Source: an uncultured Bacillota bacterium (GTDB lineage: Bacteria > Bacillota > Dethiobacteria > DTU022 > UBA8154). From it: DNA of 64,000 nucleotides. Below the pieces are notes generated by a model. That model did not search any database. It was given only the letters and a program-made list of their open reading frames with translations, and was not told the DNA's origin. The stretch is taken from NCBI GenBank assembly GCA_937973635.1, contig CALJJZ010000044.1, positions 72 through 64,071 of the forward strand. Reading direction: 5' to 3'. The position numbers and the translations under genes were made by a program. Shown here piece after piece: positions 1 through 64,000 of this stretch; within the stretch, counting starts at the first letter, position 1, and the number at the start of each line of letters is the position of its first letter.

Positions 1-747
1 CGAACTGAAGCTGGAGGATTATGATCTTAGCCGGTGGCGGCTCATGCATATCGGAGCCCAGCCTGTCCCCCCTCCCTGATTGCCCACTGGAAGCGCTACT
101 TTCCCACCATGGACTACGATACGACCTACGGCCTCAGCGAGGCCACCGTCCCCAATTGCGTGCACCTGGGGATCGAGAACACGCACAAAATCGGCGCCAT
201 CGGGCGCCCCGGCTTTAACTGGGAGACGCGTATCGTTGATGAGGCAGGCAAGGACGTTGCCCGCGGCCAGACTGGGGAACTAATTGTGCGGGGCAACGGC
301 GTAATGTGTGAGTACTATAAAAACCCCGAAGCCACAGCCCTGGCTATCAGGGAAGGGTGGCTTTATACCGGCGATATGGTAAGGGAAGATGAGGACGGGT
401 TTATCTATATCGTAGATCGGAAGAAGGACGTGATCATTACCGGCGGGGAGAACGTATTTCCCGTGGAGGTGGAAAACTTCCTGCACACCCATGCGGCGGG
501 CAAAGATGTTGCCGCCATCGGCTTCCCCGATGAGAGGCTCGGGGAAATTGTGGCCGTGGTGGTGGAGCCGGTCCCCGGCCGGGAAGCTACAGAGGCGGAG
601 CTCCTGGAATACTGTGCTGCCCTGCCAAAATATAAACGGCCCCGCAAAGTATTTTTCGGCGAGGTGTCCCGCAACCCCACCGGCAAGATCGAAAAACCTA
701 AATTACGCAAAAAATATACAGGTACAGAAGAAGCCTTTAAGCTATAA
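1..747 (+). CDS. AMP-dependent synthetase/ligase (acyl-CoA synthetase), C-terminal part; 5' end is outside the window
   Basis: Translation has the ANL-superfamily C-terminal motifs (YTGDMVREDEDGFIYIVDRKKDVIITGGENVFPVEVE, PTGKIEKPKLRK). The frame is open to base 1. Confidence 0.85.
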
Positions 748-796
748 GCGACAGGTTTCCATGTCCGGGTTCTGCCTATATGTCCTGCCGGCACGG

Positions 797-2131
797 TTAG
801 CGTTTGCGCAGGCTTAAAGGGATGCCCTGCTTTTTAAATTCCCGGGAGAGGAAGAGAAGCACGACGACAAAGGAGAGGAAGTCGGCCAGGGGCGTGGCCA
901 GCCAGAACCCGGTGAGACCGTAATAGCGGGGCACTATGAGCACAAGGGGAAGATAAAGGATAAACTGGCGCATCAGGGCAAGGAGCAGGGAGGCGGCTCC
1001 TTTGCCGATACCCTGGAAGAAGACGACGGCCATGGTATGCATGCCGATCAGCGGGTAGGTGAGGACCATGATGCGCACAGCATCCAGGCCGATTTTTAGG
1101 AGCTCCTCTTCATCTGTAAACAGGCGCAGGAAAAATTCAGGGAAAAGAAAAAGGGCGATCCCGGCCAGGGTGACCAAGACAGTGGCGGCACCGCTGCCCT
1201 TAAAGATGGCCTCCCGGATGCGCTCTATCTTCCTGGCGCCGAAATTAAAACCCACAATGGGCAACACACCCTGGGCAATGCCGATTACGGGCATAAAGGC
1301 AAACATCTGGAAGCGCACAAGGAGCCCCATCACGGCGATGGGCGCGTAGCCGTAATGGTCACTCAGGATGCGGTTGACGATTACCAGGGAGATATTGATG
1401 GCGACCTGGTTCAATAAAGAAGGGAAGCCCACCCTGTAGATCTCCAGGATGGTGCGCCCGCAGGGACGCAGGTGCACCGGGCGGACCCTAAGGGAGCTTT
1501 TGCGGCCGTAAAAATAAGCAAGGAGCATGACCACGCCCACGATTTTAGCCAGGACGGTGGCCACGGCCGCACCCCGGATCCCCATTTTCAGCCCGAAGAT
1601 AAAGATGGGGTCCAGGATAATATTGGTAACAGAGGAGATGACCATTACTTTCATGGGCAAAATGGCGTTGCCTTCGGCGCGGATAACGTGGTTGAGGATC
1701 ATGATCAACAGAATTAAGCCGGCCCCGCCGATGATAATGGACATATATTCCATGGTCGGCACCATAATTTCAGGGGTCGTGCCAAAGAAAGAGAGCAGCG
1801 GTTCCAGGAAAAGCAGGCCTGCCACTGCGGCAAAAAGGCCGAACAAAAGGGAAAGCATGATCGACTGGCCGGCGGCGGTAACGGCGTCCTGGTAGCGGCC
1901 GGCGCCCAGGGAGCGGGAGATAAACGACCCGGCTCCGATGCCCGTGCCCACGGCCAGGGCGCTGAAAAGCATCTGGATGGGGAAAGAGATAGAAAGGGCG
2001 GCGATGGCCTCTCCGCCCAGGCGGCCCACAAAGATGGTGTCAATGATATTGTAGGAGGCCATCACAGCCATGGCGAAGGTAGCCGGCAGGGAGAAGCGCA
2101 CCAGCAGCCTGGTAATATTCTCCGTACCCAT
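797..2131 (-). CDS. MATE family multidrug/oligosaccharidyl-lipid efflux transporter. The ORF stays open up to 2350, but that extension is low-complexity and repeat-encoded, so the likely start is the Met at 2131.
   Basis: Twelve-TM hydrophobic profile. MATE N-terminal signature (ITRLLVRFSLPATFAMAVMASYNIIDTIFVGRLGGEAIAAL) and its repeat in the second half. Confidence 0.8.
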   Translation of the reverse strand: MGTENITRLLVRFSLPATFAMAVMASYNIIDTIFVGRLGGEAIAALSISFPIQMLFSALAVGTGIGAGSFISRSLGAGRYQDAVTAAGQSIMLSLLFGLFAAVAGLLFLEPLLSFFGTTPEIMVPTMEYMSIIIGGAGLILLIMILNHVIRAEGNAILPMKVMVISSVTNIILDPIFIFGLKMGIRGAAVATVLAKIVGVVMLLAYFYGRKSSLRVRPVHLRPCGRTILEIYRVGFPSLLNQVAINISLVIVNRILSDHYGYAPIAVMGLLVRFQMFAFMPVIGIAQGVLPIVGFNFGARKIERIREAIFKGSGAATVLVTLAGIALFLFPEFFLRLFTDEEELLKIGLDAVRIMVLTYPLIGMHTMAVVFFQGIGKGAASLLLALMRQFILYLPLVLIVPRYYGLTGFWLATPLADFLSFVVVLLFLSREFKKQGIPLSLRKR

Positions 2132-2210
2132 ATCTGCGCCATTGGTGCTGCCCGCGCCTTCCGCGCCGCCTGCTGTGCCCGGCCCGGCTGTTCCTTCCCG
2201 CTCTGCGCTT

Positions 2211-2261
2211 CCTGTTTTTATCCCCGTTTTTATCTCCGTTTTTGCCCCTGTTTTTGTCTTA
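2211..2261. repeat. Tandem array of about four 11-12-nt units (CC(C)CGTTTTTAT/G) in the MATE gene leader
   Basis: Direct reading gives cctgtttttat ccccgtttttat ctccgtttttg cccctgtttttg. Confidence 0.6.
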
Positions 2262-2558
2262 AACAAGCGTCCCCTTTGCGTTTCCTGCTCCTCAAATCCG
2301 CCCATAAACGTCCTCCTCCAACCTGTGAGCGGCAAAAAAAGCCCGTCCACTTTAGCCGGGAGATCTTTTACCCCAGGTCTTTATTTTATGCCCTTTAACA
2401 GGGAAAGGCAATGGTTAATGGTTATATGTTATAATATCTGCGTTAAGAAAGTGGCGGCGCGCCTTCTCCAGCCGTGCCGTGCCGGCCGGATAAGACCCGG
2501 TGCGCCGCAGATGGGAGTGAAGGCCACTTTGGGAAATTTAAATTTCAACAAACAGCGT

Positions 2559-3002
2559 ATGGAGGCATATAGACAAAATTTTTCCCGCATGTCTCCCATT
2601 GTGCGTCTCTTTGGCATGGAACTTTCCTTTGATGAAAAAACGGGCAGCGCCATTGTGGACCTTCCCTATAACCCCCACCTGGACCACAGCCAGGGGGGCA
2701 TCCATGGCGGTGTGTATGCCACGCTGCTGGATACGGCGGGCTGGTTTACGGCAGCCATCGCCCATGATACGGATTGCTGGGTGGCCACGTCAGAGCTTAG
2801 CTTTCACCTGCTCAGGCACGCCAGGCGGACTGCTTTGCGCGCCGTGGGCCGCCTGCTCAAAGCCGGCAAGCGCCAGAACGTCTGTGAGATGTACCTCTAC
2901 GACGCAGAGGGCAACCTGGTCGCCCACGGCACGGGGACGTTTATTATCCTCCCCCACCTTTCCTTTATTTCCGGCAAGAGGCGTTCCGACTCCGAACCCT
3001 GA
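2559..3002 (+). CDS. PaaI/YbgC-type hotdog-fold thioesterase
   Basis: About 147 aa with the 'uncharacterized domain 1' thioesterase pattern (GGIHGGVYATLLDTAGWF...GTGTFII). The upstream part of the 310-aa ORF is Pro/Ala-rich low complexity, antisense to the MATE leader. Confidence 0.7.
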   Translation: MEAYRQNFSRMSPIVRLFGMELSFDEKTGSAIVDLPYNPHLDHSQGGIHGGVYATLLDTAGWFTAAIAHDTDCWVATSELSFHLLRHARRTALRAVGRLLKAGKRQNVCEMYLYDAEGNLVAHGTGTFIILPHLSFISGKRRSDSEP

Positions 3003-3101
3003 ACCTTGGAGCCTGAACCCTGAAAGCTAAAGCCCGACCTTTAAGCTTTGTTGTTTTCTTGAATCTGCAAGCAATATTTGTTCGCTGCGAGGTAAACCTT
3101 T

Positions 3102-5075
3102 ATGTTTTTACAACTGCACAATATCCATAAAGCCTACGGCGCCAACCCTGTTTTGCGCGGCGTCTCCCTGCAGCTGCACCGCGGCGAGCGGGCGGGCCTG
3201 ATCGGAGTCAACGGCTCCGGCAAGAGCACGATCCTGAAAATCATCATGGGCGAAGAAACTGCCGATGGGGGGCAGCTCCGCCTCTCCCGGGAGGTTAAGG
3301 TGGGTTACTTGAGCCAGAAACCGGAGTTTACTAGCAAGGAGACGCTGCGCGCTTTTTTGGAGCAGGGGGCGGCGCCGTTACTTAAGCTACAAAAAGAGAT
3401 GGCCGCCCTGGAGCAGGAGATGGCCCGGGTGTCCCGGCAGGAGGGGAAGAATGCACCCCGGCTGGACCCCCTGGTAGAACGTTACGGGATACTGGCACAC
3501 CATTTTGAAGAGCAGGGAGGCTATGACCTGGAGCACCGCCTGCGGGTTGTGGCCAGGGGGCTGGGCTTTGACGAGGCGGACCTCGGCCGTTCCCTCGCCA
3601 CTTTCAGCGGCGGCGAGAAAACGCGGGCCCAGCTCGCAGCGCTGCTCTTGCAGGAACCGGAGCTGCTGCTCCTCGATGAGCCCACCAACAACCTGGATAC
3701 AGAGGCGGTGGAATGGCTGGAGAGCTACCTTTCCGCCTGGCGCGGCGCTCTTTTGGTGGTTTCCCACGACCGTTATTTTCTTGACCGGGTGGCCACTGAA
3801 GTGCTTCTGCTGGAGCAGGGCGTGGTCCGGGCCTACCGGGGGAATTACAGCGCCTTTCAGTCCCAGCGGCGCCTGGAGGAGGCAACTGCCCTGAAGGCAT
3901 ACCGCAAACAGCAGGCAGTCCTGGAAAAAGAGAGGGCTTTTATCCTTAACGCCGCTGCTGATGCCCGCACAAAGCGACAGGCCCGCAGCCGGGAAAAGCG
4001 TCTGGAAAAGCTGGAGCCGCTTCAGGGGGTTACCCGTGAGCGGGAAATTAAGATCAGGTTGGGTTTTGCCGGGCGCAGCGGCAAACTGGTGGTGAGCCTG
4101 GAAAATATCTCCAAAAAATACGGCCCCAGGCAGATTTTTGCCGACGTAAACCTGGAGATTCACTGGGGGGACCGGGTGGCGGTAGTGGGCCCCAACGGTG
4201 CGGGGAAAACCACCCTGCTGCGGGTGATTACAGGGGAAGAAGCCCCTACCACGGGGCGTTTGCGCGTGGGGCCTTCTGTGCGTATGGCCTACTTTGAGCA
4301 GGAACAAAAGGAGCTGGATCCCCACAGCACCCCCCTGGCTGTGATTATGAACGCTTCCTCCATGTCTGCGCCGGAAGCCAGAAATTACCTGGGGAGCTAC
4401 CTTTTTCAGGGGGAAGATGTATTTAAGAAAATCGGGAGCCTGAGCGGTGGCGAACTCAGCCGCCTTGCCCTGGCCAAAATGGGCCTGGTGGAGGGCAATT
4501 TTTTAATCATGGACGAACCTACAAACCACCTCGATTTCCAGGGCGTGGAAGAGCTGGAGACAACGCTGGCCGCTTATCCGGGGACCATACTCCTTGTCTC
4601 CCATGACCGCTATTTTATTTCCCGGACAGCGAACAAGATCCTAGAGCTGCAGGACGGCCGGGCGCGCCTCTTTGGCGGGAGCTACCGGGAGTACCGGGAG
4701 CTCAAAGAGAGGGGAAAGGCCCTCCGCCCCGCTGTTTCCCCTCTGTCGTCGTCCGGTGTGGAGGCGGACCGGGAAAAAGCTGACCGCCTGGCGCAGCGCC
4801 AGGCAGAGCAGGCAAAGCGGGCAGAGCTTATGGCGCAGCGTCGCCGCCGCCGGGAAGCGGAGCGGCAGCTGGCTGCCCTGGAAGAAGAAATCCACGGAAC
4901 GGAAGAGCGTATCGGGCTGCTGGAGCAACAGCTGGCAGATCCGGCCCTTTACAGCTGCTTTGCCCAAGCCCGTCCTGTCATGGACGAATTGCAGGCGCTG
5001 CGCGGGCAGCTGGAGAAGCTCTACAAGCAGTGGGAGGAGACGGCAGCCCTCTTGGAAGAGCTGCCGTCTCTTTAA
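3102..5075 (+). CDS. ABC-F family ATPase (Uup/EttA-like). Two ABC cassettes, no TMD, C-terminal coiled coil.
   Basis: Two Walker A motifs (GVNGSGKST, GPNGAGKTT), two LSGGE signatures, an inter-domain linker, and a Glu/Arg-rich C-terminal coiled coil. Confidence 0.9.
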   Translation: MFLQLHNIHKAYGANPVLRGVSLQLHRGERAGLIGVNGSGKSTILKIIMGEETADGGQLRLSREVKVGYLSQKPEFTSKETLRAFLEQGAAPLLKLQKEMAALEQEMARVSRQEGKNAPRLDPLVERYGILAHHFEEQGGYDLEHRLRVVARGLGFDEADLGRSLATFSGGEKTRAQLAALLLQEPELLLLDEPTNNLDTEAVEWLESYLSAWRGALLVVSHDRYFLDRVATEVLLLEQGVVRAYRGNYSAFQSQRRLEEATALKAYRKQQAVLEKERAFILNAAADARTKRQARSREKRLEKLEPLQGVTREREIKIRLGFAGRSGKLVVSLENISKKYGPRQIFADVNLEIHWGDRVAVVGPNGAGKTTLLRVITGEEAPTTGRLRVGPSVRMAYFEQEQKELDPHSTPLAVIMNASSMSAPEARNYLGSYLFQGEDVFKKIGSLSGGELSRLALAKMGLVEGNFLIMDEPTNHLDFQGVEELETTLAAYPGTILLVSHDRYFISRTANKILELQDGRARLFGGSYREYRELKERGKALRPAVSPLSSSGVEADREKADRLAQRQAEQAKRAELMAQRRRRREAERQLAALEEEIHGTEERIGLLEQQLADPALYSCFAQARPVMDELQALRGQLEKLYKQWEETAALLEELPSL

Positions 5076-5100
5076 GGTAACTATCTCTAAGGGTAACTGC

Positions 5101-5787
5101 CTAACGCACGAAAAGGTGGCTGCCGATACGGGCCAGCACCGGCCGGCTGCGTATCCAGGCGTTCCAGGATTTGGCAGGATTGTAAAAGGAGAGTGCTCCT
5201 CCTGTGGGGTCATTGCCCTCAAGGGCTTCCAGAACAGCCCGGCGAGCTTCGTCCCCGGCCGGCCTGTTAATTGTCCCGTTGCGTACGGGACAGTACTGAT
5301 AGCCATAGGACACTTGGTAGATGACTCCGGGGATCGTATTGGGGTAACGGGGGCTCTCCACCCTGTTTAAAACCGTGGCGGCCACAGCCACTTTGCCCGG
5401 GTACGGCTCGCCCCCGGCTTCCGCCTGGACGAGGCGGGCCAGCAGATCGATGTCCTTCGCGCTGAAGCGCGGTGCCGGTGGCGCTGGCGGCGATGTCGGC
5501 ACGGCTGCCTCGGTACCTGCGCCTTCTTCTTTATTTGTCTTCCCTTTTCTTCCTTCTTTTTCTTCTTCTTTTAGTTCTCCTGCTGTTTTTTCCACGGGTA
5601 ACAGCTGGTTTGCAGCAGCTGGTTTTAACAGGGGATCGAGGGCGCTTGCGCTCAACATTACCGCCGCGGCTTCCTTTTTGCCCGGCCCGGAGGCTTCTGC
5701 CACCCGGGCGGAGGTTTCCGCCGATCCGCCTGTGATCAGGAAAATACAGATAGCCATACTTAACAATTTTTGCATCTTTTGTTTCAT
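5101..5787 (-). CDS. SleB-like cell-wall (spore cortex-lytic) hydrolase with signal peptide
   Basis: C-terminal Hydrolase_2 domain (VAATVLNRVESPRYPNTIPGVIYQ...YQYCPVRNG...FYNP). N-terminal signal peptide. RBS GGAGGTGAGGAGG sits before the ATG. Confidence 0.8.
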   Translation of the reverse strand: MKQKMQKLLSMAICIFLITGGSAETSARVAEASGPGKKEAAAVMLSASALDPLLKPAAANQLLPVEKTAGELKEEEKEGRKGKTNKEEGAGTEAAVPTSPPAPPAPRFSAKDIDLLARLVQAEAGGEPYPGKVAVAATVLNRVESPRYPNTIPGVIYQVSYGYQYCPVRNGTINRPAGDEARRAVLEALEGNDPTGGALSFYNPAKSWNAWIRSRPVLARIGSHLFVR

Positions 5788-5794
5788 TTTTCCT

Positions 5795-5920
5795 CCTCAC
5801 CTCCGGAGTTAGCTGTCGGGTTAGGGCGAGGAATGCCCTACCGCCTGTAGGCGGTTACACCCCGGAACATGGTTCCCCCGTACCCTCAAAAAGAGGGATT
5901 CGGCATTGATCGGTTTTCCG
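5795..5920 (-). ncRNA. Cyclic-di-AMP riboswitch (ydaO-yuaA class) in the 5' leader of the SleB-like gene
   Basis: The minus-strand transcript carries the ydaO hallmark segments as I recall them: UGCCGAAUCCC, ACGGGGGAACC, GGGGUGUAACC, and the 3' block AACCCGACAGCUAACUCCGGAGG. That last block runs into the RBS. A TATAAT lies about 10 nt upstream. Cell-wall hydrolases are classic ydaO targets. Confidence 0.5.
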
Positions 5921-6091
5921 TATTATAAAGGAGCTTAAGGGGGCGGGGCAAACAGCTCTCACCGGGCTGAGGAAGAATAAGCTGTGCTGAGGGGTACATA
6001 TTAATCATCTGGCAAAGAATATATACGTTCAGGCTGCTACAGCCAAGGTCTGCGGCGGGATGGTTGTTTTTGCCTCAACGAAGACGGCGCC

Positions 6092-6808
6092 TTAAGGAGC
6101 GGCGCCGGCAGCACAGATAAAGGTGTAAAGATCCTCCAGATAGCCCTCGAAATCCGCTTCGTAAGGCTCACCGCCGTCATTAATCAGGTTGTTTTTGACC
6201 AGGTAGGTGGCGATACCCAGGCGGGCGGCGGCCAAGTCTTCCCTGGTGTCGTTTCCGACCATCAGGCATTCTCCGGGTCTGCGCCCGAGCAGGTTCAGGA
6301 TCTCCGCATAATATTCAGGGTGTGGTTTGCAGAAGTGCGTATTTTCGTAAGTGGTAATTAGATGGAAAGGCAGGTGCGCAATGCCGGCCCACTTTAGCCG
6401 CTGCCGGATGGCCATTTCCGGAAATACGGGATTGGTGGCGATAACGACCTCCCGCCCCTGCAGGAACGCCTTTTCTATCAGTCCTCTGGCCAGCGGCTCA
6501 GGCCGGGCATAACGCTGCAGCCGGGGAAAATCGCGCTCATAATAATCTGTGAACACGGGCAGCAGTATCTCCCGGGAGAGTCCCGTGCGGGTGATGAAAT
6601 CCTCCCAGAAGACTTCTTCGTTAGTTTGCGCCGCCTCTCTGTTCAGCAGCATTGTCCGGGTGCTTTGCAGCAGCTTTTTTACAAAGACAGCAGGCTCAAG
6701 GAGATGGGCAAAACGGGGTGCGATGCTATCCAGGTAGCGGGCTACAAATTCATCCCTGTTGAGGGACAAAAGCGTCCCGTCCAGGTCGAATAACAGGGTT
6801 TTAAACAT
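6092..6808 (-). CDS. HAD-superfamily hydrolase (phosphatase)
   Basis: Motif I FDLDGTLL follows the Met at 6808 (RBS GGAGAAG). Motifs III/IV are present (K..., GNDTREDLAAARLG, resembling GDxxxD). Confidence 0.8.
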   Translation of the reverse strand: MFKTLLFDLDGTLLSLNRDEFVARYLDSIAPRFAHLLEPAVFVKKLLQSTRTMLLNREAAQTNEEVFWEDFITRTGLSREILLPVFTDYYERDFPRLQRYARPEPLARGLIEKAFLQGREVVIATNPVFPEMAIRQRLKWAGIAHLPFHLITTYENTHFCKPHPEYYAEILNLLGRRPGECLMVGNDTREDLAAARLGIATYLVKNNLINDGGEPYEADFEGYLEDLYTFICAAGAAP

Positions 6809-7045
6809 GGCTTCTCCTTTTTTAACGACTATTTTGGGAGCAACTATAATCTTTTTCTCAAATTTTAACAAAAAAAAGCGGGAACGTCAAAACCGCCTGC
6901 CCGGCCGGTGCCCGGCCAAAACTGCACCCCGGCCCGAATTTAATGGTAAATTTTTCTGGCTTATGGCCTGGTTTTAAGGGCCTGCCAAAGGGGATAATAA
7001 GTTAAATTACGGAACAAAGCCGGAACAACCAGCGAGAGCGAGGAG

Positions 7046-9499
7046 ATGAAGTCTTTGAAAGCGGTAATTATGGCCGGCGGCGAGGGCGCCAGGCTGCGTC
7101 CCCTGACCTGCGACCGACCAAAACCCATGGTACCCCTGCTCGGGCGTCCGATGATGGAGTACATCCTCAGACTGCTGCTAAAACACTGCCTGCAGGAGAT
7201 GGCCGTAACGCTCCAGTATCTCCCGGAAAAGATCAAAGGTCATTTTGCTGACGGCGAAGATTGGGGTGTCAGCTTGTGCTATTTTTTGGAAAAAGCACCT
7301 CTGGGGACGGCAGGCAGCGTAAAAAATGCTGCCTCCTTCCTTGACCGGACCTTCCTGGTGATCAGCGGCGACTGCCTTACGGACATCGATCTGACAGCGG
7401 CCCTCCGCTTTCACCGGCGCAAAAAAGCCCTGGCCACCATTGTCCTTACACCCAGGGAAGATCCCCTGGAATATGGTATTGTCATTACCGACGCAGAAGG
7501 GAGGATCAACCGTTTTCTGGAGAAGCCCGGCTGGGGCGAGGTTTTCAGCGATACGGTGAATACGGGGATATATATCCTTGAGCCGGAGGTGCTGCGCTAC
7601 ATCCCCGAAGGCGAAAAATTCGATTTCAGCCGCGACCTTTTCCCTCTGCTCCTGCAGGAAAGAAAAGCCCTTTACGGTTGCAGTCTTCCCGGTTACTGGT
7701 GCGACATCGGTAGCCTGGAGCAGTATATCCAGGCCCAGCATGATATGCTTGCCGGCAAAGTAAGCGTGGAGATCCCCGCTGCAGAAACGGAAAAGGGGGT
7801 GTGGCTGAGCCCGGGAGTGGAGCTGGAGGAAGGCTCGCGCCTGCTGCCCCCCGTATTTATAGGCGCCGGCACGCGCATCTCCAGGGGAGCGGTGGTAGGT
7901 GACTATGCCGTTATCGGCGCCCAAAACCATATCGGCCCCGGTGCTGTGGTAAAGAGGGGCATTACCTGGGACGGGGTCAACATTGCCGCCGGGGCAGCCC
8001 TTAAAGGAGGTATCCTAGGGCAGAGGGCACAGCTGGAAGAGCGGTCCGTAGTTTATGAAGACGCCATCCTGGCGGACAAAAGTATCCTCGGAGGGGAAAG
8101 CGTGATCAGACCGGGGGTTAAGGTATGGCCCTACAAGCATCTGGAAAGCGGCATCACGCTGCGCTCCAACCTTGTCTGGGGCAGCAGGGCCTGCCGCTTC
8201 CTCTTTGGCTTTGACGGCGTCAAAGGCAGGCTCAACGGTGAATGCAACGTGGAAGCGGCGGTAAGCCTGGGGGCGGCATTTGGTTCTCTGCTGGGACGGG
8301 GGAAAAGGGCCGTTGTGGGCCATGAAGCGGCGGCAGCCGCCGGTCTTTTGAAAGATGCGGTAAAACTTGGTCTCATATCCACCGGGCTGGAGGTATATGA
8401 ACTGGGGGAGACGACCTGCGCCATCTGCCGCTTTGCCGTGAACCTTTACGGGGCGCAAGGAGGGGTCTACCTCTCGGTGCCGGCAGAGGCGAAAGACTGT
8501 GTCTGCCTGCGTTTTTTCGACGGCGAAGGGATGAACCTCTCCCGCAATGAGGAGCGGAAAGTGGAGCAGCTTTTTTCCCGCGACGATTTTGCCCGGGCAG
8601 CGGCGGACCAGCTGGGGGAGACGGTTCCCGTCAGTGGTCTGACGGATCAATACAGGGAGTACCTTGCGGGGACGTTGAAAGCCCGCCGGATCCAGGAGCG
8701 CAAATACCGGCTTGTACTCAGCTGCCCGGCCGGGCCGGCCGGCAGCATTTTACTGGAACTCCTGGAGGGGCTAGGCTGCTCCCTGCTTTACCTGCCCTTT
8801 CCCCGCTGCCATGCTGTTTTGCCCCGGCATTTTGCCCGGGAAACGGTGCGGGAAACGGTGGAGCGGACAGGGGCGGATATGGGCGCCGTGCTCTCTCCCG
8901 ACGGCGAGCGCCTCTTTCTCAGCACAGCCTGTGGCCGTGTCCTAGAAGAGGAGGAGCTGCAGGCCCTGATTACGCTCCTGCAGCTGCGCTACAGGCAGCT
9001 TGGCACTGTGGCCGTACCTGTAACGGCACCTCGCGTGCACGAAGAGCTGGCGCGCCGTTACCGCGGCCAGGTGCTACGCACCCGCACCTCTCCCCGCCAG
9101 CGCCTGGAAGGGCTGCGGCAGACAGGGCTGCCCTTCCCTGCACAAGGCTTTGACGGCGGCAAGATCCTGCTGGAGCTTCTAGATTTTATGGCCGCCGAAC
9201 AAAAGTCCCTGGAGCAACTGCTGGAAGAGATCCCGCCCTTTTACCTCGAAGAAAGGAGGCTCCCGTGCCCCTGGAACCAGAAGGGCCGGGTAATGCGGCG
9301 CCTGGTTGAAGAAGCGGGCAGTGAAAAGGTGGAACTGCTCGAAGGCTTAAAGGTTTACCGTCCCGGGGGCTGGGCCCTTGTCCTGCCCGACCCGGAGGAG
9401 CCGGCTTACCGCATTATCGGGGAAGGGGACAGCAGGGAAAACGCAGTAGCCTTGGTCGATTTTTACCTGGAACGGGTGCGCCTGCTGCAGCAGGAATAA
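7046..9499 (+). CDS. Sugar-1-phosphate nucleotidyltransferase with left-handed beta-helix, fused to a phosphoglucomutase/phosphomannomutase-like C-terminal domain whose active site is degenerate
   Basis: N-terminus MAGGEGARLRPLTCDRPKPM (NTP_transferase). Hexapeptide repeats follow. The C-terminal PGM/PMM fold is present, but GGIMITASHNP is replaced by GGVYLSVPAEA, and the DGDGDR metal loop reads SPDGER. Confidence 0.85.
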   Translation: MKSLKAVIMAGGEGARLRPLTCDRPKPMVPLLGRPMMEYILRLLLKHCLQEMAVTLQYLPEKIKGHFADGEDWGVSLCYFLEKAPLGTAGSVKNAASFLDRTFLVISGDCLTDIDLTAALRFHRRKKALATIVLTPREDPLEYGIVITDAEGRINRFLEKPGWGEVFSDTVNTGIYILEPEVLRYIPEGEKFDFSRDLFPLLLQERKALYGCSLPGYWCDIGSLEQYIQAQHDMLAGKVSVEIPAAETEKGVWLSPGVELEEGSRLLPPVFIGAGTRISRGAVVGDYAVIGAQNHIGPGAVVKRGITWDGVNIAAGAALKGGILGQRAQLEERSVVYEDAILADKSILGGESVIRPGVKVWPYKHLESGITLRSNLVWGSRACRFLFGFDGVKGRLNGECNVEAAVSLGAAFGSLLGRGKRAVVGHEAAAAAGLLKDAVKLGLISTGLEVYELGETTCAICRFAVNLYGAQGGVYLSVPAEAKDCVCLRFFDGEGMNLSRNEERKVEQLFSRDDFARAAADQLGETVPVSGLTDQYREYLAGTLKARRIQERKYRLVLSCPAGPAGSILLELLEGLGCSLLYLPFPRCHAVLPRHFARETVRETVERTGADMGAVLSPDGERLFLSTACGRVLEEEELQALITLLQLRYRQLGTVAVPVTAPRVHEELARRYRGQVLRTRTSPRQRLEGLRQTGLPFPAQGFDGGKILLELLDFMAAEQKSLEQLLEEIPPFYLEERRLPCPWNQKGRVMRRLVEEAGSEKVELLEGLKVYRPGGWALVLPDPEEPAYRIIGEGDSRENAVALVDFYLERVRLLQQE

Positions 9500-9523
9500 A
9501 AGATTGTTTCCTTAAAATAATCC

Positions 9524-9573
9524 TTGAAACATTTTGCCTTAGATGTTATGATAAATGCAAATTAATTGCATTT
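9524..9573 (+). promoter_or_regulatory. Sigma-A type promoter (TTGAAA-17-TATGAT) directly abutting an 8-5-8 inverted repeat, AAATGCAA-attaa-TTGCATTT (candidate repressor operator)
   Basis: The -35 is at 9524-9529, the -10 at 9547-9552, and the palindrome at 9553-9573, about 28 nt upstream of the ABC ATPase start. Confidence 0.5.
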
Positions 9574-9600
9574 ATTTTTTTAAAAAAACCGGGGGGAAAT

Positions 9601-10248
9601 ATGATTGAGCTTAAAAACTTGAGAAAAAGTTTTGAAGGGGAGCTTCTGCTGGATATCAGGGGTTTTACCTTTCAAAACGGGGTCAGCTATCTCTTTTTTG
9701 GCCCGTCCGGCTGCGGCAAGACCACACTATTAAACATCATTGCCGGCGTGATCCCGGCCGACTCCGGCCAGGTAATTGTTGACGGCTGTGATATAGGGGC
9801 ACTGAGCCCCGTAAAGCGTGATGCATACCGCCTGAGCACCGTAGGGTATGTCTTCCAGGAGTTTTACTTGCTGGAAAAGATGACTGTAGAAGACAATTTA
9901 AGGCTGCTGGAGCTCGAGCTGAAGCGGAAGGTCCCTGTGGACAGGACCCTTGAAGCCCTGGGCCTCGGCCCCAAAAAACATAAAAAGATAACGACCCTCT
10001 CCAGCGGCGAAAAGCAGCGGGTGGCCATTGCCCGGGCCCTAATTAAAGAGCCTGCGGTGCTGCTGGCCGATGAGCCCACGGGCAACCTGAACCCCAGGCT
10101 GGCCGGAGAGATCATGTCCTTGATCGCCGGCTGTGCGAGCAACCTCCATATCCCTGTGCTTGCAGTCTCCCACGATTATGGCATGAAGGGGTATTTCGAC
10201 GTGGCCCTGGAGATCTCTGAGCTGAACGGGGTGAACCTGCCATGCTGA
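9601..10248 (+). CDS. ABC transporter ATP-binding protein
   Basis: Walker A GPSGCGKTT, signature LSSGEKQRVAIARAL, Walker B LLADEPTGNLN. Its stop overlaps the next start. Confidence 0.9.
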   Translation: MIELKNLRKSFEGELLLDIRGFTFQNGVSYLFFGPSGCGKTTLLNIIAGVIPADSGQVIVDGCDIGALSPVKRDAYRLSTVGYVFQEFYLLEKMTVEDNLRLLELELKRKVPVDRTLEALGLGPKKHKKITTLSSGEKQRVAIARALIKEPAVLLADEPTGNLNPRLAGEIMSLIAGCASNLHIPVLAVSHDYGMKGYFDVALEISELNGVNLPC

Positions 10249-11537
10249 AACTGCTGAATTTTGCCCTGAAAAACCTGAGAACAAAACTGACCAGGGCAGT
10301 CCTTGCCTCCCTGGCCATTATCCTGTGCGCTACCATTGCCCTGGTCAGCTATAATACGGCCAAACAGGTACAGGACGGTGTCATCTCCACGGCAGGCTTT
10401 TACGATACCATTGTCGGCCCTGAAGGGAGCCCGCTCCAGCTTGCCCTGGCGACGATGTTTTTTGTGGAAAACCCCCTGGGCACAATCCCTTACGAGCACT
10501 ATGAAAAACTGCGCCACAACCCGGCAGTGCGGGAAATTTACCCCTTTGCCGCCGGTGATTTCTACCGCACCACGCGTATTATCGGGACCGTGCCCGCCTA
10601 TCTGCAGCGCTATGAACTGCAAGAAGGGCGGATCTTTGCCCAGCCTGGTGAAGCCGTCATCGGTTACCAGGTCGCCCGGTCAGGCATTTTGCGCCTTGAT
10701 GATGTCTTTGTGGGCGCCCATGGCTTTGCCGTCAACGGGCATATACACGATGATTTTGAGTACCGTGTGGTGGGCGTGCTGGCTAAAAGCAGGACGGCTG
10801 CGGATAATGTCATCTTTACCCCCATTGAGAGCGTCTGGCTTGTGCATGCTGACCATGACCATGAACATGCTGACCATGACCATGAACATGGGCATGAAGA
10901 TACTCACGACTACGTACACGGCCAGCCGGAAGGGGGCTCCGGCGAGGGCTCCAGCCGGCAAGACGGAGATATGCACGGGCAGGAAGCCGGAGAGCTAAAG
11001 GGGGACCTTGTCTCCATTATGCTCAGGACAGAAAGCCTTGCCGCACACGCACGGCTTGTGGCTGCATACAGGGAGATCCCCGGAGTCCAGGCCATTAATC
11101 CGGCTTCTGTTTTAAGGGAGCTGCTCGTCAACCTTACCCTCGGCCGGGACATTCTGTATGCGCTGGCGGCAATAATCATGTTTATGGCGGCAATAGTCAT
11201 CTATGTTACCACCGCCTCCTTTGTTGAAGACAGCAAGAAAGATCTCTTAATCATGCGCCTGGTGGGCATTAAGCGGAAAACTATCGTCCCCCTCTTTGTC
11301 CTCCAGACTGTTTTCCTTGCCGCTGTAAGTATGGCTGTCTCTTTTTTCTTGAGTTTCCTTGCCCTTTTGCTGATCAACAGGTTTACGGCGGCAAATTTTG
11401 GCCTGGTGATCGACGGTGCAAAACGTTACCCCGCCGAAATGCTGATTTTGCTCGTTATCTTTGTCATTATTGTCGTCTCCTCCCTTGTTTCCATCTTCCC
11501 GGTTTACCGGCATGACCCACTGGAGGGGAGATCATGA
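10242..11537 (+). CDS. FtsX/MacB-like ABC permease with a His-rich extracytoplasmic insert
   Basis: N-terminal TM, large periplasmic domain, and three C-terminal TMs in the FtsX fold. The insert reads HADHDHEHADHDHEHGHEDTHDYVHGQ and is encoded by an exact 21-nt tandem duplication. Confidence 0.8.
   Translation: MLKLLNFALKNLRTKLTRAVLASLAIILCATIALVSYNTAKQVQDGVISTAGFYDTIVGPEGSPLQLALATMFFVENPLGTIPYEHYEKLRHNPAVREIYPFAAGDFYRTTRIIGTVPAYLQRYELQEGRIFAQPGEAVIGYQVARSGILRLDDVFVGAHGFAVNGHIHDDFEYRVVGVLAKSRTAADNVIFTPIESVWLVHADHDHEHADHDHEHGHEDTHDYVHGQPEGGSGEGSSRQDGDMHGQEAGELKGDLVSIMLRTESLAAHARLVAAYREIPGVQAINPASVLRELLVNLTLGRDILYALAAIIMFMAAIVIYVTTASFVEDSKKDLLIMRLVGIKRKTIVPLFVLQTVFLAAVSMAVSFFLSFLALLLINRFTAANFGLVIDGAKRYPAEMLILLVIFVIIVVSSLVSIFPVYRHDPLEGRS
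10848..10889 (+). repeat. Exact 2 x 21-nt tandem duplication (gctgaccatgaccatgaacat) encoding ADHDHEH x2 inside the permease gene
   Basis: Direct reading of the sequence. Confidence 0.9.
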
Positions 11538-12355
11538 AAAAAATAGCCCTAGCCTTTACGGGGCTTATTTTGGCCCTGGTGCTTTTGTGTGCGGGGTGCT
11601 CCCCGGAAAAACAGGCCGGACAGGCCGGGGTGGTGGCGCTCCATTTCCGGGAGCTGATGGACGAGGACAACAACCTTTCCTTACGGGTGCGGGAGCTTGA
11701 CGGGAAAAAAGTCTCCATCACGGGGTTTATGGCCATGCAGTCGCCCCTTGATGGCAGTTTTGTTTACCTGACGAATATGCCCCTTGTAGTCTGCCCGTAC
11801 TGTATTCCCGGCACAAACACGCTCCTGAACGCCATCCCTGCCATAGCCCCTGCCGGCAAGCCGATCAAATATACCGAACAACCGGTAACGGTTATCGGCG
11901 TGCTGGAGATAGGGGAAAAGAAAGATTTTTTTGGCTATACCACGCCGCTGAGGATTAATGTGGAGAGCATAGCAGTGGCCGATGCCGGCAAACTGTCCCC
12001 CTCCCTCAAGGAATACGCCATGCTCGCTTCCGACGGCGTGATCATGGAGGTCCTGCTTCTCCTGGACCAGTTGGTGACCTACACCAGCTACGATTTGTCC
12101 GAGCTTGATCCGGCCATGCTTTACGCTGTTGACCTGGAAAAAATAGACGGGCTGATGGGGAAGGTCAGGGGCTACGGCGTGCCCTCTTACGGGGGCCTCA
12201 TAGATATTTTACAAGGGGCGAGGGAACTGGCCGTGGAGCTCAATCAGCTTATGGAAAGCGGCCGGCAGGAAGAGATGATAAACTTTGCCGCAGAAGGGGC
12301 CTTCCTCTGGCGTGCCTATTTCGCCTGGGCGGACGAAATGGCCACCCTGGACTAA
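11534..12355 (+). CDS. Lipoprotein of unknown function with CPYC motif; third gene of the ABC/FtsX operon
   Basis: Lipobox LLCAGCS after a signal peptide. CPYCIPG motif. The start overlaps the permease stop. Confidence 0.6.
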   Translation: MKKIALAFTGLILALVLLCAGCSPEKQAGQAGVVALHFRELMDEDNNLSLRVRELDGKKVSITGFMAMQSPLDGSFVYLTNMPLVVCPYCIPGTNTLLNAIPAIAPAGKPIKYTEQPVTVIGVLEIGEKKDFFGYTTPLRINVESIAVADAGKLSPSLKEYAMLASDGVIMEVLLLLDQLVTYTSYDLSELDPAMLYAVDLEKIDGLMGKVRGYGVPSYGGLIDILQGARELAVELNQLMESGRQEEMINFAAEGAFLWRAYFAWADEMATLD

Positions 12356-12372
12356 AAAATTCTGAAAAAATA

Positions 12373-12392
12373 GGGACACAATGAAAATTATT
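12373..12392 (+). repeat. REP-like repeat copy 1 (GGGACACAATGAAAATTATT)
   Basis: Identical core to the copy at 12443-12462. Confidence 0.7.
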
Positions 12393-12437
12393 AAAAACAT
12401 TATCAAGTTTTTTGCAAAGCGGACATAAAAATTTTAA

Positions 12438-12462
12438 ATTTCGGGACACAATGAAAATTATT
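12438..12462 (+). repeat. REP-like repeat copy 2 (AATTTCGGGACACAATGAAAATTATT)
   Basis: Direct sequence identity. Confidence 0.7.
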
Positions 12463-12495
12463 GACCATAAATGGTTTTGATTTTATAATGAATGC

Positions 12496-13164
12496 ATGCC
12501 AAGGATAGCCAGAGTTGTTGTTCCGGGAATCCCCCATCACATCACACAGCGTGGAAACCGGCGTCTCCCCACTTTTTTCTGCGACAATGATTACAAGCGT
12601 TATCTGCAGATTATGGCGGAGCAATGCAAAAAATGGGGTGTTAAGATCTGGGCATACTGTCTTATGCCCAATCATGTGCATCTCATTGCTGTGCCTGCTA
12701 CAGAAGAAGCCCTGGCCGCTGCAGTCGGCGAAGCGCACCGCCGTTATACCTGGCTGATAAATAACCGGGAAAAATGGAGCGGCTTTTTATGGCAGGGTCG
12801 TTTTGCCTCATGCCCGCTGGATGAAGCTCATTTATACCTTGCAGCCCGTTACATTGAACTTAATCCTGTCCGTGCTGGCCTGGTAAAACATGCCCGGGAT
12901 TATCGCTGGAGCAGTGCGGCGGCACATTTTGCCGGGCGTGATGATATCCTGGTGGAGGTGGCGCCTCTAATAAACATGTTTGGGGATTGGGAGAAATACC
13001 TAGGGATTGATATTGCCGAGGAAGAATCAAAAAAGATTAAACGCCATGTGCAAAGCGGTGTCCCTTTGGGAGACGAAAAATTTGTATCTGACCTTGAGGA
13101 AAGGTTTGGCCTGAAATTCAGGCCGCAAAGGAGAGGCCCCAAAGGTTCCTGGAAACACAAATAA
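12496..13164 (+). CDS. REP-associated tyrosine transposase RayT (IS200/IS605-like Y1 HuH transposase, COG1943)
   Basis: HHITQRGNRR near the N-terminus, HuH motif PNHVHLIA, and catalytic Tyr region RYIELNPVRAGLV...YRWSS. The 222-aa length fits RAYT. Confidence 0.8.
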   Translation: MPRIARVVVPGIPHHITQRGNRRLPTFFCDNDYKRYLQIMAEQCKKWGVKIWAYCLMPNHVHLIAVPATEEALAAAVGEAHRRYTWLINNREKWSGFLWQGRFASCPLDEAHLYLAARYIELNPVRAGLVKHARDYRWSSAAAHFAGRDDILVEVAPLINMFGDWEKYLGIDIAEEESKKIKRHVQSGVPLGDEKFVSDLEERFGLKFRPQRRGPKGSWKHK

Positions 13165-13207
13165 CCTTCCTCAGCTTAACCCTGGTTTTCTGCACGGCAT
13201 AATAGGC

Positions 13208-13263
13208 ATAATTATCATTGTGTCCCGAAATTTTAGAAAATTTCGGGACACAATGATAATTAT
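13208..13263. repeat. Perfect palindromic REP pair (ATAATTATCATTGTGTCCCGAAATTTT-aga-AAAATTTCGGGACACAATGATAATTAT)
   Basis: About 26-nt arms with a 3-nt loop, forming a long hairpin. Confidence 0.85.
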
Positions 13264-13304
13264 TAATTATACAGAGGCTTGATAGGACAGGAGGTGGTGG
13301 GTAT

Positions 13305-14015
13305 ATGCGTGTGTGGGATATTCATCCCGGCTACCTTTCGCGGGAAAGCCTGCTGGGACAGCATGTGGAAATCCATAGCGTTTTCAGCGTGATAACGGGG
13401 CACAAAAAAGGCTATGCCCGCCACCCCGAAACATTGCGCTGGCGCAGCAACCTGCCGGAGCTGAAAAAGGTCCACGACCTGACAGTAAGGGAGATGATCC
13501 TGCGCGGTTACGGGCACCGCTCACCTCTACCCGCACCGGCAGAGGACGAAGGGACAGAAGCAAAGAGGCTAGACTGGGTTGATCCGCCCCATACCCAGTT
13601 TGGGCTCCTGGAGGCCAAATATGCCGCTGCCCGGCGGGAGGGCCGTATCCCCCTGCCCCGCTACAGCTCCCAGTTCTGGGCCCACCACAAGTACGCCGTC
13701 ATGGGCCGGGGGTACAATTTTTACAGGGAGATCCAGGCGTACATGGGAAGGGGAAAGGACCTGCCCATCGGGCAGAACGAGGGGCTGGTGCTCCGTGTTT
13801 TGGAGCTGCTCTGTGCCCCCTTAGACAGACGGGGGCTGAGGAATACCCTGGAGCACCTGTGGGGTTATTTTAAAGAGAAGGCCGGCGCAGCGGAAAAGGA
13901 AATGTTCCAGGCAAACCTGGCTGCAGATCCTTTTTCGCTGCTGTCCTTTCTTTACAGCCTGGCCTGCAAGTACGATGTTGTGTACCTCCGTCATTCCACC
14001 ATTTTCAGCGATTAA
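13305..14015 (+). CDS. Pyrimidine-dimer DNA glycosylase-like protein (T4 endonuclease V / Pyr_excise family) with C-terminal extension
   Basis: The N-terminus MRVWDIHPGYLSRESLLGQHVEIHSVFSVITGHKKGYARHPETLRW matches the bacterial DenV-like pattern as I recall it (MR.WD.HP..L....LLGEHRELH...KKGY.RHPE..RW). Confidence 0.45.
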   Translation: MRVWDIHPGYLSRESLLGQHVEIHSVFSVITGHKKGYARHPETLRWRSNLPELKKVHDLTVREMILRGYGHRSPLPAPAEDEGTEAKRLDWVDPPHTQFGLLEAKYAAARREGRIPLPRYSSQFWAHHKYAVMGRGYNFYREIQAYMGRGKDLPIGQNEGLVLRVLELLCAPLDRRGLRNTLEHLWGYFKEKAGAAEKEMFQANLAADPFSLLSFLYSLACKYDVVYLRHSTIFSD

Positions 14016-14120
14016 TTTTAGTAAAAGATAAAAGGTGGGCCTGTGAGCCTGCCGATTATAAAACAGGGGCAGATCCGTAACTTCTTTATAAAGAACTACT
14101 ATAGCTTCATGCCAAATATA

Positions 14121-14147
14121 ATAATTTTTATTGTGTCCCGAAATTTT
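14121..14147 (-). repeat. REP-like repeat copy in inverse orientation (ATAATTTTTATTGTGTCCCGAAATTTT)
   Basis: Reverse complement of the core. It lies exactly at the 5' truncation point of the IS256 fragment. Confidence 0.7.
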
Positions 14148-14151
14148 CAGG

Positions 14152-14487
14152 GCGATGAACAGCTTCGAAGATGACCTTGAAGCCTCGCTCGCTCACCTCT
14201 ATCTGCCGGCGGTGCACCGTAAATATTTGCGCACCACCAATCTAATCGAGCGCAGCTTAGGCGAACAGAGAAGACGCAGCAAGGTGACCCCTCGCTTCTT
14301 CGATGAAAAGAGTGCGCTCAAACTTGCCTTCGCTACACTTTGGCGAACCAGCCTCAAGCGGCAAAAGGTCAGGTTTTCAGAGATCGAACAGAAACAGGTT
14401 TTTGAGTTGCGTAAAAAGCTGGGTTTGATTCCCAAACAGACAGATATGAATGACGAAAATCAAGAGAAAGATGGTAATGCCGCTTGA
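14152..14487 (+). pseudogene. IS256-family (mutator-type) transposase, C-terminal fragment only
   Basis: LYLPAVHRKYLRTTNLIERSLGEQRRRSKV...ALKLAFATL matches the C-terminal approximately 110 aa of IS256 transposases. The catalytic DDE region is absent, and the fragment begins right after a REP copy. Confidence 0.6.
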
Positions 14488-14638
14488 ACCAGGCCGAGCT
14501 TTTTTACAGACAAAATTGGACTTGACCTCGGCTTCTTTCTCATTTTTTTCTCAGAAATCATTTTCCATACTTTAAGCTTAATATAACCGATAATCGCTGC
14601 AGCTATAGCAATTAACACCCACCAGTACCATTCCATTT

Positions 14639-15646
14639 TTATTCACCTCCTGCAGGCATTAAGCGGCTGCGTGTAATTTTAAACATAATGAGCAGCAGCG
14701 CCCCGCTTAATAGCAGGGTCAGCAGCAGAGCCATCCAGAAAGAACCCGTCAGCTGAGACCCGAAAAAAATACTTCTTAACATCTGGAACTGCCAGTAATT
14801 TGGCAGGGGGTAAAAGATAAGTTGCCAGCGCTCCGGAACGAAGAGCGAGACAATCGGCAGGGCCAGGTAGATGGGCATAAGCACTTTAATCACGGCAATA
14901 GCGCTGACCTGGTTGTTTGCAAAACCGCCCACTGTCAGGGTCAAGGCGGCAATAATCAGGATTGAAGCAGCGATGGCAGTGGCCAGCAGGAGGTAGTTGA
15001 TCGCAGATCCGCTTAAGATCAAGGCCGTACCTGTGGTTACAAGGGAGGCGACTACAAACGCCCCCAGGGTTCTGGCTATGATATAGCGATGCAGCCCGAG
15101 CGGGGTGACCGCCAGGGCACTGACGGCCCTGGTGTCTTTTTCATCGATAATGTTAAAGCCGGAGGCCACACCGCCCAGGAGGAGGGCCAGCATTATCAGT
15201 GAGAGGATAAGGATCTCCTCAAAAAGGGAAGAGCCTTCAGCGATGCTGCGCGCTTCATATTCAATCAACCTTTCCGGAGAAGTAACAGCGGTCAGCACCG
15301 CCTTTCCGGCCTCGATAATAGCTTCCGGCTCATTACTTTCGAACAATAACACCACTTCTTCGTCTTCTAAGATCACTCCCGGCACGGCATCGTTCTGTTC
15401 CACCCTGACTACAACTTCTTCATTGGTATCGAAGATCTCTACGACAGCGTAATTCTCCAGGGCAGCAGTCACGTCATCACCGACCTGCCTAGACAAGGCC
15501 ATTGTTAAGCCGGTTGCTTCGACCGAGGGCAGGAAAAGCCTGACCAGCAGGGCTAGCAAGAGCGGCGAAACAATCATGTATAAAACAATGTTATCGCGCA
15601 GGGCGGTGGCCAGGTCCTGGCGCAGCAAATTTAAGATTGCCTTCAT
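14639..15646 (-). CDS. ABC-2 type transporter permease
   Basis: Six-TM profile of the ABC-2 family. Last gene of the operon. Confidence 0.75.
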   Translation of the reverse strand: MKAILNLLRQDLATALRDNIVLYMIVSPLLLALLVRLFLPSVEATGLTMALSRQVGDDVTAALENYAVVEIFDTNEEVVVRVEQNDAVPGVILEDEEVVLLFESNEPEAIIEAGKAVLTAVTSPERLIEYEARSIAEGSSLFEEILILSLIMLALLLGGVASGFNIIDEKDTRAVSALAVTPLGLHRYIIARTLGAFVVASLVTTGTALILSGSAINYLLLATAIAASILIIAALTLTVGGFANNQVSAIAVIKVLMPIYLALPIVSLFVPERWQLIFYPLPNYWQFQMLRSIFFGSQLTGSFWMALLLTLLLSGALLLIMFKITRSRLMPAGGE

Positions 15647-16687
15647 TCAGCGTCCCTCCCTCATCAGTTTGAATTGAACAACCAGATGGCAGAGCAGGTA
15701 AGAGAGGATCGCCGCTGCTGCCAGGTATATATAGAGAGAAGTAAGATCTCTGCCGGTGGGGAAAAGAATCTCCCGCAGACCAAAAATAATCGGATAAGAC
15801 GGGATATGGGTGACCCAGGCCGGAGCGAAAGAAGGCCAGCCGTAGGAGATGACCGGGGTCATGTTCACTATCAGCAGGGCGATACCGACAAAGAGCCACT
15901 CGGAAATATTGTTGAAAAAGGCAGCCACTACCAGGCCCAAGCAGGTGTAGAAGAAGCAGCCCAGGATGAGGGTGAGGACCAGGGCCGGGTAGTTCAGGCT
16001 CACCCCGATGGTGGTCATAATCATCAGGAAGCCGTAAAGGAAGCCGATCAGGCTGAATACCGCTCCCTTGGCCAGGATATAAGGGGAGGTGCCCCCGGGC
16101 GTGACCCGGTAGGCGCGGTTCACGCCGTCCGCCTTCTCCTGAAAGAGGAGTACCGCCGCCATCAGGAAGCCCAGAACAATCACCTCGAAGGCTAGCAGGG
16201 GCGGCACCGCATTCTGATTCTGGGGCACCGGTGCACTCAAAGGCCGCAAGTATTCAACCCGGTAACCGTCTCCGTTTTCCAGACCATAATAGGGGCGCAG
16301 CGGTCCTTCCAGGGCTGCGGTAATCAGGTTCAGGTTCTGCTCTCTGATGGTGCCGTAGTGAAGGATGGTAATCTGCGGCGTTTCCCCGGAGGTGCTAAAA
16401 TAAACGCCGATTGAGCCGGGGTCAGCCTGTACCGCTTGCTCAAGCTTTTCCAGGCTGTCGAGAATAAATTCATCATCCAAACCCTCCCGCCGCGCTTCCT
16501 TTTCGAGATAGCCCATCTCGCTGGCATCGTAGAAATAGTAGGTATCCTCCAGGTCATAGTCGGCCGGGATTAGAAAGAGCACAACCAGGATGATTACCAC
16601 CAGCGCTCCCGCTACCACCCACATCAGGGCGTTGCGCGAGACAACGGCCAGATCCTGCATGAAGAGCGATAGAAAGCGGCGCATCAT
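15647..16687 (-). CDS. ABC-2 type transporter permease (second)
   Basis: N-terminal TM, extracellular loop, and five C-terminal TMs. Its stop overlaps the ATPase start. Confidence 0.75.
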   Translation of the reverse strand: MMRRFLSLFMQDLAVVSRNALMWVVAGALVVIILVVLFLIPADYDLEDTYYFYDASEMGYLEKEARREGLDDEFILDSLEKLEQAVQADPGSIGVYFSTSGETPQITILHYGTIREQNLNLITAALEGPLRPYYGLENGDGYRVEYLRPLSAPVPQNQNAVPPLLAFEVIVLGFLMAAVLLFQEKADGVNRAYRVTPGGTSPYILAKGAVFSLIGFLYGFLMIMTTIGVSLNYPALVLTLILGCFFYTCLGLVVAAFFNNISEWLFVGIALLIVNMTPVISYGWPSFAPAWVTHIPSYPIIFGLREILFPTGRDLTSLYIYLAAAAILSYLLCHLVVQFKLMREGR

Positions 16688-17541
16688 GCTGACAGCTCCC
16701 TTCCGGTAAGGCGAATAAAGATCTGCTCCAGGCTTGCTTCCTGGGAATGGATGGTCTGCACTTCTTTGGATTCGATAATTTCCTGCAGGGCGCGGCGATC
16801 TTCTTCACGGGCCAGGAAATACAGTTTACTCTTTACACTTCCGTTTTCATAATACTCTACCCGGACGGACTGCTCCCCGTATTTCAGTTTCAGGGCCCGG
16901 GGCGAATCCATGGCTACGATGGAGCCCTCATTGAGAAAAGCCACCCGGTCACAGATCTCTTCGGCGGTATACATGTTGTGGGTGGTGAGAAATACGGTTG
17001 CTCCTTCGCTTCTTTTCTGCAGGATAATATTTTTCACTTTAGCCGCCGTGACCGGGTCGAGGCTGGCCGTCGGTTCGTCGAGAAAGAGAATGCCCGGGTT
17101 GTTGATCAAGGCGCGGGCAAAAACAAGGCGCTGCTTCATCCCCTTGGAATAGGCGGCCACTTTACGGTTGGCCGCTTCGCCCAGGTCTACCAGTTCCAGG
17201 AGCTCCAGCGGCGGGTGGGTCGGCACATCGAAGAGGCCGGCGTAATAGCGCAGGTTTTCCAGACCGCTCAGCTTGGTATAAAGATTCGGGTGCTCAAAAG
17301 AGACGCCGATACGGTTAAAAAAAGCTCTTCTAATCTTTGATACTTTTTCGCCGCCGTAGAGCACCTCTCCCTGTTGCAGTTTCAAAAGGCCGATCATAAT
17401 GTTCTGGACCGTGCTTTTTCCGGCACCGCTCGGTCCAAGAAAACCGAATATCTCGCCTTCGTCAATCTGAAAAGAGACACCCTTAACGGCATATTTACCC
17501 TTGCCGGTGTAATCATGGGAAAGATTTTTAACTTCAATCAC
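16684..17541 (-). CDS. ABC transporter ATP-binding protein (export-type)
   Basis: Walker A GPSGAGKST, signature YSKGMKQRLVFARAL, Walker B LFLDEPTASLD. Confidence 0.9.
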   Translation of the reverse strand: MIEVKNLSHDYTGKGKYAVKGVSFQIDEGEIFGFLGPSGAGKSTVQNIMIGLLKLQQGEVLYGGEKVSKIRRAFFNRIGVSFEHPNLYTKLSGLENLRYYAGLFDVPTHPPLELLELVDLGEAANRKVAAYSKGMKQRLVFARALINNPGILFLDEPTASLDPVTAAKVKNIILQKRSEGATVFLTTHNMYTAEEICDRVAFLNEGSIVAMDSPRALKLKYGEQSVRVEYYENGSVKSKLYFLAREEDRRALQEIIESKEVQTIHSQEASLEQIFIRLTGRELSA

Positions 17542-17885
17542 CGCTTACTCCTCCTATCGCCGTCTCCGGCTGCTTTGACGCTTTGGATCAGCTTTTCCAT
17601 TTCAGAGAGATATTCATTCAACGCCTTCATCCCCTCCGGTGTTAGCGATACATGGGTAGCCGGCTTGCGACCAACAATGCGCTTTTCAATTTTCACATAC
17701 CCCGCCTCCTCCAGGTTGCGCAACTGAATAGAGAGGTTGCCGGCCGTAAGATCCAGCTTTTCTTTAAGCTCCAAGAAGGGCACTTTTTGATGCTCACCGG
17801 CAGCCAGATAACTCAGGATCAGCAGCCGGGCTCTCTCATGGATCACCTTATCTATTGACGGTTGTGTTCTCTCCCTGGCAGCCAT
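17538..17885 (-). CDS. Winged-helix transcriptional regulator (MarR/ArsR-like), first of two regulator-like genes in the ABC-2 operon
   Basis: About 115 aa with an HTH (LTAGNLSIQLRNLEEAGYV) and wing (HVSLTPEG). Overlaps the ATPase start. Confidence 0.6.
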   Translation of the reverse strand: MAARERTQPSIDKVIHERARLLILSYLAAGEHQKVPFLELKEKLDLTAGNLSIQLRNLEEAGYVKIEKRIVGRKPATHVSLTPEGMKALNEYLSEMEKLIQSVKAAGDGDRRSKR

Positions 17886-17888
17886 TTT

Positions 17889-18578
17889 TTATGCTTTCCC
17901 TTTGTTAAAAAGATAGTCGGAAGCGGCCATGATTAAAAACCCTACTCCGAAACCGAAGATCAGCTGCAGCAAAACATACAGTTCAGGCAGCCAGATCAGG
18001 TATACAAAACCGGTTAAAAGTAACCAACACCCGAAATAGATCATCGCCCGCAGATAAAATATTGTCGAAAGGGAAAAGCAAAGCAGGGCAAAAATGATCA
18101 TCAGCAAAGGCAAGGCCATTTTATCAAAGCCGCTGAAGCTGAAATATAGCGGCAGGGCAACAAGACTGATTAAGAAAGGAATTAACATGGTCAAAAAGCG
18201 GTGGGTATAGACTACGTCAAAAAATTGAATGAAAGTAATCTGCGCGTTAATTTCACGAGCCCGGGCAAAAAGGCCACGGATTTTCAGGCCGCCGACTAAT
18301 ATAAAAGAAAGGGCGATAGCCAGATAAAGCACCAACTTAATTTGGGAAGGTATGGCAGCATAACTGCCGTGTTGCAGGATAAAATAGTAGAAGAGCGTGC
18401 AGAAAAGGATCATCAGCGCTCCGGTTAAAAAGGTGACCGGGCGCAGTGTTTGCGATACGTCCATATACTGCAGGATCGAACCACTCCTGGTTACCGCTTT
18501 CTTTATAAGCTTCAAATCCTCTTCCAGCTTACTAATTTCATTTTGCTTATCCGGCTGCTCTTCTTTCACTTCAACCAC
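17889..18578 (-). CDS. Integral membrane protein of unknown function (operon leader)
   Basis: Polar coiled-coil-like N-terminus followed by five to six TM helices. No recognisable family. Confidence 0.5.
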   Translation of the reverse strand: MVEVKEEQPDKQNEISKLEEDLKLIKKAVTRSGSILQYMDVSQTLRPVTFLTGALMILFCTLFYYFILQHGSYAAIPSQIKLVLYLAIALSFILVGGLKIRGLFARAREINAQITFIQFFDVVYTHRFLTMLIPFLISLVALPLYFSFSGFDKMALPLLMIIFALLCFSLSTIFYLRAMIYFGCWLLLTGFVYLIWLPELYVLLQLIFGFGVGFLIMAASDYLFNKGKA

Positions 18579-18641
18579 CCCGTTAATTTAGTTTATATTA
18601 TAAACTACTTATTAGTATAAATCGTTTTGCGTGATTGTCAA

Positions 18642-18675
18642 TACCCTTAAAAAATAAATACCCTTAAAAAATAAA
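18642..18675. repeat. Exact 2 x 17-nt tandem repeat (TACCCTTAAAAAATAAA) in a 550-bp AT-rich non-coding region
   Basis: Direct reading. Confidence 0.8.
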
Positions 18676-19094
18676 ATGAGCTTAATCGTGAGGGAGAAAC
18701 GAAACCCTTAATTAATCTGGCCGGCTTAATGCCAGTGGTCATTTTATTATTGATATTCGTAAAGCCATCAAAATTGAGTGCTTTTAAGCGTATCCAACAC
18801 CTTATTATATTTCTGTCAAAAGGTTGCACGCCCCAAACCAAAAATGCACACCCCTAACCTGGATAACCAGTTGGAAAGCTGGAAAGGCAAAGGTTAAACC
18901 TTAAAGAGCAATGCTCTGCATGTTGTAGGGAACGGCCCCTGTGCCGTTCCGCTGAACAATATCTTGCCAATTATGCGCAGAACTTAAGAATTAAGGGCCT
19001 AATAAATTTTGCACCCGGTGTGTGCATTCTTTTTGGCAGAAAGGTGTGCAAAAGGGGAAATCCGTCCTTTTTCTGCTGCCAAATTTAGCCCTGA

Positions 19095-19125
19095 AAGCAC
19101 GAAAAGCCCTTGCTGTAAGGGCTTC
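19095..19125 (-). terminator. Hairpin (AAGCCCTT-gctgt-AAGGGCTT) followed by a U-rich run on the minus strand, downstream of tRNA-Ala
   Basis: Eight-bp GC-rich stem followed on the minus strand by UUUUCGUGCUUUC. Confidence 0.5.
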
Positions 19126-19154
19126 CGCATTGTATCAAAATTTGAGTTTACATT

Positions 19155-19230
19155 TGGTGGACCCGAGGGGGCTCGAACCCCTGGCCTCCAGAGTGCGATT
19201 CTGGCGCTCTCCCAGCTGAGCTACGGGCCC
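19155..19230 (-). tRNA. tRNA-Ala (anticodon CGC)
   Basis: Reverse complement folds as a cloverleaf: GGGCCCGTAGCTCAGCTGGGAGAGCGCCAGAATCGCACTCTGGAGGCCAGGGGTTCGAGCCCCTCGGGTCCACCA. It has the G3:U70 Ala identity pair, GGTTCGA T-loop and an encoded CCA. Confidence 0.85.
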
Positions 19231-19361
19231 GCGTTGTTTGTCGGCAAGCCCTATTATAACAGGTACGGCTGAGGAAAACAACTAGGGCGAGCAAACAAAC
19301 AAAACAGGCCATTACCTTTTAGGTTAGGGGAAAGTGCCTGCATTTTATAAGTTTTATAAAA

Positions 19362-19697
19362 TTATGAAAGAATCAGCCTCAATAAGGCCATGCAGACGAC
19401 CCCGGCGATGACTGTAATGAACATATTCCGCGTGTAAACGGCCGCGGCGAAGGTGGGCAGGGCGGCCCAGAAATAGGGGTTTGGGGAAAGTTCAAGGGTA
19501 AAGCTGCCTTCGGGCAGCAGTAAAATCGGCCCCAGCAGGGCGGCCAGCACGGCCACGGGGACATAGGAGAGCCACCGCTCCACACTTAAGGGGAGCCTGC
19601 GCCGGGAGAGGAGCAACAGGGGAAGCAGGCGCGGCAGGTACGTGGCGGCGGCCATGGCCAGGATGAGGATAATGACGGCTTCATTTGTGTAGGTCAT
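19362..19697 (-). CDS. azlD: Branched-chain amino acid transport protein AzlD
   Basis: Small four-TM protein (YLPRLLPLLLLS... pattern) immediately downstream of azlC. Confidence 0.75.
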   Translation of the reverse strand: MTYTNEAVIILILAMAAATYLPRLLPLLLLSRRRLPLSVERWLSYVPVAVLAALLGPILLLPEGSFTLELSPNPYFWAALPTFAAAVYTRNMFITVIAGVVCMALLRLILS

Positions 19698-19703
19698 GAT
19701 CCC

Positions 19704-20489
19704 TTAGCCCTTTCCTTTAAATTTTAACTTTGGGGTGTCGGTGATTTTGTCCAGGAACAGACCTGCTGTAGCGGCAAACAGGGTGGAGATGACGATATAC
19801 CAGTGCCCGCCCAAAAATTTAAACAGCAATACAGAGGCTGCTACGGACAAGAAGGCGACGCAGATATACCTGAGCGTGGTAAGCTGAATAACCAGCAGAA
19901 AAATAAACATAGCTCCCAGGGTAAAATCCAGGCCCAGGGCCTCCAGGTCAGTGAGCAGGCTGCCGGTCCAGGCGCCGGCCAGGCTCCCCGCCACCCAGGA
20001 AAGATGGGCGGCCATATTGGTGGTAATTATTCTGAGGACGGGGGGGTCTTTTTCTTTGCTAAAATGCAGGCTGTGCAGGGCAAAAGTCTCGTCTGTAAGC
20101 TGATGGGCAAACAGGGCCTGCTGCAAACGGTTAAGGTGGCCGAGAAAGGGAGAGATGGCTGCGCTCATGAGCAGGTGGCGCAGGTTAACCAAGAAGGTGG
20201 TCAGGGCAATGGTTAGCACCGGCAGCTGTTCCCCGATCATGCTTACGGCGATAAATTGGGAAGAACCGGCAAAGACCAGTATGGACATAAGGGCTGTTTG
20301 CCCCGGGCTAAGATCCACCCCTGTTGCCATTACGCCGTAGGCAAAACCGATGGGGAAATAGCCCAGGCAAACAGGCAGGCTTATTTTTAACCCTCCGGCC
20401 AGATTTTTCCAGTTTAGGGAAGAAAAAAAAGTCATACCCTCGTCCTTTAGCATTGCTTTTAATGCTTTTAAGTAATATAAATCTTCCAC
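19704..20489 (-). CDS. azlC: Branched-chain amino acid permease AzlC
   Basis: LKISLPVCLGYFPIGFAYGV matches the AzlC N-terminal motif. Multi-TM profile. Confidence 0.8.
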   Translation of the reverse strand: MEDLYYLKALKAMLKDEGMTFFSSLNWKNLAGGLKISLPVCLGYFPIGFAYGVMATGVDLSPGQTALMSILVFAGSSQFIAVSMIGEQLPVLTIALTTFLVNLRHLLMSAAISPFLGHLNRLQQALFAHQLTDETFALHSLHFSKEKDPPVLRIITTNMAAHLSWVAGSLAGAWTGSLLTDLEALGLDFTLGAMFIFLLVIQLTTLRYICVAFLSVAASVLLFKFLGGHWYIVISTLFAATAGLFLDKITDTPKLKFKGKG

Positions 20490-20583
20490 TCCCCTTTCCG
20501 ATCTCCTTTAATTTTTTGCCCCATAAATTTTCTGTTTTTCCCGCCTGGGGAGTAACTTATTCTGTCTGTATGCGTTAGTCTTA

Positions 20584-21399
20584 TTGAGGAGTATTAATAT
20601 CCGGGCGGGAGGTAAGGTCTTGGTGCAGAAATGGTTAGTGCTCTTTGTTGCCCTTTTAATCTTTTTGGGGTGGGGGGGTGCTGTTGCCTGTGCCGAAAGC
20701 GAAGAGAGGCAGGTACGCGTCTTTTTTGATGGCGAAGAGATCTCCTTCCGCGTAGCGCCCCAGTTTCAAAATAACCGCCTGTTCGTGCCTGTGCGCCCCC
20801 TCCTGGAGGCTTTGGGCACACAGGTTTACTGGAACCAGGAGAAGAACACCCTTTCCACCACTGTGGAGGGAAAAAATATTGTGGTGCATTTAAAGCAATC
20901 CATGGTGGAGATTGTCGGTAATATGGTAGAGTCAGATACGCCGGTGGTTGTTGTGGGCGGGGCGACAATGCTGCCTCTGCGCAGTTTTTCCGAGCTGTTA
21001 GGCCTCAAAGTAAGGTGGGATGGGGAGAATAATATTGTGGAGATAGAAAGCGGCAGGTATGTCCCCTTTTTGCGGGTAAAAGATGACGACAACCTGCCGC
21101 TAGCTGTCCGCCAGTGGTTGGAAGTTTCCAAACCGGAGGAAGTCAATGCTGCCCTGGAACTGGAAGATTGCCTGTACATCCTCAGTTCCATGGGCTGGAA
21201 GCCGACCGCCGGTTACAGCGTGAAGATTAGAAGGATTGAACGTGAAAATTCTTCTTTCCGGGTTAACGTTGAGATCCGAGAGCCGTTACCCGGCCAGTTT
21301 GTTTTTCAGGTCATATCTTATCCCTATGATTTGGTCAGTCTGGACCTGAAAGCTGTGGGGAGGCCGTCTGCAATTAATTTCCAGCAGATTACCCGTTAA
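20584..21399 (+). CDS. Secreted protein with copper-amine-oxidase N-terminal-like (stalk) repeats
   Basis: Signal peptide followed by two Cu_amine_oxidN1-type repeats (FFDGEEISF...RLFVPVRPLLEALG; VVVGGATMLPLRSFSELLGLKV). Confidence 0.6.
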   Translation: MRSINIRAGGKVLVQKWLVLFVALLIFLGWGGAVACAESEERQVRVFFDGEEISFRVAPQFQNNRLFVPVRPLLEALGTQVYWNQEKNTLSTTVEGKNIVVHLKQSMVEIVGNMVESDTPVVVVGGATMLPLRSFSELLGLKVRWDGENNIVEIESGRYVPFLRVKDDDNLPLAVRQWLEVSKPEEVNAALELEDCLYILSSMGWKPTAGYSVKIRRIERENSSFRVNVEIREPLPGQFVFQVISYPYDLVSLDLKAVGRPSAINFQQITR

Positions 21400-21512
21400 C
21401 TTTTAGCTTTTCCTTCGTTTTCTTTAAGCTAACAATATAACAACCGGGGCGTTAACCGGTTTTTTTGTTCTGTTTTTTGCTTTACCGGCATTGCCTCACA
21501 GCATGGGGGAAG

Positions 21513-22499
21513 TTAATTGTTGTCCAGTTCTTCCAATTTGCCGAAGACCAGCAACAGCCCCTCCTCATCCAGCCCGGCGGTGATCGTAAGCACGGAGTCT
21601 GCCACCACGGCCCGGAGCATTTTCTGGCCGTTTAAGGGGAAAAGCTCATACTCCAATTTACTTTGCTCTAAGGCAGCTTTTGGCTGTTCACCGGCCGGCA
21701 CCTGCGCTTCCTCTTTTTCCTCCGTAATTTCTGCTTCAAAGAAGTCCTGCTGCACAGTCAAGAGGTCGCCGCTGTCGTTGCTAAATTCCTGGCGTACGCC
21801 TAAAAGAGACGCATCTGTTTTATGGATGGTCCCTTCCTTGAAGGTATATCCTTCCGGCGGGACGGCGAGGTAGAAGATTTTTCCGCGGATAAGCCCTTTG
21901 CTTTCCTGCAGGCCAGCGCGGTACGCATTTAAAGAATCATAGTTCGATATATTTGTTTCCTGGATCATGGCCCTTTGCCTCTGCAGTATGCCCATTTCCC
22001 CCACTTCATCCGGAAGTGTGTCTGCCCCTTCTTCTACCCTCTGGGGGGCAGCTGGTTCCGGGGCCTGGGTTATCTGCAAAGAAGCGGGGGCTTTTGCCGC
22101 CCCGGGCATGCCCTCGGCAAGCTTCGCATCTGCCTCTGCGCCCTCCCATTCCATCTTGGTGCCGGCTATTTTGCCTGTTCCCGGGAGCATACCGCCGATT
22201 GCTTCGCGCAGTGATTGGAACGGCGGCATGCCGCTGAGCAGCATTATACCCAGGATGCATGCTGCGGCCAGGGCTGAAAGGTTCTTGTACTTCCGTCCAA
22301 GGAGATAAACTATGCCCTTTTGCGGCGCTCCCACAACGGGTACAGCCTCGTCTGCGTGCAGCCCGTTTTCTCCGCGTTTTTCCAGCAACTGCTGGAAGTC
22401 TTCCCAGCAGCGGCCGGTGTCAGGGAGTTCAAGCCTGCGGGCTTCTTCCTGAAAGTAGTTGTGGAGCAGTTGGTCAAAATCGTCTTTTTTGCTGATCAT
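21513..22499 (-). CDS. Anti-sigma factor (single-pass membrane), cognate of the adjacent ECF sigma
   Basis: Cytoplasmic N-terminus, one TM (LSALAAACILGIMLLSG), and an extracytoplasmic C-terminal domain. Immediately downstream of the ECF sigma gene. Confidence 0.6.
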   Translation of the reverse strand: MISKKDDFDQLLHNYFQEEARRLELPDTGRCWEDFQQLLEKRGENGLHADEAVPVVGAPQKGIVYLLGRKYKNLSALAAACILGIMLLSGMPPFQSLREAIGGMLPGTGKIAGTKMEWEGAEADAKLAEGMPGAAKAPASLQITQAPEPAAPQRVEEGADTLPDEVGEMGILQRQRAMIQETNISNYDSLNAYRAGLQESKGLIRGKIFYLAVPPEGYTFKEGTIHKTDASLLGVRQEFSNDSGDLLTVQQDFFEAEITEEKEEAQVPAGEQPKAALEQSKLEYELFPLNGQKMLRAVVADSVLTITAGLDEEGLLLVFGKLEELDNN

Positions 22500-22533
22500 A
22501 AAATTTAATCACCTTAAAAAACCGGACTGGCGG

Positions 22534-23079
22534 TTAATATTCCAGCGGTAGTTTTCCTTTGTTTGTAGGACGCTTTTTCCTGCCCTGCGGTTGCAAAAGA
22601 AGGCGTACTTTGTCACGGGCCCGGAAGAGGCGGGATTTTACTGTTCCCGGTGGGGCGCCGATGAGGGAGGCTATTTCGTTAATGCTCATTTCGTTAAAAT
22701 ATTTTAAGACCAGGATTTTTCTTTCTTCAGGGTCCAGCAAAGCCAGCGCCTGCCTGACTTCCTGAATATTTTCTGTTTTTTCCCAGTTATCTCCCGGGTT
22801 GTCGCCGGGCGTTTCGCCTGCATAGCTCTCCATGTTGTCTGCCAGGAATACTCTTTTGCGCTTGCGCAGTTGATCCACGGCATAGTTGGAGGCGATGACG
22901 CTGATCCAGGAACCAAACTTTTGCCTGTCTTGCAGTTTATGCAGGCTGGCAAAGGCTTTGAAAAACGTCTCCTGGGCCACATCTTCAGCTGTCTGGTGAT
23001 CCCCCGTAATGAAAAAAGCGGTGCGATAAACCCGGGGGAAATGTTGCTGATAGAGTTTTTCCATCTCACTTGTATCCAT
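22534..23079 (-). CDS. ECF (sigma-70 family, group 4) RNA polymerase sigma factor
   Basis: Region 2 (LYQQHFPRVYRTAFFITGDHQTAEDVAQETFFKAF) and region 4 (EMSINEIASLIGAPPGTVKSRLFRARDKV). Start taken at MDTSEMEKLY. Confidence 0.8.
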   Translation of the reverse strand: MDTSEMEKLYQQHFPRVYRTAFFITGDHQTAEDVAQETFFKAFASLHKLQDRQKFGSWISVIASNYAVDQLRKRKRVFLADNMESYAGETPGDNPGDNWEKTENIQEVRQALALLDPEERKILVLKYFNEMSINEIASLIGAPPGTVKSRLFRARDKVRLLLQPQGRKKRPTNKGKLPLEY

Positions 23080-23216
23080 TAGCCAAGCCTGCCTTTTAAA
23101 ATTCATAATCATTTTAACATATTCCAGAGGCGTTGTTAATGGAATAACTTTTCTTTCCCTTGACAAGCCTTTCTTTTTTAATTTAAAATCGTGGTAGGCG
23201 CGAATATGAACTATAT

Positions 23217-23229
23217 TTCACATTGTGAA
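23217..23229. promoter_or_regulatory. Perfect palindrome TTCACATTGTGAA upstream of IclR gene 1 (candidate IclR operator)
   Basis: A 13-nt perfect inverted repeat. Related copies lie at 24247 and 25721. Confidence 0.5.
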
Positions 23230-23285
23230 GGCTGTTTTTTTATACCAGTACGGAGTGGGAAAGGCGTCTGCTCCAAAAGGAGAGT

Positions 23286-24161
23286 ATGGGTATGGAGAAA
23301 GGGGAAAAAGAACAGAAACTGAGGGGAGCTGGCGGTATTAAGCTGGAAGCAAAGCATGATTTTGATGCCAATGGAGAGGGCGAGGAGAGGGACGGCCGCT
23401 ACGTCCAATCTGTGGAAAGGGTCCTCAATATTCTTGAAGCCATGGCCAGCGTAGGCGGCCCTATTACTGTAACTGAACTGGCAGACCGGGTTAAACTCAA
23501 GATCAGTACCGTGCACCGCCTCCTCTCAACTTTATTGCACCGCGGGTACGTAGAACAGGAGGACGACAATAAATACAGATTGGGCCTGAAACTCATGGAG
23601 ATAGGCAATGCTGTCCTCTATTATTCCGATATCCGCACCGTGGCGAGGCCATATCTGGAAGAGCTTATGGAGCGCTGCAATGAAACAGTTAACCTGGCCA
23701 TCCTGGATGATGTGGACGTAGTTTATATTGATCAGGTTGAGTCTAAGAACCTGATCATCGTTAAAATGCTGGCTCAGGTGGGAAACCGCGGCCCGGTTCA
23801 CTGCACTTCTTCCGGCAAAGTACTCTTGGCTTTCCTTCCGGAAGACAAAAGGGAAGAGGTAATTTCCAGATTGGATTTGGTTAAATATACCAATGAAACC
23901 ATTACCGACCCGGATAATCTGCGCAAAGAATTAAAGCGGGTACGGGAAGACGGTTATGCCGTGGACTGGGGAGAGCGGGAGGAACACGTCCGTTGTATCG
24001 CTGCGCCCATTCTTAACCACGAGGGGCGTGCCATTGCCAGCGTGAGTATATCCGGCCCCAGCAACCGCATTACCACTTATTATATGAAAAATGAACTGGT
24101 TGACTTAATCCGACAGACGGCACGAAAAATTTCCCACAAAATGGGTTATAACGGCGCTTAG
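23286..24161 (+). CDS. IclR-family transcriptional regulator
   Basis: N-terminal HTH (VQSVERVLNILEAMA...ITVTELADRVKLKISTVHRLLSTL) and C-terminal IclR effector domain (GAV fold motifs). Confidence 0.85.
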   Translation: MGMEKGEKEQKLRGAGGIKLEAKHDFDANGEGEERDGRYVQSVERVLNILEAMASVGGPITVTELADRVKLKISTVHRLLSTLLHRGYVEQEDDNKYRLGLKLMEIGNAVLYYSDIRTVARPYLEELMERCNETVNLAILDDVDVVYIDQVESKNLIIVKMLAQVGNRGPVHCTSSGKVLLAFLPEDKREEVISRLDLVKYTNETITDPDNLRKELKRVREDGYAVDWGEREEHVRCIAAPILNHEGRAIASVSISGPSNRITTYYMKNELVDLIRQTARKISHKMGYNGA

Positions 24162-24246
24162 CCGTTTTTTTTTTTTGCCTTTTTTCATTTGCCGGAACCT
24201 TTGCCCTTGACAGTATAAATACCCCTGCATATAATTAAACCGTGCC

Positions 24247-24261
24247 TTCCACAATGTGAAA
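24247..24261. promoter_or_regulatory. Palindrome TTCCACAATGTGAAA in the gdh promoter region (candidate IclR operator)
   Basis: Near-perfect inverted repeat about 50 nt upstream of the gdh start. It is followed by a CATTTTCGC motif that also occurs upstream of the second IclR gene. Confidence 0.5.
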
Positions 24262-24309
24262 TCATTTTCGCGATGAGGAAAACAATTTTAAAAATTGGGG
24301 GGTTCCGCA

Positions 24310-25587
24310 ATGGAATTGTCGGGCGTATCGGTGGCGGGAGCTTGCGAGTTGAATCCTTTTGCCATGGCGCAGCAACAGTGTGATGATTGTGCCAATATCC
24401 TTAACATTGACCAGGGTGTGCGGGAAATTATCCGCGAACCAATGCAGGAGATACATGTTTCTATCCCTGTACGTATGGACGACGGTAGCATCAAGGTTTT
24501 TAAAGGGTTCAGGGTTATACATAACAATGCCCTGGGGCCGGCCAAAGGCGGCATCCGTTTTCATCCCGACGAAACGGCGGATACGGTAAGGGCCCTTGCC
24601 ACGTGGATGACCTGGAAGTGCGCCCTGGTGGAGCTGCCCCTGGGCGGCGGCAAAGGGGGCGTTGTCTGTAACCCCAAAGAGATGTCCCAGGGAGAGCTGG
24701 AACGGCTCAGCCGGGGCTATGTGGACCGGGTCTGGCAGGTAATCGGGCCGGATAAAGATATTCCCGCCCCCGATGTATATACAAACCCGCAAATTATGGC
24801 CTGGATGATGGATCAATATTCCAAAATAGCGGGGAAGAACCAGTTTGGTGTGATTACGGGCAAGCCGCTGCGCCTTGGCGGTTCTGCCGGGCGCCATGAC
24901 GCTACGGCCAGAGGCGGGCTCTATGTGCTGCGGGAAGCGGCCCGGGCCCGGGGCCTTAACCTGAAAGGCGCTACCATGGCGATACAGGGCTACGGCAATG
25001 CCGGCTCTTATGTGGCTTCCCTGGCGCAGGAGCTGTTTGGCTGCCGCATCGTGGCTGTAAGCGACAGCAAGGGTGCCGTATATAACAAAATGGGGCTGGA
25101 CCCCCAGCTTTTGAGCGAGCATAAATCCTTTACCGGCTCCGTCGTCGGCTTTCCCAAGTCCGACCCCCTGCAGCAGGCAGAGCTTTTGGAGCTGGACGTT
25201 GACGTGCTCTGCCCCTGTTCCCTGGAAGGCGTGATCAACGCCGGGAATGCAGAGCGCATCAAAGCCTCCATCGTTGCCGAATTTGCCAACGGTCCCACTA
25301 CGCCGGAGGCAGACGAAATCCTCTTTGCCCGCGATATTCACCTGCTCCCCGATTTTCTTTGCAATGCCGGCGGCGTAACCGTTTCTTATTTTGAAATGGT
25401 GCAGAATTTTAACATGTTTTACTGGGAAGAAAAAGAAGTATATGAGCGCCTGGACAGAAAGATGACGGCAGCTTACCACTCCGTGCTGGAGATGTCGAAA
25501 AAGTATGGGGTAAATATGCGGCGGGCTGCCTATATTCTTGCGGTGCGGCGGGTAGCCGAAGCCATGCAATTGCGCGGCTGGGTTTAG
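24310..25587 (+). CDS. gdh: Glutamate dehydrogenase (Glu/Leu/Phe/Val dehydrogenase family)
   Basis: Catalytic Lys motif KGGIRFHP, GGGKGG loop, and NAD(P)-binding Rossmann motif GYGNAGS. The long ORF on the opposite strand is antisense. Confidence 0.9.
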   Translation: MELSGVSVAGACELNPFAMAQQQCDDCANILNIDQGVREIIREPMQEIHVSIPVRMDDGSIKVFKGFRVIHNNALGPAKGGIRFHPDETADTVRALATWMTWKCALVELPLGGGKGGVVCNPKEMSQGELERLSRGYVDRVWQVIGPDKDIPAPDVYTNPQIMAWMMDQYSKIAGKNQFGVITGKPLRLGGSAGRHDATARGGLYVLREAARARGLNLKGATMAIQGYGNAGSYVASLAQELFGCRIVAVSDSKGAVYNKMGLDPQLLSEHKSFTGSVVGFPKSDPLQQAELLELDVDVLCPCSLEGVINAGNAERIKASIVAEFANGPTTPEADEILFARDIHLLPDFLCNAGGVTVSYFEMVQNFNMFYWEEKEVYERLDRKMTAAYHSVLEMSKKYGVNMRRAAYILAVRRVAEAMQLRGWV

Positions 25588-25658
25588 CTGCGGTTACGGC
25601 AACCTGCCGGCGGAAAAGTATAATTTATAATTAAATTAATCAGGAATACCTTTAACCA

Positions 25659-25712
25659 TACCATAAACCGGCTCGAGCCAGATCTCGAAGCCGGTTTATG
25701 GTTTTATTTTTA
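25659..25712 (+). terminator. Rho-independent terminator after gdh (ATACCATAAACCGGC...GCCGGTTTATGGT + T-run)
   Basis: Stem of about 13 bp followed by TTTTATTTTTAT. Confidence 0.7.
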
Positions 25713-25720
25713 TGAATACA

Positions 25721-25737
25721 TTTCCACAATGTGAAAA
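25721..25737. promoter_or_regulatory. Palindrome TTTCCACAATGTGAAAA upstream of IclR gene 2 and the redox operon (candidate IclR operator)
   Basis: Third copy of the TTCACA-N-TGTGAA family. It lies 9 nt upstream of the promoter -35. Confidence 0.5.
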
Positions 25738-25745
25738 CATATCCC

Positions 25746-25775
25746 TTGACATAGCCGCTGTTCCGCCGTTATAAT
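25746..25775 (+). promoter_or_regulatory. Consensus sigma-A promoter TTGACA-18-TATAAT
   Basis: TTGACA at 25746-25751 and TATAAT at 25770-25775, upstream of the IclR-2 / NuoE-F-like operon. Confidence 0.6.
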
Positions 25776-25837
25776 CAGAAAAATAGAAAACATTTTCGCA
25801 TTGCGGAATATATTCTTTTAGGGGAGAGGTGTCAGCC

Positions 25838-26626
25838 ATGACGCAAATGGTGAAAAACCATGTGCGGGAGAAACCGGTACAATCGGTGGAACGGTCGCTG
25901 CGCATCCTTGAACTCATGGCGGAACGGGGGCAGCCTTTAAGCCTCAGCGATATCAGCCACCACCTCAAACTGAAGATAAGTACGGCCCACCGCCTGTTAA
26001 AAACCTTAATCATCTGCGGCTTTGCCCAGCAGGATCCTTATTCCGGAAAATACCTCCTCGGCATCAAGAATTTTACCATCGGTTACAACGCCCTGTACAG
26101 CCTTGATATCCGCAACGTTGCCCGCCCTTTCCTGCATCAGCTCGTAGCCAGGTACCACGAAACGGCGAGCCTCGGTATTCTGGATCAGGGCGATCTGATC
26201 TATATTGACCAGGTTGAATCGGAAAAAATGGTAAAGATGCTCGCCCGCCTGGGCAGCCGCCTGCCGGCCCATTCCCATGCGGTGGGCAAAGTGCTCTTGT
26301 CGGCCCTGAGCGAAACGGAACTGGAGCTGTTCCTGAAAAACAAAAAGCTGGAAAAGTTTACAGAAAACACCATTAACTCGGCAGAGCAATTAAAAAAAGA
26401 GCTGTACACGATCCGCAAGCAGTCCTATGCTCTGGATCTGGAAGAGACGGAGCTGGGAATCCGCTGTGTGGCCGCCCCTGTCTTTAACCACCTGGGCCAT
26501 GCCACGGCTGCAGTGGGCATATCAGCGCCAAGCAGCCGCGTCAGCTCCACATATCTTAACGAGTTGGCCGGCGCAGTAAAGCAAGCAGGTAAGGAAATAT
26601 CCATGCGCCTAGGTTATAAAGGGTAG
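25838..26626 (+). CDS. IclR-family transcriptional regulator (second)
   Basis: HTH (VQSVERSLRILELMAERGQPLSLSDISHHLKLKISTAHRLLKTL) plus IclR effector domain. A paralog of the 23286 gene. Confidence 0.85.
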   Translation: MTQMVKNHVREKPVQSVERSLRILELMAERGQPLSLSDISHHLKLKISTAHRLLKTLIICGFAQQDPYSGKYLLGIKNFTIGYNALYSLDIRNVARPFLHQLVARYHETASLGILDQGDLIYIDQVESEKMVKMLARLGSRLPAHSHAVGKVLLSALSETELELFLKNKKLEKFTENTINSAEQLKKELYTIRKQSYALDLEETELGIRCVAAPVFNHLGHATAAVGISAPSSRVSSTYLNELAGAVKQAGKEISMRLGYKG

Positions 26627-26662
26627 AAATCCGGTTTCCGACTAAAAAAGGAGGGAAAGAAG

Positions 26663-27229
26663 TTGGCCAAGGTAGCGGAGGAGTTAAAAAATGGACAGAA
26701 AGAGACGGCCGGCCAGAACAACGTATCCCTGGTGGCTTTATTGCAGGAGGTGCAGGAACGGTACAATTATCTCCCGGAAGACGTCTTAAGGGAGCTGGCC
26801 CGCGAGAAGAACCTTTCTCTTATGGAAATGTACAGTGTGGCTACTTTTTATAAGAGTTTTAGCCTGCAGCCACGGGGCAAACATAAGGTTGCAACCTGTT
26901 CTGGCACGGCCTGCCATGTCCGGGGCAGTGAAAAGGTTACGGAAGAGCTCTCCCGGGTGCTCGGCATCAAGCCCGGAGAAACGTCGCAGGACGGCGCATA
27001 CTCTCTGGAAACCGTCAACTGCCTGGGGGCGTGCGCCCTTGCCCCCCTGGTAGTGGTGGACGGGGAGTACCACGGCAATATGACAGCTGCTAGGGCTGCT
27101 GCTCTGATTAAAGAACATTTAAAGAAAAGCAGGGGTTTGTCTGCAGCAGAACTGGAGCAGGATGTGGAAAAGAAAGCCTGGGAAGGTTGTTCCTGTGCCA
27201 TACTGCTTGCCGGAAATGATAAAAAGTAA
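26663..27229 (+). CDS. NuoE/HydC-like thioredoxin-fold [2Fe-2S] subunit (24-kDa type)
   Basis: The CxxxxC...CxxxC motifs (ATCSGTACHVRG...CLGACALAPLV) and overall similarity to NADH dehydrogenase subunit E. Confidence 0.85.
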   Translation: MAKVAEELKNGQKETAGQNNVSLVALLQEVQERYNYLPEDVLRELAREKNLSLMEMYSVATFYKSFSLQPRGKHKVATCSGTACHVRGSEKVTEELSRVLGIKPGETSQDGAYSLETVNCLGACALAPLVVVDGEYHGNMTAARAAALIKEHLKKSRGLSAAELEQDVEKKAWEGCSCAILLAGNDKK

Positions 27230-27253
27230 CGGATCTGCCGGAGGGAGAAGATT

Positions 27254-29119
27254 ATGGATGCTCTAAAAACCGGCTTGCGGTCGCTGCCGGAACTGTTTGA
27301 CTTGCAGCTGGAGTTAAAAAAGAAAAGGGAACAAAGGGAAAATTACCTCGCTGTCTGCGGCGACACGGGCTGTACTGCCTGGGGTTCGGAGCAGGTTAAA
27401 GATCTTTTTGCCCGGTGCCTGGAAGAAAAGGGGCTCAGTCAAAGTACGGGCCTAAAATTTACCGGCTGCCTGGGATTGTGTGAGTGCGGGCCCGTGGTCA
27501 TCGTCTTTCCCCAGGGTATATTTTACCAGAAGGTAAAAACGGAAGACATTGAAGAGATTGTGGAGCAGACGCTGCTGCAGGGCAAGGTCGTGGAGCGGCT
27601 CCTTTATCAGGACCCGCTGAGTGGGGCAAAAATTGTTCATGCGGAGGAGATACCTTTTTACCGTAAGCAGCAGCGGGTCTTGCTGGCAAACAACTGGAAA
27701 ATAGATCCTTCCAGTATTGAAGATTATCTGGCCCTAGGTGGCTATGGCGCCCTGGGTCGTGTCCTCGGTCAGATGAGCAGTGAACAGGTGATCGGGGAGA
27801 TAAAAGCTTCCCGCCTGCGCGGCAGGGGCGGCGCCGGTTTTCCGGCGGGGCTGAAATGGGAAGAGTGCAGCGGGATGCCGGCAAAGCAGAAGTATATCAT
27901 TTGTAATGCCGACGAGGGCGATCCCGGCGCTTTTATGGACCGCAGCCTCCTGGAGGGGAATCCCCATTCTGTCCTGGAGGGTTTGATCATCGGCGGTTTT
28001 GCCGTGGGCGCCAGCGAAGGCATTATCTATATCCGGGCCGAATACCCCACTGCCGTGCAGAAGGTAAGGTTGGCCATTGCCCAGGCGGAGGAGCTGGGCT
28101 TGCTGGGGGAAAACATCCTTGGCAGCCGCTTCAGTTTTAAGGTAAGTGTAAGCGTGGGAGCCGGGGCTTTCGTTTGCGGGGAGACTTCCGCCCTGGTGGA
28201 GTCGGTACATGGTCGTGTTGGTGAGCCCCGGCAAAAGCCCCCTCATCTGGCAGAGCGGGGTTATAACAACTGTCCCACGGTAATTAACAACGTAGAGACG
28301 CTGGCAAATATTCCTTACATTATAAATATGGGTGCAGAGGCTTACAGCCGGATTGGTTCGGGAAAATCAGGAGGCACGAAGATCTTTTCCCTGGTGGGTA
28401 AGGTCCATCACACGGGGCTGGTGGAGGTGCCCCTGGGTATGCCCCTGCGCAAGATTATTTTTGAGATCGGCGGGGGGATCAAAGGGGGAAAAGCGTTTAA
28501 AGCGGTTCAGACGGGAGGTCCGTCGGGGGGCTGCCTGCCCGCTTCTATGCTCGACCTGCCCACTGATTTCGATGAGCTGAACGCAGCAGGTTCGATGATG
28601 GGTTCGGGCGGGATGATCGTAATGGATGAGGAAACCTGTATGGTTGACCTGGCCCGTTATTTTTTAAAATTCCTGAATGATGAGTCCTGCGGCTGTTGTT
28701 TTACCTGCCGGGAAGGCCTCAGCCGTATGCTGGAGATGGTGGAGGCCATTACCAAGGGGCAAAGCAGCATGGCGGAGTTTGCCCTGCTTAAAGAACTGGC
28801 TGCCGTAGTCAGGGATTCGACCATGTGCGGCCTGGGCCAGACGGGCGCCAACCCGGTGCTTTCCACGATCCGCTACTTCACGGAAGAGTACCGCGCCCAT
28901 ATAGAGGAAAGGAGATGCCCTGCCGGCGTTTGCCGGGACCTGATCAGCTTCCATATTAATAGTGAACTGTGCAACGGTTGCGGCGCCTGCCGCCGCAAGT
29001 GCCCGGCAGGGGCGATTACAGGTGAGGCCAAGATGCCCCACTTCATCCGGGCGGAGCTCTGCACGAAATGCGGTATCTGCCTGGAAAGCTGTCCCATTCA
29101 GGCTGTAATTAAACTGTAA
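27254..29119 (+). CDS. NuoF/HydB-like NADH-binding FMN flavoprotein with an N-terminal [2Fe-2S] domain and C-terminal 2x[4Fe-4S] ferredoxin domain
   Basis: N-terminal thioredoxin-like cysteines, 51-kDa core (GRGGAGFPAGLKWE, SLVGKV, 4Fe-4S CGxCxxC), and C-terminal CNGCGACRRKCP...CTKCGICLESCP. Confidence 0.9.
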   Translation: MDALKTGLRSLPELFDLQLELKKKREQRENYLAVCGDTGCTAWGSEQVKDLFARCLEEKGLSQSTGLKFTGCLGLCECGPVVIVFPQGIFYQKVKTEDIEEIVEQTLLQGKVVERLLYQDPLSGAKIVHAEEIPFYRKQQRVLLANNWKIDPSSIEDYLALGGYGALGRVLGQMSSEQVIGEIKASRLRGRGGAGFPAGLKWEECSGMPAKQKYIICNADEGDPGAFMDRSLLEGNPHSVLEGLIIGGFAVGASEGIIYIRAEYPTAVQKVRLAIAQAEELGLLGENILGSRFSFKVSVSVGAGAFVCGETSALVESVHGRVGEPRQKPPHLAERGYNNCPTVINNVETLANIPYIINMGAEAYSRIGSGKSGGTKIFSLVGKVHHTGLVEVPLGMPLRKIIFEIGGGIKGGKAFKAVQTGGPSGGCLPASMLDLPTDFDELNAAGSMMGSGGMIVMDEETCMVDLARYFLKFLNDESCGCCFTCREGLSRMLEMVEAITKGQSSMAEFALLKELAAVVRDSTMCGLGQTGANPVLSTIRYFTEEYRAHIEERRCPAGVCRDLISFHINSELCNGCGACRRKCPAGAITGEAKMPHFIRAELCTKCGICLESCPIQAVIKL

Positions 29120-29122
29120 GGA

Positions 29123-29806
29123 GTGCTGCCGGTGGTTAATTTTAAATTGAACGGTCTGGAAGTGGCCGTGGAAAAAGGAACAACGCTTTTGGAGGCAGCC
29201 CGTTTTTATGGCATTGAAATCCCCACCCTCTGCTATGACGCGGGCCTGAGCCCTTACGGCGCCTGCCGCCTCTGCCTCGTGGAGGTGGGGGAGCCGGGAA
29301 AATCACGCCTGGTTACCTCCTGCACTTACCCGGCGCGGGAAGGGCTGCAGGTCAGGACACACTCCCAATGGGTGGTAAATACACGTAAGTTAATTATTGA
29401 GCTTTATTTGGCTACCTGTCCTTCTTCGAAAACCATTCAGGACCTGGCCTCTCGTTACCACGTAACCGGTGTCCGTTTTCGTCAAAAACACGAGGACTGT
29501 ATCCTTTGCGGGCTTTGTATCCGCTACTGCAGTGAACAGATGCAGGCCAAGGCCATTGGTTTTATCAACAGGGGGGAGAAGCGGCGTATCAGCACGCCCT
29601 TTGAACGTAAGGCGGAAGAATGCAGGTTTTGCGGAGGGTGCATGTATATCTGTCCGGCCTGCCAGGCCCGTTGCCAGGGGCCCGAGGAAAAGGAAGCCGT
29701 CTGCAACGCGTGTTTGAACCTCTCCCCGCCCTGCCTTGATCGTTTTAACGATGCCATGTGTTATCTGGATCCCTGCGTGGCCTGTGAGCAGGGGCGCAAG
29801 GAATGA
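29123..29806 (+). CDS. NuoG/HydA-N-terminal-like ferredoxin module ([2Fe-2S] plant-type + [4Fe-4S] clusters) without a catalytic domain
   Basis: Two-Fe-2S motif (CYDAGLSPYGACRLCLVEV...SC), His/Cys cluster, and two CxxCxxCxxxCP motifs. Only 227 aa. Confidence 0.7.
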   Translation: MLPVVNFKLNGLEVAVEKGTTLLEAARFYGIEIPTLCYDAGLSPYGACRLCLVEVGEPGKSRLVTSCTYPAREGLQVRTHSQWVVNTRKLIIELYLATCPSSKTIQDLASRYHVTGVRFRQKHEDCILCGLCIRYCSEQMQAKAIGFINRGEKRRISTPFERKAEECRFCGGCMYICPACQARCQGPEEKEAVCNACLNLSPPCLDRFNDAMCYLDPCVACEQGRKE

Positions 29807-29848
29807 CACTTTAAAATATTGAAAAGATTTTAGAAAGGAGTATTGACC

Positions 29849-31432
29849 ATGACTTATTCACGTTTAAACGCCTCTGCGGCTACCCTGACCAAAAACCGCA
29901 CGGAAGGTTCGATCAGCCCTTTCAGCGGTATGTGTGTAACCTGCGTGGACGGTTGTATCGGTATGTGCGAGATTGGCAAGTCAGCCTACCGCGGCCACGA
30001 AACCATCTACCCCCAGCCCTTTGGGTTGATTACCACTGCTTCGGAAAAAGTTTATCCCCTGGATTATTCCCATTTTACAATTCTGGGGACCGCTGTGGGC
30101 GCCCACGGTATCGAAGCGGACAGCGACAAGGCCATCTTTCCGGCGGTAAACCTTGAAACCAGGGTGGGGCAGGGTGCGGGGATCCGTGTCAAATTACCCT
30201 TTGTCATCTCGGGTATGGGTTCCACCGATGTGGCCGGCAACAACTGGGAGGGATTGGCCTCCGGCGCCGCCCTGGCCGGTGTGATCCTGACCATTGGTGA
30301 AAATGTATGCGGTATGGATACGAGTACAGTGATAAAGGACGGACGGGTAGTTAGCACCACCGACCTGGACCGGCGTGTAAAAATTTACCAGCAATGGCAG
30401 CGGGACGGCTATGGGGCCATCGTTGTCCAGGCCAACGTAGAAGATACGCGGCTGGGAGTCCAGGAGTACGCCATCAGCCAGCTTGGCGTGGAAGCCGTGG
30501 AATTGAAATGGGGCCAGGGTGCCAAGGATATTGGCGGCGAGGTAAAGATCCGGGACCTGGAAAAGGCCCAGCTGTTAAAGCAGAGGGGCTATGTGGTCCT
30601 GCCCGATCCTGAAAACCCTGCGGTGATTGCTGCTTTTAAACAGGGCTCTTTTAAGGAATTTGAGCGCCACTCCCGTGTTGGTATGGTGGAGCTGGAATCT
30701 TTCCTTAAGCGCGTGGAAGAACTGCGCCGGGCCGGAGCCAAATATATCTTCCTGAAGACGGGTGCCTACCGCCCGGCAGACCTGGCCAGGGCGATCAAAT
30801 TTGCCTCCCTGGCGCGCCTTGACCTGCTTACTGTGGACGGGGCGGGAGGCGGCACCGGCATGAGCCCCTGGCGCATGATGAACGAATGGGGCATCCCCTC
30901 CGTGGAGCTGCATTCCCTGCTCTACCGTTATGCGGTCAGGCTGGCGGAAAAGGGCGAATATGTGCCCGACCTGGCCCTGGCCGGAGGTTTTACCCTGGAG
31001 GATCAGGTCTATAAAGGACTTGCCCTTGGCGCTCCCTACGTCAAGCTCATCGGTATGGCCCGTTCCCCCCTGGCGGCGGCGATGGTGGGCAAAACAATCG
31101 GGCGTCGTATCGCCGAAAACCAGGTGCCCGTCTATGTGGAGCGCTTTGGCCATACGATCGAAGATATTTTTGTCACTGCCGCCTCCTTGAAAGAAGAACT
31201 GGGCGAAGAAACTTTCCGCCAGGTTTCGCCGGGGGCCCTTGGCGTTTACACCTATTTTGAGCGCCTGGCCCAGGGGTTGAAGCAGCTTATGTGTGGCAGC
31301 CGCAAATTTGCCCTTGCTTATCTTACCCGGGACGATATTGCGGCCCTCACCAGGGAAGCAGCGGAGGTCAGCGGGATTGACTATGTCATGGACGTGGACA
31401 GGGAAGAGGCGGAGAGGATTTTGGACCTCTAA
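29849..31432 (+). CDS. Stand-alone glutamate-synthase large-subunit domain-2-like FMN/Fe-S protein (YerD / archaeal GltB-2 type, Pfam Glu_synthase)
   Basis: N-terminal CxxCxxxCxxxC cluster, then the GltB FMN-domain fold (GxSxG-like GMGSTDV, LVISGHDGGTGAS-like LTVDGAGGGTGMSP). About 527 aa. No amidotransferase or GXGXG domain. Confidence 0.75.
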   Translation: MTYSRLNASAATLTKNRTEGSISPFSGMCVTCVDGCIGMCEIGKSAYRGHETIYPQPFGLITTASEKVYPLDYSHFTILGTAVGAHGIEADSDKAIFPAVNLETRVGQGAGIRVKLPFVISGMGSTDVAGNNWEGLASGAALAGVILTIGENVCGMDTSTVIKDGRVVSTTDLDRRVKIYQQWQRDGYGAIVVQANVEDTRLGVQEYAISQLGVEAVELKWGQGAKDIGGEVKIRDLEKAQLLKQRGYVVLPDPENPAVIAAFKQGSFKEFERHSRVGMVELESFLKRVEELRRAGAKYIFLKTGAYRPADLARAIKFASLARLDLLTVDGAGGGTGMSPWRMMNEWGIPSVELHSLLYRYAVRLAEKGEYVPDLALAGGFTLEDQVYKGLALGAPYVKLIGMARSPLAAAMVGKTIGRRIAENQVPVYVERFGHTIEDIFVTAASLKEELGEETFRQVSPGALGVYTYFERLAQGLKQLMCGSRKFALAYLTRDDIAALTREAAEVSGIDYVMDVDREEAERILDL

Positions 31433-31496
31433 GCTGAAATTCTTCCAGAGCAGGCTGGATGGCGGGCGAAAAAGAATACAATGACTGTGGCATACA

Positions 31497-31525
31497 TTGA
31501 CAGCAAAAGATTACTTTTGTTATAT
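31497..31525 (+). promoter_or_regulatory. Sigma-A promoter TTGACA-17-TTATAT upstream of the LarA-like gene
   Basis: TTGACA at 31497-31502 and TTATAT at 31520-31525. Confidence 0.5.
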
Positions 31526-31610
31526 TTCTAGTGACCTTATTATGGCCCTTTGCCAGGTCGGATCACCGCCTGCTCAGCAAAAATGAACTTTGTTTATCTT
31601 CCAGTTTATA

Positions 31611-31642
31611 AGCGCTGCCGCAGAGAGGGCAGCGCTTTTTTC
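31611..31642 (+). terminator. Rho-independent terminator (AGCGCTGCC-gcagagag-GGCAGCGCT + TTTTTT)
   Basis: Nine-bp GC stem plus a T6 run between the GltB-like and LarA-like genes. Confidence 0.7.
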
Positions 31643-31687
31643 TACATGCCGTTAAGTGGCCAAAATTGAGCGGAAAGGGGTGGCGCC

Positions 31688-32929
31688 ATGGAAGAATTAA
31701 AATTCAGGTTGCCGCAAAATGCTTGGCACGGCGATGCGGAGGTGGAAATCGCCCTGCCGGCAACATGGGAGGTCAAGCTGGCGGAAATTCCGGCCGACAG
31801 CCTGCCGGTCCTGGGGAAAGAGGAGATGGCTGCGCGCTTGCTTAAGCCCATCGCTTCTTCTCCCCTCTCTGACCTGGCCCGGGGCCGCCGGAAAGCTGTT
31901 ATTATCTTTGACGACCTCTCCAGGCCTACCATGATGGACGTGGTAGCGCCCATGATCGTGGCAGAACTTTTAAAGGGCGGTATGGAAGAAAACAGCATCT
32001 CTTTTGTGGCTGCCCTGGGTGCGCACGGCGCCCACACGCTGCTCGACTTTACCAAAAAGCTGGGCGCGGAGATTGTGGGGCGTTTCCCTGTTTATAACCA
32101 CAATCCCTACGAGAATTGCTCCTACGTGGGGAAAACTTCTTCCGGCCTCCCTGTATATATCAACGACGAAGTGCTCAGTGCCGATTTAAAGATAGGTATT
32201 GGCAGCATTCTGCCCCATGCCTTTAACGGCTTTGGCGGCGGCGGGAAAATTGTTTTTCCCGGGGTGGCGGGGATGGAGTCTATCTATCTTAATCACAGCA
32301 AAGTCCTGGCTGACTTAAAAGAAAGGAACGTAGGTTTTACCGGCAATATGGGTGATATGGCGAACAGCCGCATGAAAGACGATATTGAAGAAATTGTACG
32401 TATGATTAATTTTAATTTTAAAATTGACATACTGCCCAACAGCAAAAGGGAGGCTGTGGAAATGGTGGCCGGCGATCCCATACTGGCGCATTATAAAGGC
32501 GTGGAGATGGCCTCCCGGCTTTATTTAACCGAGTTCCACGGCGATGCGGACATTGTCATCGCCAATGCCAATGCCAAGGCCAATGAGTCGTTGATCGCCC
32601 TCCTGCAGGGAGCGGCTTCCTTAAAGGAAGAGGGCGGCGATCTGGTGCTGATCGTAGATTTTCCCGCGGGACAGGTGGTGCACTACCTGCTGGGGCAGTG
32701 TGGCGAAAAAAGGGGTGGCAGGCTCTGGCCCGGGGAAGTCGCCTTTCCTCCCCGTATCCAGCGCGGCATCCTCTTCACCAGCAACCCCGGCCAGCGTTTC
32801 GGCCTTTGCCATAGCCTGGTGGAATGTTGCCGCTGGGATGATGTGCGTACTCTCTTGCAGGAGAAATACGGCGCTAAGACCAAAGCGGTAATTTATAAAG
32901 ACGCTACCATGCAATTTTTTCGCCGCTAA
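31688..32929 (+). CDS. LarA-family (DUF2088) nickel-pincer-nucleotide-dependent alpha-hydroxy-acid racemase/epimerase-like protein
   Basis: Approximately 413 aa. KAVIIFDDLSRPT resembles the LarA ...SDxTRP motif, ALGAHGAHT the ATGTHR motif, and PHAFNGFGGGGK the H..GfsGG.K motif. Confidence 0.5.
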   Translation: MEELKFRLPQNAWHGDAEVEIALPATWEVKLAEIPADSLPVLGKEEMAARLLKPIASSPLSDLARGRRKAVIIFDDLSRPTMMDVVAPMIVAELLKGGMEENSISFVAALGAHGAHTLLDFTKKLGAEIVGRFPVYNHNPYENCSYVGKTSSGLPVYINDEVLSADLKIGIGSILPHAFNGFGGGGKIVFPGVAGMESIYLNHSKVLADLKERNVGFTGNMGDMANSRMKDDIEEIVRMINFNFKIDILPNSKREAVEMVAGDPILAHYKGVEMASRLYLTEFHGDADIVIANANAKANESLIALLQGAASLKEEGGDLVLIVDFPAGQVVHYLLGQCGEKRGGRLWPGEVAFPPRIQRGILFTSNPGQRFGLCHSLVECCRWDDVRTLLQEKYGAKTKAVIYKDATMQFFRR

Positions 32930-33101
32930 GGCAGGAAAGGTAAAAAAAATGTCAAATATAAATTATAAATGTATATTATTTCGTAATAATTAATATAGCA
33001 GTGCAAGGGGGTGAATAAGGATAATATATGAGACAATAGTAACGGGAAAGTTGTACGTGGGGGAATTTCCAGAAAAATTTATTTATAACAGGAGGTCAAC
33101 G

Positions 33102-34187
33102 ATGAAAAAGAAGGTTACGGTATTTTTACTTCTGGGGGCTATGCTGGCGCTGGCACTGGCCGGATGCGCCCAGCAGGCGGCGCCTGCTCCCGCTACACCG
33201 GGGGCTCCTGCTGCTGCCGCTCCGGAAAAGGTCTTTAACTGGCGAGCCCAGGGCATTTATACCCCTGGAGACCCGGGGCTGGAGATCCAGCAAGCTTTTG
33301 TGGACAGGGTCAAGGAGCTTTCCGGCGGTAGGCTTAATATCACGCTGCATCCCATTGGCGCCATCGTGGGACCTTTTGAGACCTTTGATGCGGTGGCCAC
33401 AGGGGTGCTGGAAGTAGGCATGAAAACCCCTATGTGGTGGGGCGGTAAAGAACCTGTATGCAACCTTTTGACCAGTCTCCCGGGCAGCTTTACCCATGCC
33501 TACCAGTTGGATGCCTGGTACTGGGAGCACGGCGGCATTGATATTGCCCGGGAAGCCTACGGCAGGCATGGTATCTATTTTGTTGGGCCGGCTATCTTCG
33601 GTGTTCCGCCTATTGGAGCCGAAGTGGTTCATTCCCGTGTGCCTATCCGCAGTATCGATGATTACAGGGGGCTGAAGGTCCGCAGCGGCGGCGCTGCTGC
33701 CAAATGGTTTGAGGGCCTGGGAGCCTCCATCGTCACTCTCCCCGGACCGGAGATCTACCCATCTCTGGAAAAGGGAGTTGTAGATGCTGCCGAATGGGTT
33801 TCTCCCAACTCCAACTATGCGTTGGGCCTGCATGAGGCTGCTCCCTATGTAATTATGCCCGGGCTACACACACCGCTGATGGCTTCTGAGGTTACAGTAA
33901 ATATGGAGGCCTGGAACTCGCTCCCCGATGACCTGAAGGCCATTATGGAGGTCGCCACCAAGGAGCTTTCCGTAAGAAAAGCTCAGAGGTTTGAAAACCT
34001 CGACCACTACTACCTTGATAAGATGAGGGAATACGGGGTGGAAGTAATCGAGTGGACGCCGCAGGAAATTGCCAGGGCGGCCCAGTATTCTATGACTCTG
34101 TTTGAAGGCTTTGCCACCGATGAACTTTCCAGGCGGGCCTTGGATTCCCAGTTAAATTATCTGCGGACGATCGGCGTTATCCAATAG
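33102..34187 (+). CDS. TRAP transporter substrate-binding lipoprotein (DctP family)
   Basis: Lipobox ALAGCAQ, DctP-fold motifs, and RBS AGGAGG 7 nt before the ATG. Confidence 0.85.
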   Translation: MKKKVTVFLLLGAMLALALAGCAQQAAPAPATPGAPAAAAPEKVFNWRAQGIYTPGDPGLEIQQAFVDRVKELSGGRLNITLHPIGAIVGPFETFDAVATGVLEVGMKTPMWWGGKEPVCNLLTSLPGSFTHAYQLDAWYWEHGGIDIAREAYGRHGIYFVGPAIFGVPPIGAEVVHSRVPIRSIDDYRGLKVRSGGAAAKWFEGLGASIVTLPGPEIYPSLEKGVVDAAEWVSPNSNYALGLHEAAPYVIMPGLHTPLMASEVTVNMEAWNSLPDDLKAIMEVATKELSVRKAQRFENLDHYYLDKMREYGVEVIEWTPQEIARAAQYSMTLFEGFATDELSRRALDSQLNYLRTIGVIQ

Positions 34188-34227
34188 CCTAAGTGCTGAA
34201 TAGTCTTAAGGACTGGAGGGCATCTCC

Positions 34228-34731
34228 TTGAAACCTCTGCTGACTGTAATAGACGCTATTTCCGAATACACAGGTAGGCTTTTTGCCTACCTGTGTATTC
34301 CAGTCATTGCCATCATCATGATCGAAGTAATAGGGAGATATTTCTTTACTCACCCCTTTATCTGGAGCCATGAATCTATGACTTTTACAAGCGCGGGTAT
34401 CTATCTTTTGGGTGGGGCTTATATTTTAAAAGAACGGGGACATATCAGCGTGGATCTGATTTATCGCTATCTGCCGGTCCGGGCAAAGGCGATTATGGAT
34501 CTTGTGGTGTCAGTTTTCTTTTTCATTTATATTTATGTCCTGTTGAAGGTAGGGATGAACTACGCTCTTACCTCGGTGCGCATCCTGGAGAAGAGCGGCA
34601 CGCCCTGGAATCCTCCCATCTATCCGGTAAAGCTTGCCATTGCTATTGCCACTCTCCTTATTTTCCTTGCCGGAATAGCTAATTTTATCCGTGACCTGAA
34701 GGTCGCCATTACAGGGAGGGAAGAGCTATGA
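34228..34731 (+). CDS. TRAP transporter small permease (DctQ)
   Basis: Four-TM protein of about 167 aa. Its stop overlaps the dctM start. Confidence 0.75.
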   Translation: MKPLLTVIDAISEYTGRLFAYLCIPVIAIIMIEVIGRYFFTHPFIWSHESMTFTSAGIYLLGGAYILKERGHISVDLIYRYLPVRAKAIMDLVVSVFFFIYIYVLLKVGMNYALTSVRILEKSGTPWNPPIYPVKLAIAIATLLIFLAGIANFIRDLKVAITGREEL

Positions 34732-36038
34732 GCATTGAACTTATTACCTTGTTTATGTTTGGCGGCCTCTTTCTTCTCCTGCTTTTGAATGTGCCTATCG
34801 CCTTTGCCACCGGTTCCATCGCTGTCATCAGTGCCTACCTTTTCTGGAGCCCCAAGGCGGTGAACCTCTTTCCCACTTCTGTTTACACTATGGTCACAAA
34901 TTATATCTTTGTAGCTGTCCCCATGTTTATCTTCATGGGTTCTGTCCTGGAGCGCTCCGGCATTACAGACTATCTTTACGAAGCAGTTTACCGCTGGGTT
35001 GGTTCTCTGCGGGGCAGCCTGGCCATGGCCACTGTGCTGGCGAGCATTATTATGAGCGCCATGGTGGGGGTGATTGGGGCTATTATTGTTAGCATGGGGT
35101 TAATTGCTCTTCCCTCTATGCTTAAACGGGGTTACGATAAAGGTATTGCCATGGGCAGCATTATGGCCGGCGGCGCCCTGGGTGTGCTTATACCGCCCAG
35201 CATTATGCTCATCATGTACGCTATGTGGGCGGGCCTCTCCATCAGGAAGATTTTTCTGGGGGCGATCATGCCCGGCTTGCTGCTGGGAGGGCTCTTCCTC
35301 GTCTATATTGCTGTAAGGTGCTATATTCAGCCCCACCTGGGGCCTGCATTGCCCAAAGAAGAGCGGATCCCCTTTAAAGAGAAGCTGAAATACTTAAAGG
35401 CGCTGATCCTGCCTGTTGCCCTTATCGTTTTTGTGCTAGGTTCCATCCTTACCGGTATTGCTGCCCCCACAGAAGCCAGCGGCATCGGGGCTTTTGGCGC
35501 CCTAGTATGCGCCGCCGTTTACCGCCGGCTGAACTGGGATCTTGTCAAAAATGCCTGTCTGAGCACCATCAGGCTTTCGGCAATGGTCATGTGGATCGGT
35601 TTTGGCGCTGTTATGTTTATCAGCACCTATAACGCCCTAGGAGGTGTCCAGTTCGTCCAGAACCTCATCCTTGCCCTACCGGTGCAGCCATGGGTCCTTT
35701 TGGTGGGGATGATGGCCATTGTCATTGCTCTGGGAATGATTATCGAATGGGTGGGGATTATTATGCTGGTGGTGCCGATTTTCCTCCCTATTGTAGCGGC
35801 CCTTGGCTTCGATCCCCTCTGGTTTGGGGTCCTTGTCTGTGTTAACCTGCAGATGGACGTGCTGACCCCGCCCTTTGGCTATGCCCTTTTTTACATGAAG
35901 GGTGTGGCGCCAAAGGAAGTTACTACGGCCGATATCTACCGGGCCTCCATTCCTTTTGCCCTTTTGCAGCTGACAGGCCTTATTTTATGCATGATCTTTC
36001 CCCAGATCATCCTCTGGTTGCCCAATTTGATGTACTGA
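34728..36038 (+). CDS. TRAP transporter large permease (DctM)
   Basis: Twelve-TM profile. DctM family length is 436 aa. Confidence 0.85.
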   Translation: MSIELITLFMFGGLFLLLLLNVPIAFATGSIAVISAYLFWSPKAVNLFPTSVYTMVTNYIFVAVPMFIFMGSVLERSGITDYLYEAVYRWVGSLRGSLAMATVLASIIMSAMVGVIGAIIVSMGLIALPSMLKRGYDKGIAMGSIMAGGALGVLIPPSIMLIMYAMWAGLSIRKIFLGAIMPGLLLGGLFLVYIAVRCYIQPHLGPALPKEERIPFKEKLKYLKALILPVALIVFVLGSILTGIAAPTEASGIGAFGALVCAAVYRRLNWDLVKNACLSTIRLSAMVMWIGFGAVMFISTYNALGGVQFVQNLILALPVQPWVLLVGMMAIVIALGMIIEWVGIIMLVVPIFLPIVAALGFDPLWFGVLVCVNLQMDVLTPPFGYALFYMKGVAPKEVTTADIYRASIPFALLQLTGLILCMIFPQIILWLPNLMY

Positions 36039-36193
36039 TCTGCGGGGAAAACAGACCCGGCAGCGCTGCAGGCATGGGGAGCAGCCGGAAAGCAAGGCCG
36101 GGATATGGGGGATAAAGGCGTATCAAAGGGGATGCGCCTTTATATATTTCCCCGGTTGTTGGTTAGATAAAGAAAATGGCAGGAGGAATACAG

Positions 36194-37453
36194 ATGCGCT
36201 GTGAAATTATTGCCGTAGGTACAGAACTGCTCATGGGGCAGATCGTCAACACCAACGGGGCCGAAATAGCCCGGGAACTTGCCGGCCTGGGGGTCGGCGT
36301 TTATTACCAGACTATGGTGGGGGACAACGGCGAGCGGCTGGCCGAGGTTTTCTCCATAGCCCTCAAGCGGGCGGATCTGGTTATTTTATGCGGGGGCCTT
36401 GGCCCTACGAACGACGATCTTACGCGGGAAACGGTGGCCCATGTTCTGGGGTTGCCGCTGGAGCAGAACGAGTTCTGGGTGGAAAAGCTGCACGAGTTCT
36501 TTGGCCGCTTCGGCCGTCCTGTTATCCCCTCGAACCTGCGCCAGGCCATGCTGCCGCAGGGAGCTAAGCTTTTGCCCAATGACCGCGGCACTGCCCCGGG
36601 CATTTATCTGGAGCATGGACAGAATATTATTGTGCTCTTGCCGGGCCCTCCGGGGGAGCTGCTTCCCATGTTCCGTGCCCAGGTACTCCCCCTGCTCCGT
36701 GAACGCCTGGCGCAGGAGGACAACCTGGCTGTGCTTCAATCGAAGATCTTGCGCATTAGCGGCCTGGGCGAATCGGTTGTGGCCGAACGCCTCAAGGACG
36801 TGCTGGAGAAACAGCATAACCCCACCATTGCGCCCCTGGCCAGGGGAGGTCTGGAGGTACACCTGCGCCTTACGGCCCGTGCGGCAAGCCCGGCAGAAGC
36901 GGCCAGGCTGCTGGAGGAGAAGGCAGAAGAGATCCGCTGTATCCTCGGCGATTATATTTATGGCGAAGACGCGGAAGGGTTGGAGTACAGCGTGGCCCGC
37001 CTGCTCTGGCAAAAGAAACTGACCATCGCCGTAGCCGAATCCTGCAGCGGCGGCCTGCTCAGCCACCGCCTTACTGCTGTCCCTGGCAGCTCCCTTTATC
37101 TGATGGCCGGGTTGGTGACCTACAGCAATGAGGCCAAAATAGATCTGCTTGGCGTTGATCCGCAGCTGATCGCCCGGCATGGGGCCGTGAGCAGGGAAGT
37201 GGCTTTGCAGATGGCTACCGGGGCACGCCGTACAGGCAAGGCCCATATCGGCATGGGCATTACTGGGATAGCAGGCCCTGACGGAGGCACGGCGGAGAAG
37301 CCGGTAGGCCTTACCTATATCGCCCTTGCAGCCGACGGCAGGGAATATTGCCGTGAGCTGAATTTCTGGGGCAGCCGCGGGGAAATTAAGGAACGGGCCG
37401 CCCAAACGGCCCTGCACCTGCTGCGCCTTTTCCTGCTGGGGAAATTGTCGTAA
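36194..37453 (+). CDS. cinA: CinA (competence/damage-inducible protein; MocF + PncC NMN-amidohydrolase domains)
   Basis: MRCEIIAVGTELLMGQIVNTN N-terminus and C-terminal CinA domain (ESCSGGLLS...ITGIAGP). Confidence 0.85.
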   Translation: MRCEIIAVGTELLMGQIVNTNGAEIARELAGLGVGVYYQTMVGDNGERLAEVFSIALKRADLVILCGGLGPTNDDLTRETVAHVLGLPLEQNEFWVEKLHEFFGRFGRPVIPSNLRQAMLPQGAKLLPNDRGTAPGIYLEHGQNIIVLLPGPPGELLPMFRAQVLPLLRERLAQEDNLAVLQSKILRISGLGESVVAERLKDVLEKQHNPTIAPLARGGLEVHLRLTARAASPAEAARLLEEKAEEIRCILGDYIYGEDAEGLEYSVARLLWQKKLTIAVAESCSGGLLSHRLTAVPGSSLYLMAGLVTYSNEAKIDLLGVDPQLIARHGAVSREVALQMATGARRTGKAHIGMGITGIAGPDGGTAEKPVGLTYIALAADGREYCRELNFWGSRGEIKERAAQTALHLLRLFLLGKLS

Positions 37454-37618
37454 AAAAATAACAGGCCAGGCAGGAAAAAGGGCGGCGGGGCAGAATTTAT
37501 AATATGGCTGTGCCACTGTGTGGCCGTTGGAGGAGCAGGACCCCCTCAGGGGGTTTTAATAGAGTTATGCTGGGCAGCTAGCGGTTTCTTGTAGGAGGTA
37601 AATTTTTAGACAAGAGGA

Positions 37619-39712
37619 GTGAAAGGCATGACAAAGAGTAACGGCCAGTTGAAAGAAGGAGCCGGGGGGTTGCCTCCATGCCAGGTAGCCTGTCCCATCC
37701 ACCAGGAGGTAAGGGAATACCTGCGCTTTATTGCCACCGGTGATTTTGATCGTTCCCTGGAGGTAATTAAGCGGACCAGTCCCCTTTCTGCAGTGTGCGG
37801 CACGATCTGCGCCCACCACTGTGAGGACGAATGTCGCCGTCAGAATGTGGATGAGCCCCTCTCTATCCGCGGCTTAAAGAGGTCTGCCGTGGATTTTGGC
37901 AGCGCTGATTTTCCGGCACCTGTTCCCGTAGATGAAGGGAAAAAAGTGGCCATTATCGGTTCCGGCCCCGCGGGCATGACTGCCGCCTTTGACCTGGCTC
38001 TGCAGGGCTGCCGCGTCACCATTTTTGAGCGGGAGAAGGATTTTGGAGGCGCCCCGCGCAACTTTATTCCTCTTTACCGCCTTCCCGATGAAACCATTGA
38101 TCTGGATGTGGAGAATTTAAAGAAGCTCGGCGTGGAGTTTAGAGGCGGCGTGGAGTTTGGCAGCGATATTATGCCCGACGACCTGCGCAAAGAGGGTTAT
38201 AAGGCGATCCTGATCGCCGTGGGCCTGACTGCAAGCCGCGGCCTGCCGCTGCCGGGGGCGGACCATCAGGATGTATTGATGGCCCTTAATTTCCTCCGTG
38301 CCTCCAAAAGGGAGAATTTCCGCCTGGACGGAAGGGAAGTAATTGTTATTGGCGGCGGCAACGTGGCCATGGACGTAGCTCGTTCGGCGGTGCGTTGCGG
38401 CGCCGCCAAGGTGAGGCTGGCCTGCCTGGAGTCTGAAGCAGAGATGCCGGCTTTCTCCTGGGAGATTGAGGAGGCCAAAGAAGAAGGGGTAGAGATGAAC
38501 TGCTCCTGGGGGCCCACGGCGATCCGCGTAGAAAACGGCCGCATTACCGGCCTGGAGATGCATGAATGTACCTCTGTCTTTACCGACGGGCGCTTCAACC
38601 CCTGTTTTAACCCCGAGAACAAGAGCTTTATCCCCGGTGATACAGTCATCTTTGCCATCGGCCAGGCGCCTGACCTGAAAGCGGTAAGCAATGCCGGTAT
38701 CCCCCTTAACGAGCGTGGCCTCATGGAGTTTGACCCCTTCACTATGAAGACGCCGATACCAGACATTTTTGCCTGCGGCGAGATAGTAAACGGTCCAAGC
38801 ACCGCTGTTAAGGCTATGGCCCATGCCCGCGTGGCGGCCATGGCTATTTGCCATTATCTGGAAGGAAAGCCCTTTGTCGCCTCCATGGTGGAAGAGCAGG
38901 AAGCACTGCCCAAGCTGGCCGACGATGTGGCTGTGAAAGTAAAGAAGATCGCCCGGGCGGAGATCCCCCTCCTTACCCCGGAGGAGCGCTCTGCTAACTT
39001 TAAGCCGGTAGAAACGGGCTATACTATGGCTATGGCCGTCTGGGAGAGCCGCCGCTGTCTTGGCTGTGCCGCCGGTGCCGTACGCGTGGTGGAAAAATGC
39101 GCCGACTGCCTGACCTGCTTGCGTACCTGCCCCTACAACGTGCCTGTGGTCAGCGAGATGGGCGATCTCATGATCCGCGACCACCAGTGCCAGGCCTGCG
39201 GGCTTTGCCTTACGGTCTGCCCCAACCTTGCCATAGATTTCCGTACCCCGTATATTACGGAAGCGGAAGAGCGGCTGGAAGCTGTTGCCGGCGAGCTGGT
39301 GGCTTCACGCAATGGGAAGCCCCTGATTATGGTCCTTTCCTGCGCCCTCGGTGCTTACGCCCTGCCCGAGTTCCGCCAGGATTTCATGCAGCAGAAGCCG
39401 GCCAATGTGGGGGTAGTCCGTTTTCCCTGTATCTCCAAGATCGATACCACCCATATCCTCAAGGCTTTCCAGCTTGGTGTTGACAGCGTGGTGGTAGCGG
39501 GCTGCGCTTCTGACGAAGCCGATGACTGTCCTTTCCAGAAGACCATGTACTGGGCGGAGCAGCGCGTCAGCCGCGCAAAATCCCTGTTACAGGAAGCGGG
39601 TCTGGAAGGGGAACGGGTGGCCCTTTTAAGCTTTACCCCGGAACAGGTGGCGAACTTTAAAGAGGCCATTGCCGATACCCTGGTGCAGCTGGAAGGACTG
39701 GGACGGCGCTAG
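37619..39712 (+). CDS. GltD-like NAD(P)H:FAD oxidoreductase (N-terminal 2x[4Fe-4S]) fused to a 2x[4Fe-4S] ferredoxin and an MvhD/FlpD-like domain
   Basis: CQVACPIHQEV...CGTICAHHCEDECRR (GltD N-terminus), two dinucleotide-binding motifs (IIGSGPAGMTAA, VIGGGNVAMD), CPYNVP...CQACGLCLTVCP, then the MvhD pattern (VVRFPCISKID...VVAGCASDE..CPF). Confidence 0.8.
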   Translation: MKGMTKSNGQLKEGAGGLPPCQVACPIHQEVREYLRFIATGDFDRSLEVIKRTSPLSAVCGTICAHHCEDECRRQNVDEPLSIRGLKRSAVDFGSADFPAPVPVDEGKKVAIIGSGPAGMTAAFDLALQGCRVTIFEREKDFGGAPRNFIPLYRLPDETIDLDVENLKKLGVEFRGGVEFGSDIMPDDLRKEGYKAILIAVGLTASRGLPLPGADHQDVLMALNFLRASKRENFRLDGREVIVIGGGNVAMDVARSAVRCGAAKVRLACLESEAEMPAFSWEIEEAKEEGVEMNCSWGPTAIRVENGRITGLEMHECTSVFTDGRFNPCFNPENKSFIPGDTVIFAIGQAPDLKAVSNAGIPLNERGLMEFDPFTMKTPIPDIFACGEIVNGPSTAVKAMAHARVAAMAICHYLEGKPFVASMVEEQEALPKLADDVAVKVKKIARAEIPLLTPEERSANFKPVETGYTMAMAVWESRRCLGCAAGAVRVVEKCADCLTCLRTCPYNVPVVSEMGDLMIRDHQCQACGLCLTVCPNLAIDFRTPYITEAEERLEAVAGELVASRNGKPLIMVLSCALGAYALPEFRQDFMQQKPANVGVVRFPCISKIDTTHILKAFQLGVDSVVVAGCASDEADDCPFQKTMYWAEQRVSRAKSLLQEAGLEGERVALLSFTPEQVANFKEAIADTLVQLEGLGRR

Positions 39713-39762
39713 GCCAAAAAACCTTAAATAAAATTTAAAACCGAAGGACGAAAAGATAAGCC

Positions 39763-39813
39763 CCGAGGAGCCGGAAAAGGTTTTTTCCGGCGCCTCGGTT
39801 TTTTCTTTGCTCC
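39763..39813 (+). terminator. Strong rho-independent terminator (CCGAGGAGCCGGAAAAGG...CCGGCGCCTCGG + TTTTTT)
   Basis: About 16-bp stem and a T6 run after the GltD-MvhD gene. Confidence 0.8.
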
Positions 39814-39902
39814 CCTTAATCTTCATGCCTTTTTGTGCTAAGATTGATCTGCAGTAATATTTGGGCGCAGAAGCTTGCCCTGGCTAAAGGGGCCTACGCA
39901 AA

Positions 39903-40613
39903 GTGACGGCAAACTTAAACATCTTTATAGCTTTTATAGCAGGGCTCCTTTCTTTTTTTTCTCCCTGTGTTTTGCCGCTGCTGCCGGCATACCTGGGAGC
40001 TCTGGGTGCTCTGGCCTTTCCGGGGAGCAAAGGGGCCGGGGAGGAGAGGCCGAACCGCAGCAGGGTTAAGCTCCTGGCCTTGGCTTTTATTTGCGGTTTT
40101 GCCCTGGTTTTTATGGCCATGGGATTGGCAGCGGGGCTGCTGGGCAGTATGTTGCTGGCCCACCGGGAATTAATTTACCGCGCAGGAGGGATCATGATTA
40201 TCCTCTTTGCCCTTGTCCAGCTGGAACTGCTGCAGATTCCCCTCCTGCAAAGCAGCTGGCATGTCGTTTCTCGTGCTCCTGCAGCAGGTGGCTTCGTAGG
40301 TGCTTTGCTCATGGGGGCTGTTTTTTCTGCAGGCTGGAGTCCCTGCGTGGGACCGGTGCTGGGTGCGATCCTCCTTTTGGCCCTGACTGCTGCCACCCCC
40401 CTGCAGGCTGCTTTCTACCTTGCTGCTTATACGTTGGGTATGGCCGCCCCTTTCTTTCTTGTAGCCCTTTTTCTGGAAACATTTATGCTGAAACGGGGCA
40501 GGATAAACCGTTACCTGCCTCTCCTTGCCCGCTGCAGCGGTATCTTGCTGCTTATTCTGGGAGTTTTACTGGCAAGCGGCCTCTTTCAGCAATTCACGGC
40601 CATACTCATCTAA
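39903..40613 (+). CDS. ccdA: Cytochrome c biogenesis / thiol-disulfide electron-transfer membrane protein CcdA (DsbD TM domain)
   Basis: Six TMs with the conserved SPC...SPC motifs (FFSPCVLPLLPAYL and GWSPCVGPVLGAIL). Confidence 0.8.
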   Translation: MTANLNIFIAFIAGLLSFFSPCVLPLLPAYLGALGALAFPGSKGAGEERPNRSRVKLLALAFICGFALVFMAMGLAAGLLGSMLLAHRELIYRAGGIMIILFALVQLELLQIPLLQSSWHVVSRAPAAGGFVGALLMGAVFSAGWSPCVGPVLGAILLLALTAATPLQAAFYLAAYTLGMAAPFFLVALFLETFMLKRGRINRYLPLLARCSGILLLILGVLLASGLFQQFTAILI

Positions 40614-40677
40614 ACCTTATTTTTAATGCAATCTAGAGCGCTGTAAATTTTAGTTGAAGGGAGAGGAGGTCGTTTTT

Positions 40678-41247
40678 TTGAAGAACAAGCTGTTGTCCTG
40701 CTTGCTGCCCTTTATCCTGTTCCTTGCCTTTGCCGGCATGGTGCTCTTAAGTGGCTGTGCCCCGGGAAATGTCCCTGAGGAAATAGGGGAGACGCCCCCG
40801 GGCGGTGCAGAGCTGGTGGTTGAAGCTCCTCGTCTAGGTTACCGCGCGCCGGCTTTTAGTTTATCTGATTTAGAGGGTAAGGAGCACAGCCTGGATGATT
40901 ATGCCGGTCAAGCGTTGATCCTCAATTTCTGGACTACCTGGTGCCGCTTTTGCGTGCAGGAGCTGCCTTATCTGCAGGAGCTCCATGCTTCTTCTGCAGA
41001 TGTAACCGTGCTGGCAGTTAACGTGCAGGAGAAAAAAGACCTGGTGGCAAATTTTATCCACACTGCCGGTTATACCTTCACTGTCCTTTTAGACGAGGGG
41101 GCTGCCGTAGCCGGGACTTATCTGGTACGGGGTTTGCCCACCACTTTTGCCGTAAATGCTGAAGGGATCATCACGGCTGTGCACGTCGGTTCCTTTGATG
41201 CCCCAGGCCTGGCAGAGCTGCTTAAAAGTACAGGGGTGCAGCCATAA
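40678..41247 (+). CDS. Thioredoxin-fold thiol-disulfide oxidoreductase (ResA/TlpA-like), membrane-anchored
   Basis: Signal/anchor, then ALILNFWTTWCRFC (CxxC) redoxin domain. RBS GGAGAGGAGG before a TTG start. Confidence 0.8.
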   Translation: MKNKLLSCLLPFILFLAFAGMVLLSGCAPGNVPEEIGETPPGGAELVVEAPRLGYRAPAFSLSDLEGKEHSLDDYAGQALILNFWTTWCRFCVQELPYLQELHASSADVTVLAVNVQEKKDLVANFIHTAGYTFTVLLDEGAAVAGTYLVRGLPTTFAVNAEGIITAVHVGSFDAPGLAELLKSTGVQP

Positions 41248-41401
41248 AATACTTAAATTGTCTGCATAAAATATTTACGCCTTAACAGCTTGACAGGCGA
41301 ACCGGTCCATGGTTTAAACGTTCTAGGGGTAAGAAAGGGCCGGGAAAAGAACAGGAGCCTGTGCCGGCCCGAATTATATTAAAAAAAGAGGGGAAGAGCG
41401 T

Positions 41402-42373
41402 ATGGCAAAAAAAATGATTGGCAATATCCGCCCCAAAGGTAGCGTATTGGTTTGTTTTGCCCTCATATTATTGCTGGCTGCGGGTTTACTTTCCGGCTGC
41501 GCCTCCGGCTCCAGGAGCTATGAAGAGACAGATATGGCCTACAGCAAAGCGCTGCCGCCGTCAGCGCCCGCGCCGGCAGCAGCGCCGACTGTCCTGATGG
41601 CGGAGGGAGGCAATGTGGTATCCACTATACAGGATCTTCCGCCCGGTTCCCCGGGGTGGCGCCAGATCATCCAAAATGCCTATCTTTACCTGGAGATCCG
41701 CGATATTGACGAAACGGTGTCAGCTTTGCAGAACATCACAGACCAGGCGGGCGGTTATGTTGCCTCTCGCGAGATCTACAATTTAGGGGAAGACCGCCGT
41801 GCCGGAAATGTATCCTTGCGCGTGCCGGCAGACCGTTTTACCCCTTTAATCGGGGCAATTAAAGAACTGGGCAGGGTTAAAAACGAGCGTGTATACACAG
41901 ATGATGTTACCATGCAATATATCGACTTAGAAGCCCGCATCAACAACCTGGCGGCCCAGGAAAAGCGCCTGCGTGAGCTTTTGCAACGGGCTGAAAGCAT
42001 CGAAGATATTATGCAGGTAGAAAGGGAGTTGGGACGTATCAGGGGTGACCTGGAAGCCCTGGAGGGGAATTTTCGCTATCTGCGCGAGCGGGTGCAGTAC
42101 TCTACCATTGATCTCCAGCTGGAGGAAAGAGATCCCCGTACTCTGGTGGTGGACGATAAGTTTACCGGTTTTGGGGAAAGGCTGGCCAATCTGCTGGCTT
42201 TGAATACGAACCGTTTTCTCACAGGCTTGACGGGTTTTTTTATCGTAGCCATCGGTTCGTTGCCCATCGTGCTGCCCCTTTTACTTATCTTTTGGCTTCT
42301 CAGGAAAGCAGTGCTGGCAGTGGGCAGGCTTAAACAGAAAAAAAGGGAAGGGCAGAAGGACCTGGCTTCCTAA
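41402..42373 (+). CDS. Lipoprotein with central coiled coil and C-terminal TM anchor (DUF4349-like), unknown function
   Basis: Lipobox LLSGCAS, coiled-coil segment (NNLAAQEKRLRELLQRAESIEDIMQVERELGRIRGDLEALEGN), and C-terminal hydrophobic helix. Confidence 0.4.
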   Translation: MAKKMIGNIRPKGSVLVCFALILLLAAGLLSGCASGSRSYEETDMAYSKALPPSAPAPAAAPTVLMAEGGNVVSTIQDLPPGSPGWRQIIQNAYLYLEIRDIDETVSALQNITDQAGGYVASREIYNLGEDRRAGNVSLRVPADRFTPLIGAIKELGRVKNERVYTDDVTMQYIDLEARINNLAAQEKRLRELLQRAESIEDIMQVERELGRIRGDLEALEGNFRYLRERVQYSTIDLQLEERDPRTLVVDDKFTGFGERLANLLALNTNRFLTGLTGFFIVAIGSLPIVLPLLLIFWLLRKAVLAVGRLKQKKREGQKDLAS

Positions 42374-42489
42374 AGTCGAAAAAATATTAAAGATATTATT
42401 AAGGGCCAGGGGGGCGGGCTGTTCTGCCCGCTCCCCTGTTTTGAGAGCGGTTTTCTAACTAAAACTTAAAGGGGGCATAAAGGATTATT

Positions 42490-43720
42490 ACAAAAGAAAA
42501 ACAGTTTCCTTTTTTTATGGCTGGGTTATTGTGGCCCTGACCTTTTTTGCCCTCAGCTCTTTTGGCATCCGTATTTCCTTTGGCGCCTATTTTACCACCT
42601 GGGAAGGGGATTTTGCCATCGGCAGGACGGCTGTGGCCCTTATCTCTACCCTGGGGTGGGGGCCTCTTTTGCCCTCTTCCAGCCCGTTGTAGGGAAGCTG
42701 CTGGACCGTTATGGCACCCGGCCTGTCCTGGCCGGCAGCCTGTTTTTGATCGGTATAACCCTGCTGCTCTCCTCTGCGGCCTCCCAATTCTGGCAGCTGC
42801 TCTTCCTTTTGGGGATAGTTTCCTCCATGGGGTTTGCAGGGGCATCAGTCGTTACGGCAACTTCTGTGGTAGCCCGCTGGTTCGTGGAAAAAAAGGGGCC
42901 TAGTGCTCGGTTTCATTACTTCGGGCATGGCTGTGAGCCATCTGCTAATAGTCCCCCTGACAATCTACCTCATCGCTGTTTATGATTGGCGTATGGCCCT
43001 GCAGATGCTGGGTCTGGGGATGGCCTTTTTCCTTGCGCCCCTTTGTTTTGTCTTTATCCGTTCCAGACCGGAAGAGCTGGGCTTACGCCCTTACGGGGAG
43101 GCTAAGACCAGCGAACCGGGCAGTTCCGGACAACCTCCCGGTAGCCGCCCCGAAGGGGACAAGGGAGTGGCCTTTTTAAAAGAGCGTATTTTCTGGCAGT
43201 TAACCCTCCCCTATTTTTTTGCGGTTTTACCGATGTCGGCCTGATCGGTTCCCATTTTATTCCTTTTGCCCAGGGGAGGGGATTCGCCCTCGGCATTGTG
43301 GCCCTTGCCATCAGCGTTGTTGCCGCATTGAATATTGCCGGCTCCATCGGCACGGGTTATTTGTCGGACCGGCTTGACCGCAGCAAACTGCTGGCGGCAA
43401 TTTATGCCATACGTGGCTTTACCTTTATTTTGCTGTTGATGGCCCGGACGCCTTTTTTGTTGCTGCTATTTGCCGTTGTTTACGGTGCCACGGAGATGGC
43501 ATCCGCCTACCAGCTCTTTGTGTGTGCATTATTTCCGGGAAAATGTGGGCACCATTTTTTGCCTTTATTACAGTGAGCCACCACCTGGGTGCGGCAGCAG
43601 GTTCCTTTTTCGCCGGGCTTTCCTTTGAAATTAACGGGGTCATATTATTTTATCCTCGTCCTCTCTGTATTTATGCTCTGGGGCAGCGCTTTGGCCGTGG
43701 CCCGGATCAGGGACAGGCGG
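42490..43720 (+). pseudogene. MFS transporter (oxalate/formate-antiporter-like) disrupted by at least four frameshifts
   Basis: Five consecutive ORF fragments in alternating frames (42547-42903, 42656-42985, 42903-43244, 43298-43576, 43522-43836) together read as one 12-TM MFS protein. The frame changes coincide with homopolymer runs (T7, A8). Confidence 0.65.
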
Positions 43721-43828
43721 GCTGTTTTTTACGCCAACTTAAAAATATGCCATTGACAGCCGCAGGGCCTCATGGTCATAATAAAAGTGCTTTGTTGATA
43801 AATATTCTGTTAAAAGGCGGTAACCAGT

Positions 43829-45799
43829 ATGGATAATTTAAAAAAGACGGCAGAGGGTTTTAATGCCGGTTTGCTGAAAACGGTAACGGGCAAGATCCTG
43901 GCAGCCCACCTGGTGAAGGGTGTTTTGCAACAGGGCAAAGAAATCGGTATTCGGATTGACCAGACGCTGACGCAGGACGCCACCGGCACAGTGGCTTACC
44001 TGGAGATGGAGGCGCTGGGCATAAAACGGGCCGCTACTGAGCTGTCGGTGAGCTATATTGACCATAATACGCTAAAAGTAGACCATAAAAATGCCGACGA
44101 CCATGTTTACCTGCAAAGTGTAGCTGCCAGATATGGTCTGGTCCTCTCCAAAGCGGGTAACGGGATCTGCCACCAGGTCCATCTGGAGCGCTATGCCCGT
44201 CCGGGGAAGACGCTCCTTGGTTCGGACAGCCATACGCCTACAGCCGGAGGTATTGGCAGCCTGGCCATCGGTGCCGGCGGCCTTGACGTGGCCTTGGCCA
44301 TCGGCGGCGAGCCTTTCTTCCTGAAATGCCCGCAGGTCGTGGGGGTTAAACTGACGGGCAGGCTTCGACCTATGGTGGCGGCGAAGGATGTTATTCTGGC
44401 GGTGCTGCAAAGGCTGGGGGTCAAAGGCGGCGTAGGCAAAGTGCTGGAATATTTTGGTCCCGGTGTAAAGACTCTGACTGTCCCGGAAAGGGCTACTATT
44501 ACCAATATGGGGGCGGAGACCGGCGCTACTACTTCCCTTTTCCCTTCCGACGAGGTAACGCGAGAATTTATGCGTTGTGTCGGGCGGGAGCATGAATGGG
44601 TACGCCTGGAGGCGGACGAAGATGCCAGGTATGATGAAGTTATGCAGATAAATTTAAGCAAGCTCGTCCCCCTTATTGCCAGGCCCCACAGCCCCGGCGA
44701 TGTAGTGGCGGTAGAGGATGTGGCGGGAATAAAGGTTGACCAGGTCTGTATCGGTTCCTGCACGAATTCGTCTTATAAAGACTTGATGACGGCGGCGTAC
44801 ATGCTCAAAGGGAAAAGGGTTAATCCAGAGGTCTCTTTGACCGTTTCTCCCGGTTCTTTATCCGTCTATTATGCCCTGGCGGAAAACGGCGGCCTGGCCG
44901 ATCTCATTGCTGCCGGGGCCCGGATCCTGGAGTGTACGTGCGGCCCCTGTATCGGCCAGGGGCAGGCGCCGCGCAGCGGCGCGGTCAGTGTCCGGACATT
45001 TAACCGGAACTTTGAAGGGCGTTCTGGGACCGCCGATGCAAAGGTTTATCTCGCCAGCGTGGAGACGGCGGTGAGCAGCGCTCTGCGCGGCGAAATCACC
45101 GATCCCCGCACCATGGGGGAACTGCGCGAAATTACAATGCCGGAGCGGCTTACGCTGCAAAACGCCCTGATCGTGGAACCGCCGGAGGAGGAAGAAGCAC
45201 TGACAGTGGAGCTAGTCCGTGCTCCCCATATCAAACCCATCGAGCTGCGCGGCGAGCTTGAAGAAAAGGTGACGGGGACAGTCCTGATCAAACTGGAGGA
45301 CAATATCTCTACGGATATTATTATGCCTGCAGGCATTTATCTGGCTTTACGTTCCAACATCCCGGAGTATGCCAGGCATGTATTTGAGCCCGTGGATCCG
45401 GAATTTTACCGGAGAGCGGTGGAAAAAAAAGGCGGTTTTGTCATTGCCGGAGAGAATTACGGCCAGGGCAGTTCCCGGGAACATGCGGCTTTATGCCCTG
45501 CCTACCTTGGAGTTAAAGCTGTTATTGCCAAATCCTTTGCCCGTATCCACCTGGCCAACTTGATCAATTTCGGCATTGTCCCCCTTGTTTTTAGCGATGC
45601 CGGGGACTACGACAGGATTGAACCCGATGACCTGCTGGAATTCGCGGCAGCCGATCTGGACCGCCGTAAGCTGGTTGTAAAAAACCTGACCAGAGGGATA
45701 GAAATACCTGTGGAGCATAGCATGATGGAGGCGGAGCTTGAACGCATCAAGGCCGGCGGCAGCCTGGCTTATATCAGCAAAAACAATGCCAGGAAGTAG
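43829..45799 (+). CDS. Aconitate hydratase (about 650-aa aconitase-family enzyme)
   Basis: Fe-S ligand cysteines (CIGSCTNSS, CGPCIGQG), SDSHT motif, and C-terminal swivel domain (GENYGQGSSREHAAL). Confidence 0.85.
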   Translation: MDNLKKTAEGFNAGLLKTVTGKILAAHLVKGVLQQGKEIGIRIDQTLTQDATGTVAYLEMEALGIKRAATELSVSYIDHNTLKVDHKNADDHVYLQSVAARYGLVLSKAGNGICHQVHLERYARPGKTLLGSDSHTPTAGGIGSLAIGAGGLDVALAIGGEPFFLKCPQVVGVKLTGRLRPMVAAKDVILAVLQRLGVKGGVGKVLEYFGPGVKTLTVPERATITNMGAETGATTSLFPSDEVTREFMRCVGREHEWVRLEADEDARYDEVMQINLSKLVPLIARPHSPGDVVAVEDVAGIKVDQVCIGSCTNSSYKDLMTAAYMLKGKRVNPEVSLTVSPGSLSVYYALAENGGLADLIAAGARILECTCGPCIGQGQAPRSGAVSVRTFNRNFEGRSGTADAKVYLASVETAVSSALRGEITDPRTMGELREITMPERLTLQNALIVEPPEEEEALTVELVRAPHIKPIELRGELEEKVTGTVLIKLEDNISTDIIMPAGIYLALRSNIPEYARHVFEPVDPEFYRRAVEKKGGFVIAGENYGQGSSREHAALCPAYLGVKAVIAKSFARIHLANLINFGIVPLVFSDAGDYDRIEPDDLLEFAAADLDRRKLVVKNLTRGIEIPVEHSMMEAELERIKAGGSLAYISKNNARK

Positions 45800-45825
45800 C
45801 TCCCTGGTCAGCTTAAAACCAAAAG

Positions 45826-45862
45826 GCCCGGGGCAAATTGTTTTTTGCTGCCGGGTTTTTTT
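45826..45862 (+). terminator. Rho-independent terminator after the aconitase gene
   Basis: CCCGGGGCAA...TTGCTGCCGGG hairpin followed by TTTTTTT. Confidence 0.7.
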
Positions 45863-46039
45863 ACTTGTTTGCTTGATTGCTCTGTAAAGGGGAAAGTTGA
45901 CTTGGCTTATAATATTGATTATCTTTAAGCAAAACAGATCCCCGAATATCTCCTGCCGGGTAGAAGTTATCTGGTAAAATGCAGATTTTACAACGGTGGG
46001 TAATATGCTATATTCTTTTTGTAGGCAGGTGCAAAATTA

Positions 46040-46780
46040 TTGCCGCGTCATTATAACAGACACTACAACAAATGGTTCCTGGCAACGGTAAAGCAGACGA
46101 TCATCCGTTATGCCATGATAGCAACAGGAGATAAACTGGCCATCGGCGTTTCCGGGGGTAAAGACAGCAGCGCCCTGCTTTATATCCTTTCCCTGGTCCG
46201 GGAGCACGCCCCCTTTCCCTTTTCTCTGCAGGCAGTGTTTGTAGATCTGGGCTGGCCGATGGACCTTTCGCCCGTGGAAAATTTGTGCCGCCGCCTGCAT
46301 ATTCCCCTGCATGTGGAGCCAACTTCCATCGCCCGCATCGTATTCGACGTGCGCCAGGAGAAAAACCCCTGTTCCCTCTGTGCCAAGATGCGCCGGGGCG
46401 CGTTGCATAGCGCCGCGCAGAAGTTGGGCTGCAACAAGGTGGCGCTGGGCCACCACCTTGACGATGCCATGGAAACTTTTTTTTTAAACTTGCTCTACTC
46501 AGGCAGATTGGAGACATTTAAACCTTTTACTTACCTGGACCGGCGCGATTTAACCATGGTTCGGCCGCTGATTTGCCTTCCTGAAAAAACGCTGGTTACT
46601 CTCTGCCGTCTGGAAAACCTGCCCCTTGTGGCCAATCCCTGTCCTGTGGCGGGACAAACAAAACGCCGGGAAATGGGGGTTATTGTGGACTTTTTGCTTT
46701 CCCGTTATCCTCGGGCTTACCAGCGTTTCATCACAGCCATGGAAAAGAGCCGTATCTGGAAACCGCATGAGGGCGGTTAA
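46040..46780 (+). CDS. ttcA: TtcA-like PP-loop ATPase (tRNA 2-thiocytidine synthetase family)
   Basis: PP-loop GVSGGKDSSALLYIL, CSLCAKMRRG, ALGHHLDD, and a third Cys (NPC). Gives the three-Cys [4Fe-4S] pattern of TtcA. Confidence 0.7.
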   Translation: MPRHYNRHYNKWFLATVKQTIIRYAMIATGDKLAIGVSGGKDSSALLYILSLVREHAPFPFSLQAVFVDLGWPMDLSPVENLCRRLHIPLHVEPTSIARIVFDVRQEKNPCSLCAKMRRGALHSAAQKLGCNKVALGHHLDDAMETFFLNLLYSGRLETFKPFTYLDRRDLTMVRPLICLPEKTLVTLCRLENLPLVANPCPVAGQTKRREMGVIVDFLLSRYPRAYQRFITAMEKSRIWKPHEGG

Positions 46781-46843
46781 TACGATACGGGGTGTGCCCC
46801 GGCTGCCCTGGCGGAGAGAGATTTCTTGAGGAGGAAAAGAAGT

Positions 46844-47578
46844 ATGTCCTTTGCAGAAAAACTTTACCGGGAAATATGTGCATGGTTAAGGGAACAGGTC
46901 TACGCTTCAGGAGGGAAAGGGGGCGTTTTTGGCCTCAGCGGAGGGGTAGACTCAGCCGTGGTGGGGGTCCTGGTAAAAGAAGCCTTTGGCCAAGAATGCC
47001 TGGCCTTGATTATGCCCTGCCACAGCCAGGTGCAGGATCTGGAAGATGCGCTTATGGTGGCTGCCAAGTTTAAAATTCCCTATCGCCTTGTTCAGCTTGA
47101 TGCCGTCTTTGACCAGTTTTTGCTGGCCCTTGGTGTTGACCCGGGAGCGGACAGGAAAAACCTTGCCCTGGCCAATATCAAACCGCGCCTGCGCATGAAT
47201 GCCCTTTATTATTACAGCGCGATCCTCTCTTACCGTGTTATTGGCACGGGCAACAAAAGTGAAATAAGCATCGGTTACTTTACCAAGTACGGTGACGGCG
47301 GCGTTGACTTTGAGCCCATCGGGGATCTGCTGAAAGAAGAAGTGTATGCATTGGCCCGTTACCTGGAGATACCGGAACCGCTACTGCGGAAAAAACCGTC
47401 GGGCGGCTTGTGGGAAGGGCAGGACGATGAAACGGAGATGGGTATTACCTATGCCGATCTGGACCGTTATCTCAAGGGCGAAGCCGTGGACGGTGCGGTG
47501 GCGGAAAGGATCAGGGAGCGCATGCAGAGCAGCCTGCACAAGCAGAAAATGCCCCCTGTTTTTAAAGTTAGAGGTTGA
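46844..47578 (+). CDS. nadE: NH3-dependent NAD+ synthetase
   Basis: SGGVDS PP-loop. NadE length and motifs (GTGNKSE, YGDGG). Confidence 0.85.
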   Translation: MSFAEKLYREICAWLREQVYASGGKGGVFGLSGGVDSAVVGVLVKEAFGQECLALIMPCHSQVQDLEDALMVAAKFKIPYRLVQLDAVFDQFLLALGVDPGADRKNLALANIKPRLRMNALYYYSAILSYRVIGTGNKSEISIGYFTKYGDGGVDFEPIGDLLKEEVYALARYLEIPEPLLRKKPSGGLWEGQDDETEMGITYADLDRYLKGEAVDGAVAERIRERMQSSLHKQKMPPVFKVRG

Positions 47579-47813
47579 AATCCTGAAGAAATTGCCTTTA
47601 CCCTTCCCAATTTACAATAATTATGCTAAAATAACCTTTGTATACTGTATTAACTTCAAGTCTGGGGCAGACTTAAGTTAATTTAAGTTCGCACTGGAGC
47701 GGCGTTCTTTTTTAAGCGATGCCGTTTTTGTTGTTGAGCTTTGGGGCGTAAAGTGTTATAAAGGAAAGGCTGGCCTATCTGTTTTTTAAGACCAAAGGAG
47801 GTAAGAATAGTAA

Positions 47814-49178
47814 GTGGTTAAGTGGGAGAAAATAGACACCAACAAAATATCCCTGGAGATCACTGTCCCTGAGAATGAAGTAAATAAAGCCCTGGAGCAG
47901 GCTTACCTAAAGCTGCGGGGGAGATTTATCATCCCTGGTTTTCGTAAAGGCAGGGCACCGCGTAAAATTATCGAATCCCGCTACGGCAATGAAATATTTC
48001 ACGAAGAAGCCCTGGATATACTGGCGGATCCTGCTTACCGGCAAGCGATCAAAGAGGCGGAGCTGGAGCCTATTGGCCAGCCTGAAGTGGAATCTATTGA
48101 GCTGGAAAAAGATAAGCCGCTGGTGATGAAAGTGCTTGTGGAGGTCAAGCCCGAGGTTAAACTTGGCGAGTATAAAGGGGTCAGCATTGAACAGGAGATA
48201 AAGGAGATTACGGCAGAGGATGTGGAAAAATACCTTGAGTCTTTGAGAAGCCAGCACGCCCGCCTCGTGGCCATCGAAGAGGGCGAGCTGCAGGACAAAG
48301 ACCTGGCCTTGATAGATTTTAAGGGGACTATCAACGGGGAGCCGTTTCAAGGCTCGGAGGTGGAGAACTATTCCCTGCAGATTGGGTCCAGCACTTTTAT
48401 TGCAGGCTTTGAAGAACAGCTAGTGGGCGCAAAAAAGGGCGAAAAGAGGGAGTTAAAAGTAACTTTCCCCGAAGATTACCACAATAAAGAATTGGCAGGC
48501 AAAGAAGCGGTCTTTTCCGTAGAGGTAAAGGAGATCAAGAGGCCCCAGCTGCCGGAACTCGATGATAATTTTATTCAGGAACTTACAGAGGATTTTTCAA
48601 ATGTAGAGGATTTCCGGGCAGACGTAGAGAAAAGATTAAAAGAAGACCTGCAAAAGCGTCAAAAATTTGAGCTGGAAAGCAGGATCATAGAAAAAGTGGC
48701 TGCAGCGTCCGAGGTGGAGGTCCCTGCTACCCTGGTGGAGCGGGAGGTCGATAACCTCATGGGAGAGTTTGAATACTTCCTGCGCATCCAAGGGATAACC
48801 CTCGACCAGTATGCGCAGATCGTCGAGGGCGGCAAGGAGCAATTAAGGGCGGAGCGGCGCCCGGAGGCGGAAAAACGGGCCCGGGCCAACCTGGTACTTG
48901 ATGCTATCATTAAGGCGGAAAAAATTGAAGCAAGGGAAGAGGAGATCGATGGACGTATCCGTGAGATGATGGAGAAGTTTAAAGTGCAGGATTCCTTTGC
49001 TGAGATCCGGGAAAAATTTGCCCGGGACGGGCGCCTGGATATGATTAAACACGAGATCCGTTACCGTAAAGCCATTGATCTGCTGGTGGATAACGCCAAT
49101 ATTATCCCTGTGGCTCCTGAACAGCTACAGGAGAAGACAGAGGAAAAAGTCGCAGAAGAAGACAAGGGAGCAAAGTAA
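47814..49178 (+). CDS. tig: Trigger factor (ribosome-associated PPIase chaperone)
   Basis: N-terminal ribosome-binding motif [12 protein letters not shown] domain, and C-terminal arm domain. Confidence 0.9.
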
Positions 49179-49216
49179 AAGCTGTTCAGACATACAATAG
49201 AAAAAGGAGAGGATCT

Positions 49217-49816
49217 TTGATGCAGTTGGTACCCATGGTAGTAGAGCAGACAAGTCGTGGGGAAAGGGCTTATGATATATATTCCCGCCTGTTAAAGGAC
49301 CGGATTGTTTTTATTGGTTCTGCTATTGATGATGTCGTGGCCAACCTGGTAATTGCCCAGTTACTTTTTTTGGAATCGGAAGACCCGGATAAAGATATTA
49401 ACATCTATATTAATTCTCCAGGGGGCCTGATCTATTCAGGACTGGCTATTTATGATACGATGCAGTATATCAAGCCCGATGTTTCTACGATCTGCGTGGG
49501 CTTGGCCGCCAGTATGGGTGCGGTGCTTTTGGCCGCCGGCACAAAGGGCAAACGTTTTGCTCTGCCCCATTCCCGGGTGATGATGCACCAGCCTATGGGC
49601 GGCGCCCGGGGGCAGGCCGTAGATATTGAGATCCATGCCAGGGAAATTTTAAAGATTAGAGAATCGCTAAACGATATCCTGGCGAAACATACCGGCAAGC
49701 CGGTGGAACAGATTGCCAGGGATACGGATCGGGACTATTATATGTCGGCGGAGATGGCCTTGGAATACGGTCTTGTGGACAGTATCCTGGAAAAAAGGGA
49801 ATTGGCGAAGAGGTGA
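49217..49816 (+). CDS. clpP: ATP-dependent Clp protease proteolytic subunit
   Basis: Catalytic triad context ([19 protein letters not shown]). Highly conserved ClpP sequence. Confidence 0.9.
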
Positions 49817-49820
49817 AAAT

Positions 49821-51080
49821 ATGTTTAAATTCAGCGACGAGAAGGGGCAGCTCAAGTGTTCCTTCTGCGGGAAGAGCCAGGAACAGGTGCGTAAACTGGT
49901 GGCTGGCCCCGGGGTTTATATATGTGACGAATGTATAGAACTCTGCAACGAGATTATTGAGGAAGAAATAGAGGACGATCTGGAGCTCAATTTGGTCGAT
50001 CTCCCCAAACCGGCGGAGATCCATGAAGTGCTGAACAAGTACGTCATTGGGCAGGAGTTTGCCAAAAAAGTCCTTTCTGTGGCCGTTTACAACCATTACA
50101 AACGGGTTAACGCAGGGCAGAAGTTTGACGATGTGGAGCTGCAAAAAAGCAACATTCTCCTCATCGGGCCCACAGGGGTGGGGAAAACTCTCCTAGCTCA
50201 GACGATGGCGCGGCTGCTAAACGTTCCTTTTGCCATCGCAGATGCCACCTCCCTTACGGAAGCGGGCTATGTGGGAGAGGACGTGGAGAACATCCTCCTC
50301 AAGCTGATCCAGGCGGCCGATTACGACCTGGAAAAAGCGGAAAAAGGTATTGTCTATATTGATGAATTTGACAAGATAGCCCGTAAAAGCGAAAACCCCT
50401 CCATTACGCGGGACGTCTCCGGTGAGGGTGTGCAGCAGGCTCTGCTTAAGATCCTGGAGGGGACGATTGCCAGTGTGCCACCCCAGGGCGGGCGCAAACA
50501 TCCGCACCAGGAGTTCATGCAAATTGACACCACGGACATCCTTTTTATCTGTGGGGGAGCCTTTGACGGGCTGGAAAAAATAATCCTCAAACGTATCGGA
50601 GCCGGCGGTATGGGCTTTGGCGCAGACGTGCGCCCGCGCATGGATCTGAATATTGGCGATCTGCTGCGCCAGGTGCGTCCCGAGGATCTGATTAAATTCG
50701 GCCTTATCCCCGAGTGCGTGGGGCGCCTGCAGGTTATCGCTGTGCTTGATGCCTTGGACAGGGATGCACTGGTACGTATCCTTACGGAGCCGGTAAATGC
50801 CCTGGTAAAGCAGTACCAGAAGATGTTCGAGCTGGATAATGTGCAGCTGGAATTTAAAGAAGGTTCCCTCGAAGCTATTGCCGACGAGGCGATGAAACAC
50901 AAGATCGGGGCGCGGGGCCTGCGCGCCATTATGGAAGATATACTGCTGGAGATTATGTATGAGATTCCCTCCCGGGAAGATATTGAAAAATGTATCATTA
51001 CTGCCGGGGTCGTGCGTAAAGAGGAAAAGCCCAAACTGCTCACGGTGAGCAAAAAGAAAAAGGGAGTATCGGCATCCTGA
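49821..51080 (+). CDS. clpX: ATP-dependent Clp protease ATP-binding subunit ClpX
   Basis: Zn-finger (CSFCGK...CDEC), Walker A GPTGVGKT, and ClpX signature motifs. Confidence 0.9.
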
Positions 51081-51220
51081 GTAACTCCGGGGTGGCTCCA
51101 GGGAGTCACCCTTTTTTTCTAAACCAACCGCCCTGTGGCCCTTAAGTGATTATTTGCTCCGTTTCCGGTAATAATAGAGAGAGATATGTCAGCTTCTTAT
51201 ACGGAAAGGGAGTGAAAGCA

Positions 51221-52903
51221 TTGCCTGGTTGGTTAGGCGTGCTCGGTGTGGTGCAGGTTGTCTTTGCCATTGTGGTGGGAGCTTATTTCTGGAACCTTTT
51301 TAAAAACCAGCGTGGCCATAAAATGGTGGTGGGAAGGGATTCTTCCCGTGAAATGGAGGAGCTGAAGCGTCTCAGAGCCCTTTCCCTGACTGAACCGCTG
51401 GCAGAGAAGGTCCGCCCTGCTTCATTTGCCGAGATAATTGGGCAGGAGGACGCCATTAGGGCCCTGCGTGCTGCCATGTGCGGTCCCAATCCCCAGCATG
51501 TGCTCCTTTACGGTTCACCGGGCGTGGGTAAAACAGCGGCGGCAAGGCTTGTCCTGGAGGAGGCGAAAAGAAACGAGCTTTCGCCTTTCGGCAGGGAGGC
51601 ACCTTTTGTGGAAGTGGATGCGACTACACTCCGCTTTGACGAGAGGGGCATCGCCGACCCCCTCATGGGAACGGTGCACGACCCCATCTACCAGGGGGCC
51701 GGGCCTCTGGGTATTGCCGGCATCCCTCAGCCGAAACCGGGGGCGGTAACAAAGGCGCATGGCGGGATCCTTTTTATTGACGAAATCGGTGAGCTTCACC
51801 CCATCCAGATGAACAAGCTGTTAAAGGTACTGGAGGATCGCAAAGTTTTTTTGGAAAGCGCCTATTATAACAGGGATGACCGCAATGTGCCCCGCCATAT
51901 TCACGATATATTTCAAAATGGCCTGCCTGCAGATTTTCGCCTGATTGGGGCAACGACACGCCAGCCGGAAGAGCTCCCCCCGGCGATACGTTCCCGTTGT
52001 CTGGAGATATTTTTCCGGGATCTTTCGCCGCAGGAAATAGGCGCCATCGCCGCAAATGCGGCAAGGCGCGTCCATTTTACCCTGGACCCTGGGGCCTTAG
52101 AGGTGGTCATGACCTTTGCCCAGAATGGCAGGGAAGGAGTAAATATGGTTCAGATTGCTGCAGGGATAGCTCAGACCGAAGGGAGAAAAACCCTGGAGGT
52201 GGAGGAGATGGAATGGGTGGTCAACCACAGCCGCCTGGCTCCACGTCTGGAAAAAAGGATTCCTCCTGCACCCCAGGTCGGGCTGGTTAATGGCCTAGCT
52301 ATGGTGGGGCCGCAGCGAGGCGCCCTGTTGGAGATCGAAGCTGCCGTTACCCCTGCTGTGGGGGGCAGAGGGCGTCTCAGTATAACCGGGATAGTGGATG
52401 AAGAAGAGATGGGCACCCTGGGCCGTACGCTGCGCCGTAAAAGTACGGCCCGCGGTTCGGTAGAGAACGTCATTACGGTCCTTTCTGTGCTTCTGCACAA
52501 AAATATGGACGATTATGACATCCACCTCAATTTTCCCGGAGGTATGCCTGTGGACGGGCCTTCGGCGGGGGTGGGTATTGCGCTGGCCGTGTATTCGGCC
52601 CTGCAGGGTATTCCTGTGGATAATACCGTGGCCTTAACCGGCGAGCTCTCTATCCGGGGCCTGGTTTGCCCTGTGGGCGGAGTAACGGGGAAGGTAGAAG
52701 CGGCCCGTCAGGCCGGGGCCAAAAAGGTTTTAATTCCGGAAAAAAACTGGCAGCATTGTTTTGAAAAGATAACAGGGATCAGGATCATTCCTGTATCCCA
52801 TATCCGGGAAGTTTTCCAGCATGCCCTACTGGAAAGGGGCTCCCTTGCCCCGGCCCGGGAGCAAAAGGGGATTATTCCTGTAAATACGCTGGCTACAAAC
52901 TAA
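51221..52903 (+). CDS. lonB: LonB-type ATP-dependent protease (membrane-anchored, sporulation-associated Lon paralog)
   Basis: N-terminal TM, AAA+ Walker A GSPGVGKT, and C-terminal Lon protease domain with catalytic Ser (DGPSAGVGIA). Sits between clpX and lon as in Bacillus. Confidence 0.8.
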   Translation: MPGWLGVLGVVQVVFAIVVGAYFWNLFKNQRGHKMVVGRDSSREMEELKRLRALSLTEPLAEKVRPASFAEIIGQEDAIRALRAAMCGPNPQHVLLYGSPGVGKTAAARLVLEEAKRNELSPFGREAPFVEVDATTLRFDERGIADPLMGTVHDPIYQGAGPLGIAGIPQPKPGAVTKAHGGILFIDEIGELHPIQMNKLLKVLEDRKVFLESAYYNRDDRNVPRHIHDIFQNGLPADFRLIGATTRQPEELPPAIRSRCLEIFFRDLSPQEIGAIAANAARRVHFTLDPGALEVVMTFAQNGREGVNMVQIAAGIAQTEGRKTLEVEEMEWVVNHSRLAPRLEKRIPPAPQVGLVNGLAMVGPQRGALLEIEAAVTPAVGGRGRLSITGIVDEEEMGTLGRTLRRKSTARGSVENVITVLSVLLHKNMDDYDIHLNFPGGMPVDGPSAGVGIALAVYSALQGIPVDNTVALTGELSIRGLVCPVGGVTGKVEAARQAGAKKVLIPEKNWQHCFEKITGIRIIPVSHIREVFQHALLERGSLAPAREQKGIIPVNTLATN

Positions 52904-52965
52904 CTAAGAGGTATGATGAATCTTGCTCCGAATTTTGAAATGCCTGTGGAAGGGGGAAATAAGCG

Positions 52966-55326
52966 TTGGGAGAGCTTATAGAATTGCCGTTACTGCCCCT
53001 GCGCGGGGTCATTGTCTTTCCCCATCTTGTCCTGCATCTTGATGTGGGCAGGGAACGTTCGGTTAGGGCTCTGGAAGAAGCGATGATGCAGAATAACGTT
53101 ATTTTGCTGGTGGCACAGAAAGAGGCAAGGGTAGATGACCCTGCGCCGGAAGATCTTTTTGAAGTGGGGACTATTGCCAGAATTAAACAGATGTTGAAAC
53201 TGCCCGGCGGCACCATGCGTATCCTTGTGGAGGGAATCAAACGTGCCCGCCTCGAAAAAGTAACGGAACAGGAACCCTATTTTAAAGCGCTGGCTGCCGA
53301 GGTGGAAGAAGAAGAGGCTGATCAGGCGGAGACGGAAGCGTTGATGCGCTATGTCCTGCAGCAATTTGAACATTATATTAAATTAAGTAAGAAAATTCCC
53401 GCCGATGTCCTCGCTAATGTTTCAAGCATTACTTTACCCGGAAGGCTGGCCGATGTTATCGCCTCCCATTTAAGCCTGAAGGTCGAACAAAAGCAGGAGG
53501 TTCTTGCGGCTTTTTCCCCGGTGACGCGCCTGGAAGTGCTGGCGGATCTGTTGAACCGGGAGATGGAGATCCTGGAACTGGAGAAAAAGATCGGCCTGCG
53601 TGTGCGCAAACAGATGGAGAAAACGCAGAAGGAATATTACCTGCGGGAACAGGTTAAGGCCATACATAAGGAACTGGGAGAGGCGGATGAGCGTTTGGCT
53701 GAAGCCAACGAATACCGGGAGAAGATCGCTGCGGCCAAACTGCCGGAAGAAGTGGAGAAAAAAGCGCTTAAAGAAGTGGAACGGCTGGAAAAAATGCCTC
53801 CTGCCGCGGCGGAAGCTGCCGTTATACGCACATACCTGGATTGGTTGCTGGAGCTGCCCTGGGTTTTTCAGACGGAAGACCGCCTGGAGCTTGATGTAGT
53901 GGAGCAGGTTCTGGATGAAGACCATTACGGACTGGAAAAGGTTAAAGAACGTATCGTGGAATACCTGGCGGTACGCCGCCTTACGCAAAAAATTAAAGGG
54001 CCTATCCTCTGTTTGATTGGCCCTCCGGGTGTGGGTAAAACTTCCCTGGCCCGTTCTATAGCCCGGGCCCTGCAGCGCAAGTTTGTACGCATATCCCTGG
54101 GCGGTGTGCGCGACGAGGCGGAGATACGCGGCCATCGCCGCACCTATGTGGGGGCTCTGCCTGGGCGTATTATTCAGGGGATCCGCCAGGCCAAATCCCG
54201 CAACCCTGTTTTCCTGCTTGATGAAGTGGATAAGATGTCCACAGATTTTCGCGGCGACCCTTCTGCTGCCCTGCTGGAAGTCCTGGATCCTGAACAAAAC
54301 AATTCTTTCAGCGACCATTACATCGAGATCCCCTTTGACCTTTCCCAGGTTATGTTTATTACCACGGCCAACAATCGTTATAATATACCTCAACCTCTCC
54401 TTGACCGTATGGAGGCAATCTATCTACCTGGCTACACGGAGGAGGAGAAAGTTAAGATCGCTCAGCGCCACCTTATTCCCAAGCAGCTGGAGGAAAACGG
54501 CCTGACGGGAAAAAACCTGCGTATCTCGGAAGGGACGCTGCGTTATATTGTCAGGGAGTATACACGGGAAGCGGGGGTACGTAACCTAGAACGGGAGCTG
54601 GCTGTGCTCTGCCGCAAGACGGCAAGGCAGGTGGTAGAAAATAATGACTATCACCTGACTGTGACCCGCAGCAATCTGCATAAATACCTGGGGCCGCCTC
54701 GCTTTCGTTTTGGGCTGGCAGAAAAGGGGAACGAGGTCGGTGTGGTGACGGGCGTGGCCTGGACAGAAACGGGCGGTGATCTACTGGCCATTGAAGTTAC
54801 GCTGATGAAAGGCAAAGGGAAACTTATTTTGACAGGTAAGCTGGGTGATGTGATGCAGGAATCGGCCCAGGCCGCCCTCAGCTATGTTCGTTCCCGTGCT
54901 GCCGACTTTGGCATACCTGCAGATTTCCATGAAGAATACGACCTACACATCCATATACCGGAAGGAGCTATTCCTAAAGACGGCCCTTCTGCAGGTGTAG
55001 CTATGGCCACAGCCATGATCTCTGCCCTGACCCGCACTCCGGTTAACCACTTTGTAGCCATGACCGGAGAGATTACCCTGCGCGGCCGTATTTTACCCGT
55101 GGGCGGCATTAAAGAAAAGATTCTGGCGGCGCACCGGGCGGGCATAAAAACGGTTATTTTGCCGCAGGACAATAAAAAGGACCTTTTAGAGATACCTAAA
55201 AATGTACGGCGCCGCCTAGAATTTGTGTTAGTAGAGCACCTGGATCAGGTCTTGCCGAGGGCCCTGCTTAGTGAGGAGAAGTATGAAACCGAAGCAAGTA
55301 GAGCTATGTCAGTCAGCCAGGGATAA
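52966..55326 (+). CDS. lon: ATP-dependent protease La (LonA)
   Basis: LON N-domain, AAA+ (GPPGVGKTS), and S16 protease domain ([10 protein letters not shown]). Confidence 0.9.
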
Positions 55327-55906
55327 GCGCGGGTTGCCATCTTTGACCTGCCCGGAGATCGCCCTGGTGGGGCGCTCCAATGTGGGGAAGTCTTCCCTGA
55401 TTAATACATTGGTGCAGCGCCGCAATCTTGCCCGTACAAGCAATACACCGGGCAAGACGAGGGCGATCTATTTCTACCTTGTTGATGGCAAGTTTTTCCT
55501 CGTTGATCTGCCCGGCTACGGCTATGCCCGTGTATCCCGGGAGCAGCAACGTGAGTGGAAAAACCTTGTGGAAGCCTATCTGGATAAGCGCAAAGGATAC
55601 GCCATGCTTTTGCAGGTGGTGGACCTGCGCCACCCGCCCTCGGAGGCAGACAGGCAGATGGCCAATTGGATCCGTCATTTCGCCTATCCTTGGCGCGTCG
55701 TGGCCACTAAGGCGGACAAGGTGCCGCGGGGCCGTCGTTTAAATCAGCTGAAAATAATCGCCGCCGGGCTGGAGGTAGATCCGGCGGGGATCATTCTTTT
55801 TTCATCCAGCTCTGGTGAAGGCAAAGATCTTTTATGGGGGGCTATTCTGGATGAATTGGGAAACATGGCAAAGGGCGACGCCGGTAGCGCAGTCACACCA
55901 GGATGA
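55283..55906 (+). CDS. engB: Ribosome biogenesis GTPase YsxC/EngB
   Basis: G1 [10 protein letters not shown]3 DLPGYG, G4 TKADK. Confidence 0.85.
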
Positions 55907-57011
55907 AAGGCAGCGGGAAGAGTATCTTGAGCTGCTGGAAAGGGAAGAAGAGCATACCAGATCTCAGCTGGAAAAAATTGCCTGGCTGTGCAGCTATACG
56001 CCGGTGGAAATTATCGCTGCCTGCGGCCTAGTGCCTTATCGCCTGCTTGCCGCAGAGGGGCAGACGCTGCGGGCAGATACGATCCTTCACCCCACCCTTT
56101 GTTCTTACGTGCGCGGGGCCCTGGAAAATGCCCTGGCCATAGATGCCCGGACCCTGCAGGGTGCTGTCCTGCTGAACTCCTGTAATGCTGCCGGCCACCT
56201 GCAACATGCCCTGGCTGCGCTGTATTCTCAGAAATTTCAATATTTTTTGGATTTACCCCACAGCAACTCTGATGCAGCAATATATTTTTGGGCCAATGAG
56301 CTGCGCCAGTTTCATGAGACCCTGGCCTGCTACCGTGGTATCCCCGTATGTTTAGACGCGCTGCAACAGCAGATGGATCTTTATCGCATAAATCGGGAGC
56401 GCCTGGCCGCCCTCTACGCCGACAGAAAAGGAGAAGTCTTTGTAAGGGGCAGCGCCCTGGCGCGGCTTGTCCAGGCCTCCATGGTAATACCGGCAGCCCG
56501 TTTTGCGAAAGTGCTCGACCTTTTTGAAGCCTTTGCAGAAGAGCAAAAGGAGAGGGGCAAATATTATGGGGGGCCGCGTCTTTTTTTGCTGGGCAGTATT
56601 ATGGGGGCGGCAACAATGGAAATTATTGAAACAGAGGGCGGTATCCTGGTCCTTGACGACCTCTGCACGGGATACCGGGCCGTCAATTTTAAGGCAGTGC
56701 CGCCGGGGGGGGCAGAGAGCCCCTATCTTTCCCTGGCCCGTTTTTACCTGGGGCGTTCTCCCTGTGCGCGGATGAAAGATTCTTTTGCCGCCCTTGACCG
56801 GCTGGAGCAACTGCTCCTTGATTACAGGATCGACGGCGTAATCCTTTATTACTTGAAATTTTGTGATCCCTGGTATTACCTGGGGCAGCTGCTTAAAGAA
56901 AGAATCAAACATATACCGGTGCTGATCCTGGAGGGGGAATATACCGGCACAGGGAGGAGCGGCCAGTTGCGAACCCGCATTGCGGCATTTCTGGAGATGC
57001 TTAAGGCATAA
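55851..57011 (+). CDS. 2-hydroxyacyl-CoA dehydratase-family (HGD-D / BcrBC-like) subunit, substrate unknown
   Basis: HGD-D family hallmarks: YTPVEIIAACGLVP, DLCTGYR, YLKFCDPWYY. The start is uncertain and overlaps the engB 3' end. Confidence 0.7.
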   Translation: MNWETWQRATPVAQSHQDERQREEYLELLEREEEHTRSQLEKIAWLCSYTPVEIIAACGLVPYRLLAAEGQTLRADTILHPTLCSYVRGALENALAIDARTLQGAVLLNSCNAAGHLQHALAALYSQKFQYFLDLPHSNSDAAIYFWANELRQFHETLACYRGIPVCLDALQQQMDLYRINRERLAALYADRKGEVFVRGSALARLVQASMVIPAARFAKVLDLFEAFAEEQKERGKYYGGPRLFLLGSIMGAATMEIIETEGGILVLDDLCTGYRAVNFKAVPPGGAESPYLSLARFYLGRSPCARMKDSFAALDRLEQLLLDYRIDGVILYYLKFCDPWYYLGQLLKERIKHIPVLILEGEYTGTGRSGQLRTRIAAFLEMLKA

Positions 57012-57045
57012 AAATCTTATGGGTGTCCAGGGGGGAAGTGTCAGG

Positions 57046-58314
57046 ATGGTTATGGACGGGTTAAAAGCAAAAACTTTGTACAGTTTAGGCCGGCAGTTAC
57101 TGCGCCACCCCTTTTTTTATTTCCTCTGCCAGCAGGCGATCCGTCATGGCTTAGTCAAGTACCCCTATGCGGCCAGGCGCATGCTCATCGATTACGGTCT
57201 GGGGCAGATCAAGGAAGCTTTCCAGCACAGTGATAAGCTAGTCTGGAGCAGCGCTTTTTTCCCTACGGAAATACTTTACGCCCTGGGTGTTACCCATTTT
57301 TCACCGGAGGTTGCTTCGGCTGTCACGGCTTCTTTAGGTTTCCAGGAGCAGTTTCTGGCAGCGGCGGAAAGCCGCTGGTGGGGACGGGACAATTGTTCTT
57401 TTCACCGCTGCGCCATGGGCGGCGCCTTCCTGAATTTCTTTCCCCAAGCAAAAGCTTTTTGTGCAAGCACGCACCTCTGTGATGGGGCTGTTTTGCTCTT
57501 CAACAACCTGGCAGCCCGTTACCGCCGCCCGTTTTTGCTGCTGGATACGCCGCTAAAGCAAGACCGGGGTGCGCTTAACTATGTCATCCAACAGCTCAGG
57601 AGCATCATTGCTTCGCTGGAAGAATATAGCGGAAAAAAAATGCAGGCACACCGGCTGGAGGAAGCCGTTGCCCATGCCGAAGCGGCACGTCAGGCACTGG
57701 TTGAAGTGAACCGCTTGCGCCGGGAACCCCTTTCGCCCTTCAGCACCCGGGATGCCGTCGCTTTCCTCTATCTCTATTTCAACGGCCTGGGCAGCCCTGT
57801 GACACCGCGTATTTATCATACGCTGGCGGAAGAATTGCAGGAGAAGATAAATGCTGCGGCAGAAGCTTCCCTTCGTCCGCCCCGCATACGGCTGCTCTGG
57901 TTGCATATCCCGCCCCTGTACCGCAGCAATAATAACATGCTGGCTTATCTGGAAGCAAAGGGCGCCAGGGCTGTGTTTGAAGAATTCAGTCATGTTTACT
58001 GGGAACCCATGGATCCGGCCAGGCCCCTCGAATCCATTGCCAGGCGGATGCTCTCCCATTTTATTTATGGTCCCGTGGAGCGGCGTTTAAAAGCCATTAA
58101 AAGGATGGTAGAGGATTTAAAGGTGGATGGTGTTATCCATTTTTCCCACTGGGGTTGCCGGCAAAACTGCGGGTCAGTTAAGGCTATTCGTGATTATCTG
58201 AAACAGGAAGACATCCCTTTGTTGCTGCTGGACGGCGACTGCATTGACAGCCGCAACTATGCCTTCGGGCAGGTGCAAACGCGCATCGACGGTTTTCTGG
58301 AGATGCTGGCGTAA
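57046..58314 (+). CDS. 2-hydroxyacyl-CoA dehydratase-family (HGD-D) subunit, second
   Basis: FPTEILYALGV, conserved Cys positions (CSFHRC, FSHWGCRQNC). A paralog of the preceding gene. Confidence 0.7.
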   Translation: MVMDGLKAKTLYSLGRQLLRHPFFYFLCQQAIRHGLVKYPYAARRMLIDYGLGQIKEAFQHSDKLVWSSAFFPTEILYALGVTHFSPEVASAVTASLGFQEQFLAAAESRWWGRDNCSFHRCAMGGAFLNFFPQAKAFCASTHLCDGAVLLFNNLAARYRRPFLLLDTPLKQDRGALNYVIQQLRSIIASLEEYSGKKMQAHRLEEAVAHAEAARQALVEVNRLRREPLSPFSTRDAVAFLYLYFNGLGSPVTPRIYHTLAEELQEKINAAAEASLRPPRIRLLWLHIPPLYRSNNNMLAYLEAKGARAVFEEFSHVYWEPMDPARPLESIARRMLSHFIYGPVERRLKAIKRMVEDLKVDGVIHFSHWGCRQNCGSVKAIRDYLKQEDIPLLLLDGDCIDSRNYAFGQVQTRIDGFLEMLA

Positions 58315-58359
58315 ATGAAGAAAAATGCCGTATAAAGGGCTTAAGGGAGGTAGATAAAT

Positions 58360-59133
58360 ATGCCAGTTGCAGGAATGGATATCGGTTCCCTGTCCACGGA
58401 AGTGGTGATCCTGGATCAAGAGCATAAGCATATTATTGCGGCGGTTATTCTCCCCACCGGCGCCAGCAGCAAAACGGCCATCAACCGGGCTATGGAAGAA
58501 GCTTTGCGGCAAAGCGGGCTTTCTTTTGCTCAGCTGGAACGCATTGTGGCTACAGGATACGGGAGAGTAAGCGTCCCTTTCATCCATGAAAAGGTAACGG
58601 AGATAACCTGCCACGGCCGGGGAGCTTACCACCTGGACCCGTCGGTACGCACCGTAATCGATATAGGGGGACAGGACAGCAAGGTAATCTGTCTGAATGC
58701 CCAGGGTAAAGTGGTCGATTTTCTCATGAACGAAAAGTGCGCCGCGGGGACAGGTCGTTTTCTGGAAGTTATGTGCCAGGCCCTGGAGGTGGACTTAAAC
58801 GACTTTTCCCGCCTGGCTGCTCAAACGAACAAAACGGTTCCCATCAGCAGCATGTGTACAGTCTTTGCTGAATCTGAAGTTGTCTCCCTGATTGCTGAAG
58901 GCTATCCCCGGGAACAGATTATCCGGGGTATTATTGCCTCTATTGTGGAACGGACGGAACTTATGGCCAACCGTATCGGCATCGTCGGCAAAGTGATGAT
59001 GACCGGCGGCGTAGCCAAAAACAGGGCGGTAGTGGAGGCCTTACAGGAAAAACTGGGGGTGAAAATAATAGTGCCCCAGGAACCGCAAGTGGTAGGGGCC
59101 CTGGGCGCTGCCTTGCTGGCTGCGGAAATGTAG
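58360..59133 (+). CDS. CoA-substrate-specific enzyme activase (HgdC/BcrAD-type ATPase, [4Fe-4S]-bridged)
   Basis: ASKHA fold (GMDIGSLSTEVV, DIGGQDSK, CAAGTGRFLE). RBS AAGGGAGG before the ATG. Confidence 0.8.
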   Translation: MPVAGMDIGSLSTEVVILDQEHKHIIAAVILPTGASSKTAINRAMEEALRQSGLSFAQLERIVATGYGRVSVPFIHEKVTEITCHGRGAYHLDPSVRTVIDIGGQDSKVICLNAQGKVVDFLMNEKCAAGTGRFLEVMCQALEVDLNDFSRLAAQTNKTVPISSMCTVFAESEVVSLIAEGYPREQIIRGIIASIVERTELMANRIGIVGKVMMTGGVAKNRAVVEALQEKLGVKIIVPQEPQVVGALGAALLAAEM

Positions 59134-59190
59134 GGGAGAGGGGAAAATATATGTATTTTCCTATTTCAGGAAGGGCAGGTTGGCAGAAAA

Positions 59191-60339
59191 GTGGATAAAA
59201 AAAATATTTTCCGAGAATTAGATGCCGGGGAGCTGCTTTTCAGCGAGGGCGACGAAGGTTGGGAGATGTTCATCGTAATCAGCGGATCCGTGCAGGTCTT
59301 CTTGTTGCGGGATGGTTTGCAAATAATCCTTGCTAACCTGGGGCCCGGCCATTTTTTTGGTGAGATGTCTTTGCTTGAAGGAGAGACGCGCAGTGCCAGC
59401 GTTGCCGCAGATAAACCCGCCAAGCTCCTGGTAATCAACCATGACAATTTTCAGCAATTTATTTGCTCTAATCCCTCGCTGGCTGTTAAGCTGATGAAGG
59501 GCTTAAGCGGCCGCTTGCGTAGGAGCAATGAGCAGATCACCCGCATGGAGAGCGAATTGCTCTTGCACGGGAAAAAAATGCAGGAACCGGAAGGGGAGGA
59601 AAGCAAGGCCGCGGTGGGCTTGTTCAATGAGCTTTCTGCCGATGAACTGGAGCGGCGGCTGCGCAGAAGCCTGCAGAGCGCCCATATCCATCAGATGAGC
59701 TGTCCCGTTTGTCATAATAACTTTAAAAGCTATATTCTCCAAGATAAGAATTTAACGAAGCATACCAGGGATTTTTGGCTCCGTGACCGCTACGAAGGCC
59801 TTGAACCATTACTTTTCCGCAATGTGTGCTGCCGCCGCTGCTTTTTTGCCGCCCCAGCGGAGAGTTTTTTAGAGATCGGGCAGTTGCAGAAAGAGAGGCT
59901 GAAGAACGAAGAGAGGATGCGGCGCAGCAAAGTTGCCTTGCCGGAAGAGGAGGGAGTTGATTACGACCATGCCATCGGCCATTACAGGCTTGCCCTTTTA
60001 TGCCTGGAAGATACGGACAATAACCTCTCCCTCCTGGCCCGGCTTGCCCTGGAGCTTTCCTGGTTGTGCCGGGAAGCGGGGAAAAGCGAAGCAGAGGGCG
60101 AAGCTTTGCGGCAGGCTGGCGAGTACCTTGAAAGGGCTGCAGAAAGGCTGACCCTGAGCAATGTAGAAAAACAAAACAACCTTTACTTACAGGGTTTGGT
60201 TAATTTACGCCTGGGAGATCTGGAAAGGGGCAAAGATCTGCTAGGGCAAGCCCTTTCTGCCAAGGAGCTAACCGTAGTGCGGCTGATGGCCCATCAGATT
60301 ATGGAAAAAATAAAGGAGAACCAGCCTTTGCCCCTCTAA
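59191..60339 (+). CDS. cNMP-binding-domain protein with Cys-rich/TPR-like C-terminal domain of unknown function
   Basis: N-terminal cyclic-nucleotide-binding fold (FGEMSLLEGETRSASVAA). The C-terminal approximately 230 aa contains CPVCHNNF...CCRRCFF and helical repeats. Confidence 0.55.
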   Translation: MDKKNIFRELDAGELLFSEGDEGWEMFIVISGSVQVFLLRDGLQIILANLGPGHFFGEMSLLEGETRSASVAADKPAKLLVINHDNFQQFICSNPSLAVKLMKGLSGRLRRSNEQITRMESELLLHGKKMQEPEGEESKAAVGLFNELSADELERRLRRSLQSAHIHQMSCPVCHNNFKSYILQDKNLTKHTRDFWLRDRYEGLEPLLFRNVCCRRCFFAAPAESFLEIGQLQKERLKNEERMRRSKVALPEEEGVDYDHAIGHYRLALLCLEDTDNNLSLLARLALELSWLCREAGKSEAEGEALRQAGEYLERAAERLTLSNVEKQNNLYLQGLVNLRLGDLERGKDLLGQALSAKELTVVRLMAHQIMEKIKENQPLPL

Positions 60340-60350
60340 GGCAGCTGGAG

Positions 60351-60905
60351 CTATGCTTGTGCTGTGTCCACTAACCCGGCGGCTTTCAGGCGGCGTCTGA
60401 CCTGGGGCCCTAGCACCGCTGCAGCGCCCAGCTTGACAAGGTCGAGGGGGATAAAAGGCAAGGCCCCAAGGAGCAGTGCCTGGGGCAGGCCCAGCCCGGC
60501 TACGAAAGAAAGTTGCAGCACGCCCAGCCCGTATACAATGAGCAGGCAGAGAAGCATGCCTACGGCTGTGCTGATAAGGGAATTGCTCCGTTCGCTTATT
60601 TTGCCCAAGAGATAGCCTCCGAGCACGAAACCCCACAGGTAACCGCCGGTAGGCCCCAGGAGAATGTGCAGGCCTCCTTGAAGATTGTGAAAGACAGGGA
60701 GACCTGTAGCGCCGAGCAGGATATACACAAAAAGGGAAACGGCGCTCCAGCGTGCTCCTAGGATAGATCCTGCCAGGAATACGCCAAAAATCTGGCCGGT
60801 CAAGGGGACAGGGCTGAAGGGCAGGGGTATGGACAGCTGTGCCAACAAGGCTACGATGGCGGCAAAAAGGCCGCTTAAAATAAGATGGCGCGTAGATTTA
60901 AACAT
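60351..60905 (-). CDS. bioY: Biotin transporter BioY (ECF S-component)
   Basis: Six-TM BioY-family profile, immediately downstream of birA. Confidence 0.8.
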   Translation of the reverse strand: MFKSTRHLILSGLFAAIVALLAQLSIPLPFSPVPLTGQIFGVFLAGSILGARWSAVSLFVYILLGATGLPVFHNLQGGLHILLGPTGGYLWGFVLGGYLLGKISERSNSLISTAVGMLLCLLIVYGLGVLQLSFVAGLGLPQALLLGALPFIPLDLVKLGAAAVLGPQVRRRLKAAGLVDTAQA

Positions 60906-60948
60906 TACTTTATTTTACCTCCTGTCTTTTTTAACTTCAGTCAGACGG

Positions 60949-61932
60949 TTAGGCCAAAATCACTTCTCCGGCAAGGAAACGCCTCTTTTTGCCTTTTTCC
61001 CCTTCGACTACCAGGGCTCCCTCCTGATCCAGCTCCCGGGCTGTCCCGGAAAAAGTATCTCCCGGGCTGATAATTGTTACTCTGCGTCCCAGGGTAACAT
61101 TATAAGCCCGCCAGCGGTCCAGCAAGGGGGCGGCTCCCTTTTCCCTGTATTCCTGATAGAGCTCGTCAAAGTGCTGCAGCACGGCTGCTGCCACTGCCGC
61201 CCGCGGCACTTCAACGCCGTTGTTTGCCAGCTTCAAAGAGATGGCGGTATCGCGCAGGGCGGGGGGAAGATCCTCCGGACCTGTGTTTACATTAATGCCG
61301 ATACCTATAATTAGATAGTGTACAAGATCTGTTTCCGCTTTGATCTCACAGAGGATGCCGCATACTTTGCGCCCGTTTAGGAGTACATCATTGGGCCATT
61401 TAATTCCGGGAGAGAGCCGGGGCAGTACGGAGCTGATACCCTGACAGACTGCTGCCGCTGCCAGCAGAGTAAAAGGAGAGGTCTTCTGGGGAGGGATTTC
61501 CGGCCTGAGCAAAAGGGAATAATAGATCCCTTTGCCTGCCGGGGAAGACCAGGACCGTCCCATTCTGCCTCTGCCCGTTTCCTGGTATTCGGCTACGACT
61601 ACTGTACCTTCAGGCGCCCCTTCTTCCGCCATTTTTTTTAAAACGTTGTTTGTGGAATCGGCAGAAGGGAGATGGCAGATAGAGGAAAGGGCGGGGGCAA
61701 TTAATTTTGTGTTCAGCCTGGCAGTTAGCTCTGCGGGGTAAAGGAGGTCGGGCACCTGCAGCAGCACGTAGCCCCGCCGCGGGCTGCCGCTTATGGCGTA
61801 ACCCATTTGTTGCAGGGACCTGATATTTTTCCAGACGGCGGTGCGGCTGACGCCCAGCCGGCGGGCTATGGCCTCCCCGGAAAGGGGGACTGGCCGGCTT
61901 TTTTTAAGTAGGTGGAGGATCTCTGTGCGCAT
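60949..61932 (-). CDS. birA: Bifunctional biotin--[acetyl-CoA-carboxylase] ligase / biotin operon repressor BirA
   Basis: N-terminal HTH (LSGEAIARRLGVSRTAVWKNIRSL), BPL catalytic domain (GRGRMGRSWSSP), and C-terminal SH3-like domain. Confidence 0.85.
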   Translation of the reverse strand: MRTEILHLLKKSRPVPLSGEAIARRLGVSRTAVWKNIRSLQQMGYAISGSPRRGYVLLQVPDLLYPAELTARLNTKLIAPALSSICHLPSADSTNNVLKKMAEEGAPEGTVVVAEYQETGRGRMGRSWSSPAGKGIYYSLLLRPEIPPQKTSPFTLLAAAAVCQGISSVLPRLSPGIKWPNDVLLNGRKVCGILCEIKAETDLVHYLIIGIGINVNTGPEDLPPALRDTAISLKLANNGVEVPRAAVAAAVLQHFDELYQEYREKGAAPLLDRWRAYNVTLGRRVTIISPGDTFSGTARELDQEGALVVEGEKGKKRRFLAGEVILA

Positions 61933-61996
61933 TTATATCCCGCTTCCTCTTTCTTTGGCCGGAATCCGGAATAGTGTAAACATCATAGCAGGCGCT

Positions 61997-62010
61997 TTGA
62001 CAAATGTCAA
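61997..62010. promoter_or_regulatory. Palindrome TTGACAAATGTCAA in the birA/valS divergent intergenic region. The adjacent direct repeats (A)TGTCAACCAT / (A)GTTAACCAT resemble BirA half-sites.
   Basis: Direct reading of the sequence. Spacing does not fit a canonical bioO, so the call is tentative. Confidence 0.3.
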
Positions 62011-62051
62011 CCATTTTTAGCGATATAGTTAACCATTTAATCATGTAAAGA

Positions 62052-62080
62052 TTGACTTGGCTTGGGGAAAAATGTAATAT
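62052..62080 (+). promoter_or_regulatory. Sigma-A promoter TTGACT-17-TAATAT upstream of valS
   Basis: TTGACT at 62052-62057 and TAATAT at 62075-62080, about 30 nt before the valS ATG. No T-box element found. Confidence 0.5.
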
Positions 62081-62112
62081 ATGCTAGACGAAACAGGAAA
62101 GGAACATACTTA

Positions 62113-64000
62113 ATGAGCGTTAATCTGCCGTCAGTTTATGATCCTGAAAAAGTAGAAGATAAAATTTACCAGTTTTGGCTTGCCGGTGATTTTTTTCGGG
62201 CGCTGCGGGTAAAAGGAAAAAAAACCTTTACCATTGTCATCCCCCCGCCCAATGTCACCGGTTCTTTACACATGGGCCATGCTCTGGATAACACCATCCA
62301 GGATGTCCTGATCCGCTGGCGCCGTATGCAGGGCCTCGACACGCTCTGGCTTCCCGGCACGGATCACGCCGGGATTGCCACGCAAAATAAAGTGGAGGAA
62401 CACCTGGCGGCGGAGGGCCTTACCCGCCATGACCTGGGCCGGGAGAAGTTTCTGGAGCGGGCCTGGAAATGGAAAGAGGAGTACCACGGGCGGATTGTCA
62501 GGCAGCTCCATAAACTGGGCGTTTCCTGCGACTGGTCGAGGGAACGCTTTACCCTGGACGAAGGTTGTTCCCGGGCTGTGCGCGAGGTCTTTGTTTCCCT
62601 TTATGAACGGGGCCTCATTTACCGTGGCAATTATATGATTAACTGGTGTACCCGCTGCCACACGGCCCTTTCGGATATTGAGGTGGAGCACGAGGAGAAA
62701 GCATCCACCCTTACCCATATCTCCTATCCGGGTGTGAGCTGGGAAGGATCTATTACCGTGGCCACCACGCGGCCTGAGACCATGCTTGGCGATACGGCTG
62801 TTGCCGTTAACCCGGAAGACCCCCGCTACAGGGATTTGATCGGGCGCAGGGTGCTGCTGCCCCTCCTGAACCGGGAGATTCCGATTATTGCCGATGCCTA
62901 TGTGGATCCCGCCTTCGGTTCCGGGGCGGTGAAGATTACGCCGGCCCACGACCCCAACGATTTTGAAATTGGCAGGCGCCATAACCTGGAAATGGTCGTG
63001 GCCATTGGTGAAAACGGGCTGATTACAGAGGGAATGGGCCCCTATGCAGGGATGGACCGCTATGCGGCCCGCCGTGTTATTGTGGATGACCTGAAAAAAG
63101 GCGGTTATCTGCAAAAAATAGAGGATTATACCCATGCTGTAGGTCACTGTCAGCGCTGCGGGACGGAAATCGAACCTCTCCTGTCCCTGCAGTGGTTTGT
63201 GTGCATGCAGCCGCTGGCCGGACCGGCCATTGAGGCGGTGACGCAGGGGCGCATCAGCTTTGTGCCCGAGCGCTTTACCCGTCCCTACCTGCATTGGATG
63301 GAAAATATCCGGGATTGGTGCATCTCGCGGCAGATCTGGTGGGGGCACCGTATTCCGGCCTGGTACTGTCCGTGCGGGGAGATGATCGTATCCAGGCAGG
63401 ACCCCGTTGCCTGTCCGTCCTGCGGCGGAGAGAAACTGGAGCAGGACCCCGATGTTCTTGATACCTGGTTCAGTTCGGCCCTCTGGCCTTTTTCTACGCT
63501 GGGCTGGCCGGAAAAAACGCCGGACCTGGAGCATTATTTCCCCACCAGCGTTCTGGTAACAGGCTATGATATTATTACTTTTTGGGTTTCGCGCATGATC
63601 TTTATGTCCCTGGAATTCATGAAAGATATTCCTTTTTCCCATGTCGCCGTACATGGCCTGGTGCGCGACGCCCAGGGCCGTAAGATGAGCAAATCTTTGG
63701 GTAATGGGGTAGATCCCCTGGAAGTAATCGAAGCTTTTGGCGCAGACACATTGCGGTTCACCCTAGTAACCGGCCAATCTCCGGGCAGTGACCAGCGCTT
63801 CCGGCCGGAAAACGTAGCCGCCAGCCGCAACTTTTCCAATAAAATCTGGAATGCCTCCCGTTATGTGCTCATGAACCTGGAAGGTTACCGTCCGGCGGCA
63901 GCGTTGCCGCCTGATCTGGAGCGCCGTGACCGCTGGATCCTGGACCGTTTAAATGATGTTACGGCAAAAACTACAGCATTGCTGGAAAACTACGAGCTGG
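62113..64000 (+). CDS. valS: Valyl-tRNA synthetase (N-terminal approximately 630 aa; continues past window end)
   Basis: HIGH motif ([15 protein letters not shown]) and class-I editing/CP1 region. Open to the end of the window. The 462-aa ORF on the opposite strand is antisense. Confidence 0.9.

Follow-up and report, generated by a model that had tools for sequence, protein, structure and literature searches.

The ZrgBC/PA4064-PA4065 family of ABC transporters merits attention because it is widespread and forms part of the response of pathogens to zinc starvation. In V. cholerae and V. parahaemolyticus, the system ZrgABCDE comprises, by published description, the ATPase ZrgC, the MacB-like permease ZrgB and the DUF3299 protein ZrgE, together with ZrgA, a soluble histidine-rich zinc-binding protein, and ZrgD (DUF2607). 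Vibrio ZrgABCDE is under Zur control, its expression rises 75- to 200-fold when zinc is limiting, and cells without ZnuABC require it to grow under such limitation (PMC9817125, PMC9820375); the genetics in V. cholerae favor a role in zinc acquisition (PMC9820375). The homologous system of P. aeruginosa, PA4063-PA4066, is repressed by zinc and aids growth of zinc-uptake mutants (PMC11481552). However, this pump has been proposed to export a pyochelin-cobalt complex rather than to import zinc, and PA4065 mutants accumulate cobalt and pyochelin (PMC11481552). The mechanism is disputed, with the Vibrio work leading to zinc import and the Pseudomonas work to chelate export, a dispute that the locus described here does not decide. 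A large review of metallostasis does not mention the system.

Our locus is a Firmicute member of this large and poorly understood family, an example of it and no new type of system. In the window, i.e., the whole 64,000-nt stretch of DNA that was analyzed, three overlapping genes on the forward strand form an operon in the order ABC ATPase, FtsX/MacB-type permease and lipoprotein, an architecture already proposed in the sequence-only reading and confirmed for all three ORFs. The first gene, whose ribosome-binding site as read from the sequence (GGGGGGA, 9591-9597) lies 4 nt upstream of the ATG, encodes a 215-residue ZrgC/PA4064-like ATPase (9601-10248; Pfam ABC_tran, E = 6e-32). This protein has a Walker A motif (GPSGCGKT), a signature motif (LSSGEKQR), a Walker B motif (LLADEP) and an H-loop (SHD), and its best NCBIfam matches are ATPases of the FtsE/LolD/MacB type, all under the cut-offs. 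The second gene encodes a type VII (MacB/FtsX-type) ABC permease of 431 residues (10242-11537; Pfam FtsX) and the third a lipoprotein of 273 residues (11534-12355). Neighboring genes overlap by 7 nt (ATPase/permease) and 4 nt (permease/lipoprotein), which suggests translational coupling. The operon has no fourth gene for a ZrgA/PA4063 protein (DUF2796), and a tblastn search of the whole window with PA4063-like fragments gave no match. No Fur-family (Zur) gene was found in the window, and the three operon proteins give no Pfam match to ZnuA or ZnuB.

Each of the three proteins is homologous to a component of the ZrgC-ZrgB-ZrgE/PA4064-PA4066 system, although sequence identity is low and kinship with the Pseudomonas proteins is visible only at the profile level. 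In locus L135, which has the order ZrgA-ABC-FtsX-DUF3299, our permease family profile is colinear with PA4065 for a total of ~117 bits. The match is fragmentary (profile positions 29-67, 68-101, 98-140, 141-187 and 252-362), and the L135 contig has frameshifts. Direct pairwise similarity between PA4065 and the window permease is weak, and the ATPase shares 33% identity with the PA4064 region of L135. PA4065 nevertheless keeps the family signatures GDS..R..GT, AHG and KHDD, including the histidines of the latter two. The architecture is likewise shared: a separate ATPase (PA4064), a permease with four transmembrane (TM) helices and a large external domain (PA4065), and a DUF3299 OB-fold protein (PA4066, PDB 4hsp). 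So is the regulation, since PA4063-PA4066 is repressed by zinc through Zur and a Zur box is predicted ahead of the window operon. There are four differences in gene content and domains. First, the window lacks PA4063/ZrgA and, relative to the Vibrio system, ZrgD as well. Second, the window permease has a histidine-rich loop of 46 residues that PA4065 does not have. Third, the DUF3299-like protein of the window is a lipoprotein with a CPYC motif, whereas PA4066 has C-I-H. Fourth, this lipoprotein has an extra C-terminal helical domain of ~115 residues. ZrgA is also missing from most of the homologous loci examined, so it apparently lies outside the conserved core. The neighbors of distant permease homologues include genes for DUF3299 and FUR (L009), for FUR (L010), and for cobW, DksA, DUF3299 and a TonB receptor (L011). 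The locus thus sharpens the question of mechanism, with a conserved core of ATPase, permease and DUF3299 protein that does without ZrgA.

The reading that we favor, at a probability of roughly 0.6, is that the operon encodes a Zur-repressed type VII ABC system induced by zinc starvation, the Firmicute version of ZrgC-ZrgB-ZrgE/PA4064-PA4066, whose function is most likely zinc acquisition under starvation. The metal-related role suggested by the sequence-only reading is thus supported. As long as zinc is plentiful, a Zur repressor of the Fur family, encoded outside the window, would bind a palindrome at the promoter; when zinc becomes scarce, the three translationally coupled genes would be expressed. 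In the permease, the disordered His/Asp/Glu-rich loop might then serve as a low-affinity antenna gathering zinc, the invariant extracytoplasmic His3/Asp site as the specific metal site, and the membrane-tethered OB-fold lipoprotein, with its CPYC loop, might help to capture the metal or to pass it on. ATP hydrolysis by the ATPase would drive a conformational change in the extracytoplasmic domain, and the net result would be a supply of zinc to the cell. The sequence comparisons themselves show the homology of the three components, the retention of the histidines and of the loop throughout the family and, through its neighboring genes, what the operator is. Zur binding, the identity of the ligand as zinc and especially the transport direction are what we infer from them, and the system might act by import or by mechanotransmission without import.

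The AF2 model of the permease (pLDDT 82.7) has four TM helices, with a large extracytoplasmic domain (approximately residues 52-286) between TM1 and TM2, and its top Foldseek matches are MacB, LolCDE, Spr0694-0695, HrtBA and YbbAP; homologues of the permease additionally carry MacB_PCD. A scan of the genome collection with the single permease sequence returned one weak and irrelevant match only. The family is large: it comprises 1,737 cluster representatives (E ≤ 1e-30) and is spread over Firmicutes, Bacteroidota, Proteobacteria and Planctomycetota. Fold and topology are those of MacB, LolCDE, HrtBA and FtsEX (Foldseek E values of 5e-16 to 1e-10), and the ATPase is of the FtsE/LolD type. What sets this subfamily apart from these systems is the extracytoplasmic His3/Asp set and the histidine-rich loop, along with zinc-related regulation and partners. 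Of 148 diverse representatives of the family, all keep three extracytoplasmic histidines (H160, 10719-10721; H169, 10746-10748; H202, 10845-10847) and D106, and 147 keep D188. Together, these five residues form a candidate metal site, in which their clustering in three dimensions would be expected, and the three histidines and the aspartate that are invariant throughout the family are obvious targets for mutagenesis. Family-specific conservation is confined to the extracytoplasmic domain, and in type VII members of known structure, only TM2-TM4 resemble the family profile in sequence. The TM helices of the permease clade showed no conserved His, Asp or Cys; at position 355, 86% of the family have Glu but the window permease has Gln. 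According to the literature, those MacB-type transporters whose structures have been solved act as exporters or mechanotransmitters and have no transmembrane channel, which counts against import.

These features allow more than one mechanism. It is possible, if tentative, that the His3/Asp cluster binds zinc directly, with the loop replacing ZrgA/PA4063, and that the subfamily represents the first type VII ABC transporters with a bare metal ion as substrate, either imported or handed on by mechanotransmission. If so, the three-gene Firmicute operon would be the minimal functional core of such systems (ATPase, permease and DUF3299 protein). The same fold invites another interpretation, since MacB, LolCDE and HrtBA are all exporters or extractors: a Zur-regulated pump that, during zinc starvation, expels a metallophore, a metal-chelate or a mis-imported competing metal such as cobalt, its loop and histidine site binding the outgoing complex or sensing external metal. 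The phenotype of PA4065 mutants (PMC11481552) and the lack of conserved metal-ligand residues in the membrane of the window clade are consistent with such an exporter. However, the family extends over four phyla, often with cobW or zur alone and with no metallophore biosynthesis genes nearby, so an organic substrate particular to one species would be an unlikely reason for the invariant His3/Asp site. Moreover, there is no gene for a MacA-type adaptor or an outer-membrane partner in or beside the operon, and the V. cholerae genetics favor acquisition (PMC9820375). We therefore regard export as rather doubtful.

Mechanotransmission, by which the type VII ABC systems FtsEX, LolCDE, BceAB and YbbAP work, offers a third possibility. 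Nothing would cross the membrane; an ATP-driven extracytoplasmic zinc handler would take zinc off ligands in the environment, or would deliver it to the lipoprotein, to a different importer or to secreted enzymes that use zinc. These precedents and the fold match argue for such a handler, as do the restriction of all family-specific conservation to the extracytoplasmic domain and the dedicated OB-fold partner that always stands beside the pump. The operon, however, encodes no partner importer, and this reading differs from the zinc-acquisition system that we prefer in its last step only; on balance, we find it unlikely.

A further feature of the permease is the His/Asp/Glu-rich loop, which spans residues 203-250 (10848-10991, forward strand) between the Sabre-type and Porter-type subdomains, adjoins the invariant H160, H169, H202 and D106, and is disordered in the AF2 model (pLDDT <50 for residues 206-250). 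Part of it stems from a tandem duplication at 10845-10890, for which Tandem Repeats Finder gives a 21-nt unit in 2.2 copies (100% identical, score 92). This agrees with the exact repeat reported in the sequence-only reading: the unit is in frame and equals seven codons, so that ADHDHEH is encoded twice, giving HADHDHEHADHDHEHGHEDTHD. The duplication is absent from the closest relative (80.7% nucleotide identity), and at the corresponding place in the alignment, homologues carry inserts that differ in length and composition. The suggestion that loop length might vary thus holds between relatives; for variation within the population it finds no support, since L004, the only independent assembly of the locus available for comparing repeat copy number, shows 100% identity across 3,026 nt. 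Nor is a histidine-rich loop unusual for the family, as had been supposed: 107 of the 148 diverse representatives have a loop with at least five histidines, and the characterized members are the Zur-regulated ZrgB and PA4065. Loop lengths range from 3 to 165 residues, and many loops look internally repetitive. Homologues with a short or histidine-poor loop do exist in the same gene context (L133 and PA4065), which is why the loop looks like an accessory element, probably not essential to the core mechanism. A histidine-rich loop is present where ZrgA is absent, i.e., in the window, L009, L010, L051-type loci and the Firmicute clade, while PA4065 shows the opposite combination, with ZrgA present and the loop absent. 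Were direct zinc binding by the His3/Asp site correct, the repeat-expanding loop would be a built-in substitute for soluble ZrgA/PA4063. A comparable element occurs in ZnuABC (cluster A-I), another Zur-regulated ABC-type system, where a flexible histidine-rich loop lies near the metal site of ZnuA. The membrane fold of ZnuABC is, however, entirely different from the MacB fold of our permease, and no ZnuA-type binding protein is encoded in the window.

The lipoprotein has a signal peptide ending at G21-C22, with C22 (codon 11597-11599) as the lipobox cysteine, and a CPYC motif at C87-C90 (11792-11803, forward strand); G21, C22, C87 and C90 are invariant in 14 homologues, in keeping with its initial description as a CPYC lipoprotein. 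The AF2 model (pLDDT 79.9) consists of a DUF3299-like OB-fold domain (residues ~33-150) and a clade-specific helical domain (~156-271), and CPYC lies in a flexible loop of the former (pLDDT <50 for residues 86-98). Direct searches of Pfam (including its DUF3299 model), NCBIfam and PDB sequences gave no match, and the relation to DUF3299 surfaced only through profile-profile comparison and fold search. In hhalign, the lipoprotein family matches the DUF3299-type partners of distant homologous operons with a probability of 98.3% (E = 2e-14); the profile of these partners has 4hsp (PA4066) as its sole PDB match (E = 0.0027), and Foldseek places 4hsp at rank 16 among generic OB folds for our model (E = 4.8e-4, TM 0.50). 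In alignments, CPYC falls opposite C-x-F-C in the DUF3299-like partners and opposite C-I-H in PA4066. This makes it the predicted counterpart of the C-x-x-C/H loop that is conserved in DUF3299 OB domains, and no stand-alone redox motif.

Upstream of the operon, a sigma-70-type promoter (TTGAAA-17-TATGAT, 9524-9552, forward strand), recognized by consensus match only (10 of 12 positions), comprises a -35 element at 9524-9529, a 17-nt spacer, an extended -10 TG at 9544-9545 and a -10 hexamer at 9547-9552. Immediately adjoining it is a palindrome, ATAAATGCAA-ATTAA-TTGCATTTAT (9551-9575, no strand assigned), which overlaps the 3' end of the -10 hexamer by two bases, where the sequence-only reading had the two elements abut, and covers the expected transcription start. 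The inverted repeat first described as 8-5-8 is real and perfect, but longer: its arms of 10 nt are 100% complementary around the 5-nt spacer. Because it overlaps both the -10 hexamer and the transcription start, Zur binding to it would be expected to block transcription. An Rfam scan of the leader (9400-9700) gave no riboswitch match, and a literature search for the operator sequence gave no relevant one. Taken within the window alone, a single 8-5-8 match is not significant, as at least one match with ≤3 mismatches occurs in 43 of 100 shuffles of the window; significance comes from comparative data. The exact palindrome occurs in at least 120 metagenome loci, and in 53 of the 120 listed, a gene for cobW/COG0523, a Fur-family protein, ZnuA, ZIP, a TonB receptor or similar starts ≤400 bp away. 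Neighboring genes cluster into these classes and MerC-like proteins, and a Fur-family gene starts within the same distance in at least eight loci. These gene associations identify the palindrome as a predicted Zur-type box, narrowing the earlier proposal of a metal-responsive repressor box to zinc. In other genomes, ZnuA genes follow the same palindrome, which makes ZnuABC and our system co-members of a regulon and not homologues.

Homologous operons carry the box as well. Among the matches listed, L051, L070, L082 and L097 have the exact palindrome ahead of distant homologous operons, between a divergent cobW gene and genes for the ATPase, a permease homologue (28-34% identity) and a DUF3299-like protein. 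Conservation in orthologous promoters is partial. In the Firmicute orthologue L132 (FUR-ABC-FtsX-lipoprotein), a box with one mismatch lies just 3' of a promoter-like TTGACG-17-TATAAT, and in L133, a box with two mismatches directly follows a promoter-like TTGACA and a -10-like element. In L134, a FUR gene lies upstream and the boxes are of the classical Fur type. The orthologues L005 and L006 (65-67% identical) have no clear box: the exact core is absent from both, with a three-mismatch version in L006 and none in L005, which has a divergent ArsR-type gene in its place.

This ArsR-type neighbor would be consistent with a response to nickel, cobalt or copper under a Nur-, NikR-, CsoR- or ArsR-type regulator. 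Histidine-rich segments also bind nickel and cobalt, and the core TGCAA-N5-TTGCA resembles the Nur (nickel) box of Streptomyces, TTGCAA-N5-TTGCAA, which lies ahead of nickel-uptake or sodF genes. However, the neighbors of the palindrome (COG0523, ZnuA, ZIP and zur) are the classic zinc-starvation set and not nik, cbi, ure or cop, and the characterized relatives are regulated by Zur and zinc (PMC9817125, PMC11481552). Nothing was found that points to the NikR or CsoR options raised in the sequence-only reading, and we consider a response to these metals very improbable.

The palindrome could also be read as a weak intrinsic terminator of the upstream gene (7046-9499), with the ABC system a peptide or bacteriocin exporter and its loop incidental low-complexity sequence. 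A hairpin of -9.7 kcal/mol followed by seven U residues would fit the former, and the best NCBIfam match of the ATPase, a bacteriocin-export subfamily, would fit the latter, though this match is far under its cut-off. We set the terminator aside since the hairpin is weak (fold z-score of only -1.6) and comparative data favor an operator, as genomes that are unrelated have the same palindrome beside their zinc genes. The system is moreover tied to the Zur regulon by its DUF3299 partner and its invariant histidines, and we attach next to no probability to this combination. As a portable Zur-box sequence, ATAAATGCAA-N5-TTGCATTTAT marks putative zinc regulons in metagenomes. Used in this manner, the palindrome also flags several recurrent neighbor genes that are unannotated.

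The operon represents a known type of system and is ordinary for its family, the one to which Vibrio ZrgABCDE and Pseudomonas aeruginosa PA4063-PA4066 belong. Its three genes lie on the forward strand: an ATPase ORF at 9601-10248 with a match to Pfam ABC_tran, a permease ORF at 10242-11537 with a match to Pfam FtsX, and a third ORF at 11534-12355 encoding a lipoprotein with a signal peptide and a CPYC motif, which matches nothing in Pfam or NCBIfam. Successive ORFs overlap by 7 nt and then by 4 nt, which suggests translational coupling. The sequence-only reading had described a three-gene operon with an internal duplication, a CPYC motif and a promoter beside a palindrome, and all of this is confirmed. 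Judged by sequence comparison, all three proteins are homologous to ZrgC, ZrgB and ZrgE and to the PA4064-PA4066 module. PA4063-PA4066 is repressed by Zur and zinc, PA4064 and PA4065 together have been modelled as a MacB made of two polypeptides, and the structure of the DUF3299 protein PA4066 is PDB 4hsp (PMC11481552, PMC8561739). ZrgABCDE includes the permease ZrgB, the ATPase ZrgC, the DUF3299 protein ZrgE and the DUF2796 protein ZrgA (PMC9820375, PMC9817125). Unlike these characterised systems, the operon has neither ZrgA nor ZrgD, its His-rich element is part of the permease instead of a protein of its own, and its DUF3299 component is a lipoprotein that carries an extra helical domain.

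The assignment of the third protein rests on its relation to distant partners. Its signal peptide ends at G21-C22, and these two residues and the Cys residues of CPYC, all four, are invariant in 14 database homologues, which bears out the earlier description of a CPYC-bearing lipoprotein closing the operon. In the AF2 model (pLDDT 79.9), residues ~33-150 form an N-terminal OB-type β-barrel and residues 156-271 a bundle of helices at the C-terminus; the loop that carries CPYC is modelled with low confidence. Foldseek hits to this model are generic OB folds, among which PA4066 (4hsp) ranks 16th (E 4.8e-4, target TM 0.50). When the family was compared by profile-profile alignment with seven small proteins encoded 3' of distant permease homologues, the match had a probability of 98.3% (E 2e-14) over the core LDGK.V.ltGFM...F.yLt..P...CpyC..g....ytEqPVtv.G.Le, with CPYC falling on the C-x-F-C of these partners. 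Three of the seven pass Pfam DUF3299, and their profile has 4hsp as its sole PDB match, where the motif is C-I-H. CPYC is therefore this family's form of a conserved Cys/His loop on the OB domain and not a free-standing thioredoxin-like motif. Only a small Firmicute clade of 14 proteins has the C-terminal helical domain.

Gene neighbourhoods point the same way. Homologous loci elsewhere have the orders ABC-FtsX-DUF3299-FUR (L009), a MerC-like gene divergent from ABC-FtsX-146-aa protein-FUR (L010, Sinomicrobium soli), and cobW-DksA-ABC-FtsX-...-DUF3299-TonB receptor (L011), in which the neighbours read as Zur-regulon signatures. Membership was also tested from the Pseudomonas side, by using the 4hsp fragment as a query for P. 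aeruginosa-type PA4066 proteins and taking the contig of one of them (L135). There, ZrgA is followed by ABC_tran, an FtsX gene in fragments, DUF3299 and OmpW. The contig carries long-read frameshifts and pairwise similarity to our permease is weak, but its PA4065 region aligns with the family profile in five colinear segments totalling ~117 bits. These include DLIVGA..GS, GDS.R..R..GT, AHG and KHDD, of which the latter two correspond to H160 and H169. The two permeases are truly, though distantly, related.

The permease itself is a type VII ABC permease, since Foldseek neighbours of its AF2 model (pLDDT 82.7; four TM helices and a β-rich external domain) are MacB, LolCDE, the pneumococcal Spr0694-0695 transporter, HrtBA, YbbAP and BceAB. 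At the sequence level, solved structures align with the family profile in TM2-TM4 only, and the external domain is specific to the ZrgB/PA4065-type subfamily. A database search gave 110 permease relatives. With a cut-off of E ≤ 1e-30, an exhaustive profile search gave 1,737 cluster representatives, of which the top 150 are each full-length matches with E < 1e-104; residue and loop statistics were taken over 148 diverse sequences from this top 150. H160, H169 and H202, already invariant in an alignment of 24 sequences with 25-71% identity, are found with D106 in 148/148 representatives, and D188 is found in 147. The external domain thus bears an invariant His3/Asp constellation, and the adjacent loop is rich in His in most members, though not in every one. 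The invariant histidines may cluster in space. No conserved charged or metal-ligand residues were found in the TM helices of the permease's own clade. Two TM3 positions are the sole conserved polar TM positions possibly bearing on a translocation path: position 355 (11302-11304), Glu in 86% of the 148 representatives and Gln (Q355) here, and position 372, His in 54% of the family and Phe here.

The loop, residues 206-250 and disordered in the AF2 model, is a property of the family. The distant relatives among the 24 sequences also have, at the same alignment position, an insert rich in H, D and E whose length differs greatly, and in the 148 representatives the loop spans 3-165 residues (median 40), with at least five His in 107 and at most one in 14. 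The earlier interpretation of the locus survives in its link to metals and in its operator but not in its claim that such a loop is unusual. The exact 21-nt tandem duplication that it reported is found by Tandem Repeats Finder at 10845-10890 (2.2 copies, 100% identical) and encodes ADHDHEH twice in frame. By eye, many of the family's loops look internally repetitive, which suggests that the duplication is one case of a recurrent process. The proposed length variability holds between relatives: L008, the closest (80.7% nucleotide identity, same ENA sample), has a different loop length and lacks the duplication, but an independent assembly of our own locus (L004) is identical, so within-population variation has no evidence so far. 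In L008 the permease is encoded in two separate ORFs because a frameshift interrupts the gene at the conserved ESVW, immediately 5' of the loop (640-700); the gene is a pseudogene, or the assembly is wrong beside the repetitive CAC/CAT/GAC tract. PA4065 keeps the AHG and KHDD histidines and lacks the His-rich loop, next to a His-rich PA4063/ZrgA upstream (L135 2300-4961), whereas loci without ZrgA (L009, L010, the L051 type and the Firmicute clade) have a His-rich permease loop. ZrgA and the loop may therefore be complementary, which we offer as a hypothesis only, drawn from very few loci. We found no mention of the loop or the invariant histidines in the literature searched, and together they may be a modest new observation on the family, beyond this locus alone.

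Upstream, a promoter-like site (9524-9552, forward strand; TTGAAA-17-TATGAT with TG upstream) shares its last 2 nt with a perfect 10-5-10 inverted repeat at 9551-9575, ATAAATGCAA-ATTAA-TTGCATTTAT. Because one match to the looser 8-5-8 pattern is statistically unremarkable within the window alone, the functional case was built on other genomes. A metagenome scan for ATAAATGCAA-N5-TTGCATTTAT (20 fixed bases) found at least 120 loci, and ORFs beginning a short way outside the palindrome, to its left or right, were clustered and compared with Pfam. Recurrent neighbours are cobW/COG0523, Fur family, ZnuA, ZIP, TonB-dependent receptors, MerC-like membrane proteins and two unannotated lipoprotein families, and such a gene starts within 400 bp in at least 53 of the 120 loci listed (tblastn, single representatives as probes). 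In four of the loci listed (L051, L070, L082, L097) the palindrome separates a divergent cobW from genes encoding an ATPase, a homologue of our permease (28-34% identity) and a DUF3299-like protein. These zinc-gene neighbours and the boxes at homologous operons point to a Zur-type operator, associated on comparative grounds with zinc regulons, which makes more specific the earlier proposal of a metal-responsive repressor box. Its placement over the -10 hexamer and transcription start implies that repression would act by occlusion.

Among Firmicute orthologues, L132, whose operon is headed by a FUR gene, has a one-mismatch box, AAATGCAACTTACTTGCAATT, just 3' of a promoter-like TTGACG-17-TATAAT, and L133 has a two-mismatch box directly 3' of a promoter-like TTGACA and a -10-like element; L010 has two two-mismatch boxes. 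L134, with a FUR gene upstream, carries instead classical Fur-type boxes of the TGATAATnnTTATCA kind at 3185-3290 (TGATAATGCTTATCA and TGATAATTGTTATCA), not of the TGCAA-N5-TTGCA type, so operator type varies within one operon family. The 65-67% identical orthologues L005 and L006 have no convincing Zur box, and with an ArsR-type regulator gene divergent in L005, regulation may differ in this subclade. Both share a ~45-nt leader, GAGGAAATGC..TCCT.TAAA.AATATT, just 5' of the ribosome-binding site (L005 4270-4360, L006 4290-4355). No Fur-family gene lies within the window. An RNA hairpin formed by the palindrome would have little stability (-9.7 kcal/mol, z -1.6) and could at best serve in addition as a leaky terminator of the upstream gene.

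In the mechanism that we propose, Zur would repress the operon in zinc-replete cells. Upon starvation, the loop and the CPYC lipoprotein would gather zinc at the membrane surface and hand it to the invariant His3/Asp site, and ATP hydrolysis would drive a conformational cycle favouring the cell's zinc supply. To our knowledge, no type VII ABC system is known to import. Vibrio genetics favours zinc acquisition (PMC9820375), and a Pseudomonas study argues for pyochelin-cobalt export (PMC11481552). The family is widespread across phyla and usually lacks metallophore genes nearby, which speaks against a species-specific organic substrate and in favour of the metal ion itself being bound at the invariant site. 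The invariant site and the minimal three-gene architecture make the family's mechanism easier to test.

Several minor observations accompany these results. An unannotated lipoprotein of ~181 aa without a Pfam match starts within ~40 bp of the palindrome, beside a TonB-dependent receptor, in metagenome loci L029, L053, L060, L068, L075, L076, L081, L085, L109, L124 and L131, and seems to be a recurring but so far undescribed component of the zinc-starvation regulon. Another candidate zinc-regulon protein is a ~396-aa lipoprotein with an HDDHVH motif and no Pfam match, directly behind the palindrome in L065, L073 and L108. Small Cys-rich MerC-family membrane proteins are encoded behind it in L028, L033, L037, L048 and L069, and the L010 gene of this family (3860-4279) is divergent from the homologous ABC operon; their place behind a Zur-type palindrome suggests that a MerC-like protein is used here in handling zinc and not mercury. 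The stretch separating the stop codon of the lipoprotein gene from a gene for an IS200-like Y1 transposase (12496-13164) contains a 27-nt direct repeat (12366-12392 and 12436-12462; core GGGACACAATGAAAATTATT, 89% identical, 70 nt apart), which may be a REP-like element tied to a RAYT-type transposase. Rfam also identifies, on the reverse strand and unrelated to the operon, a c-di-AMP riboswitch (ydaO/yuaA leader, 5783-5915, 84 bits) and a tRNA gene (19158-19230).

Follow-up and report, generated by a model that had tools for sequence, protein, structure and literature searches.

Among the branches of the Y1/HUH transposase superfamily, subclass 2.1 ranks second in size, and to our knowledge no activity has been demonstrated for it. 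Di Nocera et al. 2013 (PMC3733652) describe the TIRtron, or TIRYT, class with a TIR consensus of GGGGWSAS. In later classifications TIRYTs form subclass 2.1 of TnpA-Y1 (Quentin et al. 2018, PMC6006769) and group 1 of the RAYTs (Bertels et al. 2017, PMC5581495). Table 1 of PMC6006769 gives the signature of subclass 2.1 as NHVH, W[EQ], YIELNP and SS in the proximal tail, with a length of ~238 aa; the same paper places the subclass in ~15% of strains and reports no REP-like sequences or repeats beside its genes.

An initial annotation of the window, the whole 64-kb stretch of DNA analysed here, had described REP hairpins that bracket both a RAYT gene and a DenV-like glycosylase gene. The bracketing is borne out, as the repeats enclose a Y1/HUH transposase gene and a Pyr_excise + DUF1722 gene, while the hairpin and REP labels are not supported: the repeats are the end repeats of a known but poorly studied mobile gene unit, the TIRtron, and not classical REP hairpins. 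The island is most probably a TIRtron, composed of a subclass 2.1 Y1/HUH gene bounded by cognate 28–29-nt TIRs, with extra TIR copies around it.

Exactly five copies of a 23-nt core are present in a ~2-kb region (12369–14143) when up to 3 mismatches are allowed, as the initial annotation had counted; the other 62 kb of the window contain none at this tolerance, and 0 of 100 dinucleotide-preserving shuffles gave a match. TIR copy 1 (12366..12393, + strand; core 12369–12391, 3 mismatches), whose outer end is degenerate (AAATAGGGACAC...), is placed in tandem 70 nt to the outside of copy 2 (12436..12463, + strand; core 12439–12461, 0 mismatches), the left TIR of the Y1 unit, and these two form the direct pair upstream of the Y1 gene. 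Copy 3 (13208..13234, − strand; core 13208–13230, 0 mismatches) serves the unit as its right TIR and also forms the left arm of a palindrome, while copy 4 (13237..13263, + strand; core 13241–13263, 0 mismatches) is the right arm and, at the same time, the left bracket of the glycosylase-like gene. The right bracket is copy 5 (14120..14147, − strand; core 14121–14143, 1 mismatch), and its outer edge is fused to an IS256 remnant. The 56-nt palindrome is perfect, with arms of 27 nt each (13208–13234 and 13237–13263) that are 100% complementary and 2 nt between them, and its folding energy as a DNA single strand is −26.3 kcal/mol (z = −12.5). Rfam matches on the palindrome were sub-threshold and miRNA-precursor-like only, and were discarded as artefacts of any long hairpin. 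A scan of viral contigs for the TIR returned no match. A true cargo element could also account for the bracketed glycosylase gene and for the two TIRs that abut with 2 nt between them.

The Y1 gene (12496..13164, + strand) encodes a 222-aa tyrosine transposase (Pfam Y1_Tnp, E = 8.7e-14), in agreement with the earlier RAYT-type assignment, and lies between inverted 26–27-nt arms (12436–12462 and 13208–13234). A sigma-70-type promoter for this gene, TTGACC-17-TATAAT (12461..12489, + strand), matches the consensus at 11 of 12 positions, and the left TIR extends with its inner end into the −35 box; TTGAC and TATAAT are kept in the relatives L021, L018, L062 and L066. The motifs PNHVHLI, LWQGRF, RYIELNPV and RWSSAAAH were read in the protein, and NHVH, WQ, YIELNP and SS, together with the length, fit the subclass 2.1 row of Table 1 in PMC6006769. 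Judged by these motifs, the protein is a TnpA-Y1 of subclass 2.1, that is, a TIRYT or a group 1 RAYT in the scheme of Bertels et al. Its C-terminal tail is present and conserved among relatives, and in the region where the class would carry a C-terminal HTH-like domain (Bac_DnaA_C, HTH_23, HTH_28), residues 141–222 have no Pfam match at E <= 10. The NCBIfam model transpos_IS200 scores the protein at 17.8 bits against a cutoff of 55. More than 8000 relatives were retrieved, and a metagenome scan with the Y1 protein gave five loci only, which contributed TIR variants and no cargo example.

A canonical REP/RAYT system, with REP hairpins that a domesticated RAYT would recognise as stem-loops in single strands, is in our judgement highly improbable. 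It can draw on the class 2 motif Y---NP, on E. coli TnpA-REP (4ER8) as the sole match in a PDB sequence search, on REP_Tyr_transpos as the best NCBIfam model, on the inverted copies of a dispersed repeat that flank the gene, and on a more distant relative (L067, 54% identity) that is flanked by true hairpins. Yet the REP_Tyr_transpos score of 70.9 bits lies below the equivalog cutoff of 80, the motifs are those of subclass 2.1 and not of the REP-associated subclasses, with no REP-like sequences reported for subclass 2.1 in PMC6006769, and the GT[AG]G tag is absent from the TIR unit. A single unit folds weakly (−2.2 kcal/mol, z −1.8 to −2.1), and the sole variable stem pair (−1/+23) varies against pairing (T:T 14, A:T 3; Fisher p = 0.007). 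Neither folding nor a covariation count over 95 TIR instances gave anything for a stem-loop, and the hairpin reading was rejected.

A position matrix defines the TIR as a sharply bounded 28–29-nt unit, (A/G)A(A/T)AATTTCGGGACACAATGAAAATTAT(T), in which most of the 25 core positions are conserved at >90% (80–100% overall), with a fall to background at both edges. Its core cGGGACAC (CGGGACAC) agrees with the GGGGWSAS consensus of PMC3733652 at 7 of 8 positions. Repeat and protein co-vary, as the Y1 proteins L064 (64% identity) and L068 (68%) are flanked by diverged repeats with GGGGACAC. The Y1 unit spans ~800 bp and consists of a TIR, a promoter overlapping it, the Y1 gene, a spacer of ~45 nt and an inverted TIR. 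In an alignment of the window with L021 (77% aa identity) and L018 (72%; alignment A1), conservation starts and stops at the TIRs, with no relation between the outer flanks. The architecture recurs in L062, L063, L012, L065 and L066, inverted TIRs surround the Y1 gene in L018, L021, L062, L063 and L065, and the ~800-bp unit is found in at least six other assemblies, each time with unrelated outer flanks.

The initial annotation had supposed a dispersed repeat family cognate to the Y1 gene, and a genome scan recovered one, with the TIR in 54 stretches from about 26 assemblies and the gene and repeat together in unrelated contexts; the counts refer to related assemblies in the scanned collection and not to the window's own genome. 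The hosts are soda-lake Syntrophomonadaceae/Dethiobacter MAGs (about 25), with exact-pattern matches on 1–12 contigs per related MAG, and the comparative data are mostly fragmented MAGs, some of them probably mis-binned. Inner-flank similarity was seen in 50 of 95 TIR instances, while outer flanks were nearly all unique, and a TIR lies <=250 nt from a contig end at 18 of 54 loci against ~9% expected. Internally deleted derivatives of 180–300 nt with inverted TIRs at their ends (L010, L024, L026, L030, L036, L044, L045, L051 and others) keep Y1 residues ~1–59 and ~180–222 and have lost the catalytic core. Solo, tandem and dimer TIR copies also belong to the family; tandem outer TIR copies are common (L016, L025, L041, L062), and the outer TIR terminus is also present as partial copies in tandem.

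These distributions bear on whether the repeats might be immobile host regulatory sites, such as operator, promoter or terminator modules, with their clustering reflecting regulation of two genes. The left TIR does overlap the −35 box of the near-consensus Y1 promoter, the palindrome and the T-rich run behind it score as terminator-like, and copy 4, which lies upstream of the glycosylase gene, includes a weak promoter-like site (TTTAGA-17-GATAAT). Against this, the same 28-nt unit occurs beside unrelated genes and contig ends in about 25 assemblies, bounds decayed Y1 gene fragments and is fused to a truncated IS gene. The unrelated neighbours, the decay fragments and the IS fusion argue for a mobile repeat and not a regulon, and we find the regulatory explanation scarcely credible. 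No consistent direct repeat that would mark a target-site duplication was seen around 14 elements inspected and no empty site for the TIR unit was found, so the case for transposition is built from comparative patterns only.

Downstream of copy 5 lies the 3′ remnant of an IS256-family transposase gene, approximately its last 110 codons (14149..14487, + strand; ORF 14131–14487). The ORF covers only positions 306–369 of 379 in Transposase_mut and 271–333 of 338 in transpos_IS256; since only the profile ends are matched, ~300 N-terminal residues are missing, in line with the initial annotation. At 14488..14527 (+ strand) the IS256-like element reaches its right end, terminal inverted repeat included (...TTTTTACAGACAAAATTGGACTTGACC), and the two independent IS copies L070 (89%) and L071 are similar up to exactly 14527 and no further. 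With its left part absent and its right end conserved up to that position, the element is a remnant. Homology to longer IS copies begins at ~14144–14149, directly at the outer edge of TIR copy 5, and the truncation at the TIR edge is real, as had been proposed from the ORF. A second TIR-edge breakpoint was found in a comparison of related MAGs (L020/L040 vs L011). An "alpha/beta-hydrolase fragment" thought to be cut by the TIR in L020 was dropped because it has no Pfam match, and a recurrent TIR–IS256 association, suggested by two IS256 homologs on contigs equal in length to those of two TIR loci, was rejected, as tblastn shows no IS256 sequence in any TIR locus.

Between copies 4 and 5, a gene at 13305..14015 (+ strand) encodes a 236-aa protein related to T4 endonuclease V (DenV), whose predicted membership of Pyr_excise is upheld by Pfam (PF03013, residues 1–74, E = 1.4e-22, 80.3 bits against a gathering score of 23). 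Residues 129–235 match DUF1722 (E = 1.5e-8). Across 30 homologs (alignment A2), the catalytic-region residues Arg2 and Glu22 do not vary. The AlphaFold model has a pLDDT of 92, and a fold search placed T4 endonuclease V (1ENI) as the top PDB match, at weak significance (prob 0.85, TMt 0.55, E = 1.4). Sequence searches of the PDB with phmmer and with a 30-sequence profile found no link to that enzyme, and the tie between the two is made by Pfam and the fold search only. At least 387 members share the same two domains, and this fusion is a separate and widespread bacterial family with putative glycosylase activity.

The initial annotation had also suggested that the repeats captured or delivered this repair gene, a proposal that is unproven and that we treat as conjecture. 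In its explicit form, a TIR–glycosylase–TIR cassette (13237–14147) would be a non-autonomous passenger inserted beside the TIRtron and into an IS256 copy, mobilised by the Y1 protein in trans or by one-ended read-through out of the Y1 unit with the next TIR serving as surrogate end. The inverted TIRs around the gene have the same outer-to-inner geometry as those of the Y1 unit and the short derivatives, the gene's left TIR is only 2 nt from the right TIR of the unit, and its right TIR interrupts an IS. Moreover, a check for the gene in relatives found its six closest homologs (61–65% identity) all between smpB and rnr with no TIR beside them, and the window has neither smpB nor rnr. A CMAS-like methyltransferase gene is bracketed as well in a different MAG, and the orthologous site elsewhere is without it.

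Several results run counter to this passenger reading, which we regard as unlikely. No second copy of the cassette was found in public data, where the protein stands alone in its 90% cluster and its next relative is at 64% identity, and the cassette is absent from all of at least 54 TIR loci. Its inner flanks contain no transposon remnants and align locally to the Y1-unit flanks no better than shuffles do; as a control, Y1 flanks matched each other in most comparisons. The GC content of the gene (59–62%) is host-like (54–57%) and unlike that of the Y1 gene and the IS (45–51%), and among TIR pairs separated by at least about 850 nt, inverted (+,−) pairs (3–4) are rarer than (−,+) pairs (12). 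The missing 5′ part of IS256 is not found on the other side of any TIR, and a simple insertion therefore does not account for the structure. A broader proposal would make TIRYTs active transposases whose TIR pairs mobilise arbitrary host genes, with the glycosylase cassette delivered beside the TIRtron and into IS256, the palindrome as the signature of an end-targeted insertion or a circle junction, and the tandem partial copies of the outer terminus marking the site of Y1 cleavage and rejoining; we hold this to be distinctly unlikely. Mobilisation of the glycosylase gene by the Y1/TIR system is possible, and the link between the island and a UV-repair gene is only suggestive.

Under the TIRtron interpretation that we favour, the ~800-bp unit would be, or would have been, mobile in haloalkaliphilic Syntrophomonadaceae/Dethiobacter-lineage Bacillota, and would have given rise to the MITE-like deletion derivatives and to the solo, tandem and dimer TIR copies. 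We infer that TIR edges are where the Y1 protein cuts and joins DNA, probably in single-stranded form and near the TTTCG/GGG end, and that TIR ends may attract further TIR insertions. An extra TIR abuts the right TIR of the unit and thereby produces the 56-nt palindrome, and a further TIR 0.85 kb on leaves a host-like Pyr_excise/DUF1722 gene bracketed. The IS256-like element may have inserted earlier, with a later rearrangement, whose breakpoint lies exactly on the outer border of TIR copy 5, removing the 5′ two-thirds; this order of events is likewise our reconstruction.

The locus and its relatives provide a clean comparative case of subclass 2.1 genes in discrete TIR-bounded units that change context, degrade to MITE-like derivatives and mark TIR edges with breakpoints. 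Because the units of this lineage are discrete and TIR-bounded, TIR recognition and cleavage are directly testable with a defined 28-nt substrate.

Each component of the island can be set beside a known system. A complete IS256 carries a DDE transposase of ~400 aa between two TIRs, unlike the 3′ part and right end present here. The 236-aa protein resembles T4 endonuclease V in its N-terminal 74 residues, by Pyr_excise and fold match, and E. coli YbgA in a C-terminal half that matches DUF1722; it differs in that a sequence search of the PDB with its family profile leaves T4 endonuclease V unmatched. With IS200/IS605 elements and their PATE/MITE derivatives, the unit shares the expected HUH/Y1 chemistry and the coexistence of autonomous and internally deleted forms; those elements have direct-orientation subterminal hairpins and no TIRs, and a Y---Q protein of ~150 aa often accompanied by tnpB, in contrast to the TIRs and the 222-aa YIELNP protein here. 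The short derivatives are MITE-like in size, in carrying the TIRs of the autonomous unit and in their internal deletion, but no consistent target-site duplication was seen around the 14 inspected. REP/RAYT systems and REPINs (Nunvar 2010; Bertels & Rainey 2011; TnpA-REP 4ER8) likewise combine a single Y1 gene with inverted, dispersed short repeats, repeat–protein co-variation and inverted doublets; here, however, the units are non-hairpin and without a GTAG guide, copy numbers are apparently in the tens and do not run to hundreds, the REP_Tyr_transpos cutoff is not reached, the protein belongs to another subclass, and the doublets hold transposase-gene remnants. Compared with described TIRtrons, the locus brings a host lineage new to the class (soda-lake Syntrophomonadaceae/Dethiobacter-like Bacillota), a TIR sequence that is likewise new, short derivatives that keep both ends of the Y1 gene (not described in the accessible TIRYT literature), tandem partial copies of the outer terminus, a TIR pair that brackets an unrelated gene, and a C-terminal tail without an HTH Pfam match. 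It shares with them a Y1/HUH protein of ~220–240 aa whose motifs include NHVH, W[EQ] and YIELNP and whose C-terminal tail contains SS, a gene placed at fixed short distances between long inverted non-GTAG repeats, a GGGGWSAS-like TIR core, and a moderately abundant TIR family with single, dimer and clustered copies.

Two convergent ABC-transporter operons enclose the island. A search of the whole window recovered the five copies of the 23-nt core described in the initial annotation, at 12369 (+, three mismatches), 12439 (+), 13208 (−), 13241 (+), and 14121 (−, one mismatch), with none elsewhere in its 64 kb and zero matches in any shuffled sequence. The perfect palindrome was recovered as well (27+2+27 nt; arms 13208–13234 and 13237–13263), and folds as single-stranded DNA with an energy of −26.3 kcal/mol. 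Profile matches agree with the open reading frames first proposed: a 222-aa Y1_Tnp protein (Pfam; 12496–13164), a 236-aa protein (13305–14015) with Pyr_excise (PF03013; residues 1–74, E = 1.4e-22) and DUF1722 (residues 129–235) domains, and an IS256 remnant (14131–14487) whose match to the Transposase_mut and transpos_IS256 profiles is confined to their final ~65 positions. Upstream, an FtsX-like ABC permease (10242–11537, +) contains a His/Asp-rich insert, HADHDHEHADHDHEHGHEDTHDYVHG, that may bind metal.

The repeat belongs to a dispersed family, since a scan with the pattern TTCGGGACACAATRAWAATTAT across a collection with one genome per species returned 54 stretches in ~26 assemblies, nearly all of them metagenome-assembled genomes (MAGs) of Syntrophomonadaceae, Dethiobacter, or unclassified Bacillota recovered from sediments of soda lakes. 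Relaxed matching yielded 95 instances, which define a unit of 28–29 nt, (A/G)A(A/T)AATTTCGGGACACAATGAAAATTAT(T), with core positions mostly >90% conserved (80–100% overall) and conservation falling to background at both edges. Contigs carrying this unit with Y1 remnants were also binned as Halobacteroidaceae, Spirochaetaceae, and Pacearchaeota MAGs (L019, L028, and L032) from the same soda-lake samples; these are probably mis-binned, or else reflect horizontal spread. The label of REP hairpins does not hold for these units in the accepted sense, because a single unit folds weakly (−2.2 kcal/mol, z about −2), its sole varying stem position runs against pairing (T:T 14, A:T 3; Fisher p = 0.007), and a GT[AG]G tag is absent from it.

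Alignment of the window with two comparison loci encoding related Y1 proteins (L021, 77% identical; L018, 72%) shows similarity that begins at the left repeat and ends at the right inverted repeat, with unrelated outer flanks; the repeats are nearly invariant while the Y1 gene has drifted to ~79% column identity. On these alignments, the repeat is best described as the terminal inverted repeat (TIR) of a small Y1 unit. The common layout comprises a TIR, a TTGACx-17-TATAAT promoter overlapping the TIR inner end, the Y1 gene, a ~45-nt spacer, and an inverted TIR, and it recurs at five further loci (L062, L063, L012, L065, and L066), including a Dethiobacter MAG (L062) in which the unit sits among housekeeping genes. 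Around more distant Y1 proteins (L068, 68% identical; L064, 64%) the flanking repeats have diverged and are built around GGGGACAC, and at L067 true palindromic hairpins, GCCAGACACTTAC...GTAAGTGTCTGGC (3780–3880 and 4390–4470), flank a 54% identical protein. Repeat and protein thus co-vary. In L067, the hairpin arm is similar to the TIR core GGGACAC, which hints at a relationship between TIRs and REP-like hairpins in this Y1 clade.

Several features point to mobility. Inner flanks are mutually related in 50 of the 95 instances, a clustering that may partly reflect a partner TIR inside the 250-nt flank, and outer flanks are almost all unique. The repeat lies ≤250 nt from a contig end in 18 of 54 loci (~9% expected), an excess commonly seen when multi-copy elements interrupt assembly. 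Many inverted pairs 180–300 nt apart retain Y1 residues ~1–59 and ~180–222 and have lost the catalytic core, which makes them MITE-like derivatives with internal deletions. TIRs also occur as tandem copies and as minimal tail-to-tail dimers. As the TIR elements inspected displayed no target-site duplication and no empty site was recovered, we infer rather than demonstrate transposition of the Y1 unit. Two contigs of one MAG (L011 1–216 and L037 1–216) are alike, apart from 1 nt, across the TIR and 192 nt of its outer flank, and diverge wholly on the inner side (a TetR-ABC operon vs. a Y1 remnant with a PIN-domain/antitoxin-like gene pair), which may represent rearrangement or strain polymorphism located at a TIR edge.

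Partial tandem copies of the outer 8–16 nt of the TIR (ATAATTTCG..., then restart, as in ATAATTTCG|ATAATTTCGGGACAC...) occur just outside 22 of 92 instances and on the inner side of three of 92. They are found in the window (12425–12440) and at comparison loci L001, L003, L012, L019, L025, L032, L036, L038, L041, L062 (4700–4800), L063 (580–630 and 1400–1450), and L065, flanking some Y1 units on both sides, and in the diverged L064 family. These copies may mark the site of cleavage and rejoining, or may result from insertion targeted to TIR termini, which would account too for the way two TIRs abut in the window.

The truncation of the IS256 element at a repeat copy is real. The IS right end is defined by L070, an independent copy (89%) whose similarity stops exactly at 14527, and similarity to a longer copy (L071) starts at ~14144–14149, where TIR copy 5 has its outer edge; protein relatives of the remnant reach further toward the N-terminus. 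No TIR has the missing 5′ two-thirds of the IS on its far side, so the IS insertion must have been followed by a deletion or other rearrangement that ended, on one side, at the TIR edge. A 5–6-nt microhomology (ATTTTC) at the junction is possible, tentatively so because it is judged from a copy only 78% identical. A 58-aa small membrane-protein ORF (14460–14636, −) takes its last ~23 codons from the right end of the IS256-like element, so the insertion altered the 3′ end of that gene. A second TIR-edge breakpoint is seen at L020 (97–1452) and L040 (1–1040), where a gene for a CMAS-like SAM methyltransferase of 346 aa lies between a TIR and an inverted TIR; the orthologous site in a related MAG (L011 4532–4845) comprises only 184 nt, with the 3′ remnant of a Y1 gene and a single TIR. 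Together with the glycosylase-like gene of the window, this makes two unrelated genes enclosed by these TIRs.

The glycosylase-like gene lies between TIR copies 4 and 5, and the initial annotation proposed its capture or delivery as cargo. Its Pyr_excise+DUF1722 architecture is widespread (387 matches). For the confidently modeled protein (pLDDT 92), the best fold match in the PDB is T4 endonuclease V, a weak one (prob 0.85, TMt 0.55, E = 1.4) that lies out of reach of sequence profiles built from the 236-aa family. In favor of relocation, the six closest homologs (61–65% identity; L056–L061) all occupy, without TIRs, a conserved slot between smpB and rnr (RNase R gene), divergent from smpB; both smpB and rnr are missing from the window. 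However, no second copy of the cassette was found among TIR loci, protein homologs, and the protein's own cluster, and its inner flanks (41 nt and 105 nt) hold no Y1-unit remnants, whereas Y1 flanks match mutually in most control comparisons. The GC content of the gene (59–62%) resembles that of the host (54–57%), unlike the Y1 gene and IS remnant (45–51%), and inverted TIR pairs at long range are not enriched. Mobilization of the repair gene is therefore unproven, and we consider it unlikely.

Among known Y1 systems, the NHVH, WQ, YIELNP, and SS motifs of the 222-aa protein, together with its length, are signatures given for TnpA-Y1 subclass 2.1, which equals Bertels group 1 and was equated by Quentin et al. 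(2018, PMC6006769) with the TIRYTs of Di Nocera et al. (2013, PMC3733652). The latter describe TIRYTs as RAYT-like genes flanked by long TIRs in place of REPs; GGGGWSAS is common to many of these TIRs, and some families are moderately abundant, with single, dimeric, or grouped copies (PMC3733652). The window TIR core, cGGGACAC, resembles that consensus. The wider Y1 family is very large (7998 proteins at E ≤ 1e-10, ~60% identical across phyla). The sole PDB sequence relative of the Y1 protein is E. coli TnpA-REP (E = 0.002), but the protein misses the NCBIfam REP_Tyr_transpos cutoff (70.9 vs. 80), and the window repeats fold poorly as single units and lack the GT[AG]G tag; it also scores far under the transpos_IS200 cutoff. 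Of the REP/RAYT reading, a RAYT-type Y1 gene with a dispersed repeat stands, and the hairpin system gives way. Together, the subclass 2.1 motifs, profile scores, and TIR flanks assign the island to a known but barely studied class, whose name is scarce in the literature searched; the island represents a TIRtron (TIRYT, subclass 2.1), not a hairpin system of the REP/RAYT type.

Follow-up and report, generated by a model that had tools for sequence, protein, structure and literature searches.

Predicted operators of two paralogous IclR-family regulators around a glutamate dehydrogenase gene in an uncultured Bacillota bacterium

Introduction

The Escherichia coli proteins IclR, which acts on aceBAK, and AllR are autoregulated repressors with small-acid effectors that bind palindromes at or near the promoter. 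They belong to the same protein family as the two regulators described here, IclR1 and IclR2, but differ from them in operator sequence and regulon.

For group 1 of the IclR family the operator consensus GKTYCRYW3-4RYGRAMC has been reported, with a subgroup WTT-11-AAW of the form WTTYCRYW3RYGRAAW (Suvorova and Gelfand 2021, PMC8222616). Tandem sites 18–22 bp apart and sites made up of three boxes are described in the same work as traits of the family. TtgV of Pseudomonas putida (PDB 2XRO) is a tetrameric repressor whose long operator of 42 bp overlaps the promoter of its efflux pump target, and in PcaU, PobR and HmgR, proteobacterial proteins that mostly activate aromatic catabolism, a third half-site beside the palindrome allows two overlapping pairings (PMC8222616). 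GdhA (COG334) is listed among the regulated COGs of that study, the available part of which does not identify its regulog.

We analyzed a window of 64,000 nucleotides (the whole stretch of DNA considered here, from an uncultured Bacillota bacterium), in which a glutamate dehydrogenase gene is bracketed by two iclR genes. All positions refer to this window.

Results

A preliminary description had called two paralogous IclR regulators on either side of gdh, and these gene calls stand. The genes and terminators of the locus are:

23286 to 24161, plus strand: iclR1, IclR-family regulator of 291 aa with the recognition helix LKISTVHRLL
24150 to 24176, plus strand: intrinsic terminator after iclR1, a hairpin followed by a run of 12 T
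24295 to 25587, plus strand: gdh, glutamate dehydrogenase family gene
25660 to 25711, plus strand: strong intrinsic terminator after gdh, a hairpin of −29 kcal/mol with a T-run
25829 to 26626, plus strand: iclR2, IclR-family regulator of 265 aa, paralogue of iclR1, with the helix LKISTAHRLL
26663 to 31432, plus strand: genes for a NuoE-like, a NuoF-like, a 2Fe-2S/4Fe-4S and a GltB-like FMN protein, co-transcribed with iclR2

Members of the IclR family have an N-terminal HTH_IclR domain followed by an IclR_C effector and oligomerisation domain, in a total length of about 250–290 aa. Both regulators show this architecture, with PF09339 (HTH_IclR) and PF01614 (IclR_C) found at E values of 2.8e-16 and 4.6e-56 in IclR1 and of 1.1e-16 and 1.5e-54 in IclR2. 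The two proteins are 47% identical and their nearest solved structure is TM0065 (1mkm, E 4e-46). Neither falls into a named equivalog: among the models for IclR, AllR, KdgR, PcaR/PcaU/PobR and BhcR every score lay under the cutoff, the top match being BhcR with 224 and 232 bits versus a cutoff of 350, while the IclR and AllR models stayed far below theirs (173 vs 380 and 152 vs 406 bits). IclR1 and IclR2 form an uncharacterised orthologous group, in which the recognition helices read LKISTVHRLL and LKIST(A/T)HRLL across all orthologues. The group with the helix KISTVHRLL, comprising Dethiobacteria, Moorella and Desulfoscipio, does not appear in the accessible part of the supplementary tables of PMC8222616.

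The gdh product contains the domains PF00208 and PF02812 and is best matched by GDH within the Glu/Leu/Phe/Val dehydrogenases; against the GdhA_Arch model it scores 599 bits, which is under the equivalog cutoff. The true start codon is likely the ATG at 24311. Terminators set the iclR1, gdh and iclR2 units apart from one another. In the last of these the gaps between iclR2 and the NuoE-like to GltB-like genes are only 3 to 36 nt long, and the larA-like and TRAP genes further along are served by a promoter of their own, which has no box. The three units have the following promoters:

23160 to 23189, plus strand: iclR1 promoter, TTGACA-18-TAAAAT, 11/12 consensus positions
24207 to 24235, plus strand: gdh promoter, TTGACA-17-TATAAT, 12/12 consensus positions
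25746 to 25775, plus strand: iclR2 operon promoter, TTGACA-18-TATAAT, 12/12 consensus positions

The putative and predicted operator boxes lie around these promoters:

23206 to 23230, plus strand: S1, putative operator with three half-sites, ATGAAC-tata-TTTCAC-att-GTGAAG, at about +10 to +34 of the iclR1 promoter
24247 to 24261, plus strand: S2, predicted box TTCCACAATGTGAAA, beginning 11 nt past the gdh −10 hexamer, about +5 to +19
24266 to 24280, plus strand: S2b, weaker tandem box TTTCGCGATGAGGAA, centre 19 bp from that of S2, including CATTTTCGC
25722 to 25736, plus strand: S3, predicted box TTCCACAATGTGAAA, stopping 9 nt before the −35 hexamer, centre at about −53
25794 to 25808, plus strand: S4, predicted box TTTCGCATTGCGGAA, beginning 18 nt past the −10 hexamer, about +12 to +26, centre 72 bp from that of S3, including the second CATTTTCGC

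The three palindromes reported previously, TTCACATTGTGAA at 23217–23229, TTCCACAATGTGAAA at 24247–24261 and TTTCCACAATGTGAAAA at 25721–25737, are indeed present and occur far above chance: TTCACANTGTGAA with at most one mismatch has 3 matches in 64 kb versus 0.06 expected, and none of 100 shuffled sequences has as many. The window holds, however, not three but at least five boxes. The form TTCACA-N-TGTGAA given for the motif has to be revised as well, since what is conserved among the 20 related loci compared is a 15-bp palindrome of 6-3-6 architecture, TTYCRC-N3-GYGRAA, with a variable centre. CATTTTCGC, which had been regarded as a second shared motif, is the left edge of the boxes S4 and S2b; its two occurrences (24263 and 25791) versus 0.84 expected are not significant alone, with 22 of 100 shuffles giving two or more. 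That a box lies upstream of each unit holds for gdh and for the iclR2 operon, whereas at iclR1 only the left half of the site is conserved. The site originally reported there is the right-hand pair of S1 (23216–23230), whose right half GTGAAG lacks conservation (the related locus L001 has AAGAAA); the element that is conserved upstream of iclR1 is the left pair ATGAAA-N4/5-TTTCRY, about 10 bp further to the left and kept in 10 loci. Two further candidates were dismissed as chance matches: a weak box at 24183–24197 (two mismatches, 9 nt before the gdh −35), which is absent from L001, and the window's only other near-match, at 4536–4550 (one mismatch), which is at chance level and lies inside an ORF of 657 aa.

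For the comparison we used the window and 20 related Dethiobacter/Syntrophomonadaceae loci, 296 kb in total, plus a few further loci. Over the 296 kb there are 20 perfect boxes, all of them in intergenic DNA adjacent to iclR genes (roughly 30 kb) and none outside, where 0.5 would be expected by chance. With up to one mismatch allowed, 38 boxes fall inside the iclR-linked intergenic DNA and 10 outside, and these 10 correspond to chance level. After the iclR1 orthologue a box is found in 20/20 related loci, whether gdh, a GltB-like paralogue or nuoE comes next. The quartet of NuoE-like, NuoF-like, FeS and GltB-like genes follows a box in L001, L007, L009, L010, L011, L015 and L020. The box layout also recurs before a GltB-like gene next to iclR homologues (56–57% identical) in Dethiobacter alkaliphilus, Moorella sp. 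E308F and Desulfoscipio. Over these 296 kb and the further loci the box thus behaves like the phylogenetic footprint expected of an operator, being conserved beside the regulator gene and rare elsewhere. A metagenome-wide scan for TATAAT-N11-TTCCAC-N3-GTGAAA returned 39 matches and no new regulon targets; only L032 and L036 are iclR1–gdh loci, and the rest resemble chance matches or unrelated repeats. The locus L043 was rejected as a regulon member in spite of its good promoter, as it stems from an unrelated high-GC organism.

The boxes might be read by another regulator, of the Rex or CRP/FNR type, with the iclR genes being mere neighbours. The Rex operator is TTGTGAA-N4-TTCACAA, and in Firmicutes NuoEF-like and hydrogenase operons are often under the control of Rex, so that the redox-related target operon as well as the words TTCAC and GTGAA, which are common to Rex and CRP half-sites, would suit such a protein. 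The half-sites at our locus, however, have the opposite orientation (TTCAC-N5-GTGAA), and the inverted pair upstream of iclR1 is spaced 2 bp wider than in a Rex box. A search for the Rex operator with up to three mismatches gave no match at the three promoter regions; its sole match in the window lies within the gdh coding sequence, at chance level. Moreover, the box stays with the iclR gene while the target genes change, and it fits the consensus of the IclR family (PMC8222616). We therefore regard a Rex- or CRP-type regulator as very improbable.

It is also conceivable that the palindromes form hairpins in the 5′ leader RNA, serving in attenuation or transcript stability, or that they are non-functional remnants left by the duplication of a promoter cassette. 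S2, S2b and S4 do fall in predicted transcripts, S4 scored terminator-like in a simple scan, and CCCTTGACA is common to all three promoters (iclR1, gdh and the iclR2 operon). Yet transcripts from the promoter would not include S3 and its counterparts, which are located upstream of it, the hairpin would have merely 6 bp with a 3-nt loop, and in most loci the conserved asymmetry TTCCAC...GTGAAA leaves a C-A mismatch in the putative stem. A scan of the whole window with Rfam found no RNA family in this region, the only hits being a c-di-AMP riboswitch and a tRNA elsewhere. Because the leaders fold weakly and the asymmetry of the half-sites breaks the stem, we rejected the RNA hairpin. Even out to Moorella, the half-sites and offsets are fixed, whereas the sequence around them and the 3 nt at the centre diverge, and this argues for selection on a protein site. 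A role as RNA element or remnant thus seems to us exceedingly unlikely.

Two types of promoter can be distinguished among the related loci. In type 1, with gdh or nuoE downstream, the box begins 11 nt past the −10 hexamer of a consensus sigma-70 promoter; a box is present at such a position in 18/18 cases and starts at exactly 11 nt in 13 of them, and 12/18 have in addition a third half-site TTTC at N4 after the box. The tandem box S2b recurs in L001 as TTTCACAATGAGAAA, with the same GAG deviation and again with the centres 19 bp apart. In type 2, the sigma-70 consensus promoter of the unit carrying iclR2, the upstream box stops 9 nt before the −35 hexamer, an offset that is identical in 8/8 loci, and a weak third half-site 4 nt past this box overlaps the −35 hexamer. 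All eight loci have a second box, TTTCRYaatRCGGAA, downstream of the start site. The two boxes flanking the type 2 promoter are 72, 72, 74, 80, 80, 83 and 83 bp apart; this variation, which does not always leave the two boxes in phase on the helix, weakens a looping model. The iclR1-type promoter TTGACAAGCC...TA(A/C)AAT is shared by roughly half of the related loci.

This geometry bears on the question of whether the same IclR proteins might activate the iclR2 operon from the box at about −53 through a class I-like contact with RNA polymerase, the operon being switched on, possibly in an effector-dependent manner as for PobR and PcaU, and not de-repressed. IclR-family activators such as PobR and PcaU exist (PMC8222616), and a precision like that of the 9-nt offset is typical of activator sites. 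On the other hand, the iclR1, gdh and iclR2 promoters are near-perfect sigma-70 consensus promoters, the latter two with all 12 positions, and hence should not need an activator. Both the third half-site over the −35 hexamer and the constant second box downstream of the start site would rather fit occlusion. We consider activation unlikely; the position of the boxes, over the start-site region or flanking and abutting the −35 hexamer, makes repression by blocking RNA polymerase the most likely mode of action.

Discussion

The preliminary description had proposed IclR operators that form a small regulon of gdh and the NuoEF/GltB-like operon, and the conservation, the fixed promoter positions and the published consensus all back this prediction. 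We think it highly probable that the palindromes are the operators of the two adjacent IclR-family regulators, which most likely act as repressors. Each 15-bp TTYCRC-N3-GYGRAA box would take up one IclR dimer, and a tetramer could form on tandem boxes 19 bp apart or with the help of the added third half-sites. Repression would be lifted once a small-molecule effector binds to the C-terminal domain. The effector may be a metabolite related to glutamate or 2-oxoglutarate.

IclR1 and IclR2 have nearly the same recognition helix, and therefore both proteins probably read the same boxes. An assignment of one regulator to each promoter layout was rejected, as the helices are the same and the layouts swap their position relative to the two iclR genes among the loci. 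We infer binding, repression and a shared specificity of the two proteins, whose differing ligand domains could then feed two signals into one small regulon. Its members would be gdh, the iclR2-nuoEF-FeS-gltB-like operon and probably also iclR1, for which autoregulation is less certain, the box upstream of this gene being only half conserved.

In sequence the boxes agree well with the group 1 subgroup WTT-11-AAW: WTTYCRYW3RYGRAAW is matched by S2 and S3 (tTTCCACaatGTGAAAa) and by S4 (tTTTCGCattGCGGAAt), and the TTYCRY half-site, the 3-nt centre and the A/T flanks are the same. Group 1 sites lie mostly 20–80 nt 5′ of the start codon and their three boxes alternate in direction, both as observed here, and the S, T, H and R positions of the helix are shared. 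The tandem and three-box arrangements of the family likewise have candidate counterparts in S2 and S2b with their 19-bp distance, in the third half-sites and in the three-box S1. There are also differences. The centre in group 1 is A/T, while here ATG, GAT and CAT also occur, and the typical targets of the family are genes for aromatic compounds and sugar acids, in contrast to the gdh, GltB-like and NuoEF-like genes of our locus.

For S2 and S2b our proposed model resembles TtgV, with a dimer of dimers on adjacent inverted repeats over promoter elements, although TtgV has an operator of another sequence and length and another target. The third half-site of PcaU, PobR and HmgR has its likeness in S1 and after S2; in contrast to those activators, the promoters here are of consensus strength and the boxes are in repressor positions.

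A more far-reaching idea, which we put forward as a speculation with rather little probability, is that two sister IclR repressors with identical boxes and different metabolites constitute a two-input switch over an undescribed Bfu-type flavin/iron–sulfur enzyme working on the glutamate/2-oxoglutarate couple. Such an enzyme might consist of the NuoE-like protein, the HydB/BfuB-type NuoF-like protein, the short FeS protein and the GltB-like FMN protein of 529 aa, and could for example carry out an NADH- and ferredoxin-linked reductive amination. If this were true, the IclR boxes would be the first functional handle on the GltB-like family, an orphan group with a wide distribution, and would connect it with the glutamate metabolism of anaerobic Bacillota.

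As a mode of regulation the system is unsurprising, since its motif, its tandem and three-box arrangements and the placing of its boxes as for a repressor are all in line with what has been published for the IclR family; the regulon is new. The analysis provides an operator model for an uncharacterised IclR pair in Dethiobacteria and related anaerobes, organisms mostly known from metagenome-assembled genomes, many of them from serpentinising, alkaline sites. The model connects gdh with a stand-alone GltB-like flavoprotein family without assigned function and with a NuoEF-type electron-input module, a connection that annotation alone would not make. This predicted linkage may hint at what the orphan enzyme complex does and at how glutamate and nitrogen redox metabolism is controlled in these bacteria.

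Genes and transcription units

The two regulator genes flanking gdh, which the preliminary description had taken for IclR paralogues, are indeed both matched by Pfam, and their products IclR1 and IclR2 are 47% identical to each other. Downstream of iclR2 follow four closely packed genes, the redox operon, coding for a NuoE-like protein, a NuoF-like protein, a short 2Fe-2S/4Fe-4S protein and a 529-aa protein with a partial match to the glutamate-synthase FMN-domain (GltB-like). Since iclR1, gdh and iclR2 have predicted promoters of their own and intrinsic terminators are predicted after iclR1 and after gdh, we distinguish three transcription units, namely iclR1, gdh, and iclR2 together with the redox operon. 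Upstream of the three units there is an ECF sigma-factor gene in divergent orientation.

Features of the window
5783-5915, minus strand, c-di-AMP riboswitch (Rfam scan, 84 bits)
19158-19230, minus strand, tRNA gene (Rfam scan)
23160-23189, predicted sigma-70 promoter of iclR1 (11/12 consensus positions)
23286-24161, iclR1, IclR family (Pfam)
24207-24235, predicted sigma-70 promoter of gdh (12/12 consensus positions)
24266-24280, box S2b, TTTCGCGATGAGGAA, weaker match
between the two iclR genes, gdh, Glu/Leu/Phe/Val dehydrogenase (best match GDH)
25746-25775, predicted sigma-70 promoter of the iclR2 unit (12/12 consensus positions)
25794-25808, box S4, TTTCGCATTGCGGAA, no mismatch to the degenerate consensus
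25829-26626, iclR2, IclR family (Pfam)
26663-31432, redox operon, four proteins (domain matches)

The same 9-mer, CCCTTGACA, opens all three promoters (23157, 24204, 25743), and CTTGACA is found at the equivalent place in many related loci; the 9-mer may reflect an extended -35 preference or be a piece of a third half-site.

A box that accompanies the iclR genes

A sequence search of the window recovered the three palindromes reported at 23217-23229, 24247-24261 and 25721-25737. With up to one mismatch allowed, TTCACANTGTGAA has three matches in the 64 kb versus 0.06 expected, and no shuffle gave three. The second motif said to be shared, CATTTTCGC, does occur twice (0.84 expected, not significant alone), but a search with a longer box showed that it forms the left margin of two additional boxes, S4 and S2b, and is no separate element; this raises the number of boxes from three to at least five. 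Two other candidates were dismissed: a weak box 9 nt upstream of the gdh -35 hexamer is not conserved, and the sole other near-match in the window sits within a long ORF.

We scanned IclR1 against one genome per species and obtained 20 loci with 68-86% identity, all from Dethiobacter, Syntrophomonadaceae or unclassified Bacillota metagenome-assembled genomes. The gene order varies: downstream of the iclR1 orthologue, 13 loci have gdh, four have a stand-alone GltB-like paralogue with iclR2 and the nuoEF operon behind it, and two have nuoE directly. A box is nevertheless present in the intergenic region right after iclR1 in every related locus, with further boxes upstream of the iclR2-carrying unit or of nuoE. 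The box centres differ (AAT, ATG, GAT, CAT, ATA), so that the fixed core TTCACA-N-TGTGAA proposed earlier has to be replaced by the conserved unit TTYCRC-N3-GYGRAA.

Perfect boxes number 20 in 296 kb (the window plus the 20 loci) versus 0.5 expected at random, and all of them fall within about 30 kb of iclR-linked intergenic DNA, with none elsewhere. Up to one mismatch, 38 boxes lie inside this DNA and 10, the chance level, outside. The box thus tracks iclR across changing targets, which supports the proposal of IclR operators in a small regulon linking gdh to the NuoEF/GltB-like operon. That a Rex or CRP-type factor binds the boxes instead is unlikely, as the half-site orientation is wrong, no Rex box was found, and the box goes with the iclR gene while the targets change.

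A metagenome-wide pattern scan added two iclR1-gdh loci, all else being chance matches. Matches in five metagenome contigs (L025, L028, L048, L050, L054) lie at the edge of tandem repeats consisting of ATTCCACG(A/T)CGTGGAAT-like palindromes; we do not count these as IclR sites, since their appearance is that of unrelated, possibly CRISPR-like repeat arrays. Among the related loci, L005 (1700-1760) and L006 (2150-2215) carry an extra promoter, box and ribosome-binding site with no gene behind, and L018 (9018-9300) has two boxes with promoters followed only by a terminator. These sites look like decayed copies of regulated units and suggest recent gene loss and shuffling inside the regulon.

Position of the boxes on the promoters

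Two promoter/box layouts recur across the loci at nucleotide precision. In layout 1, found upstream of gdh and, wherever iclR2 is transcribed separately, upstream of nuoE, the box begins 11 nt after the -10 hexamer (13/18) and spans about +5 to +19, with a third half-site TTTC 4 nt beyond it (12/18). In the window and in the closest relative locus, L001, this third half-site grows to a full second box (S2b in the window), 19 bp away centre to centre. In layout 2, found upstream of the iclR2-containing unit, exactly 9 nt separate the end of the upstream box from the -35 hexamer (8/8), and this box is centred near -52 or -53; a weak third half-site behind it overlaps the -35 hexamer, and a second box, TTTCRY-aat-RCGGAA, follows 18-30 nt after the -10 hexamer. 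The centre distances between the two boxes are 72, 72, 74, 80, 80, 83 and 83 bp; as these are not all in helical phase, we do not rely on a DNA loop. Formation of RNA hairpins by the palindromes is unlikely too, since the upstream boxes lie outside the transcripts of these promoters and a stem would be disrupted by the asymmetry TTCCAC...GTGAAA that is conserved in the boxes.

The reported site in front of iclR1 is confirmed, but conservation is limited to its left half. Ten loci share the pair ATGAAA-N4/5-TTTCRY, that is, the box half-sites in reversed order, 12-17 nt after the -10 hexamer of the iclR1 promoter. The window reads ATGAAC-tata-TTTCAC-att-GTGAAG (23206-23230, site S1), the middle half-site being common to this pair and to the reported palindrome. 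Because the right half is AAGAAA in the closest relative, control of gdh and of the iclR2 operon is more secure than autoregulation of iclR1, which is nonetheless plausible.

Regulators and mechanism

A large comparative motif study (PMC8222616) gives GKTYCRYW3-4RYGRAMC as consensus of IclR-family group 1 and WTTYCRYW3RYGRAAW for a subgroup. In 94 orthologous groups it describes tandem sites spaced by 18-22 bp, taken as tetramer binding, and in 32 groups three-box sites whose direction alternates. In consensus, tandem spacing and three-box forms alike, the boxes found here agree with these descriptions. The recognition helix is LKISTVHRLL in every IclR1 and LKIST(A/T)HRLL in every IclR2 orthologue. 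As the helices are identical at the positions linked to specificity in that study, both paralogues should read the same half-site, and in agreement with this no one-to-one pairing of layout and regulator holds across the loci. Neither protein reached an NCBIfam equivalog cutoff (best BhcR, 224 and 232 bits versus 350), and the helix was not found among the supplementary-table entries available from that study; as far as these go, IclR1 and IclR2 therefore form an orthologous group not described so far, whose motif is a textbook one for the family.

IclR dimers or tetramers on the boxes would sterically exclude RNA polymerase, and an effector at the C-terminal domain would lift the repression. 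We regard repression as the best reading because the promoters are already of consensus strength and the boxes lie over the start-site region or bracket or abut the -35 hexamer. The -53 box could conceivably serve activation, but for promoters that already match the consensus we prefer repression.

Redox operon and wider conservation

The NuoF-like protein has an N-terminal 2Fe-2S domain and two C-terminal 4Fe-4S domains (the HydB/BfuB-type set), and a 227-aa protein of the operon matches only the FeS N-terminus of HydA/NuoG. For the 529-aa GltB-like FMN protein there was no NCBIfam match and no PDB sequence match, and a survey of the Bfu bifurcating enzymes (PMC9304861) makes no mention of a glutamate-synthase-like partner. 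The operon product may be an undescribed Bfu-type enzyme.

No box was found at the larA-like/TRAP-transporter genes downstream, which have a promoter of their own. The stretch separating them from the GltB-like gene (31497-31642) contains a promoter-like site, TTGACA at 31497, as well as a hairpin, AGCGCTGCC-N8-GGCAGCGCT, at 31611-31636. Site and hairpin are also conserved in L001, the T-run behind the hairpin being present in the window only; the region matches no Rfam family and may serve the larA-like operon as a leader element.

At the protein level, a search gave identical copies of IclR1 in public assemblies and, among cultured organisms, homologues with 56-60% identity. Three of these organisms, Dethiobacter alkaliphilus, Moorella sp. 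E308F and Desulfoscipio sp. XC116, have a stand-alone GltB-like paralogue directly after the iclR1 homologue and behind the same two-box promoter; all three show layout 2, the upstream box here lying 10 nt ahead of the -35 hexamer and a further box or three-box site lying downstream. In Moorella and Desulfoscipio a second iclR stands behind the GltB-like gene, and the Desulfoscipio locus also has a divergent gdh, glnA and an ANTAR regulator alongside.

Stand-alone GltB-like paralogues
L007, 9060-10634
L009, 5067-6641
L015, 8018-9598
L020, 2108-3688
L060, 7127-8767
L061, 7030-8670
L062, 7317-8897

In the first four loci the paralogue is about 63% identical to the operon copy; L060-L062 belong to the Dethiobacter/Moorella/Desulfoscipio set. 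From this gene content, iclR and the GltB-like gene appear to form the regulon core, to which gdh and the NuoEF module would have been added in the Dethiobacter lineage. The gdh, glnA and ANTAR neighbours in Desulfoscipio suggest a role of the paralogue in nitrogen or glutamate metabolism, and as to the effector, the targets and this context make a metabolite of the glutamate/2-oxoglutarate node the most reasonable guess. As regulation, a new regulon of so familiar a type is of modest interest; it is valuable chiefly because it connects gdh functionally with an orphan GltB-like flavoprotein family and a NuoEF-type module.
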